Assembly (NCBI GenBank): GCA_002269645.1
Contig: NIVC01000195.1
Coordinates: 310,001 to 374,000, forward strand
Reading direction: 5' to 3'
Length of the DNA: 64,000 nucleotides
Source: Macrostomum lignano
Taxonomy: Eukaryota
Positions 1-64,000 of the stretch are shown one piece after another. The notes under the pieces were generated by a model. It saw nothing but the letters and a program-made list of their open reading frames with translations, was not told where the DNA came from and did no database searches. The first letter of the stretch is position 1. The number at the start of each line of letters is the position of its first letter. Position numbers and translations under genes: made by a program.

Positions 1-6
1 AAACGC

Positions 7-1092
7 ATGGAGGAGCTCATCGCGAGGGTCAGCGTACAGTCGGGTACCGACACTCGGCGTCGCCGTCAACAGCGAGGAGGCGGCTGCTTCAACTGCGGCC
101 AGCTCGGACACCGTGCAGCGCAATGTCAGCAGCGAGAGAAACAGCCGGGTCCGATCATCTGCCACAAGTGCTCTGGGCGGGGCACAAGGCCTCTGTCTGC
201 CCATCGAAGGCTCCGGGAAACTTTTAAGGGTTGGTGCAACGGGTGCGGGACCCACACCAACCCAAGGAGCAATCCCGTGCTTCATGCTATTTTTATACCT
301 GGAGAGGCAAACGGCAAGCCGTGCCGCTGGCTGCTGGACACCGGAGCGCAGACCTCGCTGATCAGCGACGTTGCTTTGAGAGAGCTGGACGGTCGCTGCG
401 AGCTGAAGCCGGCAGATGTCAGGCCTGTGTCCGTGGACGGCTCCGTTCTCGAGCTGTTAGGAAGCGTGAGCATTACGGTGCGACTCAGTCATCAGCTGCG
501 CAGACAAATGGACGTTCTGGTGGTCAGAGGGATTCGCCCAAACTTCATCCTGGGGATGGATTTCGTGAGCAAAGCGGCCAGATCGCAGTTCAGCATTGAC
601 CAGGGTGCCAAGACAGTCACATTCGATGGTGAGGCGGTTCCGTTCAGTAACTGCGATTCCAAGCAAGATGGCCCGCTGTCTTGTTGCTTGGTTCCCACAG
701 TGATCATCGCCAGAGTTCAGGGCGCCGTCGTGGTACCGCCAAGGTCAGTTAAAGTGGTGGACGTGACGACCGAGACCAAGCAGGCACATGGCATCTTCGA
801 GCCGTCACAGGACTTCATCGACAGAATCGGAGTGCTGCCCGGCCGCGTGTTCGCGGTGTCTTCAGAGAGCGGCAAGATTCCGGTTCAGGTGTGCAACCTC
901 AGCTGCAGCCCGGTCACGCTGTTCTCCAACCAGAGCATCGGCACCTTCGAGAGCGCGGAGGTTATCGACGAGGACGAGGACGTGCACGAGTGGCGAGGCC
1001 CCGCAGACCAGTTCAACATCAATCCGGAGCTGCCGGAGGAGGACAACACGGCGTCATCGAGCCCTCCACCAGCCCGTGGGCGAGCAACCTGA
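7..1092 (+). pseudogene. Gypsy-1 gag C-terminus plus aspartic protease (frame-disrupted)
   Basis: CFNCGQLGHRAAQC is a CCHC knuckle. A second knuckle, CHKCSGRGHKASVC, is restored by adding one G at ~181. True gag ends GNF* at 225-227. Protease motif is LLDTGA. Confidence 0.85.
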
Positions 1093-3675
1093 AAAATCGT
1101 CAGAAAGAAGAATAATGACATCCGAGTCTGTGTAGACTGGCGGGCGCTGAACAACCTCACAGTGAAGGACGCCCACCCGCTGCCGCATTTGCACCAAGCG
1201 CTCGACTCCTTGGCTGGCTGCTCATGGTTCTCTACGATCGACATGCGCCAAGGCTTCCTTCAGGTGGAGGTCAGAGAGGAGGATCGGCCGTTGACAGCGT
1301 TCTACACTCCGAGCGGCCTGATGCAATTCCGCAAAATGGGATTCGGCATGTGCAACGCGCCTGCGACGTACCAGCGAATGATGGAGCTCATCATGACCGG
1401 CCTGAGCTGGGAGGAGGTCATCGCGTACATTGATGACCTGATCATCTTCAACAGGGACTTTGAGAACCACGTTCAGTCACTGTCCAAGGTGCTGCATCGA
1501 CTGCGGTCTGCCAAGCTAAAGCTGAACCCAGGCAAGAGCTTCTTTGCCTACCGGAGCGTCACGTACCTGGGTCACCAAGTCTCTGAGAGCGGCATCGCAC
1601 CTGCCGCGGAGAAGGTCGAGGCGATCAGGCGGATGCCGGAGCCGCAGTCTGAGGAGGATGTTCGACGCATCATCGGCATGCTCAGCTTCTACCGCAGGTT
1701 CGTGCCCAACTTCTCTGACATTGCCAAACCGCTGCATCACCTGGCTCAGAAAGGCGCGGGCGGCGGCTTCGTGTGGACGTCAGAGCATGCTGCGGTGCTG
1801 AACAAGTTGAAGGACGCGCTGACCCAGGCCCCGGTGCTCCAGCTGCCCGACTTCAGCCGGCCTATCGTCATCAGCTGTGACAGCAGTGCTGTGGCCTTGG
1901 GTGCGGTGCTCAGCCAGGAGCGCGACGGCCAGGAGCTGCCAGTGGCCTACGCTTCCCGGACGCTGAGCAAGGCAGAGCGCAACTACAGCACCACGGACCG
2001 GGAGCTGCTCGCCATTGTTTGGAGCCTCAAGCAGTTCCGCATGTACCTGAGCAACAGCTGCAAGATCCAGGTGTTCACCGACCACAAGCCGATCACTGGG
2101 CTGCTCAACGCGAAGGAGCCAACCGGTCGGCTGGCACGTTGGCTACAGCTCATTCAGGAGTTCCCCCTGGAGATCCTGTACCGGCCCGGCAAGGAAAACA
2201 TCGTGCCAGACACCCTCAGCCGAGCAGCGGCGGTGCAGTTCCAGATCGCTAATCTGCCTGACGAGCAGGACCAGGACCAGGTTCTGCACGCGGTTCGGCA
2301 CGCGATGCTCCAGCTCAACTTTCAAGTTCCGGCGGCGGTGAGTGCATCGGTCCAGAAGCTGCTGCCCTGTCTGACGCTGTCACCGGACGGCGCACTGCTC
2401 CACAACGGGTTGCCGGTGATCCCCCAGCACATGAGAGCGGAGCTGCTGCAACAGGCGCACGACCGGCCGAGCGCGGGTCACCTCGGACAGCGGCGGGTGC
2501 TGCGGGCTCTGCGCGAGCGTTCCTGGTGGCCGGACATGCGCGAGGACGTGCGGGACTGGGTGCGGAGCTGCCTGGTCTGCCAACGACGCAAGGGAGCGCC
2601 AAAGCGAGCGCGCGCTGAGCTGGTGCGGCAGCCGCTACCGGCCAAGCCGTGGGCTGTCATGCAACTCGACATCAAGGGCCCACTGCCAGTCACCGAGTCT
2701 GGCAAGCGCTACATCATCTGCTTTGTCGACACATTTTCAAAGTGGGTGGAGGCGGCGGCCCTCAGCCAGATCGACGCCAAGACGGTAGCCGAGGCTCTGG
2801 TGACCTGCGTGGTGCTGCGGCACGGAGTTCCGGAGGTCGTGCACTCGGACCAAGGTCGCCAGTTTGAGGCCGAAGTTTTCAAGCAGACCTGCGCGCTGCT
2901 CGGAGCAGAAAAATCGAGGACCTCACCGTTTCACCCCAGCGGCAACGGGAACGTCGAGAGGTTCAATAGGACGCTGGGCAACATGCTCTCCGCATTCTGC
3001 TCAGAGAATCAGGCCAGCTGGGACGCCCTGCTGCCCTATGTCGTGTGGGCCTACAACAGCTCTGAGCACAGCTCCACGGGCGAGTCGCCGTTCAAAGTGC
3101 TACGCGGCATCGAGCCCAGACTGCCGGTCGACTTGGCACTCGGTGGGCAGTGCGACCAGCCGCAGGACTGCGCGGACCTGCAGGCGAGAATCAGGCGCGG
3201 CTTTCAGGTAGTGCGGGCGCACCTGCACACGGCCCAGAAATCGCAGCACGAGTTCTACAACCTAGGGGCAGAGACTACCGACTTCAAGACCGGTGACCGA
3301 GTGATGCTGACGCACCATGCGATGAAGCGCGGCCAGTGCAAGTCGCTGTCGAACCGGTGGTCCGGCCCGTTCATTGTCCTTAAGAAGGTCAGCCCTGTGA
3401 ACTACCGGCTGCAGGCTGTGAACGGCAGGCGCCGCTTGCTGGTCCACCACGACCGCTTGAAGCGCTTTATCGACCGACCGAATCTGAGCGGCAGGCCGCC
3501 AGCCAAGCCGGCCACCGAGGACGACTGTCAGAGCGTCGAGGACGCCGCGGGCCAGCTGGCCGGCCCGGACGCGTGGGAGCCGCTGCGCAACCTGGACGCG
3601 GCTGAACCCGGCAACGCGGTGCGCCGGTCGGGCAGGCAGCGCCGGCGGCCGGATTTTTACACGGCGACCTGTTGA
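1093..3675 (+). CDS. Gypsy-1 pol: RT, RNase H, integrase
   Basis: KIVRKKNNDIRVCVDWRALN, YIDD (RT); ISCDSS, TDHKP (RNase H); H-x6-GH...C-x2-C; QLDIKG, HSDQG, GNVERFN (DDE integrase); GPF motif. The RT N-terminus is broken upstream of 1093. Confidence 0.92.
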   Translation, partial: KIVRKKNNDIRVCVDWRALNNLTVKDAHPLPHLHQALDSLAGCSWFSTIDMRQGFLQVEVREEDRPLTAFYTPSGLMQFRKMGFGMCNAPATYQRMMELIMTGLSWEEVIAYIDDLIIFNRDFENHVQSLSKVLHRLRSAKLKLNPGKSFFAYRSVTYLGHQVSESGIAPAAEKVEAIRRMPEPQSEEDVRRIIGMLSFYRRFVPNFSDIAKPLHHLAQKGAGGGFVWTSEHAAVLNKLKDALTQAPVLQLPDFSRPIVISCDSSAVALGAVLSQERDGQELPVAYASRTLSKAERNYSTTDRELLAIVWSLKQFRMYLSNSCKIQVFTDHKPITGLLNAKEPTGRLARWLQLIQEFPLEILYRPGKENIVPDTLSRAAAVQFQIANLPDEQDQDQVLHAVRHAMLQLNFQVPAAVSASVQKLLPCLTLSPDGALLHNGLPVIPQHMRAELLQQAHDRPSAGHLGQRRVLRALRERSWWPDMREDVRDWVRSCLVCQRRKGAPKRARAELVRQPLPAKPWAVMQLDIKGPLPVTESGKRYIICFVDTFSKWVEAAALSQIDAKTVAEALVTCVVLRHGVPEVVHSDQGRQFEAEVFKQTCALLGAEKSRTSPFHPSGNGNVERFNRTLGNMLSAFCSENQASWDALLPYVVWAYNSSEHSSTGESPFKVLRGIEPRLPVDLALGGQCDQPQDCADLQARIRRGFQVVRAHLHTAQKSQHEFYNLGAETTDFKTGDRVMLTHHAMKRGQCKSLSNRWSGPFIVLKKVSPVNYRLQAVNGRRRLLVHHDRLKRFIDRPNLSGRPPAKPATEDDCQSVEDAAGQLAGPDAWEPLRNLDAAEPGNAVRRSGRQRRRPDFYTATC

Positions 3676-3771
3676 CGTGCTTTCTTTCTGATCGGGACTT
3701 TTTTCGCGTTGCATGAACTTTTTTTGTTTGCTTTTGTTTTATCCCGTTTTTTTATCCCATGTATTTTTCTT

Positions 3772-3780
3772 GGGGGAGAG
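3772..3780 (+). promoter_or_regulatory. Polypurine tract of Gypsy-1
   Basis: GGGGGAGAG after a T-rich tract, 3 nt before the TGTAGGG LTR start. Confidence 0.8.
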
Positions 3781-3783
3781 TGA

Positions 3784-3993
3784 TGTAGGGTTGCGTTTGG
3801 TTTGGGCCGTCGGGGTGGGGGCTGCTCTATTAGTATATGTACTTGCATCTCGCTTTCTTCTCTGTACATGCCCACCACCCCAGTTGGGTGAGTCACTTTA
3901 ATCGATCTATCATCGCTGACTATTTAATCGCTCGTAAATTATCGTGCATCAAAATATACTTCGTAAACTTACTCTAAATTCTCGGCTCTTACA
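3784..3993 (+). repeat. 3' LTR of Gypsy-1 (~210 bp)
   Basis: Starts TGTAGGG right after the PPT and ends CTCTTACA (TGTA/TACA termini). The 5' LTR is outside the window, so the right boundary cannot be cross-checked. Confidence 0.65.
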
Positions 3994-4002
3994 CCTTGAT
4001 TA

Positions 4003-4242
4003 GAGGGCGTTGATAGGAATTGCTAGTGGCCTGGATCGGAGGGCATTGATAGGAATTGCTAGTGGCCTGGATCGGAGGGCATTGATAGGAATTTCTAGTG
4101 CCCTGGATCGGAGGGCATTGATAGGAATTTCTAGTGCCCTGGATCGGAGGGCATTGATAGGAATTTCTAGTGCCCTGGATCGGAGGGCATTGATAGGAAT
4201 TTCTAGTGCCCTGGATCGGAGGGCATTGATAGGAATTGCTAG
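4003..4242. repeat. 36-bp minisatellite, ~6.5 copies
   Basis: Unit GAGGGCATTGATAGGAATTTCTAGTGCCCTGGATCG. Confidence 0.95.
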
Positions 4243-4290
4243 TTGAATTGGAGAGTCTGGATTGCAGTAGTTCCGCAACTTTGCCCGCAG

Positions 4291-5584
4291 GTGAAGGACG
4301 GCTCGGTGCCGCTCGCGCTGGAGCAGGAGGGCGGCCAGCTGGCGGTGCCGATCCGCCTGCCGAACCGGCCGAACAGCCCGGCTGAAGCGGTCGGCTCGTT
4401 CAGCTGCAAGCTGTGCGGCGTGTCTGTGGAGTCGGCGATGACCGTGGCGCAGCACTGGGCCGCCGAGCACCCGCAGGCAAAGCCGCCATTCGGCTGCCCG
4501 GTCTGCCCCCGCACCTGGTTCGTTCTGCGCGAGCAGGCCGAGGCCCACCTAAAGGAAGCGCACTCCACCGATGCGAGCGTGGCTGCCGCAGCCGTCGACT
4601 GCGGCCACGCTGTCTGCGACGCCCCCGGCTGCAATTTCAGCAAAGTCTGCCAGCTGGAAGAGGCGGTCGGCCATCTGCTGCGCTGTCACTCGGCGGCAGG
4701 GGCCGACCAGCTCACCCTGGCCTGCCCGCTGTGCTCGCACATGCGCATGTCCTCGCTTGACCTGGCCAAGGCGCATCGGCGCATCGACCATGCCGGCGTG
4801 CCGCCCGACCTGATGCCGATGCCCCGGCTTAGCGGCCGGACCGCCAAGCTGATGCGCATTGAGGTGAGTGATTGCTCTGGCTGTGCTGCTTGCCGGCCTA
4901 TCCTGACAGCTAATCACTTTTTGCCTTTGCTTCCCGCAGCCGGTGCCGCAGGCCGCTTCCGTTTCAGCAGCCGCCACTTCCGAGGCGGCTGCTTCTATCG
5001 CGCCCGCGTCCGCTGCCGCAACTGCCGCGGCACCCGCTCGACAGGCATCGCCGCCGCTGCCGGAGGGCGGCGGGTCTCACCAAGAGCCGCCTGCCCCGGC
5101 GTCTGAGGAGCCGCAGCCGCCCGAGCTGCAACCGCAGGTGACTTCGGCGAGAACTGAGCCGACGCCGACGCCAACGCCAACGCCCACGCCAACGACGGAG
5201 CCGCAGGAGCCGCGCAGCGAGGCGGAGATGCAGAGAGAGATCGAGTCGCGAGGTCTGATCTTCGTGCCATCGTGCGACGTCCGCCTGATGGAGCCGCTCT
5301 ACCCCGGCTGCGACCCCTTGAACCCGACGTCGGCCGACCTCGCCGAGGCCTTCCGCGTGCTTCGCGTCTTGCCGCCCTCGGCACCCGCAACTGCCGGGGC
5401 GACCACCAACTTTGTGACTACGGCGGCCGGGCGTCAGGCGGGTGCTGCGGCGACCGCCCAGCTATTCGCCCTGCCGCAGGGTGGCGGCCGCGGCATCCCA
5501 GGCGGGGCGGAGCAGTCGGGCACGATGCCCTACCCGCCGGGCTACTTCGCGCAAGGAGGCGGGGGCGTCAGACGACAGCGATAA
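4291..5584 (+). CDS. C2H2 zinc-finger protein, last two exons (4291-4863, 4940-5584); upstream exons not in the window
   Basis: Four C-x2/4-C-x12/13-H-x4-H fingers (CKLC, CPVC, CDAPGC, CPLC). Acceptor TTTGCCCGCAG at 4290. Phase-0 intron GTGAG...CCCGCAG at 4864-4939 joins to a Pro/Ala-rich tail ending TAA. Confidence 0.75.
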
Positions 5585-6638
5585 ACTTCTTTTGAGTCTG
5601 TGCTCATGTTGTCCCAAACAGAATCAGCTGACAAGGTATTATCTATTAGTTTATAAACTGAAGTACTTCTCTTCTATGCTCTTCTAACTTAAATATTGTT
5701 TACATTTTAGTGTCTCTTCGATTGCTTTCTGCAGCTTCATATTTCTCCATAAAATGGATCGTAACCGTTTATAGTTCAAAAACTGCATCCCATTCTGAAC
5801 TTACTTATGCCCTTAATTTTCCACTTTGTGAATAGCATTGTGACTTTTTCGGCTTAGTTCGCACCAAGTAAGCGCGCGATTCTGTCTAACGTGTTTTTGA
5901 ATTGTCTTATTATGCAACCATTGTGCTGTAATTTGCTTTTATTTACAATACAGTTACTATCATCTGAATGTTTCTGTGAAATCCACTGATGAACTGTGAA
6001 TATTTCTTCTTTGTTGTTACTCAATTTTATTTGTTTTATTTCTGCTGTAAAGCAAAGTCTGATCGTTAATTTGCATTTTCGATATGGAGGCCACAAAAGT
6101 AGTTGAAGCTTACATAAATACTGCAGCAACCATAAGTATTTTAGGTGTTCGTCCTGTAACTACACAACTCTTTCCTGCTCGACTCTAACTTCAATTGAGG
6201 AGCAGCGAAAAGGTTAATGCAGCAAAAATGTTAATACCAGTTTTTTAAGCCTCTGGTAGCTTCCGTTTAAATTGATTTATTAAGCGTAGTTCTTGTTCGA
6301 TGTCTATTATAAATTCTCAATACGGCAATAATCGATGGCATTAAAAGTAAATAGCTCTAAACGTCTAAATATGCGCTCGTAATTGAAAATATTCGACGCA
6401 TTAACCAAAATAGGTTTTCAGGAATCCGATATATTTCGGCGACATACCGAGTAAGATAGCCATCATCAGTCCACAATAATTGTAGAAAAAGAGTATCAAA
6501 AGCTTTTTAATGTCAAGAAAACCCAAGGAAAGAAAAAACGAGGGAGAGAATCATTAAAAATTTGTTTACAAAGCGTACGTCACGTGGGCATTAACTTTTC
6601 CTGCAATATGTAATGTACTTTTAAACGATAGATACATA

Positions 6639-6897
6639 GGGCCTTTTCATATTACCAATTCCAGAACCAGAATCGGTTCGGAATTCCAAGAAAAACAGCA
6701 GTATAACTATTAAACTCTGTTAATATTTGACTGCCTTAACAACCTAACTTAGCACAATTTTTCACTTTCTTCTTGGCGATTGTCATTCAATAATAAAAAC
6801 TTTATAGCACGTATTTCCCTCTAGTTATGGAGACAAAAAGTTATACTTCACAAATTGATTCTGGTTCTGGAACAGAGCAAGCAATATGAAAAGGCCC
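6639..6897. mobile_element. MITE, 259 bp, PIF/Harbinger-like ends
   Basis: TIR GGGCCTTTTCATATT / AATATGAAAAGGCCC plus inner inverted block TTCCAGAACCAGAATC / GATTCTGGTTCTGGAA. ATA flanks both ends (3-bp TSD). Confidence 0.7.
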
Positions 6898-7208
6898 ATA
6901 GAGAGCGAGAGAGAGAATCATTAAGATTCGTTTAAAATGGAAAATTTCGCTAATGTCGCCGAAATGGACTGTTTACCGGACTTTTTACTCCGTTATCAGC
7001 ATCTATATTTTAAAACAAATTCTAGCTTGGCCTTTGGGACTTAAAGTTGTCTTTACTAAATAAACTATCTTTACTTATTTATCTATCTCCTTTCTTTTTT
7101 CTTCGTAAGAACTTTGTAATATATAATAAGAACAAATCTAAGAAGCAGTTCTATTATCGCGGTCGATTTAAACTGTATTTACTCCGACTACCGAGCCCGG
7201 TCCTGTAG

Positions 7209-8298
7209 TGAGGTGGGGCGGAGAAAGGTTTATAACAAGAAATTTTTCGAAAGTTGGTCGTTTGAAAAGCTGGGTTTCCTCGAAACCGAACGGCGTTGAG
7301 TTCGCACGAATTGAATCCGGAAAAATCCGTGTGGCCGAATCCCAATAGAATGTCTCGTAGATACTCCGACTGCCGGGGTCCTCAATCCCGGGGGAGGGTA
7401 GTTTAGTCGTAGACGAGCGGTCTTCGTTGGCGCGAGCGTTCAGAACGGGTCCTCAGACACCGAATTTATCGTATCTCGTATGTTTGACTTAACTGGTTAC
7501 TAACAGTAGAGTAGCGCTGCCACCACCGTAATTCGCGTATTACGGAACGTTGGAGTCTCAGAACTTGCTTCGAGATGAGACTGGGTTGTTTTACGCCCCA
7601 CGGGCAAATGACTCAAAATAAGCTAGGCTTCAGGCTATTAATAAAAATTAACGTAAAATCGACTGTTTTATTAGTTCGTAAAAATTCAGGTAGTAAAAGT
7701 ATAAGGGACCGAACCCTACTCCGGCGGATGATTTGCCGGTGCCGCGGTGCACGACTGAATAAAACGGCTTACGCTAGTTGTAGTTAGATTGGGCGAATTA
7801 AATATTAGTTGTTAAATTGAATAGGGAGAGAGAGCGAGGGTGGGCACAAAACTTAAAGAAGAACCTAAACCAAACTAAAAACCAAACTAAACCTAACAAA
7901 ACACAACACACAACTAAAAATTGGGCAGCACTAGGGCACCATTAAATAGAGAAAAGGAGCGCAAAAGATGGACAAATGGGGTCAAACATTGGTGGCAAAA
8001 GGTGGTCACGGGGTCCAAGCATCGAACAAACAAAAAAGACACGGAAAGATAGGGAGTTAAACAAAATTTCCAAAAGAGGGACGCAGAGGACCAGAAAAAG
8101 GAGTGGGAAGACCAACGCAAGAACGGGGAGACTGACGAAATAAGCCAACGACTGGGGGCACAGGGTGGACACAGAGGACCAAAAACTGGGGACAGCGGGA
8201 ATGGGTCAAAAGGTGGTTTAATAAGTCACGTAGAATAAATTTAGAAATTAAAATATTCAAGTTCGCTAAATTGTTAGTGGCAGCCCCCAACTGCCACA
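7209..8298 (-). repeat. 3' LTR of Gypsy-2 (1090 bp)
   Basis: Direct repeat of 16569-17659. Minus-strand termini TGTGG...CCTCA. Confidence 0.97.
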
Positions 8299-8345
8299 GT
8301 CTCGGGGGAGCCGCACTTTTCAAAAAGCTTCGGACCTCCCGGTCC

Positions 8346-8993
8346 TCACTGGTAGCGCCCTCGATGGGCGACGGCGCGTCCTCCGCGATTGGCCGGCCGG
8401 GTGCCGCGGGGCGGGCCTCCGTCCGCGGCGGCCGCGTCAGCAGTCGGTGGGGCCGGGGCCGGATACGCACTGCTCGAGGCCGAGGTCGATGGGGCTGGGC
8501 GCAACGGCCAGCCTACGAGCTGCACTTGGCCATCTACGTACAGCAGCCGCTCGGAGCGCTTGGCCACGGCCACGTCCCAGAAGATACGTAGGCGGGGGAT
8601 CCATCCGTCGGCGAGATGGCCCGCCTCCCAATAGGCAATGGCTAGAAAAAGGGCCAGGGCCGGACGCTGGGTCCCTCCGCGCTGTAACAGGCATATCTCG
8701 GCTTGGTGCAGTTGCTCGTCGAGCAGATCGCGGGTATGTTCGGGCCGCATCAGCTTCAGTAGGATGCGCCAGGGCGCGTCGAGTTGAATCCGCCCTCGCC
8801 GGGATGCCTGTCTCCGGGCTTCATCAAGTTCCGTTTTTAGTCGCTGACGGATGGGAGCCGCGCCAGTCAGAGCGGCCGATAAGGTCCGCAGCTCTTCGGA
8901 TTCTCCTCTGCGGAGCCAGGGTGCTCGAGCAGATGGGGGTTCGGGTGCCGGCGTCGGGTGACTAGCAGCTCCTGGGTTGGCGTTATTGTACAT
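8346..8993 (-). CDS. Gypsy-2 accessory ORF3, 215 aa, unknown function
   Basis: Uninterrupted ATG-TGA ORF in a GC-rich island between AT-rich non-coding DNA, same sense as pol, ending 47 nt before the 3' LTR. Preceded by a CTAAT branch-like motif and a CAG acceptor (~9013). Confidence 0.65.
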   Translation of the reverse strand: MYNNANPGAASHPTPAPEPPSARAPWLRRGESEELRTLSAALTGAAPIRQRLKTELDEARRQASRRGRIQLDAPWRILLKLMRPEHTRDLLDEQLHQAEICLLQRGGTQRPALALFLAIAYWEAGHLADGWIPRLRIFWDVAVAKRSERLLYVDGQVQLVGWPLRPAPSTSASSSAYPAPAPPTADAAAADGGPPRGTRPANRGGRAVAHRGRYQ

Positions 8994-10114
8994 ATCGACG
9001 GCGGGCTCGCAGCTGATAGTCGGCAGATAAATAAGCAGTGAATATTAGCAAAAGGGATTAATATACAGAGAAGATAGATATATATATACAAGGAAACTTG
9101 CGAATAATAGCGATTGAGAAGCTTAATTACAAAATGAATGTCGCACGGAGGCAAAGTCAAAGTTAACTGATTTGGGGGCTGAGAAAATGAAACGCATCCT
9201 TAAATACTTTTCAACAGGCCAGGTTTTGGCCAGCAGGGCCAAAAGCTGGGTAAAACAGATTCACCACCCCCCGCCGCGCACTCCAATTGAGGTTACGCAG
9301 AGAAACTGGGGGGGGGAGGAGCCATAAAAATTGGTAAACCACGAGATAGGGGTGCGGTGCCGCCTTGTCAAAACTTAGGCTGGGCTTCAGATCGATGAAA
9401 CGAGAAGGCCCCAATTGGGCTCACAAGAACAGGGGTCGCTTGTGAAACTATAGAGTCGCAAACACCAGTTTTAGAATTACACAAATGGCGGCAAAAGAAC
9501 AAAATCGGGGTGCCTAACCAACATTTATATAGAAATAGCAGAATAAGAGATAATAACTGAAAAAGGCATGCAGGTCTCCGTAAGGAGCTATACAAACAGA
9601 GGGGAGGAAAGGCACTGGGAAAATTTTCCCAGGCTCGGCTCGATCGGAACAAAAACGGGAGCCTCGATTTAACACGGCCTTGAACAAAGAGGGCCTGCTC
9701 CGGGTGCGGCAGGACAGAGAGTTAACCCGACTGGTTGAAAAGTACATTCGGTTTGAAAACTGGGCTGAAAAGGTTTTACAAGAAATTTGAAAAATGTTAC
9801 GCGTTTATGTTACAAAGATGAGCAAAATTTCAGCACTTTGGGCGTGTGCGAAGAAATTATAGCTAACTTTCACAGAACAGAAAGGGGGAAACTCACGCAA
9901 AGCTGCGGTATCGCAGGTGGATAAATAAAGGCGCATTGGTGCGGGCTTTTACCGGAAAGCCTAAGGCTAAATATGAGCGCAGTGGTGCAGGCTTATCATA
10001 ACGCATCGCATAAGCATGAGCACGTAGTAACATAGGTTATAGCTTTTATCCGGAAAGCTTAAGGAGAGGGGAATAAAACGCTTTGACAGGAAGCAAAGGT
10101 TGCAATAAAGAATC

Positions 10115-10428
10115 TGCTTTTACCCTCAAGCATAAGGTTTACAGTAGAGAGATTGCTTTTACCCTCAAGCATAAGGTTTACTGTAGAGAAATTGCTTTTA
10201 CCCTCAAGCATAAGGTTTACAGTAGAGAAATTGCTTTTTACCCTCAAGCATAAGGTTTACAGTAGAGAAATTGCTTTTACCCTCAAGCATAAGGTTTACT
10301 GTAGAGAAATTGCTTTTACCCTCAAGCATAAGGTTTACAGTAGATAAATTGCTTTTTACCCTCAAGCATAAGGTTTACAGTAGAGAAATTGCTTTTACCC
10401 TCAAGCATAAGGTTTACTGTAGAGAAAA
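10115..10428. repeat. 39-bp tandem array (8 copies) inside Gypsy-2
   Basis: Unit TTGCTTTTACCCTCAAGCATAAGGTTTACAGTAGAGAAA. Confidence 0.95.
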
Positions 10429-10572
10429 TTTGAAATAACCTTCAGCACATTAGCGGGTGCAGAGAAGGTTTTACAGCGGCAGGGAAAATTAACGCATTCG
10501 CAAAACGTGACTATTGACAGTAGTGCGCAGAGTAAAATTCGCAGAAAAGGCGCACACGGAGAAATTTCGCGG

Positions 10573-13500
10573 TTAATTACCTTGAATTTCGACCTCCATT
10601 CCAATGTCTGGCAGGTCCGGATCGTCTTCTTCTAGCACTTCGGGATGGCGTAGGCTCGGTTCAAAGAGTTGGCTGCCTCGCAGATCGGGCTGGGCTGCGG
10701 CCTGCGGCTCTGATGCGGGCTGATTAACTGAATCCGTTTCGCTTTCCTCGCTGGACTCGTAGGGCAACATCGGCCGCTCAGTTTGTTGCGGCGGCTCCTG
10801 CGGTCGTTCAGCCATTGTTCGCGGCACTTTGATGATATTGTTCCGGTGTACAAGCACCTCAGCTGGGCGTCCTCGTCGTGCTGTGGCAGGTCTGATCCAA
10901 TAGGCAACTTCGCCGACTTTCTTCACAACTTTATACATGCTCTTATACGGCCGGTGAAACTTGGGCAACTCTCCCAGCTCGAGCTTCGGGTTGGCCAGGC
11001 AGACCAGATCTCCGGGCTGCAGTTCCACAGGTTTTGGCCGGTTCTCATAGTACTCTTCTCGGCGTTGGATTTCTGCTCTCAGTCGCTGTCTCACAATACG
11101 TTCAGTTTCGGCCAGTCTACGCTGATGTTTGGCAATGTACTCCGGGAGGTCAGCTGATATGTCCAGGCGGTCCAGGGTGTTGTCGATAGGATATCGATAG
11201 GGCACTCCATAAACGACATAGTGCGGCGAGAACCCGGTAGTACGATTGACGGCAGATCTTAGTGCAGTCAAAGCGGCTGGCAGCATCTTGTCCCACTGTT
11301 GATGATCTTCTAGGAGACAGGTGAGCACTTTCTTAATATTTTTATTGCACGATTCAGCTTGTCCGTTTGCCCAGGGCGAGTATGGCGGCTTCGTTGTCTG
11401 CCTGATGCCGTAGACTTCGCAGAAGTGTCGGAACTCATGCCCTGTAAACTGCTTGCCTTGATCCGAATGAATCCAAGCGGGGATTCCGGTGATCGGAAAG
11501 ACTTGCTCTTGCAGGAGCGTGATTATCGTCTTAGCGCGCTGGTTCTTCATGGCGAAAGCGAATGGGTACTTCGACGTGGTGTCGACGTAGGTTAAGATGT
11601 ACTTATTTCCTCGATCTGTCGGATCTCCAGTGGGGCCCAAAATGTCGATAGCACATCGCCCATAGATTTCGCAGACCGGAAACGACTGTACATGCGCCGG
11701 GATTCGTCGCCGTCCTTTGCTTAAGGTGCAGGTCTGGCAGGAAGCGACGTAGTCGGACACTGCTTTGGCCAGAGCAGGTCGCCAGAAACGTTCGCGCACT
11801 TTAGCAATGGTGAGGTCTCGGCCCATGTGTCCGCAGTAGGGCGAACCATGCAGGTCGGCGAACACGGTGGCATCGAGACTCCTCGGCAGGACGATTCGCG
11901 CTTTGTCCTCTTCTCCGACATCGTCGAGATGTATAACTAATAGTCCATCGTCTCGGACTTCTAATTGCTCATAAAACGCTAACAGATTTCGCTCGTCTCT
12001 CGTCATGTTCAGACGTTGGTTCAGCGGCGGCTTCGGTTGTCGGGTTTCCAATAGATTGATCACCATGGCGATGGCAGAGTCAGCACGCTGATGGGTCTGG
12101 AGCTCCTCGCGAGTGACTGGCCTCGGGATGTGATCTGTTAGATTCAGAGTACGGCGTCTGTCTGTAGGATTTGCTGGCGCGGCATCGGCTGTGGCGGCAT
12201 GGTTCGGGGTCGGGAGCTCCCTACGCATAGTCGCTACTTGGACCGGTGGCCGGGCTGTTGCTGTATTTGAAGGCCGATCCGTGTCGGTGGCTTCGGCGTC
12301 ACTGTCGTTAGAATTTGAATCGTCAGCAGATAATGATGAGTCAGCGGAGCTGTCGGCGTCGCTGCTGAATCTCACCTTCTTGAACTTAGGGCAGCGAGCG
12401 GGTTGGCAGCGGTCATCTCTGGCTGCACTGTGGTCGCTGTCCTCGTCACCTTCAGCTAGTAGTCGGCGGCTCCTCGTGGGGCAACATGTCGAACTGCTAA
12501 AGCTGGTGGGCGACCTCTGTGAGTCCCGGCAACGACTGGCAGATGGCCTCGACTTCGTCGCCGGCGGAAGCAGCTCTGTCAGCGGCTTGCTGTCGGCTGT
12601 CGGTGTTGCGGGCGGCGTAGTCTCGCCGTTGGACTCAGTTGATTTCGTCGGCGGCTTTCGTCGGTGACGGCGGGTCGGTCGCTTCTTGCTCGGTAGAGGA
12701 CTAGGGTGGCTGCTGTCGTGGACCTTCGGCGCCGCTGCGCCAGTTATCGCGGCTGGCTGCTTACTTTGGTCCCCGTCGGCTGCCTCGCGCTGAGCCTCCT
12801 CCAAGCATTCGGCGTCGTCCTCAGGCCGTCTAGAGAGGCCGTCGGCGTTCTGATGCTGACTTGACTTCCTGTGTTGAATCTCGAACTCGAATTCGCTCAG
12901 GCGTTGTAGCCATCTTCCAAAGATTCCTATTTGTTGAGTTCGCCTTAAGATCCAGGTTAATGCGGCATGATCGGTTCGGCAGATGAACTTCTTGGCCAGC
13001 AGGTAGAAGCGGAAATGTCGCATTCCGTCTACGACTGCAACAGTTCCTGCTTCGTAATCGGATAGCGGGCTTCGGCTGGCTTGAGTCGCCGGGAGAAGTA
13101 GCCAATTGGGCGCTCGATTCCATCAGCTTGGCGTTGGCTCAGGCAGGCTCCGATCCTGGTCGCAGAAGCATCCGTGTCCAAGATAAACATTACTTCAGGA
13201 TCCTCGCTGAACTGCGGATACGCGAGCACTGATGTCGAAGTCATAGCTGCCTTGAGCTGGTCGAACGCGTCTTGCTGGGCTTTTCCCCATAGACAATTGA
13301 AATTCCGAATTTTCTTTTCTTTGATCAAATCATGGAGCGGAGCTGCAAGTTCTGCGTAGCCGGGTACGAATTTAGCATAATAAGCGCACGTGCAGACAAA
13401 GCTTTTAAGTTGCCGGGCTGTTCTTGGTCTTGGCCAGGTTTGGATTGCTTCAATTTTCGCCGGATCGGTCTTGATGCCGTCCTTAGTTACTAGGTGTCCC

Positions 13501-15164
13501 AAATAATTTAGACTTTCCCGAAATAAATGGCACTTCTTGCCTTTGAACTTTAAGTTGGCGTCTTGCACTCGTTTGAAAACCTCTTCCATATGTTGAAGAT
13601 GGTCGTTGAACTTCTTGGAGTAGACGATGACATCATCTAAGTAGGCAATTGCACTTTTGTAGGCTATCCCGTTGAGCACAGCATTCATAAGTCTCATGAA
13701 GCTGGCTGGAGCTGAGCTAAGTCCCATAGGCATAACATTGTAGGCGAATTGTCCGCGGTGCAGCGTAGCGAATGCAGTCAGATCTTGATCTTCTGGACGC
13801 AGAGGAATCTGATAGTAGCCGCTATTTAAATCGAATGTACTAAACAGCTGGCTTCCTTCGAGACTGGCGAACGCTTCTTGAATATTAGGAATCGGGTACG
13901 GAAAGTACTCACATTTCTGATTCAAACTTCGAAAGTCTTGTACAATCCTCAGGCTGCCGTCCTTCTTCGGGATGATCACCAGCGGGGTGTTGTAGCTGGA
14001 AAAGCTTGGTCTGATCACACCTTTGGCAAGAAGATCGTCTAGCAGCTGATCCACCTTCGGTAACAGATGTGGCGGAATCCTTCGCGTCGGCAGGTGTACC
14101 GGATCCTTGTCCTTTAGTACGATGTTATGGGTGACCAGATGAGTTCGGCCGAGATCGTGTGGCCCCTGGGAAAAGATGTTCTTGTACTTCTTTAGCAGCT
14201 CGATGACTTGAGCGCGCTGGTCACTGGACAGGTCCTCGCCGATATCGATCTCCTTGATCCAAGCGTCCGGATCTTCGTCTTGGATTTGCTTGACGGAGTC
14301 TTCTGACTTCAGTAGCGGGAAGAACTGTAGCTCGGGCAGTCTGATTGGTCTTGCTATCCCGACTAGGGCGTTCGCTCGCACTTTGATGGCTGTAGTGCCT
14401 CGATTGATCATCTCTATTGCGCCTTCTCCATTCGCCATTGATATCAGGGCAGGCGCGGCGTCCAGATGCTGCACATCGTCTTCGCGCCGAGCCGGTTTCA
14501 GCGGCTCGATCACAGCGGGTGTCCCTTGGTTTTCCTCACGTCCTTTTGCTAATTTGATTTTAATTCGGGCTGAAGATAATGGTGGCACAGTAGTGCTCTC
14601 GGCGGTATAAATTCTGCACGTGGTAGCTTCAGTTCGCGTGTAGCGAAGCGGTGCGGCAGTGCCGTCCTTGAAGAACAGCATCCCGGCGGCGAGATCTAGT
14701 GAGGTGCTATACTTCTCTAGAAACTCGAAGCCTAGGATGTTGTCGTGAGATCCCTTTGCTAGCAGAAACTTAACTGTCGGCTCAAAACTTCCGATTTTAA
14801 CTTTGATAGTTAATTGGCCTGCCATCTGAATTGGTTCTCCGTTGTAGGTCACGATGCGTTGCTGGCAGGGCTCGATTTGGCCACGCAGGGTTGGGTCATC
14901 AGTACATAAACGGTGCCAGGTGCTGAATCCTAAGACTTCGCACTTGGAGCCAGTGTCTAGAAGAAAAGCAAAATAGCGGCCCTGAATCTCACCAGTTAGA
15001 AATGGATCCCTTCGAGGTCGCTTGGGTGCAGAGTTCTGTACAGGTGCGGAGGCGGTCTCAGCAGTGGCCTGCTGAGCGACTAAAGTCCTCGGCGGGGACT
15101 TCAGTGCTGGCTCGGCTGCTGGATGGCGCTGCCCCCGATGGCGCGTCCAGCCGTCGCGTTTCCC
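10573..15164 (-). CDS. Gypsy-2 pol polyprotein (protease, RT, RNase H, long linker, integrase), one 1-nt frameshift at ~13038
   Basis: FLLDTGS; YLDD; ILDTDAS; TDHAAL; H-x5-GH...C-x2-C; AIDILG, HSDQG, GQAESCN. Adding one G restores QELLAVVDGMRHF across ORFs 13029-15251 and 10573-13023. Confidence 0.93.
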
Positions 15165-16498
15165 GAGCTGCCGTTGCGCTGGGACGCGTTGCTGGCCGAC
15201 CGTCGGTGCGGGCACTCGTCGGCGCGGTGCTCGCGGTTGCACCTGTAACACATTGCACTCTGCCGCCGCAACTGATAAGGCGGCTGGCGCGAACTCGACT
15301 GTTGCTGCGGCTGCTGCTGCAGCTGTCGACGTTGACCTCCTGCTGGCGGCGTTCTCGGCGGCGGGTTGCTACCGTCGCGGGGTTGCTGAAGTCGATGGAA
15401 CTGTTGATGCTGCACATGGCGTGTGCCGGGTGTCGTAAATTGTGCGCTTCCGTCGGCGCTGCGGCGAGGAGTCGGAGGTACCAAACATCTGGAGCGTTGG
15501 CCCCACGAGTCCCGCGGCTGATGGCGAGCTGGTTCCCATGGCTCCGGGGTGTCGTTGTCGCGCGATCCCCGCGAGTAGAACTCTCGCATTTCGTTGCTTA
15601 ATGTTTCCAGAATTCGTCGCTGCTCTTGCAGACTCTCGGTTTGTTGTTCCATCACTGCGCGCAACCAGTTTTCCTCGGGTCGAGATGACTTGGCGTCGTG
15701 TTGCGCCACAGTGGGCGTCTGACTGTCGTCATTCTCGAGAACTCGTACATGTCTCGCTGCTGGCGGCGGTGCTACTCGCTGAGCCAGGCTAGCTGCTGTC
15801 TCCAGGCGTAGCACAGCCCTTCTCGCGGCGGTCAGATTCTGCGGTCTCACCAGGATTAGCTGTTCTCGGGCCGACTGGGCGATTCGCACTCCTACCGTGA
15901 ACTGGTCCACCAGCTCAGCTTGCTTTTGCACCGGAGTAAAGTGCGGGAACGCTTTGTCGGCCAGAGCAATAAGTCGATCACCGTAATCGTCAACGCTCTC
16001 GTTCTTGCCTTGCTGGCAGCTTCGGAATTGCTCGCGATACTCCAGCGTGTCGGCCACGTGCGTAAAACGTTCAGACAAACGCTGTTTAAACTCACCAAAC
16101 GTTAGGTTGTCTGGCAGCTCCATCCTGACGACTGCGGGATAGGTTGTGGCGATGTCCAAATTCACAAGGACCTCCGCCTTCTTATGTCTGTCGTCTGTGA
16201 TCCCGTTGAGCTCGCATCGCTCCTCCAGGGCCTGGATCCAGACGTCAAATTCCTGGTTCTGAGTGTACCGTTGAATCTTAACCGGTTTTGGCGCTGGAGC
16301 TCGATCCTGCTGCTGGGGCTGCTGGTACACGTGGTGATGGTGTTGCGGCTGGCCCAGGCTGGTCTGCTCCAAGCGTCGGCGCACCTCGTCGGTCACCGCG
16401 CGAATCATCTCGTCGTAGGTCGGTCTGGTCGCTGAATTGTCTGGGCCCGCGGCGTCGGCTGTCGCGTCCGCGGCCGTTGAATTAGTTGCTGAAGCCAT
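15101..16498 (-). CDS. Gypsy-2 gag (465 aa)
   Basis: First ATG after the PBS (MASATNS). Retrotransposon-gag-like helical core, Q-rich segments, C-terminal CYRCNREHRADEC (C-x2-C-x3-H-x4-C) knuckle. Confidence 0.88.
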   Translation of the reverse strand: MASATNSTAADATADAAGPDNSATRPTYDEMIRAVTDEVRRRLEQTSLGQPQHHHHVYQQPQQQDRAPAPKPVKIQRYTQNQEFDVWIQALEERCELNGITDDRHKKAEVLVNLDIATTYPAVVRMELPDNLTFGEFKQRLSERFTHVADTLEYREQFRSCQQGKNESVDDYGDRLIALADKAFPHFTPVQKQAELVDQFTVGVRIAQSAREQLILVRPQNLTAARRAVLRLETAASLAQRVAPPPAARHVRVLENDDSQTPTVAQHDAKSSRPEENWLRAVMEQQTESLQEQRRILETLSNEMREFYSRGSRDNDTPEPWEPARHQPRDSWGQRSRCLVPPTPRRSADGSAQFTTPGTRHVQHQQFHRLQQPRDGSNPPPRTPPAGGQRRQLQQQPQQQSSSRQPPYQLRRQSAMCYRCNREHRADECPHRRSASNASQRNGSSGNATAGRAIGGSAIQQPSQH

Positions 16499-16534
16499 AG
16501 CGTTGTAGTTTCTGAACGACTCGTCGAATGGATT

Positions 16535-16567
16535 GTGGTGTTTCGAAATCCCACTTAGCTGACACCA
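16535..16567 (-). promoter_or_regulatory. Primer-binding site, tRNA-Leu-like
   Basis: Minus strand TGGTGTCAGCTAAGTGGGATT, 1 nt after the 5' LTR. Resembles the complement of the eukaryotic tRNA-Leu 3' end (TGGTGTCAGAAGTGGGATT) with a 2-nt insertion. Confidence 0.8.
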
Positions 16568-16568
16568 A

Positions 16569-17659
16569 TGAGGTGGGGCGGAGAAAGGTTTATAACAAGA
16601 AATTTTTCGAAAGTTGGTCGTTTGAAAAGCTGGGTTTCCTCGAAACCGAACGGCGTTGAGTTCGCACGAATTGAATCCGGAAAAATCCGTGTGGCCGAAT
16701 CCCAATAGAATGTCTCGTAGATACTCCGACTGCCGGGGTCCTCAATCCCGGGGGGAGGGTAGTTTAGTCGTAGACGAGCGGTCTTCGTTGGCGCGAGCGT
16801 TCAGAACGGGTCCTCAGACACCGAATTTATCGTATCTCGTATGTTTGACTTAACTGGTTACTAACAGTAGAGTAGCGCTGCCACCACCGTAATTCGCGTA
16901 TTACGGAACGTTGGAGTCTCAGAACTTGCTTCGAGATGAGACTGGGTTGTTTTACGCCCCACGGGCAAATGACTCAAAATAAGCTAGGCTTCAGGCTATT
17001 AATAAAAATTAACGTAAAATCGACTGTTTTATTAGTTCGTAAAAATTCAGGTAGTAAAAGTATAAGGGACCGAACCCTACTCCGGCGGATGATTTGCCGG
17101 TGCCGCGGTGCACGACTGAATAAAACGGCTTACGCTAGTTGTAGTTAGATTGGGCGAATTAAATATTAGTTGTTAAATTGAATAGGGAGAGAGAGCGAGG
17201 GTGGGCACAAAACTTAAAGAAGAACCTAAACCAAACTAAAAACCAAACTAAACCTAACAAAACACAACACACAACTAAAAATTGGGCAGCACTAGGGCAC
17301 CATTAAATAGAGAAAAGGAGCGCAAAAGATGGACAAATGGGGTCAAACATTGGTGGCAAAAGGTGGTCACGGGGTCCAAGCATCGAACAAACAAAAAAGA
17401 CACGGAAAGATAGGGAGTTAAACAAAATTTCCAAAAGAGGGACGCAGAGGACCAGAAAAAGGAGTGGGAAGACCAACGCAAGAACGGGGAGACTGACGAA
17501 ATAAGCCAACGACTGGGGGCACAGGGTGGACACAGAGGACCAAAAACTGGGGACAGCGGGAATGGGTCAAAAGGTGGTTTAATAAGTCACGTAGAATAAA
17601 TTTAGAAATTAAAATATTCAAGTTCGCGAAATTGTTAGTGGCAGCCCCCAACTGCCACA
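16569..17659 (-). repeat. 5' LTR of Gypsy-2 (1091 bp)
   Basis: Matches the 3' LTR except one extra G in the G-run at ~16750 and one substitution (17628 G vs 8267 T). Confidence 0.97.
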
Positions 17660-18193
17660 GTAGCTTTTCAATAAAAAAATTCGAAATTCATGCACGTCGA
17701 GTCATAACCCAACCCCCTACAACAAATCCCAAATGGATCCTAGGAATGATCGGGTTTTGATTGATTGACAGAAGTCACTCTGTTTTGCTGATCATTGGGT
17801 TCTTTAAAAATGAAGAGAGACAGCCACTGCGAGGAAAGCTGACAGCTGGCTGTTCAGAGTGATGTATGGTTAAATTGTCATAAAACTGGTTCAGCCTTGA
17901 AAAAGAAGCTAAGCTAAGCAATAGAAGTTCATATTGCAACTAGGCAAGTGGCCCATGGCTCGTTCATCGAAAATGATTCATTTTAAAATGTGTTATTCAC
18001 TAAAATTTATTTATAAAACTTAATATTTTTTTACTTTATTATTAGGTTTATAGGTACTATACTATTTTAAATTTGTATTCTAGATTTTAATTGCCATAGG
18101 CCTAACAACTTTTGAGCCTTTTTTCTTGTTCTATAAACCTAAGAATCTAATAAATTCTTTTTTACAAAGTATATAATGTAGGCTTATACAAAG

Positions 18194-18895
18194 GGTACCT
18201 GTCCATTTTGGCGACACCCATTTCGGTGACAAGTCAATTTGGCGACAACCATTTTGGCCACAAATATGATAGAAAAATTACAAGTATCTATGGTACAATG
18301 AACTACCCCCCAGCTGACATGACCCCCCCATTTGGGAAACAAGGCCAGCAGTGCGTGCAAGGCAGGAGGCCTTTCTTCCACCTCTGGGCAGAGTACAAAG
18401 CTGGCACCATAACTCTTGAGGCATTGCTGCTTGCACGCAGTGGCATGAATGCCCCCGTGGAAGAGTAAACATTGTACAAGAATTGTAATTTGAATGGACT
18501 AATGTTTAAAGTCCTCTATAAGCTTTTTTCTCGTGTTTTCTTAAGAACATTAATTTCTTATTGTTATTCATTTGTTTTACCATACTTTTGGTGTCCAAGC
18601 GTCCATCAGTGTCCAGGTTTTATACTTTCAATGCATTGATTAATTTTTATATTTAAAAACAGTTTTAACATAGTTTTAACAAAGCTTGTAAAATTTAATG
18701 TAATTTTTTATATTATCATTTGTTTTAACAACATTTAAACAAAGGTTGTAAATTTGTGTAAGTTCTGAATTTTTTTGTTGCTATGAGATAAAAATACATG
18801 TACATTCAAAATCCTATTTAAGAATTGTTGCTAAATTGACCTGTCGCTAAAATAGGTTTTGCTGAAATGGTTTGTCGCCGAAATGGACCGGATTC
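18194..18895. mobile_element. Non-autonomous Mutator-like (MULE) DNA transposon, 702 bp
   Basis: Imperfect TIRs built of CCATTT(T/C)GGCGACA-like subrepeats. 8-bp TSD ATACAAAG (18186-18193, 18896-18903). Internal peptide LWAEYKAGTITLEALLLARS resembles MULE transposase C-termini. Confidence 0.7.
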
Positions 18896-21104
18896 ATACA
18901 AAGTATATAAGTGGATATCAATGCTATGGTCCTATGATCCTTGTATTTGTATAGAGTAACAATTATAAACTAAAAAAATATAGTACTTTTGCAAGTGCAC
19001 TGTAAAAAGACAATTATAAAAAGAGGTATTTTAAATAATTTTTCTTTGCTAAAAATAAGGAAAAAAAGCTTTTGAGTATAAAGTTTAATTTTTTTTCATT
19101 ACTCCATGTTCTCCATAGTCTAGATCATGGCAGGTGTATGCCAGAATCAAAATTCTTCTTTTTTAAAATTTATGCTAATGACATTTAATAATGTATTTAT
19201 TAAATTTTATAAATATTTTTTTTAGTTTCGAATCATTTTTAAAAGAGCTTTAACTGGTTGATAGGCCTATTAACTACACAATTACATTAGCCTTGACATG
19301 GCTAATTTTTGTATGCCAACTGTATATACTTCATGTTGAACCTAAAAATTCTATATGCCAAATGTTATCCAAGATTGTTACCGAAAGCAAAAATATACTA
19401 GAATTTTTTGGCATAAAGGCCACCTTCTGGACTATGGCATGTTCTATATTGATGGTATTGCATAGGCCTACAGAGTATTTTACATAAAGACAAAGTTACT
19501 TCAATTGATCCTAACATATATGCAAACATACCATAGATGCAAGCCAAAAATTTCCCCCTATGTTATGTGTGCTGGGATTTATGCTAATGTATGCTAAAAA
19601 ATGGCAAATACCCTTGTAAGTTGTATGCCAGGAAATCTTGGCATAAATGTTGCCTTCCAAACTAAGGATTTTAATAGGATTATTTAAAGCAAACATTGTT
19701 AAGCCTTCATTTTTTAACTTTTTTAAGACTTGCCTTTTTAATGTATTTTTCTAGATTATAATCATTTTTCTGATAAGATGTTCTGGTGATTGTTGTTTTG
19801 GTTATAAGAAAAAGACCCTTTTGGTTACAGCCATTGTGGTTTTATATAAAATTATCTTGCCAATCTTAAGTGATATAAAAACTAAAATTTGAGATGTTTG
19901 CTATAATAGTAAAATGTTGTTTTATTCAATTTTGTTTAGTTATTATTATAGAATTGCAATTTTTCCTATTTGTATTTTTCAAATTTAATGAATGTTTTTC
20001 TATTCTTTTCTCATTGGGTATTTCATAAATAGGATCCTCTATATTTATGTGTTTAAATATTCCAGTATAACCTATAAATTCAAAATAATCTGCATAAAAA
20101 CAAAACAATATAGCAGTTTGATTTTTTATATATATTATATTGATAATTTTTGGAAATGTAGAAAATATACTTAACAAAATAAGTAAAAAAATTAAATAAA
20201 TGAGCATTATTTATTTGTTATGCAACATGTTTTGCCTTGTGTGAGGCATTGTTAGGCTCTTAAAATTTAGTTATGATTTATGTGTTTATTTATTTATATT
20301 TAGCAATTTAGACAAAAATGGGTTGATAAAAGTCAGAAGATATATAAAAATTAACAGTAGATTGCACACTCTAGCAGAGCACTTATAGAATTGCAATGAA
20401 GATGGAGAGATTGTGCATATATATATGCACAAGTGTACACCTAGATTACTCTAAGAAGGGCACTGGCACCATGATTGGCGCAAGTTGCTTGTTTAGAATT
20501 GGTTTATGCGATTTTATATATAGAGCCTTAAGCACTTTTATAGCCATTATATATTATTTATTATAAAGCTTATTTTTATAATAAGATAATATCATTTAAG
20601 GTAATAATATGAGTATATTGCAAATTTGTATTAGGTACATGAAAGCTCTTTAGAGATTTCCAGGAGGGGCAAATTTTTTGGGTATTCAATGGCAAACAAA
20701 ATATTGTATAATAGTTTTGTGTTTTTGTATAAACATAATAGGAATATAATACATATATTATTATTATGTATATTCAATCAAGAAATAGTATAGATGACTT
20801 AGTTAATAGCCAATAAAGTTTAAAGTTAGACCTAGAAATCAAAATAGCAAGGAAATAGACAGTCAAATAGCTATATAGACTTCTATTTAAAATATTGTAT
20901 AAGCCAAAGTTCTTTAAGAAATTCATCATATAGTGTTGGGACTTTGTCATTTGATTGATCTCTTCATCTGCTATCATATTTTTATTTACTTTTCTCTAAA
21001 TATAGATTAATCTGGTTCTTTTTATATCTCTTTCTCCTTCTTGCTTAATTCTTATTGGCTTTTTAGCTTATCTCTTTCAATAATCATATATTCTACCTAT
21101 CCTT

Positions 21105-21893
21105 TTCTATGCCAAACTCATACTCTTCCCTTCCTTATCCATGCCAACTCATACTCTACCCCTCCTTATCTGTTCCCAACTCATACTCTTCCCTTCCTTA
21201 TCTGTGCCCAATTTATACTCTACCCCTCCTTATCTGTGCCCAACTTATACTCTACCCTTCCTTGTCTATGCCCAACTCATACTCTACCCCTCCTTATCTG
21301 TGCCCAACTTATACTCTTCCTTTCCTTGTCTATGCCCAACTCATACTCTACCCCTCCTTATCTGTGCCCAACTTATACTCTTCCCTTCCTTGTCTATGCC
21401 CAACTCATACTCTACCCCTCCTTATCTGTGCCCAACTTATACTCTTCCCTTCCTTGTCTATGCCCAACTCATACTTTACCCCTCCTTATCTGTGCCCAAC
21501 TTATACTCTACCCCTCCTTGTCTATGCCCAACTCATACTCTACCCCTCCTTATCTGTGCCCAACTTATACTCTACCCTTCCTTGTCTATGCCCAACTCAT
21601 ACTCTACCCCTCCTTATCTGTGCCCAACTTATACTCTTCCCTTCCTTATCTGTGCCCAATTTATACTCTACCCCTCCTTATCTGTGCCCAACTTATACTC
21701 TACCCTTCCTTGTCTATGCCCAACTCATACTCTACCCCTCCTTATCTGTGCCCAACTTATACTCTTCCCTTCCTTGTCTATGCCCAACTCATACTTTACC
21801 CCTCCTTATCTGTGCCCAACTTATACTCTACCCCTCCTTGTCTATGCCCAACTCATACTCTACCCCTCCTTATCTGTGCCCAACTCATACTCA
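21105..21893. repeat. 32-bp CT-rich minisatellite with alternating A/B units
   Basis: TCTATGCCCAACTCATACTCTACCCCTCCTTA alternating with TCTGTGCCCAACTTATACTC(T/A)(T/A)CCCTTCCTTG. Confidence 0.95.
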
Positions 21894-23143
21894 TGTTTTT
21901 TCTATGTGGACAGATAATACATGTTTTTGTTAATCTTATAAGCCATATAAGTTATAAGTTAGTTTAATTTAAGATGCAGTAATTATTTATCAAATCAGAT
22001 TATGCATTTTTTCTAGAGAATATTAAAATGAGCTTCATTGCATGATTTGAAAATCTCTGATGTGCTACTTATGCTCTAAAGAAAGAGTAGTATATTCAGA
22101 ACAGTTAATTTATAAATGATAGGCCAGCAATTTTTTTCTGTTACTTTAATATGAGCTACTATTATTTATAATGCCCTATTTCATTCCTATAGACAACTTA
22201 TTGGGTTTTGAATAGCTTTCTAAGTGTTTCCAAATGTTTTGGCAGTCCTTTTTCGAGTTTCTCCGGTGCAACTGTAGGCTCTCAGGTTAGTTCAGCTGAC
22301 CGCTGGCTGATGCGCTGGCTCTGATATTGCTGGCTCACCCGACTGCAAGGCGCGCCTGCGGCCGTGCTGATAACTGCCCCTGCCCCCCCCCCTCCGCGGT
22401 CAAAGTTCGCCCCAAGCTGCGCGCGCACCCCAGAGTGCGGCAGTCCCTCCGTCCCAGATAGCAGCGGCCTCCCTGTGCCAGGCTGCGCTGCTCTGTGACG
22501 CCAGTTCGCTAATAAGCGTGGTAAATAAAATAGTGTGCCGCCTTAATGCCAGTGCAATGTGATGTCAATAGGGACTGTTTTTGTTTAGTTCGGGCGGCAT
22601 AGGCTAATATTTTGCCTGATAGCCCCCCCCCCAGCCTTCCCCTTGTCTTCTCCAGCTCGGTGTTTTGCTTTCACCTAATGGGGAAATGCTGAGCAGAGCT
22701 GACACTCGGACTGCACGCTTGCAGACAGACGGCGCCAGTGTAATAAAAGTATGGGGAAGACGGCGCTTGAGGAAGAATGGCGACTGTCCGGCCCAGCCAG
22801 TGCAGATCGGGTATTCCAATAGCTGACAGGCTGCGATATCTGCAACAAAACTGCGAGCAACCCCCTCCCACCCGGGCATTCCTCCTCCCCGTGTCCCTCC
22901 AGCCAGGCGAAGTGACGCCCGTCTTATTGCCTGTCTGCCCACCGCCTATCTGCTTCGCCCGCCAACCCCCGCCCCTTTCCTGCGCTATATTGAACGCATT
23001 TCATGATTCCAACGCCTGTATGCGCTGCTTCGATTCCAGCCAGTGCCAGTAGCCGCCGCCACTCTGCCGGTGCCGCTGTTGCTCTGTTGCAGGGCTGCTC
23101 CCGGGCTAGCCACTCGAATCCCAGCCAGCGGTAGCCCGCAGCC

Positions 23144-25080
23144 ATGGGCGGCGTGAACAGCCTGTGCATCGGCCGCTGCCGGCACCCGTCCGACACGCCG
23201 GAGAATCACCTGCATTGGCGCCGGCCGCCCCGACCGCTGCCGCCGTCCTCCCTGCAGTGCAAAAATGGAGCCGCGGCCAAGACCCCCGGCACTCCACTTC
23301 GTGTTGACGCGGGCGAAGCTGCTCCAGCCGCTGCCGAGTCCGACGCATCTGCCGTCTTCGGCGACCTTCAGCAGCCGCCGCCGTCGCAACCGACAGAGTC
23401 GCTGCCCGCCCGGCCAAGTCGCTGGTCTCTGCGGGAATCCTTCGGCGGCAAGTCCGGCAAGTCGCACCGGCGCAACCTCAGCGCCGCCTTCTCGCAGATC
23501 TCCAGCCCGGACGACCCTGACGATCCTCAGCGGCAGCGGCTGCCGAAGTTCGAGCTGCTTGAGCTGAACTCGGCCAGCGAGGAGCAGTTTATGACCCTGC
23601 CCGGGGTCAACCGGACCACCGCCGGCAACATCGTGGCCTATCGACGCCAAATTGGCGCCTTTCGCCGCGTCGAGGACCTGGCGCTGGTGCCCGGCATCGG
23701 CGGCGACAAGCTGCGACTGCTGCGCCCGGAGGTCTGCGTCCGCGCCGGCTCGCCCTCTCCTCAGTCCGCTGCGTCGCCAACCTCAGCAAACGGCGGCGCA
23801 AAGCCGCTTGCGCTGAACTCGGCGAACCTGTTCCAGCTGATGCGCCTGCCGGGAGTCTCCCAGTCCACCGCCGAGTCCATCATCGGCGAGCGGCAGCGGC
23901 GCGGCGGCTTTCGCTCCCTTGACGAGGTCGCCGCCCTCCACGGCGTTGGCTGGGGCCTCCTGGCCGGCCTTCGTGGCCGCCTCTGCCTGGACGCCCCGAG
24001 GAGGAGCCGGCCAGCGACCTGCCCGCTGGCGGCATCGGGCGGTTCAGCGAGTCGCAGCTCTGCCTGCTGGCCGAGTGCCGCATCTTCGATCGGCCGTACG
24101 CGCGGCCGCCGACCTGCGCCGCCTTCGACAGCCTGCTGGCCGGGCGGCCTACCGTGCGGATCGCCGCCTGGAATCTCAACCGGCTCAATCTGGAGAAGGC
24201 CTCCAACCCGGGCGTTATGGAGGTTTGTGGGGCTGCCAATTTGTCCAAATAAAAGAAAATTTTACAAAAGTCTTATACTGTCCTGACCTCCCGCCAGGTG
24301 ATCTGCTGCACCCTACTGGAGAACGCCATCTCAGTGCTGGCTGTACAGGAGCTCACGGAGCCGGCCGCTCTGCAGCGCATCTGCGACGAGCTCAACCAGC
24401 CCAGCCTCCCCGCTGTGTTGCGCTGGCGCGGCGGCGACCGCGGCCACTGGACCGCCTGCGTCTCCGAGGCGCCCGTCGGCCGGGCCTTCCAGGCTGCCGA
24501 ATTCGGCGGATTTCTCTGGCGTGCCGGCCCGCAGCTGCGGTTCCGCCAGGCCGCCCCGCTGGAGAAGCCCGGCGCTGGCGGTCGCGCATTCACGCGCAGT
24601 CCGTTTGTTGCGCAGCTGTCCATCGGCGGCTGCCGCCTCCTGGCTGCCAGCCTGCATTTGAAGGCGACGACGCTTGGCGGCGACTCCGCCGGCACCTCTC
24701 GCACCGAGTCCGAGGCCGACTTCCTGCCCGACCTCGCCGACGCCCTCGCCTCCGTCGCCGGCCCCGACGCCCGCTGCCTGCTTCTCGGCGACTTCAACCT
24801 GGCGCCCGACCACGCCGCTTTCGAGCCGCTCCGCCTGATGGGTTACTCCGGTCTGCTGGCCGCTGACGAGCCAACTAACATCAGCCGCGAGTGCCCGGCC
24901 GGCAGCCGCTCCTATGACAACCTGTGGGCCAGTCCGCTGTGCAAGCGGCTCTTCACCGGCCAGGCTGCCGTGGTCCGCAACGGCCTTTTTCATCCGCTCA
25001 TCCCCGCCAACTGGAGCTTCGGCGGCCCCGTCAGCGACCACTGCCCGGTGTACGCCGAGTTCTACTCTGATGCTGAGTAG
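23144..25080 (+). CDS. EEPD1: Endonuclease/exonuclease/phosphatase family domain-containing protein 1 (two HhH domains + EEP domain); exons 23144-24222, 24298-25080
   Basis: N-terminal MG..C, two ComEA-like HhH repeats (LNSASEEQFMTLPGV, LNSANLFQLMRLPGV), RIAAWNL...EKASNPGVME|VICCTLLEN..LAVQE, GDFN, SYDNLW, SDHCPV. One missing C at ~23997 breaks the frame. Confidence 0.92.
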
Positions 25081-25082
25081 CC

Positions 25083-25430
25083 AGGCTGGGGGCTGTGAGC
25101 AGTCAGTTATGAGCAGTAGGCTGGGGACTGTGAGCAGTCAGTTATGATCAGTGGGCTGGGGACTGTGAGCAGTCAGTTATGAGCAGTTGGGAGTCAGTGA
25201 CTACGATATGAGCTGTGACCAATATGCTGTGTGATACCAATACGGAGAGAACGAGTGTGTAGGTGCTAGGGCACATGTGACCAGTCAGCGGTGACAGTGG
25301 GCAGTGACCAGTCAGCTGTGACAGTGGCAGTGACCAGTCAGCTGTGACAGTGGGCAGTGACCAGTCAGCTGTGACAGTGGCAGTGACCAGTCAGCTGTGA
25401 CAGTGGCAGTGACCAGTCAGCTGTGACAGT
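25083..25430. repeat. Two short arrays in the EEPD1 3' region (35 bp x3; 26-27 bp x~6)
   Basis: GGCTGGGGACTGTGAGCAGTCAGTTATGAGCAGTA and GTGACCAGTCAGCTGTGACAGTGGCA. Confidence 0.85.
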
Positions 25431-26120
25431 CGCAGGAACTGGTAAGGGCTGCTGGGGTGTCGCAGGCTCAATAGTACATGATTAATGCAATTATTTGTTG
25501 TTACATGAAATTCACTCTAACTGTACACACTTGCAAATCCCACGTTGGCTTTGACATGCGGGCTTATATTGCGTATTCTAATTATAATGCACTTTTATAT
25601 GAAGCTGGTTTTAAATTGCAAGGCTGTTCTCATCTAAAGCTCATTGTGATGCCTTTCAAGTAAATTTTTAAGTATTTAATTTTCTGCGGTACGTGTTAGA
25701 TGTATAAACCATATTTCCAGTGCGAATTCTGCGCATATTGGTACGAGCTAAAGCGATTTTGCGCTGCTAATTCTGGTCTCCAGGTGGAACCAGCGCGTCT
25801 TCCTCTCTCTCTCTCTCTAGAAATCACCGATTCAAATGCCAAATCCTGTGCTCTGCTTTTCCGCTTTTTACCTTTGAATCATTGCCTTTTATAATCAGTC
25901 AACTTGTACATCTCTGACTTAATTATGGATGATGCTATTTTTATTGTCTGTGCCAGACTCCCATGTTGCCTCATCTTGCTTTATTCTGCGCTTTGCCCAC
26001 CTGTCCCTGCCCCCGCCCCGCCCTCCACCTGTCTACGGAGCCAAATATACAGCAATTAGCTCACCGACCCGCCTGTCTGCGGCTTGCGATTCTTTCTCGG
26101 CGATTCAGTGTAGTCATAAA

Positions 26121-26757
26121 CCGGTGCAGGGATGGTCATACACCAGTGCAGGGATGGTCATACTCCAGTGCAGGGATGGTAATACACCAGTGCAGGGATG
26201 GTCATACTCCAGTGCAGGGATGGTCATACACCAGTGCAGGGATGGTCATACACCAGTGCAGGGATGGTCATACACCAGTGCAGGGATGGTCATACACCAG
26301 TGCAGGGATGGTCATACACCAGTGCAGGGATGGTCATACCCCAATACAGGCATAGTCATACACCAGTGCAGGGATGGTCATACACCAGTGCAGGGATGGT
26401 CATACACCAGTGCAGGGATGGTCATACCCCAATACAGGCATAGTCATACACCAGTGCAGGGATAGTCATACACCAGTGCAGGGATGGTCATACACCAGTG
26501 CAGAGATGGTCATACCCCAATGCAGGCATGGTCATACACCAGTGCAGGCATGGTCATACTCCAGTGCAGGCATGGTCATACTCCAGTGCAGGCATGGTCA
26601 TACTCCAGTGCAGGCATGGTCATACTCCAGTGCAGGCATGGTCATACTCCTGTGCAGGCATGGTCATACTCCAGTGCAGGGATAGTCATACAGCAGTGCA
26701 GGCATGGTCATACCCAAGTGCAGAGATGGTCATACACCAGTGCAGGCATGGTCATAG
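26121..26757. repeat. 22-bp minisatellite, ~29 copies
   Basis: Unit CCAGTGCAGGGATGGTCATACA. Confidence 0.95.
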
Positions 26758-27339
26758 ACTTGGGCTTATAAAGCGGTCATAGATAAATATATAGAAACAG
26801 ACATATCCTTTTTAGATTCATAGAGACAGTCATAGACTGTGATGTGAATTTACATGTGTTCAGCATCAAAGTATTTGCTGCACTGTAGACAGCTCTGTTA
26901 ATCACTGCGACTGTTTTGCGCAGGCCTGATACAGAGCTGCTAAGTGCATTTAGTGAGCGCTCACTCAGTTAACCTCTGCCCTGTGCCGTGCTGCCGTATC
27001 AGCGTCCCCCCCCCGGTGCCCCCTCTGCCATCGCGCCAGGCGCTGAAATTCCATTTAATTCGATCGAACGACATTTCCTTAGCTGTGCTCTTCTGTGCTT
27101 AGGGGGCGCTGGTCACTGCTGCGCTCTCAACTTTAATTGGCCTTTTAATTATCGCCCGATTTTCCACTGGCGTCAAAAGGCTTGCTGTGGCCTTGCAATG
27201 TGTCATCGAATATTTATTCTTACGTAATTTCGTTATCTTTTTAGTCCAGTTTATTTATAGGGCGAACTCTTGGAATTAGCATATGCTATAATAGGAATGA
27301 CCAGCCTGGGGTGGAAGTTGTCAATAGATTATAATAAAA

Positions 27340-27740
27340 GTGGTCATGTACTACAGTGGAGGGGTCATAGATTAGAATGGAAGTGGTCATGTACTACAGT
27401 GGAGGTGGTCATAGATTAGAATGGGAGTGACCATAGATTATAATGGGAGTGACCATAGATTATAATGGGAGTGACCATAGATTATAATGGGAGTGACCAT
27501 AGATTATAATGGGAGTGACCATAGATTATAATGGGAGTGGTCATAGATTAGAATGGAAGTGGTCATAAATTAGAATGAGAGTGGTCATAGATTGGAATGA
27601 GGGTGGCCATAAATTAGAATGGAAGTGGTCATAGATTAGAATGGAAGTGGTCATAGATTAGAATGGAAGTGGTCAGATTAGAATGAAAGTGGTCATAGAT
27701 TAGAGTGGAATAGTGATAGATTGGAATGGGAATGGTCATG
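27340..27740. repeat. 22-bp minisatellite
   Basis: Unit GGTCATAGATTAGAATGGAAGT and variants. Confidence 0.9.
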
Positions 27741-28082
27741 GACTAGAAATATGTATTGGTCATACAGTAGAACGGGAATACTTATTCAATAAAGTTTTAG
27801 TGGTCATACGCTACGAAGTGAATGGTCATAGGCTAGAATATAAATAAGAACGCACTATTATGAAAAAGATCATGCAGTAGCCTTTAAAAGTCAAAGCAGC
27901 AACTCTCATCGATCATAAAAACCTCACGAACTTTATTTCTGTTCAAATTTTGCTCATATCGCAAGCTCTCTGAGAAGTACTCAACGCCGCCGGGCCTCTT
28001 TCAGCAACAGCCCGACTCCAGAGCCGCAAGCAGAGTCACGTGACCCCCCAGCCAGCCAGTCACGCCCCTCTTCGGCGACAAG

Positions 28083-30898
28083 ATGCAGAAGTTCGAGAAG
28101 CTGGAGAAGATCGGTGAAGGCACCTACGGCACGGTGTTCAAGGCGAAGAACAAGGAGACGGGTGAGATCGTTGCCCTCAAGCGGGTCCGCCTGGACGAGG
28201 ACGACGAGGGCGTCCCGAGCTCGGCACTGCGCGAGCTCTGCCTGCTCAAGGAGCTGAAGCACAAGAACGTTGTCCGCCTGCAGGACGTGCTGCACTCTGA
28301 CCACAAGCTCACCATGGTGTTCGAGTTCTGCGACCAGGACCTCAAGAAGTACTTCGACTCCTGCAACGGCGAGGTCGAGGCCGACGTTGTCAAATCGTTC
28401 TTTCATCAGCTGCTCAAGGGGCTCGAGTACTGCCACAAGAACAGCGTGTTGCACAGGTAACCCACCGCAAGCTGTACCAGGTTCCCAACATTTAAACTAC
28501 GCATAAACTCTTCCAGACACCTTCCCATAAACTGCCAGACACCTTCCCATAAACTACCAGACACCTTCCCATAAACTACCAGACACCTTCCCATAAACTA
28601 CCAGACACCTTCCCAAAGACTACCAGACACCTTCGCATAAACTGCCAGACATCTTCTCAAAGACTACCAGACACCTTCGCATAAACTGCCAGACATCTTC
28701 TCAAAGACTACCAGACACCTTCGCATAAACTGCCAGACATCTTCTCAAAGACTACCAGACACCTTCGCAAAAACTGCCAGACATCTTCCCATGAACTACC
28801 AGACACCTTCCCATAAACTACACGACACCTTCCCAAAGACTACCAGACACCTTCGCATAAACTGCCAGACATCTTCCCATAAACTACCAGACACCTTCGC
28901 ATAAACTGCCAGACATCTTCTCAAAGACTACCAGTTCTCAAAGACTACCAGACACCTTCGCATAAACTGCCAGACACCTTCCCATAAACTACCAGACACC
29001 TTCCCAAAGACTACCAGACACCTTCACATAAACTACCAGACACCTTTCCATAACTCTACCAGGCTCCAAACATTGCGACTACCCGACAACCACCAACTAA
29101 GAGTTCACCCCGTACGCTAACAGACATACCCATCAGCTAGATGTGCCTGCAACCTGCACAGTTCCCTGGTCAGCAGGCGTCAGCTTCACCCTCAATTCCC
29201 GCAGGGACCTGAAGCCGCAGAACCTGCTCATCAACAAGAACGGTGAGCTCAAACTGGCCGACTTCGGGCTCGCCCGCGCCTACGGCATCCCGGTGCGCTG
29301 CTACTCAGCCGAAGTGGTCACCCTGTGGTACCGGCCGCCGGACATCTTGTTCGGGGCCAAGCTCTACTCCACTTCTGTGGACACCTGGTCGGCCGGCTGC
29401 ATCTTCGCCGAGCTGTCCAACGCCGGCCGGCCGCTCTTCCCCGGCAACGACGTGGACGACCAGCTGAAGCGGATATTCAAGTGAGCCACTCCGACCTCCT
29501 CGGTCACAAAATCGAAATCTCCTGATGAATGCGCGGCCTTCGAATTGGTCCCTGAACTGCTGCAGGAATTGCCCCTGATGAATTGTGGAAATCGCCCCTG
29601 ATGAATTGTGGAAATCGCCCCTGATGAATTGTGGAAATCGCCCCTGATGAATTGTGGAAATCGCCCCTGATGAATTGTGGAAATCGCCCCTGATGAATTG
29701 TGGAAACCGCCCCTGATGAATTGTGAAAATCGCCCCTGAGCAACTGGGAATCGCCCCTGAGCAACTAGGAATCGCCCCTAAGTAACTGTGGAATCGGGCA
29801 TAAGCCACAAGGAATCGCCCATAAGCCACAAGGAATCGCCCAAAAGCCACATGGAATCGGCCATAAGCCACATGGAATCGGCCATAAGCCACAAGGAATC
29901 GCCCAAAGGCCACATGAAATCGGTCATAAGCCACATGGAATCGGTCATAAGCCACATGGAATCGGCCATAAGCCACATGGAACCGGGCATAAGCCACAAG
30001 GAATCGCCCATAAGCCACATGGAACCGGGCATAAGCCACATGGAACCGGGCATAAGCCACAAGGAATCGCCCATAAGCCACATGAAATCGGTCATAAGCC
30101 ACATGGAATCGGCCATAAGCCACAAGGAATCGCCCATAAGCCACAAGGAATCGCCCATAAGCCACATTGAATCGCCCATAAGCCACATTGAATCGGCCAT
30201 AAGCCACAAGGAATCGCCCATAAGCCACAATGAATCGCCCATAAGCCACAAGGAATCGCCCATAAGCCACAAGGAATCGCCCATAAGCCACAAGGAATCG
30301 CCCATAAGCCACAAGGAATCGCCCATAAGCCACATGGAATCGGCCATAAGCCACAATGAATCGCCCATAAGCCACAAGGAATCGCCCATAAGCCACAAGG
30401 AATCGGCCATAAGCCACATGGAATCGGCCATAAGCCACATTGAATCGGCCATAAGCCACATTGAATCGGCCATAAGCCACATGGAATCGGCCATAAGCCA
30501 CAAGGAATCGGCCATAAGCCACAAGGAATCGGCCATAAGCCACAAGGAATCGCCCATAAGCCACAAGGAATCGCCCATAAGCCACATTGAATCGCCCAAA
30601 AGCCACAAGGAATCGCCCATAAGCCACATGAAATCGGCCATAAGCCACACGGAATCGCCCCGCCACCCGCAGGCTGCTGGGCACGCCAACCGAGGACAGC
30701 TGGCCGGGAGTCACGCAGCTGCCAGACTACAAGTCGTTCCCGCTTTACCCTGGCAGCTCCAGCGTGCAGCAGGTGGTGCCCAGGATGAGCAGCAAAGGCC
30801 GGGACCTGCTCTCCCGCCTGCTGGTCTGCAACCCGCAGTACCGCCTGCACGCGGACCAGGCGCTGCAGCACCCGTACTTCTCCGAGCCCGCCGCCTGA
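28083..30898 (+). CDS. CDK5: Cyclin-dependent kinase 5 (291 aa); exons 28083-28456, 29205-29480, 30673-30898
   Basis: [19 protein letters not shown] helix (CDK5-diagnostic), [25 protein letters not shown]. All splice phases are consistent and give an intact ORF. Confidence 0.98.
28502..29045. repeat. 22-bp minisatellite in CDK5 intron 1
   Basis: Unit TAAACTACCAGACACCTTCCCA. Confidence 0.95.
29510..30660. repeat. Compound minisatellite in CDK5 intron 2 (23-bp, then 20-bp, then 21-bp units)
   Basis: GGAAATCGCCCCTGATGAATTGT changing to GGAATCGCCCATAAGCCACAA. Confidence 0.95.
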
Positions 30899-31503
30899 GC
30901 CTCCGGTCTCTGCTCCCCCTGGCTCTGCTGGCGCGGCCCGTCCAGCTCATTATTGATGCTCCAGTCATCGCGAATTGTGCGAGTTTGCTACTGTCTGATT
31001 CAGCCTACTATGAGTAGAGTGTATAGAACCAATTTGCAATACTGTTTTTTAATTGAGAAATCGCGGTTTTTGATGCGCTCTTTGTTTTCAGATCCTTTCT
31101 TTGATTTGCACGGAATTTTGCCATGCCTGTTTAGCCTGTTGATTCCTAGGCTTAGCTGCTAGTGTACTGCGCTATTGCTGCTGCAATTACCGCTTCTAGT
31201 CATTCGGTGTCGTGTGTTGTGCTACTAATTCTGGTATGTTCCACTGCCTCTGTCTGGCCTTGTCGGATCAACTCGCCAGGTCAGCTGAGGTTCTCAAAAT
31301 GATTGCATAATCCGAATGCCCGATTTGCCCGGCCTGCCCTCCCGCCTCCCGCGTACTCTGTGATCCGCTCTCAGAGCTTGGCTGGTCACCGATTCGTGAT
31401 GCTGCGAATTGCTAAATATAAAATATATGCGATTTCCATATATGCCTACTGGGTGGCACCGCTGGCCCACACACTTATTCACCGTTCGCGTCCTTGTGTC
31501 ATT

Positions 31504-32432
31504 CTATGAGCAGGTAGGAGTAGCCTATTGTCACTATGAGCAGGTAGTAGTAGCTGATTGTCACTCTATGAGCAGGTAGGAGTAGCCGATTGCCACTCTA
31601 TGAGCAGGTAGGAGTAGCTGATTGTCATTCTATGAGCAGGTAGGAGTAGCCTATTGTCACTATGAGCAGGTAGTAGTAGCTGATTGTCACTCTATGAGCA
31701 GGTAGGAGTAGCCGATTGCCACTCTATGAGCAGGTAGGAGTAGCTGATTGTCATTCTATGAGCAGGTAGGAGTAGCCTATTGTCACTATGAGCAGGTAGT
31801 AGTAGCTGATTGTCACTCTATGAGCAGGTAGGAGTAGCCGATTGCCACTCTATGAGCAGGTAGGAGTAGCTGATTGTCACTCTATGAGCAGGTAGGAGTA
31901 GCTGATTGTCACTCTATGAGCAGGTAGGAGTAGCTGATTGTCACTCTATGAGCAGGTAGGAGTAGCTGATTGTCACTCTATGAGCAGGTAGGAGTAGCTG
32001 ATTGTCACTCTATGAGCAGGTAGGAGTAGCTGATTGTCACTCTATGAGCAGGTAGGAGTAGCCGATTGCCACTCTATGAGCAGGTAGGAGTAGCCGATTG
32101 CCACTCTATGAGCAGGTAGTAGTAGCTGATTGTCACTCTATGAGCAGGTAGGAGTAGCTGATTGTCACTCTATGAGCAGGTAGGAGTAGCTGATTGTCAC
32201 TCTATGAGCAGGTAGGAGTAGCTGATTGTCACTCTATGAGCAGGTAGGAGTAGCTGATTGTCACTCTATGAGCAGGTAGGAGTAGCTGATTGTCACTCTA
32301 TGAGCAGGTAGGAGTAGCTGATTGTCACTCTATGAGCAGGTAGTAGTAGCTGATTGTCACTCTATGAGCAGGTAGGAGTAGCCGATTGCCACTCTATGAG
32401 CCAGTATCAACAGCTGATTTCACACTATGAGC
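31504..32432. repeat. 32-bp minisatellite between CDK5 and TBL3, with a 126-bp higher-order unit at the left end
   Basis: Unit CTATGAGCAGGTAGGAGTAGCTGATTGTCACT. Confidence 0.95.
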
Positions 32433-32492
32433 AGGCAGAGGAGCGGCAACAATACGCAGCCGGCTTTCTATTGCATGCAGCATCAGCCCAGC

Positions 32493-35400
32493 ATGACTTC
32501 AGCATCTTCGCCGCCAGACGAGGTGGAGCTCCGTCAGGTGTCCGAGCTGCGCCCGTTCCACTCGCCGGGGTCGGCGATTCACGCTGGACACGACGGGCGT
32601 CACGTCATCTGCCAGCGCAACACCTCGGACGGCTCCTCGCTGTTCGTGGTGGACACTACAGACTGCGGCATCCGCCGGGAGCTCGTCGGCCAGACGGAGA
32701 AGGTCACGGCAGTCGCGGTGTCGCCGGCGGACTCGGCCGTCTACACGGCCAACAAGGAGCTGCTGCTGCGCCGCTGGGACTGGCAGACTGGCGAGACAGG
32801 CAGCACCTGGCGCAGCTTCCACCGCAGCCCCATCACCCTGCTGGCCGTCAGCGAGGACGGTCGACGGCTGGCCAGTGGCAGCTCGGACGGCGCCGTGCGG
32901 CTGTGGGATCGGGGAAACGGCGACACCCGGCCCTGCAGGGGGCACTCCGGCCTGCTCAGCCTCCTGCGCCTCGCTGCGGGCCAACTGTTCTCAGCTGACG
33001 GGCATGACTATCGGGTGCGCGTTTGGTCCGCCACCTCTGCCGAGCTGGGCGGAGCGCTGGAAGGCCACCAGAGCGCCGTCACCGGACTGTGCCTGATGGA
33101 TGAGGGCCGGGCCGTCACCAGCGGCAGGGATCAGGTGAGGCCGGTTTTGGTATCCTGGATCGGGTGAGGCCGGTTTTGGTATCCTGGATCGGGTGAGGCC
33201 GGTTTTGTGTCTGGGGTCGGATTTCAGGATGTCAGGGATCAGGTGTTAGGGTGTCAGGGATCAGGTGTTAGGGTGTCGGGGATCAGGTGTTAGGGTGTCA
33301 GGGATCAGGTGTTAGGGTGTCAGGGATCAGGTGTTAGGGTGTCAGGAATCAGGTGTTAGGGTGTCTGAGATCAAGTGTTAATTGTCAGGGTTTGGTGTTA
33401 GGGTGTCAGGGATCAGTTTTAGGGTGTCAGGGATAGGTTTAGGGTGTCAGGGATCAGTTTTAGGGTGTCAGGGATAGGATTCTACACCTATTAGATAAGA
33501 TTAGTATGCTAAATTTAAGTAGTCCAAGGTCGCTATTTCTCGCATTTTAGGTGCTAATTGTCTGGCAGCTGAGCAATTATTCTCGCCTAGCAACGGTACC
33601 CACCGACGAGAGTCTGGAGTGCTGCATCCGCGCCCCGGCAGGCCTGGCGGAGTCGCTGGGACTCGGGGCCGTCGCCGGCGGGCTGGTGCTGACTGGCGGC
33701 CAGTCCGGCCGGCTCAAGTTCTGGGACCTCAGCAGCAGCCGGCGCCGCTGCCTGCTGGAGCTCAGCCGCGGCGACGGCGGCCAGAGCGGCGGCGGCGGAG
33801 GCGGTGGGGAGAGCGCGGAGTACTCCCCCGGCAGCGTGCAGTGCGCCCTAACGCTGGGCGACGGCCTGCTGGTCGCCAGGCAGGCGGGCTCCGTGGAGCT
33901 GTACAGTGGCAGCGGCCGCCTCGAGGCCGAGTGGTGCGGCGCCCTCGGCGAGGTCACCTGCGTGCTGGCGGGCCCGCCAATTGGCGATGCCTCGGCTACC
34001 CGGCTGCTGCTGGCCACGGACTCCGGCCCCTTCCTTCGCGTCTTCCTGTGGCGGCCGGGCGACTCCGCTGATTGGCGCTGCCGCTCCCTGCAGCTGCACG
34101 GCGAGCTGGACTCGCTGATCTGCTGCTCGCTGCTGCCCGGCAACCGCCTTCTCACCGCTGCCAAGGGCGGCCGGGTCCGCCTTCACCGCCTCGAGGTCGC
34201 CGGCCAGAGCCTCGCCGGCGTGCGCGCCGTCCACATTGGCGACCTGGAGCCCGGCCACGAGGGTCACGTGACCGCCCTGGCCGCTACTGCCGACGGCAAT
34301 ATGGCCGCCTCCGCCTGCGAGACGCCCGTTATCAAAGCCTTCCGCATCACCGACTCCGGGCCGACCGTGGTTGCCATGGTGACCAGGCCGCACGAGAAGG
34401 CCGTCAACTGCCTGGCGGTGTCGCCTAACGACACCCTGCTGGCCGCAGGCAGCCGGGACAAGTCCGTGTCGCTCTGGTCGCTGCCCAAGCTGCGTCCCAT
34501 CGGGCGGCTCTCCGGCCACAAGCGGGGCGTCTGGAGCGTCAAGTTCAGCCGGCACCAGCAGCTGCTGGCCAGCGTCTCCGCCGACTGCTGTGCCAGAGTT
34601 TGGGACTTGCGCGACCTCAGCTGCCACCGCTGCCTGCAGGGCGACCACCCGCTGTACGACCTCGACTGGCTGGGCTCACAGCACCTTGTCACAGTGGATC
34701 AGGTGCGAGTTTTGGTGCAGCTTGTCGCCAAGCCTGCTTGTGTTTGAATATTCGCCCTGCCACCCGCCTGCATCCCCCTCCGCCCCTGCCACCTCCGCTC
34801 CTTTCACCACCTCTGCATCCACCTCCGCTCCTTTCACCACCTCTGCATCTACCTCCGCCCCTGTCACCACCTCTGCATCCACCTCCGCCCCTGTCACCAC
34901 CTCTGCATCCACCTCCGCCCCTGTCACCACCTCTGCATCCGCCTCCGCCCCTGTCACCACCTCTGCATCCACCTCCGCCCCGGTCACCACCTCTGCATCC
35001 GCCTCCGCCCCTGTCACCACCTCTGCATCCACCTCCGCCCCTGCCACCTCCGCTCCTTTCACCACCTCTGCATCCACCTCCGCTCCTTTCACCACCTCTG
35101 CATCTACCTCCGCCCCTGTCACCACCTCTGCATCCACCTCCGCCCCTGTCACCACCTCTGCATCCACCTCCGCCCCTGTCACCACCTCTGCATCCGCCTC
35201 CGCCCCTGTCACCACCTCTGCATCCACCTCCGCCCCTGTCACCACCTCTGCATCCGCCTCCGCCCCTGTCACCACCTCTGCATCCACCTCCGCCCCTGCC
35301 ACCTCCGCTCCTTTCACCACCTCTGCATCCACCTCCGCCCCTGTCACCACCTCTGCATCCGCCTCCGCCCCTGTCACCACCTCTGCATCCACCTCCGCCC

Positions 35401-36360
35401 CTGCCACCTCCGCTCCTTTCACCACCTCTGCATCCACCTCCGCCCCTGTCACCACCTCTGCATCCACCTCCGCCCCTGCCACCTCCGCTCCTTTCACCAC
35501 CTCTGCATCCGCCTCCGCCCCTGTCACCACCTCTGCATCCACCTCCGCCCCTGTCACCTCCGCCCCTGTCACCACGCTCTGCATCCGCCTCCGCCCCTGT
35601 CACCTCCGCCCCTGTCACCACGCTCTGCATCCGCCTCCGCCCCTGTCACCTCCGCCCCTGTCACCTCGGCCACTGCCAACCCGCCCCGCAGTCCGGCCTT
35701 GTTCGCGTCTGGTCGGTGCGGGACCGCGCCCCGGTGGCCACCCGGGAGGGCCACAACGGCCGCGCCTGGTGCATCGCCTCGCTGGGAGACGCCGCCCCGG
35801 CCGCTGACGCCACCGACGAAGGCACCAGCGGCTCTGGCGGCCACTGGCTCACCGGCGGTGAGGACGGCCGGCTGCTGCTTTGGCGAGATGCCACCGCCGA
35901 GGCCGTTGCCGAGCGCGCTGAAGCCCGCGCTGACGCTTTGGCGCGCGAGCAGCGCCTTCAGAATCTGCTTGGTTCCGGCCGCCTCGCCGAGGCCCTCGCC
36001 CTGGCGCTGAGCCTTGCCCAGCCATCGCGGGCGCGCGGCATCGTCGCCGACTTGGTGGCGGCCTCCGGCTGCGGCCGCCTGGACCCGCAGCTCGTGCGCG
36101 GCCTGGACGAGCCGCTGCAGCAGCGCCTGCTGGAGTTCAGCGCCGGCTGGAATTCGAACTCGCGCACCTGCCACGAGGCGCAGTGCGCCCTGCACGCCCT
36201 CCTGCTAGTGCGGACGCCACAGCAGCTGCTGGCCTGGCCCTCCGTGCGGCGCCACCTGCCCGCCCTCCTCGCTTTCACCGAGCGGCACGAAAGGCGGGCG
36301 CAGCAGCTGGCAGCGTGTCGGCACCTGATCCGCCTGCTGGCTGCCGACCCCGCTGCCTGA
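32493..36360 (+). CDS. TBL3: Transducin beta-like protein 3 / UTP13 (WD40 repeats + Utp13 domain); exons 32493-33134, 33551-34702, 35692-36360
   Basis: Multiple WD40 repeats (HEKAVNCLAVSPND.LLAAGSRDKSVSLW; GHKRGVWSVKFS). Utp13-like C-terminus (WNSNSRTCHEAQ, FTERH). Phase-0 GT-AG joins give a continuous ORF. An in-frame ATG at 32475 is an alternative start. Confidence 0.93.
33124..33478. repeat. Donor-derived arrays in TBL3 intron 1 (30-bp, then 22-bp units)
   Basis: GGATC(A/G)GGTGAGGCCGGTTTTGGTATCCT x3, then GTCAGGGATCAGGTGTTAGGGT. Confidence 0.88.
34775..35665. repeat. 30-bp C-rich minisatellite in TBL3 intron 2
   Basis: Unit CCACCTCCGCCCCTGTCACCACCTCTGCAT. Confidence 0.95.
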
Positions 36361-36554
36361 GAATGCCACTACCTGTGCCTGCTTGCTTTTATCATGAGTT
36401 GCGACCCTGCGAATGAAATAAACTGCATTTTTGACCCGATTTGAATTCATTCGGGCGCGAATTCTGGTTCAATTTTGGCCAAGTCTTTTGTTTGTTCTGC
36501 AGATAGCTTAGGGCTCTTAGTCTGGCTCAGGCCTCCGCTGTTCCGGATCCTACC

Positions 36555-37160
36555 GGGATCTCAGCAGTATCTCACATCATCCTGTAGGATACCTGTCCCA
36601 CTCACCTGGGATCTCAGCAGTATCTCACATCATCCTGTAGGATACCTGTCCCACTCACCTGGGATCTCAGCAGTATCTCACATCATCCTGTAGGATACCT
36701 GTCCCACTCACCTGGGATCTCAGCAGTATCTCACATCATCCTGTAGGATACCTGTCCCACTCACCTGGGATCTCAGCAGTATCTCACATCATCCTGTAGG
36801 ATACCTGTCCCACTCACCTGGGATCTCAGCAGTATCTCACATCATCCTGTAGGATACCTGTCCCACCCACCTGGGATCTCAGCAGTATCTCACAGCTTCA
36901 TCCTGTAGGATACCTGTCCCACCCACCTGGGATCTCAGCAGTATCTCACATCATCCTGTAGGATACCTGTCCCACTCACCTGGGATCTCAGCAGTATCTC
37001 ACATCATCCTGTAGGATACCTGTCCCACCCACCTGGGATCTCAGCAGTATCTCACAGCTTCATCCTGTAGGATACCTGTCCCACCCACCTGGGATCTCAG
37101 CAGTATCTCACATCATCCTGTAGGATACCTGTCCCACTCACCTGGGATCTCAGCAGTATC
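36555..37160. repeat. 53-bp minisatellite between TBL3 and MED27, ~11 copies
   Basis: Unit GGGATCTCAGCAGTATCTCACATCATCCTGTAGGATACCTGTCCCACTCACCT; some units are 56 bp. Confidence 0.95.
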
Positions 37161-37242
37161 TTGAATCCCATGTAGCACATTCTGAGTCCCAAGCATTAGC
37201 ATCAGAACCCCACTGTGTCGCAATCTGTGCGCCATCCCGCAG

Positions 37243-38389
37243 GAGAGCCTGAGCCACCTGTCCATCCAGAGCCTGCTGCACGTGCGCGAGCTTCGCGGCG
37301 AGCTGCTGCAGCTGCACCAGCCGGCCAGCGACGGCTCCGGGTCGTCCGGCTTCGAGCAGCTGGCCGCCACCGCCCGCAAGCTGGCCGAGAGCGTGCAGAG
37401 CCTGGACCAGCTGGCCGAGAAGATGGCGCTGGTTGCCAGGCAGCAGTACCAGCAGGCGGTCCCGCCCGACCAGCTCAGTTTGTACCCCAACATCCTGCTG
37501 GCTGACGCCGACCCGGAGCGGCACGCCGCCACAACCCAGGCGTTGTTCGGCGAACGCTGGCGCGCCGACGTCTGCGGCCTGGTGCGCGACGGCCTGGCCA
37601 CCCGCGCCCTCCTGCACGCCCGCGCCGCGCCCCGGCCGCCGCCGCTGCCGCCGCCTCCGCCGCCGCCTCCCGGTCGGGTGGAGGGCGCCAGAGTGAGTTG
37701 GCCACGCAGTCGCAGCAGATGCGGAACTTCCTGGAGCGGGAGCTGAGCCGCAGCTACCGGACCCAGTGCGAACGGCACCACCGCGACTCGGACCGCCAGC
37801 TCAGCGTCTCCGTGGAGCCCGCGTCGCCCTGCACCAATCTGGCCGTCGTCACCACCGACTGCTTCCACGTGCTGCTGTTCACAAGGGGCCTGGTTATTGA
37901 GATGGCTCAGGTGAGGCTTTGATCCTCTTTTGAGTTTTCCCATCCATCCCGCTCCCCTGGCTCAGGTGAGACTTTGATCCCCTGTTGAGTTTTCCCATTC
38001 ATCCCGCCCCCCCCCCTGGCTCCGTATTTGTGCTCAGCTGTATACCTGCAATATAATTTCGGGTTCTCCCCTGCCCGCAGGTGCTGGGCCTCGGCGAGCC
38101 GCTGCCCCGGCCCAACCAGGCCTGGCCGAGCTCCCATTTTCGCTGTTTCCGCCAGCTGACGGCCGGCCTGCTGCAGCTGCTGGTGGCCGGCAGGCAGAGC
38201 GGCGGCGGCACCAGCCTGCTGCAGCTGCTCATCAAGTGGCTCTGCGCCTTTCGCAACCTATTCATGCAGCGCTGCGCCCGCTGCGACCGCATCCTGCGGG
38301 ACCAGCTGCCGCCCACCTGGTTCGATTTTCGCAAGGACGACCGGCCAGTCTATCACCTGGCCTGCAAGAGTGCCGTGTGCGCCGCCTGA
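37243..38389 (+). CDS. MED27: Mediator complex subunit 27; exons 37243-37910 (frame break at ~37690) and 38081-38389; start codon not found in cis
   Basis: C-terminus KWL..F..LF...CARC..ILRDQLPPTW.DFR......H..C and WPSSHFRCFRQLT match the MED27 pattern. The N-terminal helices are also alignable by eye. Confidence 0.85.
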
Positions 38390-38439
38390 TTCCAGCGCTT
38401 CTGGCTTGCATTTTAAAGTGTACATTTTGTCTGGTCTAA

Positions 38440-38810
38440 GGGGATTCCCCTGTTCCATACCAACGGGATTTCCCACGTTCTATAGCGACAGGATTTCCCA
38501 CGTTCCGTAGCAACGGGAGATTCCCACGTTCCATAGCAACGGGATTTCCCACGTTCTATAGCGACAGGATTTCCCACGTTCCGTAGCAACGGGAGATTCC
38601 CACGTTCCATAGCAACGGGATTTCCCACGTTCTATAGCGACAAGATTTCCCACGTTCCGTAGCAACGGGAGATTCCCACGTTCCATAGCAACGGGATTTT
38701 CCACGTTCTATAGCGACAGGATTTCCCACGTTCCGTAGCAACCGGAGATTCCCACGTTCCATAGCAACGGGATTTCCCACGTTCTATAGCGACAGGATTT
38801 CCCATGTTTT
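38440..38810. repeat. ~25-bp minisatellite organised as a 76-bp trimer
   Basis: GGATTTCCCACGTTC(T/C)ATAGC... monomers; the period of 76 is visible in the ORF track. Confidence 0.9.
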
Positions 38811-39181
38811 ATAAAAGCGGATTCCCCTGTTCCCTAACAGTAAAATGTCCTGTTTCATAGCAAATGGTATTCCCCATTCTCATCATTTGATTCCCCTTAT
38901 TCCATAGCAAAGGTGATGCGCATCTCGCTTATCTTCAATTATTTAAAAGCTTTGACCTGCCTGCTTCTACGTGAATGAGTTCTATTTGACTGTCGGCGGA
39001 ATTCCTAAATGTATGCCATTTTGCTGTTGTGCATTCGCGTTTGTGTTGCATTTGCTACTTAAATACATCAGAGAGCGGCCTCTGCGGGCTGCGAAGTTCT
39101 GCGGCTTTTTTATTGAAAATTCAAAAAAAAAGATTTTTGTTTTGAGTCTTTACATGTACCTGCTGCAGGCCAGCTGTGGCA

Positions 39182-39432
39182 CCGGGGATTCCCGACTGGC
39201 AATCCCTGCCGCTGGCCACGGGGGATTCCCCTGACTGGAACTCCCTGCCGCTGGTCACCGAGGATTCCCCTGACTGGCAATCCCTGCCGCTGGCCACCGG
39301 GGAATCCCCTGACTGGCAATCCCTGTCGCTGGCCACCGGGGCTCCCCTGACTGGCAATCCCTGTCGCTGGCCACCGGGGCTCCCCTGACTGGCAATCCCT
39401 GTCGCTGGCCACCGGGGATTCCCCTGACTGGC
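39182..39432. repeat. 39-bp minisatellite, ~6 copies
   Basis: Unit GGGGATTCCCCTGACTGGCAATCCCTGCCGCTGGCCACC. Confidence 0.9.
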
Positions 39433-39791
39433 ACGGGATTTCCCCGATGATTTCAACCAACAAAGCAGAATTCAAGTGCAGCCAGTTTATCGAGTTGAAG
39501 GTCCCGCATGCGCTGGCGATAAACTCAAAGTCCATCGTGGATTCGTAGTGGCTTCAATTGCCAGTGGAAAACCGGTGAACAGAGTGGAAAATGGCTGGGG
39601 TGCTCCAGCTGCTCAGGCGGCTTTTTTTCCGAGTGGAAAATGCCAGATAGCATCAAAGGCTGACTGGAGCGAACCGGCTCCACACAATGGCGGCAGTGCC
39701 CGGGGTGGCGCGCAGCTGGGATGCTTTTATTTGACCGCTGGCTGCAGCTCGCGTGTGACCCAGAGCTTCGCTGAGTGCTCGCCTGTCAGTG

Positions 39792-42700
39792 ATGGAGAAG
39801 ATTCTCAGCCAGGGTGGCCAGTTTGGCCGCTTCCACTGGCGGGTGTGCAGCCTGCCGCTGCTGGTGTCCTTCATGTCCGCCTTCCACACCATGGCGCCGA
39901 TATATGTGCTCTACGACCCGCCGCACAGGTGAGCCGCTACTGAGCACTGGCTGTGCTCAAACTGCATGCATAATTAGGCGCTAACACCTGCTGCTTATGC
40001 AACTCAAGAACTATATTTGAGATTGGTAGGATTCTATGTTGCTTTAACATCTTACTTCAATTCCATGTCCTGTGACTAAAAATCATTAAAATTACACAGT
40101 TTGACTCCCTCCCTCACTTTATGAATCTTTTTATCGCGCTTTGTACACAGGGCATTACGTAGGATAAAAATTTATCATAGAAGTCCTTGGTGCAGCTGTG
40201 TAAATGGACTGCTCTATGCACAAGGCAACTTTAATCCTTTCAACTGCTCGTGGGGAGCATGCACTCTGAGAACGCTCTGAAGGTCAAAATCAGTTAATTC
40301 ATTCGTGACGGGCCGTCACGCAGTTTTCAACTAGTTGGATGAGGCGCACTGCAGCAACAGGTGGCGGCGTGAAGCTGTGCTGAGCGCGTAGGTGCAGCGA
40401 AACCCCTTGAATTTCCTTTCAACATCCATTGCCTACCTTCACATCCATCCGGGGAATTCCCTCCAGCTCAAAGACGCAAAACTAAGCGGCGCGGTGGAGG
40501 GTGGGGCCGGGGGCTGCCAGCCGGTCGCGGCACAATGCCCAGCTGCAGAGAGCAAAACTTTTCCTGCCATTTGAGTAGTTCGGGCTCTGAGTACTTATTA
40601 TGCTACGCCACTGAGCTTACAGTTTCATTTCTCTGTGGCAGAAAGGCTGGCTGGAGTTTGAGTTGTTCTCTGTCGAGGAAAGTGCAGACAGACTCCTGCA
40701 ATTCTGTGTAGATTGGCCGGGGAGCAGGTCATTTCGCCACCGTGTCTACAGACGCAAAAATGACTGAATCAAACTGGTTTGTGATCTCTACACCCACACA
40801 CCCACACTGCTTTTAGTAGTAGAGCGCATCAAAATTCGGTTTTTATTTTAATCTATAATATATTTGCTCATAAGATTGATCCACAAGTTGAAGCATCAAT
40901 TACAACAGAGTCAAGTTGCCGATATGTTTTGTGAACTTAATATGGCTGAATCGAACCAATGCTAGCTGGGGCTCTCAAGTTAATTTCGGATGTAATTAAG
41001 TTACTGTACATGCCACATCTAGAGCATTAGGGCGAAAGACAAACAGAGGAGCACTTGCTCAGAGACGGATTGTGACGGCAGTTTGGGATGCTAATATGAA
41101 ACTCAACTGAGATTATGAGCCTCGTAAGCCTCACAGTACTTCCTACAACTGCTCACGACTGAGTGCTCACCGCAGGGCTCACCGATAAGTGCTCACTGAT
41201 GAGTGCTCACTGATGAGTGCTCACTGATGAGTGCTCACAGCAGACTCTGCAACTCTGTGATCCTTTCCCGCATCCCAGGTGCCGCCTGCCCGAGGATTCC
41301 GGCTGGCACGCCAACGACAGCCTGCTGGCGCAGAGCTCCAAGCACAACGCCAGCATCCTGCAGTTCCAGCCGGAGCTGGACGCAAACGACACGAACCTGC
41401 GACGACATCGCTGCTTCATCCAAGTCAACGACAGCCTCCAGGCCTGCTCAGACTGGGTCTTCGACACGGAAGAGTTCGACAGCACGCTGGTCACCGAGGT
41501 GAGTCCGGCAGAGGCCTGCACCAGTTCTGCACTGGAGTTGATCTCTTAAGGAAAATCCATTATACTGAAAATTTATATTTAAAAGCAAAAAGCAATCCCC
41601 TGAAAGCCAGCTGTTTACGAACTAGCCTAAGATATCAAATCCCCTTTGAGCTTTGGATCAACACCATGAGCCACAGCATTTCAGCTATTCCCCATGAGCC
41701 TTGACATCTCAAGAATTCTCCCATGAGCTACAGCGTTTCATCTATTCCCTAGGGCCTTAAAATCACAGCATTTTCTCACGTGAGCCTTGACAACTCAAGC
41801 CTTTGAGCAGTCTTGTTTCACCTTCTTGCTGCCCTGAATCCCTGCAGCTCGGCCTTGTCTGCCGGAAGCGCCACTGGGCAACCGTCATCTCAACCTGCAG
41901 CTTCGCCGGCATCCTGGTGGGAATCGTGCTGTCTGGTTTCTTGGCTGACTGGTGAGACCTGACCCCTGAGACTGAGACCTGACCCCTGAGACTGAGACCT
42001 GACCCTTGAGACTGAGACCTGACCCTTAAGACTGACACCTGACCCTTGAGACTGACACCTGACCCCCGAGACTAACACCTGACCCTTGAGACTGAAACCT
42101 GACCCTTGAGACTGACAACTGACCCTTGAGACTGACAACTGACCCCTGAGACTGACACCTGACCCTTGAGACTGAGACCTGACCCCTGAGACTGAGACCT
42201 GACCCCTGAGACTGAGACCTGACCCTTGAGACTGAGACCTGACCCCTGAGACTGAGACCTGACCCTTGAGACTGAAACCTGACCCCTGAGACTGAGACCT
42301 GACCCTTGAGACTGAGACCTGACCCCTGAGACTGAGACCTGACCCTTGAGACTGAAACCTGACCCCTGAGACTGAGACCTGACCCCTGAGACTGAGACAT
42401 GACCCCTGAGACTGAGACCTGACCCCTGAGACTGAGACCTGACCCTTGAGACTGAAACCTGACCCCTGAGACTGAGACCTGACCCTTGAGACTGAGACAT
42501 GACCCCTGAGACTGACACCTGACCCCTGAGACTGAGACCTGACCCTTGAGACTGACACCTGAAGCCTCACGGACGCATGATCAGTTCTTTTGCTCAGAGG
42601 TGAAAGCAGCATCACTCGGCGCGGCTCCAAAACCCGTCCAACGCAAACCGAACCCTCCTGACCACCTGGCAGGCTGGGCAGGCGGGTCAGCCTCATCGTC

Positions 42701-45230
42701 ACCATTTGGGTGCTGGTCGCGGCGCAGCTGGCCGGCCTGTTCGCCGTCTCCGTCACCTTCACCGCCGCCGTCCGCTTCCTGATCGGCCTGGGCGCGCTGT
42801 CATCGTACTCGGTGGCGTACGTCATGATCTTCGAGTTCGTTGGACCGAAGGCGCGGCACCATGTGGCTGCGGTGTTCGGCTACAGCTGGTCACTCGGCAC
42901 CGCGGCGGTCGCGCTGATGGCCTACCTGACCAGGTGACTGTCCTGTCATTGCTAGTTGGTGACCCCTGCTGGCCAGGTGACTGTCCTGCCATTGCTTGTT
43001 GGTGACCCCTGCTGACCAGGTGACTGTCCTGCCATTGCTTGTTGGTGACCCCTGCTGACCAGGTGACTGTCCTGTCATTGCTTGTTGGTGACCCCTGCTG
43101 ACCAGGTGACTGTCCTGCCATTGCCAGTTGGTGACCCCTGCTGACCAGGTGACTGTCCTATCATTGCTTGTTGGTGACCCCTGCTGACCCAGTGACCCAT
43201 AAACCGTTGATCAAAAACCCGCTGCTCCCTCGGCTCCACAGGTCCTGGCGCAACTATGCCATCGCCTCGCTAGTGCCGACCTTAGCGGTGCTGCTGCTGG
43301 TGCACCTGCCCTTCATGGCGCCGGAGACTCCGCGCTGGCTGCTGTCGCGCGGCCGGAAACGCGCCGCCGGCCGCATCGTCCGCCAGATGCTGCTGGACAA
43401 CGGGCGAACCGACGAGCAGGCCAACGCCGCCGTCAAGGAGCTGCTCGGCGACAGTGGTGACGGAAAAACGACGGCGTCGGACGGTCGGCACTCGATGCGG
43501 CGGTCGCTGGGGCTGCTGGCCAGGAGCCCCCGGCTGCTGCTGCGGTACGGCATCGTCTGCTTCGACTGGTGAGGCCCAGCGAGGTCCCTCAATGGGGCCA
43601 AACGTGGCCTACGATTGGGAGTTTTGGTGCCCTGGTGTCAGACAAGGACTACCAGCAGTTACCGCTGTACACCGGTACCTGAACTGTAGATGGCGGCCTC
43701 TCTCCACAAGGAGTTCATATCCGACAGTTAGTCTTCGCAGTTTCAGATTCTCATCTAGTACTGGACTTACCGTTGTATAACAGCAACTTCTAGTGGTCCT
43801 TGGTTTCCGAATGCGGGTAGAACAGGTCTGAAGGTTGCCTGATGGCAGCTCTGGTTCAGTCTAAAATATTGCAGGTTAGGTTGCAGGTTGCAGGTTGCAG
43901 GTTGTAGGTTGCAGGTTGCAGGTTGCAGGTTGCAGGTTGCAGGTTTCAGGTTGCAGGTTGCAGGTTGCAGGTTGCAGGTTGCAGGTTTCAGGTTGCAGGT
44001 TGCAGGTTGCAGGTTGCAGGTTGCAGGTTTCAGGTTGCAGGTTGCAGGTTGCAGGTTGCAAGTTGTAGGTTGCAGGTTGCAGGTTTCAGGTTGCAGGTTG
44101 CAGGTTGCAGGTTGCAGGTTGCAGGTTGCAGGTGTAAGCTGACGAAAAACCGCATGAAGTGATGCAGGAATCCGCTTGCCCAATCCCTGGAAGAATCCAG
44201 GACCAATGACCCTGAATGCGCTGCCTGTAACTTTCTCCCAGGTTCCTGGTTGTAGCTGTGTACTTCGGAATCTCAATGGGCGCCAAGAACCTGCCAGGCA
44301 GCATCTTCGTGACCTCCTGCCTTATCGGCATCGTGGATTTGCCGTCCTACCTGATCATGCACCTGGCTGCGGGCCGCCTGGGCCGCAAGACCACCTTCAT
44401 CGGGGCGGCCAGCGGCTCCGGCCTGGCGCTGCTCGGCCTGGCAGCTGCCAGCCACCTGCTTAGAGGTGAGGCTTGCGTGAACTGCTGCTGAGGCCCCTGA
44501 TGCAGTTCAGGACTGCCGCCACTTTGACTGGCTAGAATGCGAACTGGCATTTCAGATCTCACCTGGCTGATCATCGCGCTGTCCCTGCTGGGCAAGATGC
44601 TCAACTCCACCGCCTTCGCCATCATCTACATCTGGACCGGGGAGCTGTACGCCACCAACATGCGCAGCTCCGGCCTGTCCACCAGCTCCATGTGCGCCCG
44701 GTTCGGCACTCTGTTCGCTCCGCTGCTCGGCAATATTGTGAGTTCATGCCCCACTTGCACTACTACTCGCTGTCAGTTGTCAGTAGTCTGTTGCGACTGT
44801 CGCAAATCGTAAACATGTTTGGCAATCCGCCGCCCTCAGCGCGACTTCATCCCGGGCGAGTTCGGGCCGCTCGTCTCCTACGCGGTGTTCGCCGGCAGCT
44901 CCTTCCTGGCCGCCGCGATTTCCTTCGCCGTGCCGGAGACCCGGGGCGTCGACATCCCCGACTCGGTTGAGGACCTCATCAACAAAGTCAGGTGCGAGCG
45001 TAATGCGTTGCTCACCGAGAACTGTTGCTCGCTTGGGCATTCGAAGCCGTCTTTAATGCCAATGGTTTTATATCCCCGCATATCCCCGCATATCCCCGTA
45101 TATCCCCGCATATCCCCGCATATCCCCGCATATCCCCGCATATCCCCGCAGTCCGAAAACGGACGAGATCAGGATGGCGGAGGCCGCTAGCCGGCACCTA
45201 CTGGCGAAGGCCAAGGCGGAGGAGGCCTGA
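39792..45230 (+). CDS. SLC22-like organic cation/anion MFS transporter, copy 1; exons 39792-39928, 41279-41498, 41848-41951, 42673-42933, 43242-43568, 44242-44465, 44556-44737, 44840-44991, 45152-45230
   Basis: GQFGRF N-terminus, large Cys/N-glycan loop ending STLVTE|LGLVC, ADW|LGRR, PETPRWL, ELYATNMRSSG, PETRG..IPD. All nine exons join in phase. Confidence 0.92.
41953..42562. repeat. 20-bp minisatellite in SLC22-1 intron 3
   Basis: Unit GAGACTGAGACCTGACCCCT, starting directly at the donor. Confidence 0.95.
42926..43190. repeat. 43-bp array in SLC22-1 intron 4 that includes the exon end and donor
   Basis: Unit GACCAG|GTGACTGTCCTGCCATTGCTTGTTGGTGACCCCTGCT. Confidence 0.93.
43872..44132. repeat. 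7-bp satellite (GCAGGTT)n in SLC22-1 intron 5
   Basis: Direct reading. Confidence 0.95.
45070..45151. repeat. 10-bp array (TATCCCCGCA)n ending in the acceptor of SLC22-1 exon 9
   Basis: Last unit is TATCCCCGCAG|. Confidence 0.92.
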
Positions 45231-45577
45231 CTGACAGGCGGCGGACTCGAAACTCGGACCGAGGGAACTCAGTCGGGCTCCAATGCGTCTTCTTGTGTTG
45301 CTCAATTTCTCTTGTAACTTTTTACTGCACCCCATTGTGCAGCTTCTTTCTTGTGTTCCTCTGACTTCTGCTTTGCTATCCATTGCTATCCAGTGCCTCC
45401 GTGTTAGTGTATGGTCCGCGATAAAATTACAGAACTGGTTACGTATTGTGCTGTCTAGAGGCTCTGGTGCCGACCCAGAGCTCTGTTGAATTGGTTGTTA
45501 AAGTGTTTGAATTCTTTTGAGTCTTCTCGTACCGGATGGCGCTTGTAACTCCGAAAGATGGCGCACTTGTAGTTGAG

Positions 45578-46576
45578 GGGGCCCATTGATGCCAGCCAAT
45601 CACACGCGGCCCCCGCCGAGTCAGCCATCGCGAGGCAGAGATTAAGGACAGATAAGGAGAGGGGGCCCATTGATGCCAGCCAATCACATGCGGCCCCCGC
45701 CGAGTCAGCCAGCGCGAGACAGAGATTAAGGACATATAAGGAGAGGGGGGCCCATTGATGCCAGCCAATCACACGCGGCCCCCGCCGAGTCAGCCAGCGC
45801 GAGGCAGAGATTAAGGACAGATAAGGAGAGGGGGGCCCATTGATGCCAGCCAATCACATGCGGCCCCCGCCGAGTCAGCCAGCGCGAGGCAGAGATTAAG
45901 GACAGATAAGGAGAGGGGGGCCCATTGATGCCAGCCAATCACATGCGGCCCCCGCCGAGTCAGCCAGCGCGAGGCAGAGATTAAGGACAGATAAGGAGAG
46001 GGGGGCCCATTGATGCCAGCCAATCACATGCGGCCCCCGCCGAGTCAGCCAGCGCGAGGCAGAGATTAAGGACAGAAAGGAGAGGGGGGCCCATTGATGC
46101 CAGCCAATCACATGCGGCCCCCGCCGAGTCAGCCAGCGCGAGGCAGAGATTAAGGACAGATAAGGAGAGGGGGCCCATTGATGCCAGCCAATCACATGCG
46201 GCCCCCGCCGAGTCAGCCAGCGCGAGGCAGAGATTAAGGACAGATAAGGAGAGGGGGGCCCATTGATGCCAGCCAATCACATGCGGCCCCCGCCGAGTCA
46301 GCCAGCGCGAGGCAGAGATTAAGGACAGATAAGGAGAGGGGGCCCATTGATGCCAGCCAATCACATGCGGCCCCCGCCGAGTCAGCCAGCGCGAGGCAGA
46401 GATTAAGGACAGAAAGGAGAGGGGGGCCCATTGATGCCAGCCAATCACATGCGGCCCCCGCCGAGTCAGCCAGCGCGAGGCAGAGATTAAGGACAGATAA
46501 GGAGAGGGGGGCCCATTGATGCCAGCCAATCACATGCGGCCCCCGCCGAGTCAGCCAGCGCGAGGCAGAGATTAAA
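45578..46576. repeat. 85-bp minisatellite, ~12 copies, between the SLC22 paralogs
   Basis: Period of 85 visible in the ORF track. Each unit has AGCCAATCA and GGCCCCCGCC. Confidence 0.95.
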
Positions 46577-47600
46577 GAACGTATCTGTGCCATCCTTTGC
46601 TAGTGTACAACGTTCTGTGCTGTTAATTCGTTCTTGGTTCTGATCTTCTACAGGCAGAAATACCGGAATACCTGTTTTCAGGCCCAGCTGATTGACTGTC
46701 GGCCCTCGCAGTGAAATCGGCCCCTTGCATGGAGCCGCTCCTGATTGCAAAATCAAGCTTGAAAATTCTCATGCTCTAATTAAAAAGATCAAAGCAGAAC
46801 AATGTCTATTTGGACTCACTACCGACGCGCACTTGTTACACGGTTGCAGCTGAGGCTAACATTATTCAGGTGCGAGCGGCTTCATTTGCGAGTAGACTTG
46901 CCTTGTAAGCTGCCCGCTTAAACTAAAGAGAGGAAAGAGAAAAGGTGGAAACGACGAGTGCAGATGAGGCGGCCGCCGCCCCGTGCCGTGGCCACCATCA
47001 ACAATAAAGCGCCACAATGTCCAAGTGGGCTGCACCTGCTTGACTGCTTTTCAACTTGGCTTTATGGCTGCGAACAGAGAATTCTAGTAATTTTTGCAGC
47101 GATTTCGGCGCCATCATCCCGCAACCGGCGCTGAGGCAGTTCTGCCGACTGTGCTGACCGGCATGAGCATACAAGCGCGCGGATAGGCCCTGACCTTCTA
47201 ATTGTGTGTAACATGTACACACTCTCTGTGCCTTCGGGTTGGCAGAGGGCTGAGACTGAGAATTGGTCCGGAGGAAAGTCAGAAAAGGAGCCAACGCATG
47301 CTGCAAGATCTGCTGGGAGGCTGGGTAGATGTGATGGGGAGGGCGACGCAGAGGGCCCTGGAGAGCATGCAGAGCGCGGCAGGAGTGACGGCCTCACAAT
47401 GGTAAAATTGTAGCACTTGGGTTTGGCATCACCGAGCCTGCTGCTGTCTGCGGGTTTGGGCGGCGGGACAGAGAAAAGCCGGTGGCGAACAATGCCGGCC
47501 TTTCATCGCATAACTAGCGCGGCTGGTTGCTATTTCGCTTTTTTCTTTCGTTTCTCTTCTCTGCCTCGCCCTCTAAGCCCCCTGATCGCCTTCGCTGGCC

Positions 47601-50600
47601 ATGGAGCGAGTGTTTCAGCAGAACAGCCACTTCGGCCGCTTCCAGCTGAAGGTGACCGCCGTTGCGGTGCTCATCTCATTGCTGGCCGCCTTCCACATCC
47701 TGGCTCCCATCTACGTGCTGTACGACCCGCCGCAGTTCAGGTCAGGCTGAGTTGCGCCTCAGGGTCGGCTTTGTCGCCTAGGGAAGGGGGGGGGGTCGCA
47801 GCGAGATGCGCGCAAAACTTGGCCTGAAGCTTGTCGTGCGGTTCTTGAGAGCCGACCTTCAATTGCACAGCAAGTTTACCCTGTGTGAGCCTGTGCCGGC
47901 GTACGCATCCGTGTGCGAGTGCTTGCTTAGATGTCAGTAGCATTGTGCACCACTGCTCACCCAGCACCCTGAGCCCTTCGCAAGTTAACTAAGCATTTTT
48001 AGTAACCTCTTGGTTTCGGTCTCAGATTTAGACTGTCGGTCTCAGACTTAGACTGTCGGTCTCAGATTTACATGTAGACTGTCGGTCTCAGATTTAGACT
48101 GTCGGTCTCAGATTAAGACTGTCGGTCTCAGATTTAGACTGTCGGTCTCAGACTTAGACTGTCGGTCTCAGACTTAGACTGTCGGTCTCAGATTTAGACT
48201 GTCGGTCTCAGATTTAGACTGTCGGTCTCAGACTTAGACTGTCGGTCTCATATTTAGACTGTCGGTCTCAGATTTAGACTGTCGGTCTCAGATTTAGACT
48301 GTCGGTCTCAGATTTATTTAGACTGTCGGTCTCAGATTTAGACTGTCGGTCTCAGATTTAGACTGTCGGTCTCAGATTAAGACTGTCGGTCTCAGACTTA
48401 GACTGTCGGTCTCAGATTTAGACTGTCGGTCTCAGATTTAGACTGTCGGTCTCAGATTTAGACTGTCGGTCTCAGATTTAGACTGTCGGTCTAAGATTTA
48501 TTTAGACTGTCGGTCTCAGATTTAGACTGTCGGTCTAAGATTTATTTAGACTGTCGGTCTCAGATTTAGACTGTCGGTCTCAGATTTAGACTGTCGGTCT
48601 CAGATTTAGACTGTCGGTCTCAGATTTAGACTGTCGGTCTCAGATTTAGACTGTCGGTCTCAGATTTATTTAGACTGTCGGTCTCAGATTTAGACTGTCG
48701 GTCTCAGATTTAGACTGTCGGTCTCAGATTTAGACTGTCGGTCTCAGATTTATTTAGACTGTCGGTCTCAGATTTAGACTGTCGGTCTCAGATTTAGACT
48801 GTCGGTCTCAGATTTAGACTGTCGGTCTCAGATTTAGACTGTCGGTCTCAGATTTATTTAGACTGTCGGTCTCAGATTTATTTAGACTGTCGGTCTCAGA
48901 TTTAGACTGTCGGTCTCAGATTTAGACTGTCGGTCTCAGATTTAGACTGTCGGTCTCAGATTTAGACTGTCGGTCTCAGATTTAGACTGTCGGTCTCAGA
49001 TTAAGACTGTCGGTCTCAGATTTAGACTGTCGGTCTCAGATTTAGACTGTCGGCCTCGGATTAAAAATGTCGGTCTCAGATTTAGACTGTCGGTCTCAGA
49101 TTTATTTAGACTGTCGGTCTCAGATTTAGACTGTCGGTCTCAGATTTAGACTGTCGGTCTCAGATTTAGACTGTCGGCCTCGGATTTAAAATGTCGGTCT
49201 CAGATTTAGACTGTCGGTCTCAGATTTATTTAGACTGTCGGTCTCAGATTTAGACTGTCGGTCTCAGATTTAGACTGTCGGTCTCAGATTTATTTAGACT
49301 GTCGGTCTCAGATTTAGACTGTCGGTCTCAGATTTAGACTGTCGGTCTCAGATTTAGACTGTCGGTCTAAGATTTATTTAGACTGTCGGTCTCAGATTTA
49401 GACTGTCGGTCTCAGATTTAGACTGTCGGTCTCAGATTTAGACTGTCGGTCTCAGATTTAGACTGTCGGTCTCAGATTTAGACTGTCGGTCTCGGATTTA
49501 GACTGTCGGTCTCGGATTTAGACTGTCGGTCTCGGATTTAGACTGTCGGTCTCGGGTTTAAAATATCGCTCATCCTCACTGCTTCGCAGGTGCCGCCTGC
49601 CCGAGGACTCCGGCTGGCACGCCAACGACAGCCTGCTGGCACAGAGCTCCGAGCACAACGCCAGCATCCTGCAGTTCCTGCCGGAGCTGGACGCAAACGA
49701 CACGAACCTGCGACAGCATCGCTGCTTCATCCGAGTCAACGACAGCCTCCAGGCCTGCTCAGACTGGGTCTTCGACACGGAAGAGTTCGACAGCACGCTG
49801 GTCACCGAGGTAAGTCCGGCAGAGGCCTGAGGTGTCTGCAATTCAGCAGCCGTGCAGCAGTGCTCGAGAGAGCGCACGATAGCTGGAAAATCGGAGCCCG
49901 TGTGTGTCCTCAGGTCCTGATTTTGCTTTCTTTTTATATCATTTTCAGCTCGGCCTGGTCTGCGACAACAGCCACTGGGCAACCGTCATCTCAACCTGCA
50001 GCTTCGCCGGCATCCTGGTGGGAATCATGCTGTCCGGCCTCCTGGCTGACTGGTGAGAGCCGACCCGCTGGCCCCTTCAAGTCCGAGGCTTACTGAAGCC
50101 TGTAGTCAGTGCGGCCCTTCCCGAGTTTCTGGGGCTTACTGAAGCCTTTAGTCAGTCCGGACCTTCCTGAGTTTCTGGGGCTTACTGAAGCCTGTAGTCA
50201 GTGCGGCCCTTCCCGAGTTTCTGGGGCTTACTGAAGCCTGTAGTCAGTCCGGCCCTTCCCGAGTTTCTGGGGCTTACTGAAGCCTTTAGTCAGTGCGGCC
50301 CTTCCCGAGTTTCTGGGGCTTACTGAAGCCTTTAGTCAGTGCGGCCCTTCCCGAGTTTCTGGGGCTTACTGAAGCCTTTAGTCAGTGCGGCCCTTCCCGA
50401 GTTTCATTGAGCCGTGTTGCCATAGCAATCTAAGAGAATTTTACCTATCGTTACGCAACTTGCGCAGCCTTTTATGTAACTAATCGCACCAGTCGCATTC
50501 CTGACAACCACGTTGGCGAGCCAGTTTTTCAAAGTGCAGAATTATTTAGGAGCTCAGCAGCCCTTGCCGCCTTGGCGACGCTGATAAGCCGCTTCACGGC

Positions 50601-53600
50601 CCTCAGTTTCTGACTACGTTGACAAGCCTCTCTGACCCGATCCTCAGGCTGGGGCGGCGCGTCACCCTCATCGTCACGATGTGGCTGCTGACGGGGGCGC
50701 AGGTGGCCGGCCTGTTCGCCGTCTCCGTCGCCTACACCGCCACCGTCCGCTTCTTCGTCGGCTTGGGCGCGCTGTCGTCATCCACCGTCGTGTACGTCAT
50801 GATCCTCGAGTTGGTGGGGCCCAGGGCGCGGCACCACGTGACTGCGGCTTTCGGCTACGGCTGGTCGGTCGGCACCGCCATTGTGGCTCTGGTGGCCTAC
50901 CTGACCCGGTGAGACCCAGTTCTCTTGGAAACGATTTGTGCAATTTTAGCAGTATTTGTAAGTCCCACTCGAACCAGCTCTGAGCAGGGCTCAGGACTCC
51001 AGACTCAGCACAGCACAAGTGTTCAGTGCACGCAGCCAGCCAGACTTCTCTTAAGCTTGCATGGGGACTGCTCACTGATCAAGCCATGGGGAGGGCTCAC
51101 TGATCAAGCCATTGGGACTGCTCACTGATCAAGCCATGGGGAAGGGAGGGCTCACTGATCAAGCCATGGGGACTGCTCACTGATCAAGCCATGGGGAAGG
51201 GAGGGCTCACTGATCAAGCCATGGGGACTGCTCACTGATCAAGCCATGGGGAAGGGCTCACTGATCAAGCCATGGGGAGGGCTCACTGATCAAGCCATTG
51301 GGAGTGCTCACTGATCAAGCCATGGGGAAGGGCTCACTGATCAAGCCATGGGGAAGGGCTCACTGATCAAGCCATGGGGAGGGCTCACTGATCAAGCCAT
51401 GGGGAGGGCTCATTGATCAAGCCATGGGGGAGGGCTCACTGATCAACCCATGGGGAGTGCTCACTGATCAAGCCATGGGGACTGCTCACTGATCAAGCCA
51501 TGGGGAGGGCTCACGGATCAAGCCATGGGGAAGGGCTCACTGATCAAGCCATGGGGACTGCTCACTGATCAAGCCATGGGGGAGTGCTCACTGATCAAGC
51601 CATGGGGACTGCTCACTGATCAAGCCATGGGGACTGCTCACTGATCAAGCCATGGGGAAGGGCTCACTGATCAAGCCATGGGGAAGGGCTCACTAATCAA
51701 GCCATGGGGAAGGGCTCAGTGATCAAGCCATGGGGAAGGGCTCACTGATCAAGCCATGGGGAAGGGCTCACTGATCAAGCCATGGGGAAGGGCTCACTGA
51801 TCAAGCCATGGGGGAGGGCTCACTGATCAAGCCATGGGGAAGGGAGGGCTCACTGATCAAGCCATGGGGAGTGCTCACTGATCAAGCCATGGGGAAGGGC
51901 TCAGTGATCAAGCCATGGGGAAGGGCTCACTGATCAAGCCATGGGGAAGGGAGGGCTCACTGATCAAGCCATGGGGGAGGGCTCACTGATCAAGCCATGG
52001 GGGAGGGCTCACTGATCAAGCCATGGGGAAGGGCTCACTGATCAAGCCATGGGGAAGGGAGGGCTCACTGATCAAGCCATGGGGACTGCTCACTGATCAA
52101 GCCATGGGGGAGTGCTCACTGATCAAGCCATGGGGACTGCTCACTGATCAAGCCATGGGGACTGCTCACTGATCAAGCCATGGGGACTGCTCACTGATCA
52201 AGCCATGGGGGAGGGCTCACTGATCAAGCCATGGGGAAGGGAGGGCTCACTGATCAAGCCATGGGGAAGGGAGGGCTCACTGATCAAGCCATGGGGAAGG
52301 GAGGGCTCACTGATCAAGCCATGGGGAAGGGAGGGCTCACTGATCAAGCCATGGGGAAGGGCTCACTGATCAAGCCATGGGGAAGGGAGGGCTCACTGAT
52401 CAAGCCATGGGGAAGGGCTCACTGATTAAGAATTCGGGCGCGCAATAAATCTTTTCCATAGGGAATCCCTCTCGTAGTTGCTGAGCCGCCGTCTGCAAAC
52501 AGATGGCAACAATGGGCGTTGGCACTTTGATTTCAGTGAAACAAATCAAAACAGACAAAAGAATTCGCTTCTCAAGCGGCAATGCAAGCGGTCTGTCACT
52601 GCTTAAACAATGAATATTTGCCTTACGAGTAAACCCTGTCAAGCCACACTGCATTGCTGAGCAGCTCAAACAAGAGTGCACTGACCCGCTGCTCCCTCGG
52701 CTCCGCAGGTCCTGGCGCAACTATGCCATCGCCTCGCTGGTGCCGACCGTCGCGCTGCTGCTGCTGGTGCACCTGCCCTGCATGGCGCCGGAGACTCCGC
52801 GCTGGCTGCTGTCGCGCGGCCGGAAACGCGCCGCCGGCCGCATCGTCCACCAGATGCTGCTGGACAATGGGCGAACCGGCGAGCAGGCCAGAGCCGCCGT
52901 CAAGGAGCTGCTCGGCGACAGCGGCGATGAGGAGGACGACGGCAAAGCGGCGGCGTCGGACGGTCGGCACTCGATGCGGCGGTCGCTGGGGCTGCTGGCC
53001 AGGAGCCCCCGGCTGCTGCTGCGGTACGGCATCATCGGCATCGACTGGTGAGTCGGAGTGGAGCAGAGGGGACTCTGATTCAATCCCCATGTCAAGAACA
53101 CCCGCCTCCGGAATCCCACCCAGGTTCCTGGTGGCCGCAATCTACTACGGAATCTCAATGGGCGCCAAGAACCTGCCGGGCAGCATCTTCGTGACCTCCT
53201 GCCTCATCGGCATCGTGGATTTGCCGTCCTACCTGATCATGCACCTGGCCGCGGACCGCCTGGGCCGCAAGACAACCTTCATCGGGGCGGCCAGCGGCTC
53301 CGGCCTGGCGCTGGTTGGCCTCGCGATCGCCAACCACCTGGCCAAGGGTAGGCGGCCGCTGTGTTGCTGGCGGGTGTTCCCCAGAATCCCTGCTGTTTCC
53401 TGTCTTAATTACCTGAGCAGCGACCTGACAATCACGGGGGAGGGGCAGCACCACAGCTCACCGCCACTGGCGAACACCTGCATTGTTTTTAATTTATCTG
53501 ACTGCTAGTCGCGTGGCCATTGCAGATCTCACCTGGCTGATCATCGCGCTGTCCCTGCTGGGCAAGATGCTCAACTCCACCGCCTTCGCCATCATCTACA

Positions 53601-54338
53601 TCTGGACCGGGGAGCTGTACGCCACCAACATGCGCAGCTCCGGCCTGTCCACCAGCTCCATGTGCGCCCGGTTCGGCACTCTGTTCGCTCCGCTGCTCGG
53701 CAATATTGTGAGTTCATGCCCCACTTGCACTACTACTCGCTGTCAGTTGTCAGTAGTCTGTTGCGGCTGTCGCAAATCGCAAACATGTTTGGCAATCCGC
53801 CGCCCTCAGCGCGACTTCATCCCGGGCGAGTTCGGGCCGCTCGTCTCCTACGCGGTGTTCGCCGGCAGCTCCTTCCTGGCCGCCGCGATTTCCTTCGCCG
53901 TGCCGGAGACCCGGGGCGTCGCCATCCCCGACTCGGTTGAGGACCTCATCAACAATAACAGGTGCGCCCGTGAGCTTGCAGTGCCTTGTTTCCCACTGTC
54001 CTTGCGTTTAATAAAAGTACTTTCTTTTGAGTGCCCACAAGCTAGGTTGTCTATGGCCTAAACTCCAACTTTGGGTTTCAGCCCCAAACTAACTGTACTT
54101 TATTTTTATTAAACAGACGCGATCGCCCCCCAGCCGAGGTTTAACCTTTCGCTCAACTTAATCAACCATCTTCATCTTTTGGTAGCCAGCGCTACAATCT
54201 CAACTCACTGCACTCCTACAGTTTGCTCAAAATCATTGCCCTTTTTTTTCAATTCGTTCCCGCAGACTGGAAGCCGATGAAGCTGAGGAGGCTGGGGCCG
54301 CAGGTGCGGACCTGCTGGCTAAGGAAGAGAAGACCTGA
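47601..54338 (+). CDS. SLC22-like MFS transporter, copy 2; exons 47601-47740, 49590-49809, 49949-50052, 50648-50908, 52709-53047, 53124-53347, 53526-53707, 53810-53961, 54266-54338
   Basis: Same intron positions and phases as copy 1, and identical lengths for exons 2-4 and 6-8. Same SLC22 motifs; ORF intact. Confidence 0.92.
48018..49557. repeat. 20-bp minisatellite, ~75 copies, in SLC22-2 intron 1
   Basis: Unit GACTGTCGGTCTCAGATTTA with occasional TTTA insertions. Confidence 0.97.
50089..50404. repeat. 46-bp minisatellite in SLC22-2 intron 3
   Basis: Unit CTTACTGAAGCCTGTAGTCAGTGCGGCCCTTCCCGAGTTTCTGGGG. Confidence 0.93.
51060..52425. repeat. ~25-30-bp minisatellite in SLC22-2 intron 4
   Basis: Core CTCACTGATCAAGCCATGGGG plus a variable G-rich linker. 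Confidence 0.95.
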
Positions 54339-54627
54339 CGCCGCGGCAAGGACATCACAGCACTTGCCTTTGCCTGTATTCATTGTAGCTATGCGCCCTG
54401 GTCTGAGATCAGCGGCGCTTAGGAGACTGGCCAGGCCACTAACTATTTTTCACCTGCCGTCTCAAGCGACTTACTCCGACTTACAACTTCGCTCGTGCGA
54501 ATTCTGATTAACAAAATAAAACTTCTTTTATGTTACGGATTTGGGCAATTTTTTGCCAGATTTTTGTCTTGCAAACCTTGAAAAGAGAGTCCCCTCCCCA
54601 GGCGTCCCTCCTGACCCGGGCTCGGTC

Positions 54628-54823
54628 GGTACTGACCCTCGGGGTGGCTCAACCAGCTCGGGTACTGACCCTCGGGGTGGCTCAACCAGCTCGGGTACTG
54701 ACCCTCAGGGTGGCTCAACCAGCTCGGGTACTGACCCTCGGGGTGGCTCAACCAGCTCGGGTACTGACCCTCGGGGTGGCTCAACCAGCTCGGGTATTCA
54801 CCCTCAGGGTGGCTCAACCAGCT
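54628..54823. repeat. 33-bp minisatellite, ~6 copies
   Basis: Unit GGTACTGACCCTCGGGGTGGCTCAACCAGCTCG. Confidence 0.92.
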
Positions 54824-55807
54824 ATGACAATGACGTGATGACGGAATGCTTGAGAGATTAGCTGAAGTCGTCCAACAGTTGAGTTTTGCGCACTGTTGGG
54901 TCTTGATCAGCTAAACTAGAGAAATTCACAACAGGGTGTCCATAGTCACCTGGTGCCATCTGTTGACGGTCCAGAAGGTTTATTTAACTAATGCCATAGA
55001 CATTTTATAACCATACCGCACTCTTGCACGAGAGAGCTGGCGACATAATTACTGTTTGAGAAGGCAGGGAATACTCTCCTCACCTTTTTTATCTCCTCTA
55101 TTCTCTCATCTCCTCACATTTCTTATCTTCTGTCTTTTCTCTCCTTTCTTTTCTCCTCTCATCGATCTTCTCTCTTCACTCTCTCTTATTTCTCTCCTTT
55201 CTTTTCTCCTCTCATCGATGTCTCATCTCCTCTTTATTCTTCTCTCTCCCCCATTCCCTCACCTTTCCACTCTCATCTGGGTGGGTTTTGGGGACGAGTT
55301 GGCCCGGGTTGGTCCGCCCCCATTGGGGAGTGTCACTTCCATATGTAGAGTATTCCCTGGAGAAGGTTACCAGCTGTAGTCCGTGTTCTTGAATTTCCTG
55401 TTCCTGTTCAAAAATGGTCAATTCGACGGGTGAAAATGGCTTGGGATTCCTACTGACTGCACTTGGAATCGAGCCTGGTCCGCTTGAGCAAAAGGGCGCC
55501 GGGTACCCGAGTTACCGCACAGCTCAAGGGGAGCAGCACTGAATCAGGCGGGGATCAGAGTGCAACTAAGCAACACAGCTGGAGCCTTCACCGCATCTGA
55601 TCCGCGCAGTCGTCACGCAGCGCAAAGCAGCTCAAACAGGTGGCCTCAGAGAGCGGCTGACGGAGCGAATCGGACTCAAGCCGACCTCGCTGTTCAGGCG
55701 CGCAGGCTGTCACTCAGCCTCCCCTGCTCAGCCAATGCCGCTGCAGGTGGCGATGGAGAGGTATTTAGCAAGCCGGGCGTTGCTTTGCCAGGCCGCACCG
55801 AAACAAC

Positions 55808-56395
55808 ATGCCGACAGCTCCGACGCCAGAGACGACAACCCCGACGGAGCCGCTCAGCAGCCTGTCCCCGCCGCCGGTGTGGGCCATCCACCTGACCATC
55901 GGCCTCCTGTTCGTGGCCTTCCTTGTCTTCTCCTTCGCCAGGCACCACGCTCGCCGGAAGCAGGGCCGCTGGCACGACCCGGTGTCTGCCGCCGTCTGCC
56001 ATCCCCGACGCCACCTTCGCCGGCTACAGCAGCAGGACCGCTGCGTCATCAGCGGAGGCGGGGGCAGCAGCGGCGGCGGCGGCGGTGGTGTAGGCGGCGG
56101 CGGCGGAGGCGGAGGCGGAGGCGGGGTCGGCAGCAGCGGCGGCGGGAGCGGCCGCACGGGCGGCAGCACTGCAGCCGGGATTTCCATGGCCATGCGCGCC
56201 TTCCGCAAGAAGCCGCTTGGCGGAGGCGGCGGCGGCGGCAGCGGCGGAGTCGGAGGTGGCGGAGGCGGCGGAGGCGGCGGCAGCGGCTGTTTGACGCCGA
56301 ACCACAGCGGCTGCGGCTTTGGCGTCGGCGACAGTCTCGGCTGCGACTTCGCCGACCTGCAGTCGCAGCGTGCGGCAACGACGACCTTCTTCTGA
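55808..56395 (+). CDS. Hypothetical 195-aa single-pass membrane protein with a Gly-rich cytoplasmic tail
   Basis: Pro/Thr-rich N-terminus, hydrophobic VWAIHLTIGLLFVAFLVFSFA followed by basic RHHARRK (positive-inside), two poly-Gly blocks, GC-rich codon style. No family recognised. Confidence 0.5.
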   Translation: MPTAPTPETTTPTEPLSSLSPPPVWAIHLTIGLLFVAFLVFSFARHHARRKQGRWHDPVSAAVCHPRRHLRRLQQQDRCVISGGGGSSGGGGGGVGGGGGGGGGGGVGSSGGGSGRTGGSTAAGISMAMRAFRKKPLGGGGGGGSGGVGGGGGGGGGGSGCLTPNHSGCGFGVGDSLGCDFADLQSQRAATTTFF

Positions 56396-57184
56396 CGCTT
56401 CGCCTGAAACTGAAATTTTCATGCTCTGGGCTCGCAATTTTGGTAAATAAATTTGTGGTCAGAAAAACGTTTCCTACGAGTTTAAACGTGAGGCTTCATC
56501 CTCTCCCTGCGAGCTCACATGTGACCGGTTTACCTCTCATTTTATGCTCCTAATTTTGCATTTGATATTGTTTCGGGAGCATCACCTGCCGCGCCAAGTC
56601 TCCCGTGAGCAAAGCGGGACTGCGGGATCTCCCACTCGCGTGGCAGGTGCCGAGTTTTGCGCCCCGGATACAAATGAGCATGGGAGCAGCGGGAAGGCAG
56701 GGGAAGCGCAGCTGAGAGCTGCCGCGGAGCTCGGCGGATGGCAGGACGGGAAGCCCCTCGAGCTCGAGCGGCAGCAGATGATGGAGCACGGCGGAGGCTG
56801 TGCGGGATTCTGCTACAAATTTTCACTTTTTGCTTTCCCATACAAGTTTTCTCCTCTCTGACTATGGGAGCACCTGAGCGAGGCTGTGTGACTGCCGCGC
56901 TCCGCCCCTTCACCCCGTCTTTTCTTCCTTTGCCCTTCTCTCAAGCAATATTGTGTTGCGAATTTCCTGTGCCAAGGCTGCGGCCGGGCGGCCTCTGTCT
57001 TCTTTTGCTCATCTAATAGTGGGACTGTGCGGGCAGCCTCTCCCATGCCCAGTAATTAGTCAGCTGCTTGAGGCAACCTGAATCCGCCTGCTCTGCGGCT
57101 GTGGCGGCTGTCCGGGTATCTGCCGCATAAGTACGGGTCTTGACTGAGCCCCCTCTGTATTTCTCATTGTCCAAACTTATAATC

Positions 57185-57820
57185 AGGCACACCTGTGCCA
57201 CACCTGTGCCAGTCTCTCATCAGACACACCTGTGCCACACCCGTGCCAGTATCTTATCAGACCCACCTGTGCCACACCCGTGCCAGTCTCTCATCAGACA
57301 CACCTGTGCCAGTCTCTCATCAGAGGCACCTGCGCCAATCTCGGTCAGACATTCCTGTGCCAGTCTCTCATCCGACGCACCTGTGCCAGTCCCTCATCAG
57401 ACACACCTGTGCCAGTCTCTCATCAGACACACCTGTGCCAGTCTCTCATCAGACGCACCTGTGCCAGTCTCTCATCAGACACTCCTGTGCCAGTCTCTCA
57501 TCAGACACACCTGTGCCAGTCTCTCACCAGACACACCTGTGCCAGTCTCTCATCAGACACACCTGTGCCAGTCCCTCATCAGACGCACCTTTGCCAGTCC
57601 CTCATCAGACGCACCTTTGCCAGTCTCTCATCAGACACACCTGTGCCAGTCTCTCATCAGACGCACCTGTGCCAGTCTCTCATCAGACACTCCTGTGCCA
57701 GTCTCTCACCAGACATACCTGTGCCAGTCTCTCACCAGACACTCCTGTGCCAGTCTCTCACCAGACATACCTGTGCCAGTCTCTCATCGGACACACCTGT
57801 GCCATACCTGTGCCAGTCTC
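57185..57820. repeat. 26-bp minisatellite
   Basis: Unit CAGACACACCTGTGCCAGTCTCTCAT. Confidence 0.93.
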
Positions 57821-58406
57821 TAAACTTCATTTCCAATCCTGCATTCAACCCACTGAGGGATGTTGATGGCCAGCAGTTCCGGTTTTCACGGATTTGTTGC
57901 TGGAGAAATCCCTGTTTGACCTCAGGAAGCGTACGGATTAGTCTTAAACGCGGTTGTGCCTTAAACCCAGAGAGCTTATAACTCCGCTTCAAATCTATCG
58001 GAAAATTGGCAGAACACAGTGGAACTGATAATAAGCATTGAGTTCCCAGAGCTGGATACATGATTGATAGCAGAAATTTAGAGTTAAAGTTAAAATAGTG
58101 ATCTTCATGTTTGCAGCTAGTATCACAAATTTAAACTTATTTAATTCACATAGACTTTGAGGTAAATTTTTAAAAGTCATTTTAGAGAGTTAGATAGCTT
58201 TTAGGTAGCTTTTGTTATTCAATAAGAATCCTAAACATAAAGTTTAGAACAGCGTGCTTAAGTATTGCATAACAATTGTACAGATTATATTGCTGTCATT
58301 AGACAGAGACTAAAAACCGCGTCAAAGGATTCAATTATAAGTAGCTTCTTAAAAAAATAATTTCTAGATTTTACGTATAAAAGAAAGTCTCAACTAAACT
58401 ACAAAA

Positions 58407-58600
58407 GCCAGCCAATCAGCGTGCCAATAAGGGACGAGAGTAAAAATCCAGCCAATCAGCGTACCAACAAGGGACGAGAGTAAAAAGACAGCCAATCAGC
58501 GTGCCAACAAGGGACGAGAGTAAAAAGACAGCCAATCAGCAACAAGGGACGAGAGTAAAAGGTCAGCCAATCAGGGTACCAATTGTTTCTGATTGGCTGG
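58407..58600. repeat. ~40-bp CCAAT-containing array (5 copies) with a terminal inverted copy of the core
   Basis: CAGCCAATCAG at ~58409, 58449, 58489, 58529, 58564; CTGATTGGCTG at 58589-58599. Confidence 0.85.
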
Positions 58601-58887
58601 GCAGCAGACGGCCATCCTACCAGTTTCTACTAAGAAAGCCAGCTTTATGAGATCAGTGGGGGACCGATGGGAAACATGATTTAGAGCCAGAGAGCTAGAG
58701 GGTCGCTTTTAAATCCGAAGTCGGACGTGTCCGTCCCTCTTGCTAAAGTTGTATAATTTTTTAGATTTATTTGAATCTTCAGCTTTCGTTGAAGAGCCCT
58801 CCACAAGCCTCTGAGAAGTACTTCAGACATCAGCGAGAAATGTTTTTAGTTGCGGCGTCCATCTGTCCATATGCTCCACTTCGGTGC

Positions 58888-61065
58888 TCACTGGTGCCCG
58901 TAGAGCTCCAGCTCGCACAGGGCCAGGTTCATGTTCAGCAGGCTGAGCACCCGAACCCGGCTGCCGTAGGCCCTGCAGGTGAAATTGGCCACCATGAACG
59001 GCGTCTGTCGAACCACCCGGTTGCACTCGACGCCGTCCACCTGCAGCGAGAACGCGTTGAGGGACTCCGGGCAGCAGTTGTCGTTGTTGTAGAGGGTGAC
59101 GAGCATGACGAAGATCGGCCGGCTCAGCTGCACCTCCACCCACTGGTTGGGTGCGGACTGGGTGTTGCTGCAGGAGTTCATCTTGTGCTTTCGGTCTCCA
59201 TCTATAGCGAAGCTGCAGACGCCGCCCGAGCCCTGGGCCGTAGACAGGGAGCTCTGGTTGCAGCCAGCGATGCCCAGGAACCGCTTCAGATCTGAGGATG
59301 GCGCGATTGAGCAGTTCGTGATATTCGTCCATCGTCTGTCAGCCTGCTATCTGCATCCTAGCATGAAATGTTGTATCTACCCATCACCATCAGGTGTTGT
59401 ATCTACCCATCACCATCAGGTGCTGTATCTACCCATCACCATCAGGTGCTGTATCTACCCATCACCATCAGGTGCTGTATCTACCCATCACCATCAGTTG
59501 CTGTATCTACCCATCACCATCAGGTGCTGTATCTACCCATCACCATCAGTTGCTGTATCTACCCATCACCATCAGGTGCTGTATCTACCCATCACCATCA
59601 GGTGTTGTATCTACCCATCACCATCAGGTGCTGTATCTACCCATCACCATCAGGTGCTGTATCTACCCATCACCATCAGTTGCTGTATCTACCCATCACC
59701 ATCAGGTGCTGTATCTACCCATCACCATCAGGTGTTGTATCTACCCATCACCATCAGGTGCTGTATCTACACATCACCATCAGGTGCTGTATCTACCCAT
59801 CACCATCAGTTGCTGTATCTACCCATCACCATCAGGTGCTGTATCTACCCATCACCATCAGGTGCTGTATCTATCCATTACCATCAGGTGCTGTATCTAT
59901 CCATCACACCATCAGGTGCTGCATCCATCAATTACATCATCAGGTGCTGCATCCATCAATTACATCATCAGGTGCTGCATCCATCAATTACATCATCAGG
60001 TGCTGCATCCATCAATTACATCATCAGGTGCTGTATCCGTCAGTCACATCATCAGGTGCTGCATCCATCAATTACATCATCAGGTGCTGTATCCGTCAGT
60101 CACATCATCAGGTGCTGCATCCATCAATTACATCATCAGGTGCTGCATCCATCAATTACATCATCAGGTGCTGTATCCATCAATTACATCATCAGGTGCT
60201 GCATCCATCAATTACATCATCAGGTGCTGTATCCGTCAGTCACATCATCAGGTGCTGCATCCATCAATTACATCATCAGGTGCTGTATCCATCAATTACA
60301 TCATCAGGTGCTGCATCCATCAATTACATCATCAGGTGCTGCATCCATCAATTACATCATCAGGTGCTGTATCCATCAATTACATCATCAGGTGCTGCAT
60401 CCATCAATTACATCATCAGGTGCTGCATCCATCAATTACATCATCAGGTGCTGCATCCATCAATTACATCATCAGGTGCTGCATCCATCAATTACATCAT
60501 CAGGTGCTGCATCCATCAATTACATCATCAGGTGCTGCATCCATCAATTACATCATCAGGTGCTGCATCCATCAATTACATCATCAGGTGCTGCATCCAT
60601 CAATTACATCATCAGGTGCTGCATCCATCAATTACATCATCAGGTGCTGCATCCATCAATTACATCATCAGGTGCTGCATCCATCAATTACATCATCAGG
60701 TGCTGCATCCATCAATTACACTGACAGCTAGCGGCCTCAAGGACCACTAGAAGTTTTAGAAGTAGCTTCTTGTGGTCTTTGAGCGACCCAGCCTCACCAG
60801 TCCGGATGAAGATGTCGCTGGTATCCGAGACGGTCCAGGCAGCCCCAAAGGCGCCCAGGCTGAAGAGCCGGCAGGGGCTGCGCCCCCAGGAAAATCCAAT
60901 GCAGCCGGCAGCCCGGGCGCACTTCATCGAGCAGTCCACGGTGCTGTAGCCCGGCACCGAGTCAGCTGTTCCGGGAACCGTGGCGCTGGCCGCCTTGATC
61001 ACCTCGAAGACGGTCTCCTGACTGGCTGGGCTGGCGGCCCAGAGCAGCAGCAGAGCCAGCAGCAT
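58888..61065 (-). CDS. Secreted protein: signal peptide + PAN/apple domain + F5/8-type-C (F-type-lectin-like) domain; exons ~61065-60798 and ~59343-58888
   Basis: MLLALLLLWAASPAS signal; DCSMKC..AAGCIGFSW...C (PAN); AIDG..SC..T..QWVEVQL..V.LYN...CCPE.L..F.LQV....C...F.C..YG..VRV....LALCELELYG (F-type lectin fold). The exact splice phase between the exons could not be resolved. Confidence 0.72.
59372..60720. repeat. Compound minisatellite (26-bp, then 28-bp units) in the lectin-gene intron
   Basis: TGCTGTATCTACCCATCACCATCAGG switching at ~59900 to TGCTGCATCCATCAATTACATCATCAGG. Confidence 0.96.
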
Positions 61066-61439
61066 CCTCGGCTTCTCAGCTTTAACAATTTTTACTCAGC
61101 GAGCCCGACTCAGTGGCACGGGGGCGGGAGCTGCTTATACCTGCGGTCTCGGTGCTTGGCTGCCTCATCCCGTTGCCATGGCCGCCTTCCACCCTTCACT
61201 GATCCCCTCCCAGCCGGGGAGCCCAGACTCTCAGAAAGCTGCGGTGCCGTCTTTACCGCCCCCAGGGCGATCCTTTGTCACTCAAAACAAACCTGGGCAG
61301 ACTCGCTGCGGGGGCTGGGAACTTTAGCAAGAGACTGCGGGGCCGGGGCGGGGCGCCATCTTCCGTGTCCATGTTGGCTTCGTATGCTGGGCAGAGGGAG
61401 GGGACAGGACGAGATCAGATAGGGTAAAGGGAGAGGTAG

Positions 61440-61762
61440 AGGGTGGAGGAGAGAGGAGAGGGGATAGGGGAGAGGGAGAGGGTAGAGGGAGAGAGTAGAG
61501 AGAGAGCAGATAGGGAAACGGTAGAGGGAGAGAGTAGAGGGAGAGCAGAGAGGGAAACGGTAGAGGGAGAGAGTAGAGAGAGAGCAGATAGGGAAACGGT
61601 AGAGGGAGAGAGTAGAGAGAGAGCAGATAGGGAAACGGTAGAGGGAGAGAGTAGAGGGAGAGCAGATAGGGAAACGGTAGAGGGAGAGAGTAGAGAGAGA
61701 GCAGAGAGGGAAACGGTAGAGGGAGAGAGTAGAGGGAGAGCAGAGAGGGGAACGGTAGAGGG
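61440..61762. repeat. 39-bp purine-rich minisatellite
   Basis: Unit AGGGAAACGGTAGAGGGAGAGAGTAGAGAGAGAGCAGAT. Confidence 0.9.
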
Positions 61763-62091
61763 ACGGGCAGGAAAATAGGAGTGGCAGATAGTGAATGAGA
61801 TACTGGAAGTGCAAGAGATGGAGAGTGAGAGAAATCATACACTGTGGATGTCCACCCATCAGTTCGGGGGGCGTCTAATCCCCCTTTCGCGTTTCGCTCT
61901 GCTGATTTCCATGTATGCAGCAGTTTTTTTCACTGAGCTCTCTCAGACTCCCCTGATCCCAGCTGCCTTTGTCTGAAGCAGCCGCCACCCTCTGGCAGAC
62001 GAGAGAATGCCAGTGATTGTCAGCTCTCTCTTGAGTGCAAATCTGCTGGTTTATTATCGACTTCCCAGGTGCTAGTGCAAGTACTTCCCAA

Positions 62092-62557
62092 GTATGGATG
62101 CTACTGGCAGTAGTGATGTCTATGGGCGTGACGGATGCTACCGGTAGTAGTGATGTCTATGGGCGTGACGGATGCTACCGGTAGTAGTGATGTCTATGGG
62201 CGTGACGCATGCTACCGGTAGTAGTGATGTCTATGGGCGTGACGCATGCTACCGGTAGTAGTGATGTCTATGGGCGTGACGGATGCTACCGGTAGTAGTG
62301 ATGTCTATGGGCGTGACGGATATGCTACCGGCAGTAGTGATGTCTATGGGCGTGACGGATATGCTACCGGTAGTAGTGATGTCTATGGGCGGAGGGATGC
62401 TACCGGTAGTAGTGATGTCTATGGGCGGAGGGATGCTACTGGCAGTAGTGATGTCTATGGGCGGAGGGATGCTACTGGCAGTAGTGATGTCTATGGGCGG
62501 AGGGATGCTACTGGCAGTAGTGATGTCTATGGGCGGAGGGATGCTACTGGCAGTAGT
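62092..62557. repeat. 36-39-bp minisatellite
   Basis: GGATGCTACCGGTAGTAGTGATGTCTATGGGCG... Confidence 0.92.
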
Positions 62558-63019
62558 GATAATCAACAATATTTAACAATATTTAATGCCACAACAGTGA
62601 GTGGCCAGACAGATCTGGCAAAATTTTGCACGATAATTCCCCATATATATTTGAATACAAAGCTGCTTCAAGAATTGACACACGTTTGAGATGAAAAAAA
62701 GAGAGTTTGCTTTCAATGAGCTTCACTAAACAGGCATGTCTTAAGGCCCAGAAAAGCTGGAATAGAAGTAAGCTGTCATAAAGCAGCCAAAATTCTTCTT
62801 TTTAGGTTGATAACAGTTACAATAAAAGGATCAGGTCTAAACTATTTTTCACATTTACGAACGTAGCATCCACTTAAAATATTCCTATGTAAATCACATT
62901 AACAAAAAATGATGATTATCGGCAAAGCAAAGTCAGACAGACAAAAGTGTGACTATACAACACGATGACAACAGTGACTTCACTTTCTCAAAAACGAAGG
63001 AATCCTGTTTGACCGCTTC

Positions 63020-63248
63020 TCAAAACCTGCTCAGAAGAGTTCTCAAAACCTGCTCAGAAGAGTTCTCAAAACCTACTCAGAAGAGTTCTCAAAACCTGCT
63101 GCTCAGAAGAGTTCTCAAAACCTGCTGCTCAGAAGAGTTCACAAAACCTGCTCAGAAGAGTTCTCAAAACCTGCTCAGAAGAGTTCACAAAACCTGCTCA
63201 GAAGAGTTCTCAAAACCTACTCAGAAGAGTTCTCAAAACCTGCTGCTC
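63020..63248. repeat. 23-bp minisatellite
   Basis: Unit CTCAAAACCTGCTCAGAAGAGTT. Confidence 0.9.
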
Positions 63249-63287
63249 AAAGACGCCTCAAAACAGGCATTTGTTTGTCTGCGACTT

Positions 63288-64000
63288 TCAATTGCCCGAA
63301 GCAGACGTAGCTGAATTTCCATCTATCAGCGAGTTGGCCTTCGTCATCAGCTGTTCGAAATCGGAGCTGCAGCTAGACTTCAGGTACTCCGTAGCCTTGG
63401 CAACCAGGAACTCCCACTCGGTGCGCCGGTTCTGCATCCGCGATTTCAGGTGGGCGCAGACCAGAGCAGTGAACCAGGCGTCCAGAGGCTGGGATAGAGG
63501 AGTGGGCGGTACAGAAAGTGCTTTGAAGCCCCAGATGTGCAAGGGACGCATGCATGCTGGCTCAGGAACTGCAGCTGTTTTAGTGATAATTTCTGAAGGC
63601 AGATAGATGGTAGATAGGTGGCAGATATATGTAGATGGAAGGTAGATGGAAGATAGATGGAAGATAGATGGAAGACAGATGGAAGGAAGATGGAAGGTAG
63701 ATGGAAGGAAGATGGAAGGAAGATGGAAGGAAGATGGAAGGTAGATGGAAGGAAGATGGAAGGAAGATGGAAGATAAATGGCAGATAGATGGCAGATAGA
63801 TGGCAGAAAGATAGCAGATAGCTTCAAACTCACAACTCCATCAGGTTTCGCGGCTTCCACATCGGATTTGGCCAGACTCAGCAGGCCCAGCAGCTCGCTG
63901 CTGAGCTTCCAGCGGCCATCGAACTGCTGGTTGTCGGCGATTCTCAGGACAGCGTCGCCGACACTGCACGACTTCGAGTCGCCTGTCGCTCTCGAGCTGC
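63288..64000 (-). CDS. 3' end of a VWA5A/PARP4-like (VIT-VWA family) gene; exons 64000-63834 (partial) and 63488-63288
   Basis: LRIADNQQFDGRWKLSSELLGLL (Q.FDG.W motif) spliced in phase 0 (GTGAGT / CCCAG) to PLDAWFTALVCAHL...EWEFLVAKATEYL, the typical C-terminal motif of this family. Confidence 0.75.
   Translation of the reverse strand, partial: SSRATGDSKSCSVGDAVLRIADNQQFDGRWKLSSELLGLLSLAKSDVEAAKPDGVVSLKLSAIFLPSICHLSAIYLPSSFHLPSIYLPSSFHLPSIFLPSTFHLPSICLPSIFHLSSIYLPSTYICHLSTIYLPSEIITKTAAVPEPACMRPLHIWGFKALSVPPTPLSQPLDAWFTALVCAHLKSRMQNRRTEWEFLVAKATEYLKSSCSSDFEQLMTKANSLIDGNSATSASGN
63600..63820. repeat. GATGGAAG-type purine-rich repeat in the VWA5A-like intron
   Basis: Direct reading. Confidence 0.85.

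Follow-up and report, generated by a model that had tools for sequence, protein, structure and literature searches.

Two alternative accessory genes occupy one slot in a Ty3/Gypsy retrotransposon family of the flatworm Macrostomum lignano

Third open reading frames that do not encode an envelope protein are already known from retrotransposons, and the parts of the literature drawn on here describe several systems of this kind or close to it. The LTR retrotransposons Juno and Vesta of bdelloid rotifers carry non-env ORF3s with a DEDDy exonuclease and a GDSL esterase (PMC5408684). In Oikopleura, the elements Tor3b and Tor4b express their third ORF from a mapped internal promoter, which in Tor4b lies in the intergenic space after pol (PMC4402516), and the Cer1 element of Caenorhabditis elegans makes CERV, a large accessory protein, from a spliced mRNA (PMC10309623). 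The VANC proteins of Arabidopsis VANDAL elements are anti-silencing factors whose targets vary between related elements (PMC5735166). Env-bearing elements have also been described in flatworms, with a gB-type env and the order gag-env-pol (PMC13524379).

Here we analyzed a stretch of 64,000 nucleotides of M. lignano DNA (the window), in which a first-pass annotation made from the letters had pointed out a clean 215-aa ORF at the position where errantiviruses carry env. The ORF is indeed there, on the minus strand (8993-8346) and with the sequence quoted, and its host is a very young Ty3/Gypsy LTR retrotransposon on the same strand (Table 1). This element has LTRs, a flanking GTAG target duplication and the order gag then PR-RT-RNase H-IN, and its two LTRs differ by 1 mismatch and 1 gap over 1,090 nt. 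Its pol is split over two reading frames, with a break within RNase H near 13030. The third ORF (ORF3) starts 1,580 nt downstream of the pol stop (10573), in agreement with the gap of about 1.6 kb first described, and ends 47 nt before the 3' LTR.

Table 1. Features of the ORF3-bearing element, in window coordinates and in the order of the element's minus strand.
Feature	Position	Strand	Basis or remark
5' LTR	16569..17659	-	LTR comparison
Primer-binding-site-like sequence, begins TGG	16550..16567	-	1 nt past the 5' LTR
gag, 465 aa	15101..16498	-	ORF and domain match
pol (RT, RNase H, integrase)	10573..14825	-	Protease frame extends upstream
Array of eight 39-nt units, all containing an inverted repeat TGCTT-N8-AAGCA	10091..10427	-	
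GC-rich inverted-repeat motif, conserved	9257..9324	-	78 nt upstream of the TATA box
TATA box TATTTAAG	9199..9206	-	213 nt upstream of the ATG; predicted internal promoter
CTAAT...CAG	9013..9048	-	Exists in the window copy; not conserved family-wide
A-specific cassette (end of 5' leader, start codon, core)	8489..9040	-	Comparison with L078
ORF3 type A, 215 aa	8346..8993	-	ORF, genome matches, codon analysis
Well-predicted helical bundle	8559..8861	-	aa 45-145, which are model residues 27-127
Pro/Ala then Arg/Gly-rich tail	8346..8488	-	In frame in both A and B, window subfamily
3' LTR	7209..8298	-	99.8% identity to the 5' LTR

Elsewhere, the window contains another Gypsy element, distinct from the first, with frames for gag-PR and pol (7-3675 and 4280-5584, plus strand); the Cys/His-rich frames that follow it match zf-Di19 weakly (E 0.005) and are probably exons of a host zinc-finger gene. 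A 380-aa frame with helix-hairpin-helix-like repeats (23144-24286, plus strand) presumably resembles an EEPD1-type host gene, and dense minisatellite arrays with periods of 13-85 nt fill the region from 21000 to 62000.

Analysis of related copies confirmed that the ORF3 of the window copy, which we call type A, is a real, conserved accessory gene. Its protein has 113 matches in the genome of its host, many of which are decayed copies interrupted by stops, and a comparison across related elements, already suggested by the first-pass annotation, revealed coding constraint, with dN/dS values of 0.13 and 0.15 between the window ORF and two 87%-identical copies; between these two relatives themselves, which are close siblings, the value is 0.67. 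Distant A pairs taken between subfamilies (n = 148) have a median pN of 0.36 and a median pS of 0.73; 50 of them are saturated, and the median dN/dS is 0.24 in the remaining 98. In 18 non-redundant A cores, picked as open in the coding frame, third codon positions vary about twice as much as second positions (0.64 vs 0.32). A 158-aa antisense ORF was rejected as a candidate, the five non-coding frames being open in only 0-2 of these 18 members.

The slot that holds this gene has two states. A DNA search returned copies that match both flanks of ORF3 but not its middle, and these carry a different ORF, B, with 89 genome matches of its own. The window copy and its B-type sister L078 are 98.4% identical over 8,466 nt, upstream up to about 9027-9049, and 96.3% identical over 778 nt past the cassette (from 8488 on), and between these two stretches about 540 nt of A in the former are replaced by about 740 nt of B in the latter, the upstream edge of the replacement lying between 9027 and 9049. 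Synonymous difference between both copies amounts to 0.000 in RT, 0.014 in IN and 0.010 in gag, and in the window subfamily A and B each run in frame into the common Arg/Gly-rich tail. When 56 loci were picked by their promoter DNA alone, homologous duplicates included, 32 carried A, 21 carried B, none carried both, and 3 (one of them masked) carried neither within 1.5 kb; no third cassette type was present among the 56. ORF3 is, as these comparisons show, one of two alternative cassettes in a single slot.

Both alternatives are widespread and under constraint. We grouped 89 distinct cores (53 A and 36 B, taken from two hit lists) into 32 clusters by their 3' flank, and, with a fused locus described below set aside, both types were found in 7 of the 9 clusters, or LTR subfamilies, with at least 3 members. 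For B, dN/dS ranges from 0.07 to 0.37 in 9 close pairs, which indicates purifying selection. Insertions of both types are very recent, since, of 30 copies for which both LTRs were compared, 6 of type A and 8 of type B have LTR pairs with 99.3-100% identity, and young copies of both types are present in 5 subfamilies. Two kinds of local duplication were seen along the way: two B-type elements lie 9,505 nt apart, apparently in tandem with a common LTR, as either a real tandem insertion or an assembly duplication (G000:C1081:317969-337076), and in two contigs ORF3 plus part of the LTR is tandemly duplicated with a period of about 1,390 nt (L002/L005 in C4905, L006/L007 in C50).

The A/B pattern could be a mere by-product of an ancestral two-gene element, of recurrent deletions or of the parental genomes of an allotetraploid, with no selection for both types. 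In its favor, a hidden allotetraploid state and a redundant assembly have been reported for M. lignano (PMC12801592), A and B occur fused in one frame, and the A-type tail of one subfamily retains the last ~12 residues of the B core. This explanation is nevertheless highly improbable in our view: separate A and B genes in one element occur in 0 of the 56 loci, and B is not a deletion product of the fusion, because its conserved N-terminal Pro-rich region of about 100 aa is missing from the fusion, as it is from A. In addition, A and B have diverged in step to near synonymous saturation, far beyond pol, from which it follows that both persisted in each lineage while the rest of the element was homogenized.

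The depth of this divergence is seen when genes of the same elements are compared. Between subfamilies, RT shows a pN of only 0.02 and a pS of 0.40 (142 pairs), much shallower than the near synonymous saturation of both the A and the B cores. Distances between A proteins and between B proteins across subfamilies are correlated (Mantel r = 0.72, p = 0.0013, n = 7), also when the fusion and two looser pairings are included (r = 0.63, p = 0.0003, n = 10). Judged by these sequence distances, the correlation shows long co-persistence and not partnership, because linkage to the adjacent tail and LTR is by itself enough to make A and B track the subfamilies; such linkage leaves unexplained why neither cassette has been lost. 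The A and B trees are weakly resolved overall: the subfamily pair sf7+sf8 is supported in both (99/97 and 98/95), and in one conflict sf6/9 groups with sf5 in the A tree (85/87) and with sf1 in the B tree (96/97).

In the simplest reading of these distances, both cassettes would be older than the subfamilies and would have been kept in each, and recombination between co-packaged RNAs would have homogenized the remainder of the element. Template switching between co-packaged RNAs of LTR elements is an established process (PMC6894440). We consider it very probable that A- and B-type genomic RNAs are packaged together, so that template switching would homogenize gag, pol, spacer, tail and LTR, and that the cassettes cannot recombine internally. 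Mosaic elements with near-identical pol and a different LTR and ORF3, or the reverse, were observed in three comparisons (L077 vs the window copy, L065 vs L135 and L064 vs L103), and because of such mosaics pol can be said to move between LTR subfamilies. In L077, the RT is close to that of the window copy (pS 0.05) but the A protein is only about 50% identical and the LTR is different.

Regarding expression, the ORF had been proposed to be translated from a spliced subgenomic mRNA using a CAG acceptor at 9013. Both the branch-point-like CTAAT (9048-9044) and the CAG (9015-9013) exist, but comparison did not support the splicing proposal, as the acceptor is not conserved and sits inside the A-only cassette. 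In the B-type sister L078, no AG is found within 107 nt of the start codon, and 6 of 25 TATA-bearing representatives have none between TATA+30 and the start codon. These representatives come from a set of 34, reduced to 31 by leaving out one that lacks a start codon and two whose spacer is deleted; as A/B pairs have their upstream DNA in common, the 31 are not independent. With a pattern set after the data had been viewed, a TATA box was located 90-230 nt before the start in 25 of them, a large contrast to the mean of 0.74 in shuffles and the 0-3 in four other windows of the spacer. Of the 22 that have both elements, 20 show a GC-rich inverted repeat 67-92 nt upstream of the TATA box, and 23 of the 25 predicted leaders are devoid of upstream ATGs. 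An internal promoter is likelier than splicing as the source of ORF3, because the TATA box is conserved at a near-fixed distance behind the GC-rich inverted repeat and the acceptor is not conserved. Transcription would then probably start about 30 nt past the TATA box and give a short mRNA.

Four read sets that we guessed to be RNA, consulted as contigs, covered little of the window ORF3 and showed no junction at 9012. A contig of low depth crosses 8931-9146 without splicing, as would be expected equally of genomic RNA, of the predicted leader and of DNA. The variant letters in these contigs are those of the C2414/C4905/C50 group at 25 of 25 sites, a group whose ORF3 falls under the 90% threshold used.

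Upstream of the predicted promoter, and so expected to be confined to the genomic RNA, lies the array of short repeats. It is present in 28 of 30 spacers from the window and sister elements, with units of 34-46 nt that contain TGCTT-N8/9-AAGCA. The inverted repeat is perfect in 191 of 198 units, and the arms are identical across subfamilies in 183 of 198; a two-sided change in the arms is found in one subfamily, in all eight units of L077, as a single event. No canonical heat-shock element was found in the element. The array is a possible RNA export, packaging or stability element. The young copy L064 (LTRs 99.6% identical) has lost the whole spacer, array and promoter included, and this counts against a model in which ORF3 acts through the array, but the loss may post-date its last replication. 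The pol-ORF3 spacer is mostly or wholly deleted in L064 (C2067) and L148 (C1811), with the ORF3 start of L064 only a few bases past the pol stop, and the deletion junctions, inspected by eye, are unlike GT-AG splicing.

At the protein level, the lack of secretion and membrane signals noted in the first-pass annotation holds under measurement: the best 8-aa hydropathy near the N-terminus is -0.25, giving no signal peptide, the furin site R-x-K/R-R is absent, and the best 19-aa hydropathy is 1.06, giving no membrane anchor. Among 53 A cores this last value reaches 1.6 in 2 and 1.9 in none, and ORF3-A contains no N-x-S/T glycosylation sequon. The helical core with a basic tail that had been suggested is likewise supported, as AlphaFold2 predicts a helical bundle (mean pLDDT 81.5; helices at model residues 27-48, 56-63, 66-86, 93-105 and 115-124) followed by a lower-confidence beta hairpin. 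Invariant residues of the A core, in model numbering, are D54, W57, E105-A-G and G112-W113. Basic tails are found in both ORF3 types.

Neither protein could be assigned to a described family, which extends the initial impression that A belongs to none: Pfam, PDB, BFVD and the ESM Atlas put no name on A. Outside the host, a single-sequence search at near lengths gave 0 of 3,368 candidates, the A profile at longer lengths 0 of 7,998 and the B profile at longer lengths 0 of 7,993. Against 1.84 billion representatives, the A profile hit 2 proteins, both hypothetical proteins of M. lignano whose gene identifiers returned 0 papers. The best E-values among PDB sequences were 0.26 (A) and 0.84 (B), Foldseek at E<=0.001 gave nothing in PDB for either protein and nothing in BFVD for A, and the ESM Atlas returned a single unnamed hit (0.75) with A and no hit with B. 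At E<=1, none of 18 A members and none of 19 B members matched the DEDDy exonuclease or GDSL esterase families of Pfam, and the models of A and B are both essentially all-helical, unlike the alpha/beta fold of these enzymes. By these searches, carried out in full for A and less deeply for B, A and B are two protein families without a match in Pfam or PDB, A also having none beyond the host among the 1.84 billion representatives. The captured host domain raised by the first-pass annotation found no support. The best VIA structural match of A, a cullin repeat of CUL3 (Z 7.8, rmsd 3.8, 100 aligned), was dismissed as not distinctive, being tied with Munc13 and Sec39 bundles.

Additionally, several observations link A and B to each other. 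An A core is fused to a B core in an intact 291-aa frame at one old insertion present as three homologous copies (L163/L164/L162; G000 C616, C1020, C2108), in which RT was not found and gag and integrase are broken. The copies differ by 3-5 synonymous and 3-4 non-synonymous changes, and an identical protein is recorded as an M. lignano hypothetical protein, so that this locus can be regarded as a candidate host-retained gene. A second candidate host-retained copy, likewise from sequence, is an intact A-type ORF of 233-238 aa at one locus in three copies (L165/L166/L167; G000 C292, C4115, C1863); it has the promoter motif, lacks an LTR next to it and shows no match to gag-pol in the flanking DNA retrieved, and its protein is also recorded as hypothetical. 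The B model is a helical bundle too (pLDDT 85.0; helices at 2-18, 30-36, 41-61, 68-80 and 91-106), once an offset of 24-26 residues is allowed for, the five helices of A and B agree in length and interval, and several chains are matched by both models over the same stretch (for example 7qpg_S 890-996 vs 889-1008; 9la9_A 760-884 vs 762-893). The A and B sequence profiles are not significantly alike (hhalign E 0.4; permutation p 0.62). We lean slightly toward A and B being distant paralogues with one fold; the case for it is the predicted helical bundles, given the non-significant profiles, and such bundles resemble many proteins. A prediction of the A-B complex made with alignments unused scored 0.00, which counts neither for nor against binding.

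One specific form of kinship would make A and B a captured, diverged pair like Translin and Trax, forming a heteromer on RNA that interferes with small-RNA silencing. The C3PO complex is a heteromer of two paralogues, and Trax has four catalytic acidic residues. The top match of B among 48,161 chains is an archaeal C3PO (3zc0_A; Z 9.5, rmsd 2.7, 97 aligned), the next match standing at Z 8.0, but a Z of 9.5 is below the value of about 13 that the tool gives for helical bundles; B also aligns with human Translin (Z 6.8) and fly C3PO (Z 6.5). For A, Translin is absent among the structural matches listed. Its invariant Y-x-E-A-G-x-L resembles a stretch of fly Translin, yet the motif match and the fold match set A in conflicting registers. 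Profiles of A and B against a small alignment of host and archaeal Translin and Trax gave non-significant E-values (0.43 and 0.58), and at E<=1 the Pfam Translin model found none of 18 A members and none of 19 B members. We therefore judge a Translin/Trax origin improbable. The host itself has a divergent third Translin-like gene beside Translin and Trax (L176/L177; C406, C301).

The reading that we prefer, with a probability of roughly 0.4, is that ORF3 is an accessory gene with an A/B slot, likely with its own internal promoter, that encodes a predicted RNA-binding regulator acting together with the B product of sister copies. Its product would be a small helical scaffold with a basic RG-rich tail, working in a mode like that of CERV or Rev by analogy and not by membership. 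At a little under even odds, both A and B would be needed, either as partners or for complementary trans functions in one cell, and each subfamily would keep both for this reason. It is possible, with somewhat less confidence, that the Arg/Gly tail binds the element's own genomic RNA, for which the repeat-hairpin array is the candidate site, for export or for protection from silencing. Purifying selection on a trans-acting product made from a separate mRNA is hard to explain, because copies with a broken ORF3 should free-ride. That the pol of the window copy is itself split also counts against this reading.

This difficulty is where a first alternative does better. If A and B were independent, self-sufficient alternatives kept by balancing selection, each suited to different cell types (testis, ovary or stem cells of the hermaphrodite) or host defences, the advantage would go to the copy that carries the gene, and purifying selection would be easier to explain than under shared action in trans; the population evidence fits equally well, and the conserved N-terminal Pro-rich region that only B has would also suit proteins working on their own. 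We hold this alternative to be somewhat unlikely, as A and B sisters share the LTR and the promoter region to about 35-55 nt before the start codon, because of which their expression should be alike, and as the intact A-B fusion suggests that both cores work in one polypeptide.

A second alternative, in which ORF3 is a subfamily-specific transactivator or anti-silencing factor that acts at the DNA level on the LTR or internal promoter of its own element and evolves together with it, would also account for purifying selection through kin-specific action. Tas of foamy viruses and the plant VANC proteins would be its working analogues. ORF3 does travel with the LTR and not with pol, as seen in the contrast between RT and A-core divergence and in L077, and the layout with an internal promoter would suit such a factor. 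No DNA-binding fold was recognized in the searches with A or B, and the repeat core is common to all subfamilies (183 of 198 units), unlike VANC targets. Both proteins resemble CIDs, the RNA polymerase II CTD-interacting domains (A that of Seb1, Z 6.8, rmsd 2.8, 82 aligned; B that of RPRD1B, Z 6.4, rmsd 3.3, 92 aligned), but Z values of about 6-7 are usual for unrelated helical bundles. We regard this alternative as unlikely.

Taken further, the preferred reading of a two-part RNA-binding regulator would make this a functionally bipartite element. In this proposal, which we put forward tentatively, two genome types identical but for the cassette would encode the halves of one accessory machine, both of them required; the polymorphism would be older than the subfamilies and kept while template switching homogenizes the rest, and the fused, decayed insertion would perhaps have been kept by the host. 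That both versions were likely kept side by side for long would point to a division of labor between sister copies. If both are needed, this would be a division of labor among copies of a selfish element, for which a segmented virus or a mating-type locus offers a comparison, and the question of how trans-acting transposon genes resist free-riders would become testable in a worm with transgenesis and RNAi. Two protein families without a known match and two candidate host-retained copies are gained as well.

Non-env third ORFs being known, what is new here is the two-state accessory slot and the A and B families. In open-access full texts we found no report of a retrotransposon family in which two accessory genes alternate in a single slot in many lineages, and no description of the A/B protein family; the main text of the paper on M. 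lignano LTR elements, in the part available, does not contain the word "ORF" (PMC12801592).

Compared with the systems described above, as far as the cited parts of those reports go, the M. lignano elements share features with each and differ in others. Like the env of errantiviruses (Ty3/gypsy), ORF3 lies between pol and the 3' LTR, but ORF3-A has none of the env hallmarks of signal peptide, furin site and membrane anchor. As in Tor3b and Tor4b, ORF3 would have an internal promoter, and its elements lie, as in Tor4b, in the spacer between pol and ORF3, although here they are predicted from the sequence and in Tor they were mapped, and the Tor ORF3 is a transmembrane Env glycoprotein, unlike the M. 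lignano protein without signal peptide or anchor. As in VANC, a fast-evolving accessory gene is found next to tandem repeats in non-coding DNA, but VANDALs belong to the DNA transposons, and in M. lignano all subfamilies have the same repeat core (183/198). With CERV and with Rev/RRE the likeness concerns the working model, in which a novel accessory protein would act on genomic RNA with the hairpin array as response element; no sequence or fold link to CERV was found, and a two-type system is not described for Cer1 in the portion of that account used here. A further parallel is with Juno and Vesta, which also carry a non-env third ORF with varied cargo between pol and the 3' LTR, and in which two cargo types can fuse in one ORF3, as described for one isolate, paralleled here by the A-B fusion. 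Unlike in Juno and Vesta, where the cargo is family-specific and consists of recognizable enzymes, each subfamily here has two alternatives of no recognized family, carried by near-identical genomes.

What the first reader, a model, noticed from the sequence alone, without database searches (positions are those of the whole stretch)
37200..37290. MED27 may obtain its start codon from the trans-spliced leader
The coding region opens at an acceptor (CCATCCCGCAG|GAG AGC CTG, 37242/37243) in phase 0, and ESLSHLSIQSLLHVREL aligns by eye with the first helix of MED27. The frame upstream has stops and no ATG. The few ATGs between the TBL3 stop and this point lead quickly to stops and have no convincing donor. 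The first in-frame ATG is ~60 codons downstream. Flatworm spliced leaders end in AUG, which is known to be usable as the initiator, and SL joining here yields M-E-S-L exactly. A second strong acceptor at 36502 would give only AUG-ATA-GCT-TAG.
Basis: partly seen in the sequence, partly recalled or inferred. Interest (0 to 1): 0.7.

Follow-up and report, generated by a model that had tools for sequence, protein, structure and literature searches.

The report
Flatworm MED27 start from spliced leader
In this Macrostomum lignano window the MED27 reading frame opens at a splice acceptor with no ATG of its own, so its start codon most likely comes from the AUG that ends the trans-spliced leader, a mechanism already known in flatworms.

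Summary
The window is Macrostomum lignano assembly Mlig_3_7, NIVC01000195.1:310001-374000. A phase-0 acceptor (cccgcag|GAGAGC, 37242/37243) opens the MED27 frame. An in-frame TGA lies 19 codons upstream, and the first genomic in-frame ATG is codon 61 (37423). Codons 1-60 are clearly coding: GC3 is 0.98 and GC2 is 0.42, while the flanks show no periodicity. They align to the conserved N-terminal helix of animal MED27. The M. lignano spliced leader ends in ATG. In two paralogous loci GenBank annotates a 325-aa "partial" MED27 whose CDS starts exactly at this acceptor. That annotation came from a pipeline that cuts transcripts at spliced-leader read peaks, so this is indirect RNA evidence. I saw no leader-containing read or peptide directly.

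From the acceptor it reads only 167 codons before a TGA, and GenBank annotates only a 166-aa C-terminal piece. This is either a decaying paralog or an assembly error.

Use of the leader AUG as initiator is established in flatworms (Cheng et al. 2006). This is an ordinary new example of a known mechanism.

The parts
36358..36360 (+). Stop codon (TGA) of the upstream same-strand gene TBL3/Utp13, whose annotated CDS spans 32481-36360
36417..36422 (+). AATAAA poly(A) signal of TBL3
36486..36502 (+). Strong pyrimidine-rich acceptor tttgtttgttctgcag| that fits the published trans-splice motif [T/C]TNCAG. A leader ATG joined here reads only M-I-A-stop.
   Evidence: Conserved in both paralogs.
36555..37161 (+). 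53-bp tandem repeat, 11.3 copies, filling most of the TBL3-MED27 spacer (outron)
   Evidence: The repeat variants differ in the paralogs.
37183..37185 (+). In-frame TGA that closes the MED27 frame 19 codons upstream of the acceptor
37226..37242 (+). Acceptor ctgtgcgccatcccgcag|, the proposed spliced-leader addition site. It is identical in all three genomic copies.
37243..37422 (+). MED27 codons 1-60 (ESLSH...LAEK). They contain no ATG in any frame. GC3 is 0.98. They encode helix 1 and most of helix 2.
37423..37425 (+). First genomic in-frame ATG (codon 61; context gagaagATGg). In the model it lies inside helix 2.
37625..37626 (+). C-run that is one base shorter than in paralogs L001 and L002 (CC versus CCC). 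This shifts the window's reading frame.
37744..37746 (+). TGA that ends the frame opened at 37243 in the window copy (167 genomic codons)
37719..37721 (+). ATG at which GenBank starts the 166-aa CDS of this copy (PAA88352.1, Mlig032149g4)
37243..37910 (+). MED27 exon 1. In the paralogs it is 669 nt, or 223 codons.
37911..38080 (+). MED27 intron (GTGAGG...cccgcag). It contains a 55-bp tandem duplication of the donor region.
38081..38389 (+). MED27 exon 2 with the Pfam Med27 domain and the Cys/His motif. The stop TGA is at 38387-38389.

Best explanation
MED27 of Macrostomum lignano has no initiation codon of its own.

- Inferred: the gene is transcribed as an outron-bearing pre-mRNA, probably as the downstream gene of a TBL3-MED27 operon.
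- Indirectly supported: the 35-44 nt spliced leader, which ends in ...UUGCAUG, is trans-spliced onto the acceptor at 37242/37243.
- Follows from the sequence: the terminal AUG of the leader then sits directly in front of GAG-AGC-CUG, in phase. It is the first AUG on the mRNA.
- Inferred: that AUG starts translation of a 326-residue MED27 (M plus 325 genomic codons).

In the copy held in this window the same start would give only a 168-residue product, because of a 1-base shorter C-run at 37625-37626. Two paralogous loci are intact.
For: 1. Organism and leader. The window is identical to NIVC01000195.1 of M. lignano Mlig_3_7. The published leader sequences end in ATG.

2. The frame opens at the acceptor. 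A TGA lies 19 codons upstream and there is no usable upstream ATG or donor.

3. Codons 1-60 are coding. GC3 is 0.98 and GC2 is 0.42, against roughly 0.5 at all three positions in the flanks. The single difference from the paralogs in these 180 nt is synonymous, and the whole CDS is about 99.4% identical, while the flanking DNA is 93-96% identical.

4. These codons encode the conserved MED27 N-terminus. The alignment with 21 animal MED27 proteins places ESLSHLSIQSLLHVRELR on the first helix, and homologue Met1 residues lie 0-20 positions before it. phmmer aligns query residues 11-318 to residues 10-300 of an aphid MED27. hhalign gives P = 0.025 at the collinear position. The AlphaFold model has helices at 2-29 and 38-70, with genomic Met61 inside helix 2. 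Foldseek aligns about 320 columns to human MED27 chains at E about 1e-11.

5. GenBank proteins PAA82563.1 and PAA84467.1 (325 aa, 'partial') start at ESLSH. Their CDS starts at cccgcag|GAGAGC in loci L001 and L002. A 5'-partial ORF starting at the first exon base means the transcript model begins at the acceptor. The annotation pipeline (TBONE plus TransDecoder) cuts transcript 5' ends at peaks of leader-containing reads, after trimming off the leader and with it the ATG.

6. The leader AUG is a documented initiator in flatworms (Cheng et al. 2006, cited).
Against: - I did not see a leader-containing read, a cDNA or a peptide. The RNA evidence is read off an annotation.
- The acceptor CCGCAG fits the published trans-splice motif [T/C]TNCAG less well than the upstream acceptor at 36502, CTGCAG.
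- The leader AUG has U at -3 (UUGCAUGG), whereas the genomic Met61 has a strong context (GAGAAGAUGG). Some leaky scanning to Met61 is therefore plausible.
- Sequence similarity of the N-terminus to other MED27 proteins is weak on its own: phmmer against PDB aligns only residues 197-318, and the hhalign probability is low.
- In this window's copy the frame is broken downstream.
Confidence: 0.75

Rival explanations
1. Translation starts at the first genomic ATG (37423, codon 61), and the 180 nt after the acceptor are 5' UTR. This could happen on mRNAs trans-spliced at 36503, or through leaky scanning past the leader AUG.
For: - Met61 has a strong context, A at -3 and G at +4, while the leader AUG has U at -3.
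- There is no other ATG between 37243 and 37423, so scanning ribosomes that skip the leader AUG would arrive there.
- The acceptor at 36502 fits the trans-splice motif better and lies about 80 nt after the TBL3 AATAAA.
Against: - GC3 of 0.98 with clear codon periodicity in codons 1-60 is not what a UTR looks like.
- The conserved N-terminal MED27 helix would be lost, and Met61 lies in the middle of predicted helix 2.
- The product would be about 265 aa, against roughly 300-345 aa for most full-length animal MED27 proteins found.
- The GenBank models of the intact paralogs start at the acceptor, not at 36503.
- As a minor co-product this is not excluded.
Confidence: 0.12
2. An upstream cis-spliced exon supplies the ATG. 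This includes a TBL3-MED27 read-through fusion like the older UniProt model A0A1I8FAL8.
For: P0002, an ab initio model on the older ML2 assembly, joins a GT inside the last TBL3 exon to the acceptor catcag|AACCCC (37205/37206). It reads in frame through TPLC(G/R)NLCAIPQ into ESLSH. That stretch is open in the window as well.
Against: - The implied donor (gc|GTGTCG) is poor compared with the species consensus GT[G/A]AG.
- The RNA-seq-guided Mlig_3_7 annotation keeps TBL3 (824 aa, with its own stop) and MED27 as separate genes.
- The intergenic ATGs have no usable in-phase donor.
- A CDS that included an upstream exon would not be annotated as starting at the acceptor.
Confidence: 0.05
3. For the copy in this window the question of the start codon is moot, because this copy is a recently inactivated paralog. 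The frameshift at 37625-37626 is real, and functional MED27 comes from the other loci.
For: - The window has one C fewer than both L001 and L002.
- From the acceptor the frame ends after 167 codons, before the Med27 domain.
- GenBank calls only a 166-aa C-terminal ORF here.
- M. lignano is a hidden polyploid with redundant gene copies (PMC10468722 abstract).
Against: - Apart from this base the CDS differs from the paralogs at only 5 positions, 4 of them synonymous, so there is no further decay.
- The indel lies in a G+C-rich C-run inside a (CGC)n tract. My own expectation, not tested here, is that long-read assemblies often miscount bases in such runs.
- This rival concerns only this copy. It does not conflict with the leader-AUG mechanism.
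Confidence: 0.4
4. A non-AUG start, for example CUG at codon 3 or 6, is used on a transcript that is not trans-spliced.
For: CTG codons lie at 37249 and 37258. The frame has no AUG.
Against: There is no evidence for a promoter or a capped 5' end in the repeat-filled spacer. The annotated transcript start coincides with an AG acceptor. An AUG is supplied without any extra assumption by a mechanism known to operate in about 30-39% of this species' genes.
Confidence: 0.03

Closest known systems
[quoted passage not shown]
   Same: - The leader ends in AUG.
- The acceptor is in phase with the main ORF.
- The conserved N-terminal coding sequence lies upstream of the first genomic AUG, so the leader AUG is required for the full-length protein.
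- In Schistosoma mansoni the AUG is in frame in 28% of trans-spliced mRNAs, and more than 40 cDNAs need it.
   Different: The species is a free-living macrostomorph, not a parasitic fluke. I found no paper that analyses leader-AUG use in M. lignano; its trans-splicing study mentions AUG only in general terms. Here neither translation nor the leader junction was observed directly.
M. lignano spliced-leader trans-splicing and operons (Wudarski et al. 2017, PMC5730564; Ustyantsev and Berezikov 2021, PMC8629364)
   Same: - A conserved housekeeping gene lies on the same strand as its upstream neighbour.
- The spacer is 882 nt, of which 607 nt are tandem repeat, so the repeat-adjusted distance is under 1 kb. 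This meets those authors' operon criterion.
- They report that repeats commonly inflate spacers inside operons.
   Different: The acceptor used (CCGCAG) departs from the top motif [T/C]TNCAG at one position. A better-fitting acceptor at 36502 lies closer to the TBL3 poly(A) signal, and its use is unknown.
Mediator subunit MED27 (Pfam PF11571; human MED27 in PDB 7EMF and 7LBM)
   Same: - The C-terminal Med27 domain matches (E = 2.3e-13).
- The C-x2-C ... H-x2-C columns are invariant (C288, C291, H315, C318).
- The full-length fold matches human MED27.
- The length is similar: 326 aa against 311 aa.
   Different: The protein is very G+C-biased. It has an Ala/Ser/Gly-rich linker (a Pro-rich reading in the shifted window frame), and only about 18-30% identity to other animal MED27 proteins.

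Membership tests
Spliced-leader-AUG-initiated ORF (flatworm slORF, Cheng et al. 2006) | The species' spliced leader ends in AUG | tested here: met
   The published M. lignano leader is CGGTCTCTTACTGCGAAGACTCAATTTATTGCATG, or the 44-nt form ending the same way. There is no leader RNA gene in the window itself.
Spliced-leader-AUG-initiated ORF (flatworm slORF, Cheng et al. 2006) | The mRNA is trans-spliced at the acceptor in question | tested here: inconclusive
   The support is indirect but specific. The GenBank 5'-partial CDS of two paralogs starts at the first base after cccgcag|, and the pipeline sets 5' ends at leader-read peaks. No read was seen. The protein databases hold no transcript-derived copy.
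Spliced-leader-AUG-initiated ORF (flatworm slORF, Cheng et al. 2006) | The leader AUG is in frame with the main ORF, with no intervening stop | tested here: met
   ATG plus GAG AGC CTG... reads MESLSH... in the frame with GC3 of 0.98. The ORF is 326 codons in the intact paralogs.
Spliced-leader-AUG-initiated ORF (flatworm slORF, Cheng et al. 2006) | The genomic sequence offers no AUG for the conserved N-terminus | tested here: met
   There is an in-frame TGA at 37183-37185 and no ATG before 37423. The upstream ATGs are dead ends. The conserved helix 1 is encoded before Met61.
Spliced-leader-AUG-initiated ORF (flatworm slORF, Cheng et al. 2006) | Ribosomes actually initiate at the leader AUG | not testable with these tools
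   This needs ribosome profiling, N-terminal proteomics or reporter constructs.
MED27 (Pfam PF11571) | C-terminal Med27 domain with conserved Cys/His residues | tested here: met
   Pfam gives 50.7 bits against a cut-off of 25. Human MED27 chains match at E about 1e-8. The C, C, H and C columns are invariant.
MED27 (Pfam PF11571) | N-terminal long helices followed by an alpha/beta domain, as in human MED27 within Mediator | tested here: met
   The AlphaFold model has helices at 2-29, 38-70, 91-128 and 149-179, followed by strands (mean pLDDT 70.8). Foldseek top hits are MED27 chains over about 320 columns.
Downstream gene of an M. lignano operon (criterion of PMC8629364) | Same strand as the upstream gene, repeat-adjusted spacer under 1 kb, and a trans-spliced downstream gene | tested here: inconclusive
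   The strand and spacer criteria are met: 882 nt in total, 607 nt of it repeat. Trans-splicing is only indirectly supported, and a polycistronic precursor was not observed.

The most novel reading that the evidence does not exclude
An essential, deeply conserved Mediator subunit in an early-branching flatworm has lost its own start codon and depends entirely on spliced-leader trans-splicing for translation of its N-terminal helices. If so, obligatory use of the leader AUG would date back to the base of the flatworms. It would also mean that many M. lignano GenBank proteins flagged 'partial' are complete once the leader ATG is added. TBL3 next door, whose CDS also starts at an acceptor in frame with the leader ATG, is a candidate example.
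Probability: 0.7. Interest if true: 0.3.

Novelty: new member of a known kind. Interest (0 to 1): 0.2.

Why it matters
This finding matters mainly for annotation.

- Pipelines that trim the spliced leader before calling ORFs discard the real start codon. Complete proteins are then labelled as 5'-partial, or a downstream Met is chosen. MED27 in M. lignano is a clean example of the first outcome.
- Anyone designing transgenes, knock-ins or N-terminal tags for such genes in this model flatworm needs to know that the start codon is not in the genome.
- It adds a free-living, early-branching species to a mechanism shown experimentally in schistosomes.
- It does not reveal a new mechanism.

Tried and rejected
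- A second protein-database search with the N-terminal 129 aa, meant to pull out transcript-derived ORFs that start MESLSH, found nothing. It did not even recover the known UniProt fusion model, so this negative is uninformative.
- An exact look-up of window ORF 37282-37746 found nothing on record.
- Searches for the gene identifier or for MED27 in papers and held supplements gave nothing. Wasik et al. 2015 is not held.
- I looked for a tiny intron to explain the frame change near 37694-37709. No GT...AG pair there gives the right phase, and the paralogs show the cause is a 1-base difference in a C-run.
- There is no leader RNA gene in the window, no Rfam family anywhere in it, and no unusual RNA structure around the acceptor (z = 0.83).
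- The long antisense ORFs over exon 1 (276 and 155 aa) and the +2-frame ORF have no Pfam match. I take them, by inference, to be by-products of the high G+C content.
[quoted passage not shown] However, it is not conserved in paralog L002, and such near-matches occur at the chance rate. I reject it as meaningful.

Full report
**Identity of the window.** A protein built from the reading frames after the acceptor hits only Macrostomum lignano entries. The GenBank protein PAA88352.1 (166 aa) maps to contig NIVC01000195.1 of assembly GCA_002269645.1 (Mlig_3_7). The fetched locus L003 is identical to window 31719-44389. The window is therefore NIVC01000195.1:310001-374000 of a free-living flatworm. 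About 30-39% of this species' genes are trans-spliced to a single spliced leader.

**The observation.**
- The sequence reads ...ctgtgcgccatcccgcag|GAGAGCCTGAGCCAC, with the AG at 37241-37242.
- The frame starting at 37243 gives ESLSHLSIQSLLHVRELRGELLQLHQ....
- In that frame a TGA lies at 37183-37185, and there is no ATG between it and the acceptor.
- The first in-frame ATG is at 37423 (codon 61). No ATG occurs in any frame between 37243 and 37423.
- The 882-nt spacer after the TBL3/Utp13 stop (36358-36360) contains four ATGs. Three lie in the TBL3 3' UTR at or before its AATAAA. The fourth (37170) is followed at once by TAG. The only in-phase GT before a stop is a poor one at 36375.
- The acceptor at 36502/36503 (tttgtttgttctgcag|ATAGCTTAG) exists. 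A leader ATG joined there would read M-I-A-stop.

**Are codons 1-60 coding?** Composition by codon position changes sharply at the acceptor.

| Region | GC position 1 | GC position 2 | GC position 3 |
|---|---|---|---|
| 37243-37422 (codons 1-60) | 0.75 | 0.42 | 0.98 |
| Intergenic region | 0.49 | 0.52 | 0.51 |
| Intron | 0.49 | 0.58 | 0.57 |

The later parts of the CDS have GC3 of 0.90-0.93. Against two paralogous loci, these 180 nt differ at one position, which is synonymous. The whole CDS is about 99.4% identical to the paralogs, while the flanking DNA is 93-96% identical.

**Do they encode the MED27 N-terminus?**
- Pfam and PDB sequence searches detect only the C-terminal domain (PF11571, E = 2.3e-13; human MED27 residues 187-309).
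- A full HMMER scan of 1.8 billion representative proteins found 43 more distant MED27 relatives. One, an aphid MED27, aligns from query residue 11 to its own residue 10.
- In a 22-sequence alignment, ESLSHL--SIQSLLHVRELRGELLQL...SDG lies over the consensus first helix (AL.....LR..V..VF..L.DG). Lingula MED27 reads SLLAVRTLRSSVNQVF...NG at that position. The homologues' Met1 residues sit 0-20 positions upstream.
- A profile comparison of the N-terminal 129 aa against the homologues alone is weak (P = 0.025) but falls at the collinear place.
- An AlphaFold model built from that alignment (mean pLDDT 70.8) has helices at 2-29 and 38-70. Genomic Met61 lies inside the second helix.
- Foldseek's best hits are human and mouse MED27 chains from Mediator cryo-EM structures, aligned over about 320 of 325 residues at E about 1e-11.

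A start at Met61 would therefore delete helix 1 and most of helix 2.

**Where the AUG can come from.** The published M. lignano leader is CGGTCTCTTACTGCGAAGACTCAATTTATTGCATG, with a 44-nt form that ends the same way. Joining it at 37243 gives ...UUGCAUG|GAGAGCCUG, which reads M-E-S-L. All flatworm leaders described end in AUG. Cheng et al. (2006) showed in Schistosoma mansoni that this AUG serves as initiator, that it is in frame in 28% of trans-spliced mRNAs, and that more than 40 cDNAs require it (as summarised in PMC9851317, and PMC12582326).

**Indirect RNA evidence.**
- The 90%-identity cluster of the best hit contains PAA82563.1 and PAA84467.1, named "hypothetical protein BOX15_Mlig032149g6, partial". 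This 325-aa protein begins ESLSHLSIQ.
- Its two loci (L001 on NIVC01000462.1 and L002 on NIVC01000373.1) carry the CDS start at the first base after cccgcag|.
- Because an in-frame stop lies 19 codons upstream, a 5'-partial ORF can begin at that base only if the transcript model itself begins there.
- The Mlig_3_7 annotation set the 5' ends of trans-spliced mRNAs at peaks of reads that carried the leader, after trimming it. It then called ORFs with TransDecoder (PMC5730564).
- Trimming removes the ATG, which explains the "partial" flag.
- This also argues against leader addition only at 36503. In that case the model would start there, and the ORF would have been called from Met61.
- The step from the annotation to actual reads is my inference. 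I could not inspect the reads.

**Operon context.** TBL3 and MED27 are on the same strand. After the TBL3 AATAAA (36417-36422), the spacer up to 37243 is mostly a 53-bp tandem repeat of 11.3 copies (36555-37161). Ustyantsev and Berezikov report that repeats inflate spacers inside operons. They class gene pairs with a repeat-adjusted distance under 1 kb and a trans-spliced downstream gene as operons. This pair fits that criterion. The spacer architecture and both acceptors are conserved in the three genomic copies.

- In the window the frame opened at 37243 ends at TGA 37744-37746. The Med27 domain is in the +2 frame.
- Alignment with L001 and L002 shows a single missing C in the run at 37625-37626, inside a (CGC)n tract.
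- With that base present, the paralogs read 223 codons in exon 1 (to the GTGAGG donor at 37911) and 102 codons in exon 2 (38081-38389), for 325 in total.
- GenBank therefore annotates only a 166-aa ORF from ATG 37719 for this copy.
- The other five CDS differences are four synonymous and one Ala/Thr. The frameshift is therefore either very recent or an assembly error, and I cannot tell which.

**Rivals.**
- A start at Met61 is possible as a minor product, because that ATG has the better context. As the only start it is contradicted by the coding signature and by the conserved helices.
- A cis-spliced ATG exon, or a TBL3-MED27 fusion as in the older ab initio UniProt model A0A1I8FAL8, needs a poor donor. 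It is not what the RNA-guided annotation shows.
- A non-AUG start is not needed to explain the data.

**Comparison with known systems and verdict.** This works like the leader-AUG-initiated ORFs of schistosomes. It meets every sequence-level criterion of that class. The trans-splice junction is supported only indirectly, and translation was not tested. I found no paper that treats leader-AUG use in M. lignano. This is a new member of a known kind, useful mainly as a correction to annotation. Confidence in the mechanism is about 0.75 and interest about 0.2.

Noticed in passing
window 37625-37626 (and 37744-37746): The window's MED27 copy has CC where two paralogs have CCC. The frame from the acceptor therefore stops after 167 codons, and GenBank annotates only a 166-aa C-terminal ORF (PAA88352.1). 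This is either a real, recent frameshift or an assembly error.
   Followed up: partly
window 32468-32495: The annotated TBL3/Utp13 CDS (824 aa) also begins directly at an acceptor (ctattgcatgcag|CATCAGCCCAGCATGACT). The leader ATG would be in frame there too, giving M-HQPS-M..., and a genomic ATG follows 4 codons later. [quoted passage not shown] It is not conserved in paralog L002 (tattttatg), and such near-matches occur at the chance rate.
   Followed up: partly
window 36555-37161: A 53-bp tandem repeat array (11.3 copies, 97% matching) fills the TBL3-MED27 spacer. The paralogs carry different unit variants (53 versus 56 bp units), some with ATG-TAG. This fits the published remark that repeats inflate spacers inside M. 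lignano operons.
   Followed up: partly
window 37903-38012; L001 about 6660-7250: The MED27 intron begins with a 55-bp tandem duplication that includes the last 7 exon bases and the GTGAG donor (2 copies here, 4 in L002, 10 in L001). This creates a row of identical candidate donor sites. Using a later copy would shift the frame.
   Followed up: no
window 38441-38808 and 39180-39433: Two further tandem arrays lie downstream of the MED27 stop, one of 25/76-bp units and one of 39-bp units. No AATAAA or ATTAAA occurs between the stop (38389) and the next gene (39771), so the MED27 poly(A) signal is not canonical or not obvious.
   Followed up: no
window 39771 onward: The next same-strand gene, an MFS/sugar transporter of 570 aa, is also annotated as starting without an ATG (LSARLSVMEK...). 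Its CDS start is not at an AG acceptor (agcttcg|CTGAGT). A 'partial' start on its own is therefore not evidence of trans-splicing.
   Followed up: no
window 34789-35650: A 30/60/255-bp tandem repeat inside the TBL3 gene reads as a long proline-rich ORF (PPLHPPPPLS...) continuous with the last TBL3 exon in the mechanical ORF list. It is probably intronic, because the 824-aa CDS spans 3880 nt. I did not check this.
   Followed up: no
window 36300-37243 (UniProt A0A1I8FAL8 = P0002): The older ML2-based UniProt entry fuses the TBL3 C-terminus to MED27 through the acceptor at 37205/37206. It also contains several frame-shifted stretches. It is probably a gene-prediction artefact, caused by MED27 lacking its own ATG.
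   Followed up: partly
window 37113-37943, minus strand: A 276-aa ATG-initiated antisense ORF covers MED27 exon 1. It has no Pfam match, and I take it to be a by-product of the very high GC3 of the sense strand.
   Followed up: yes
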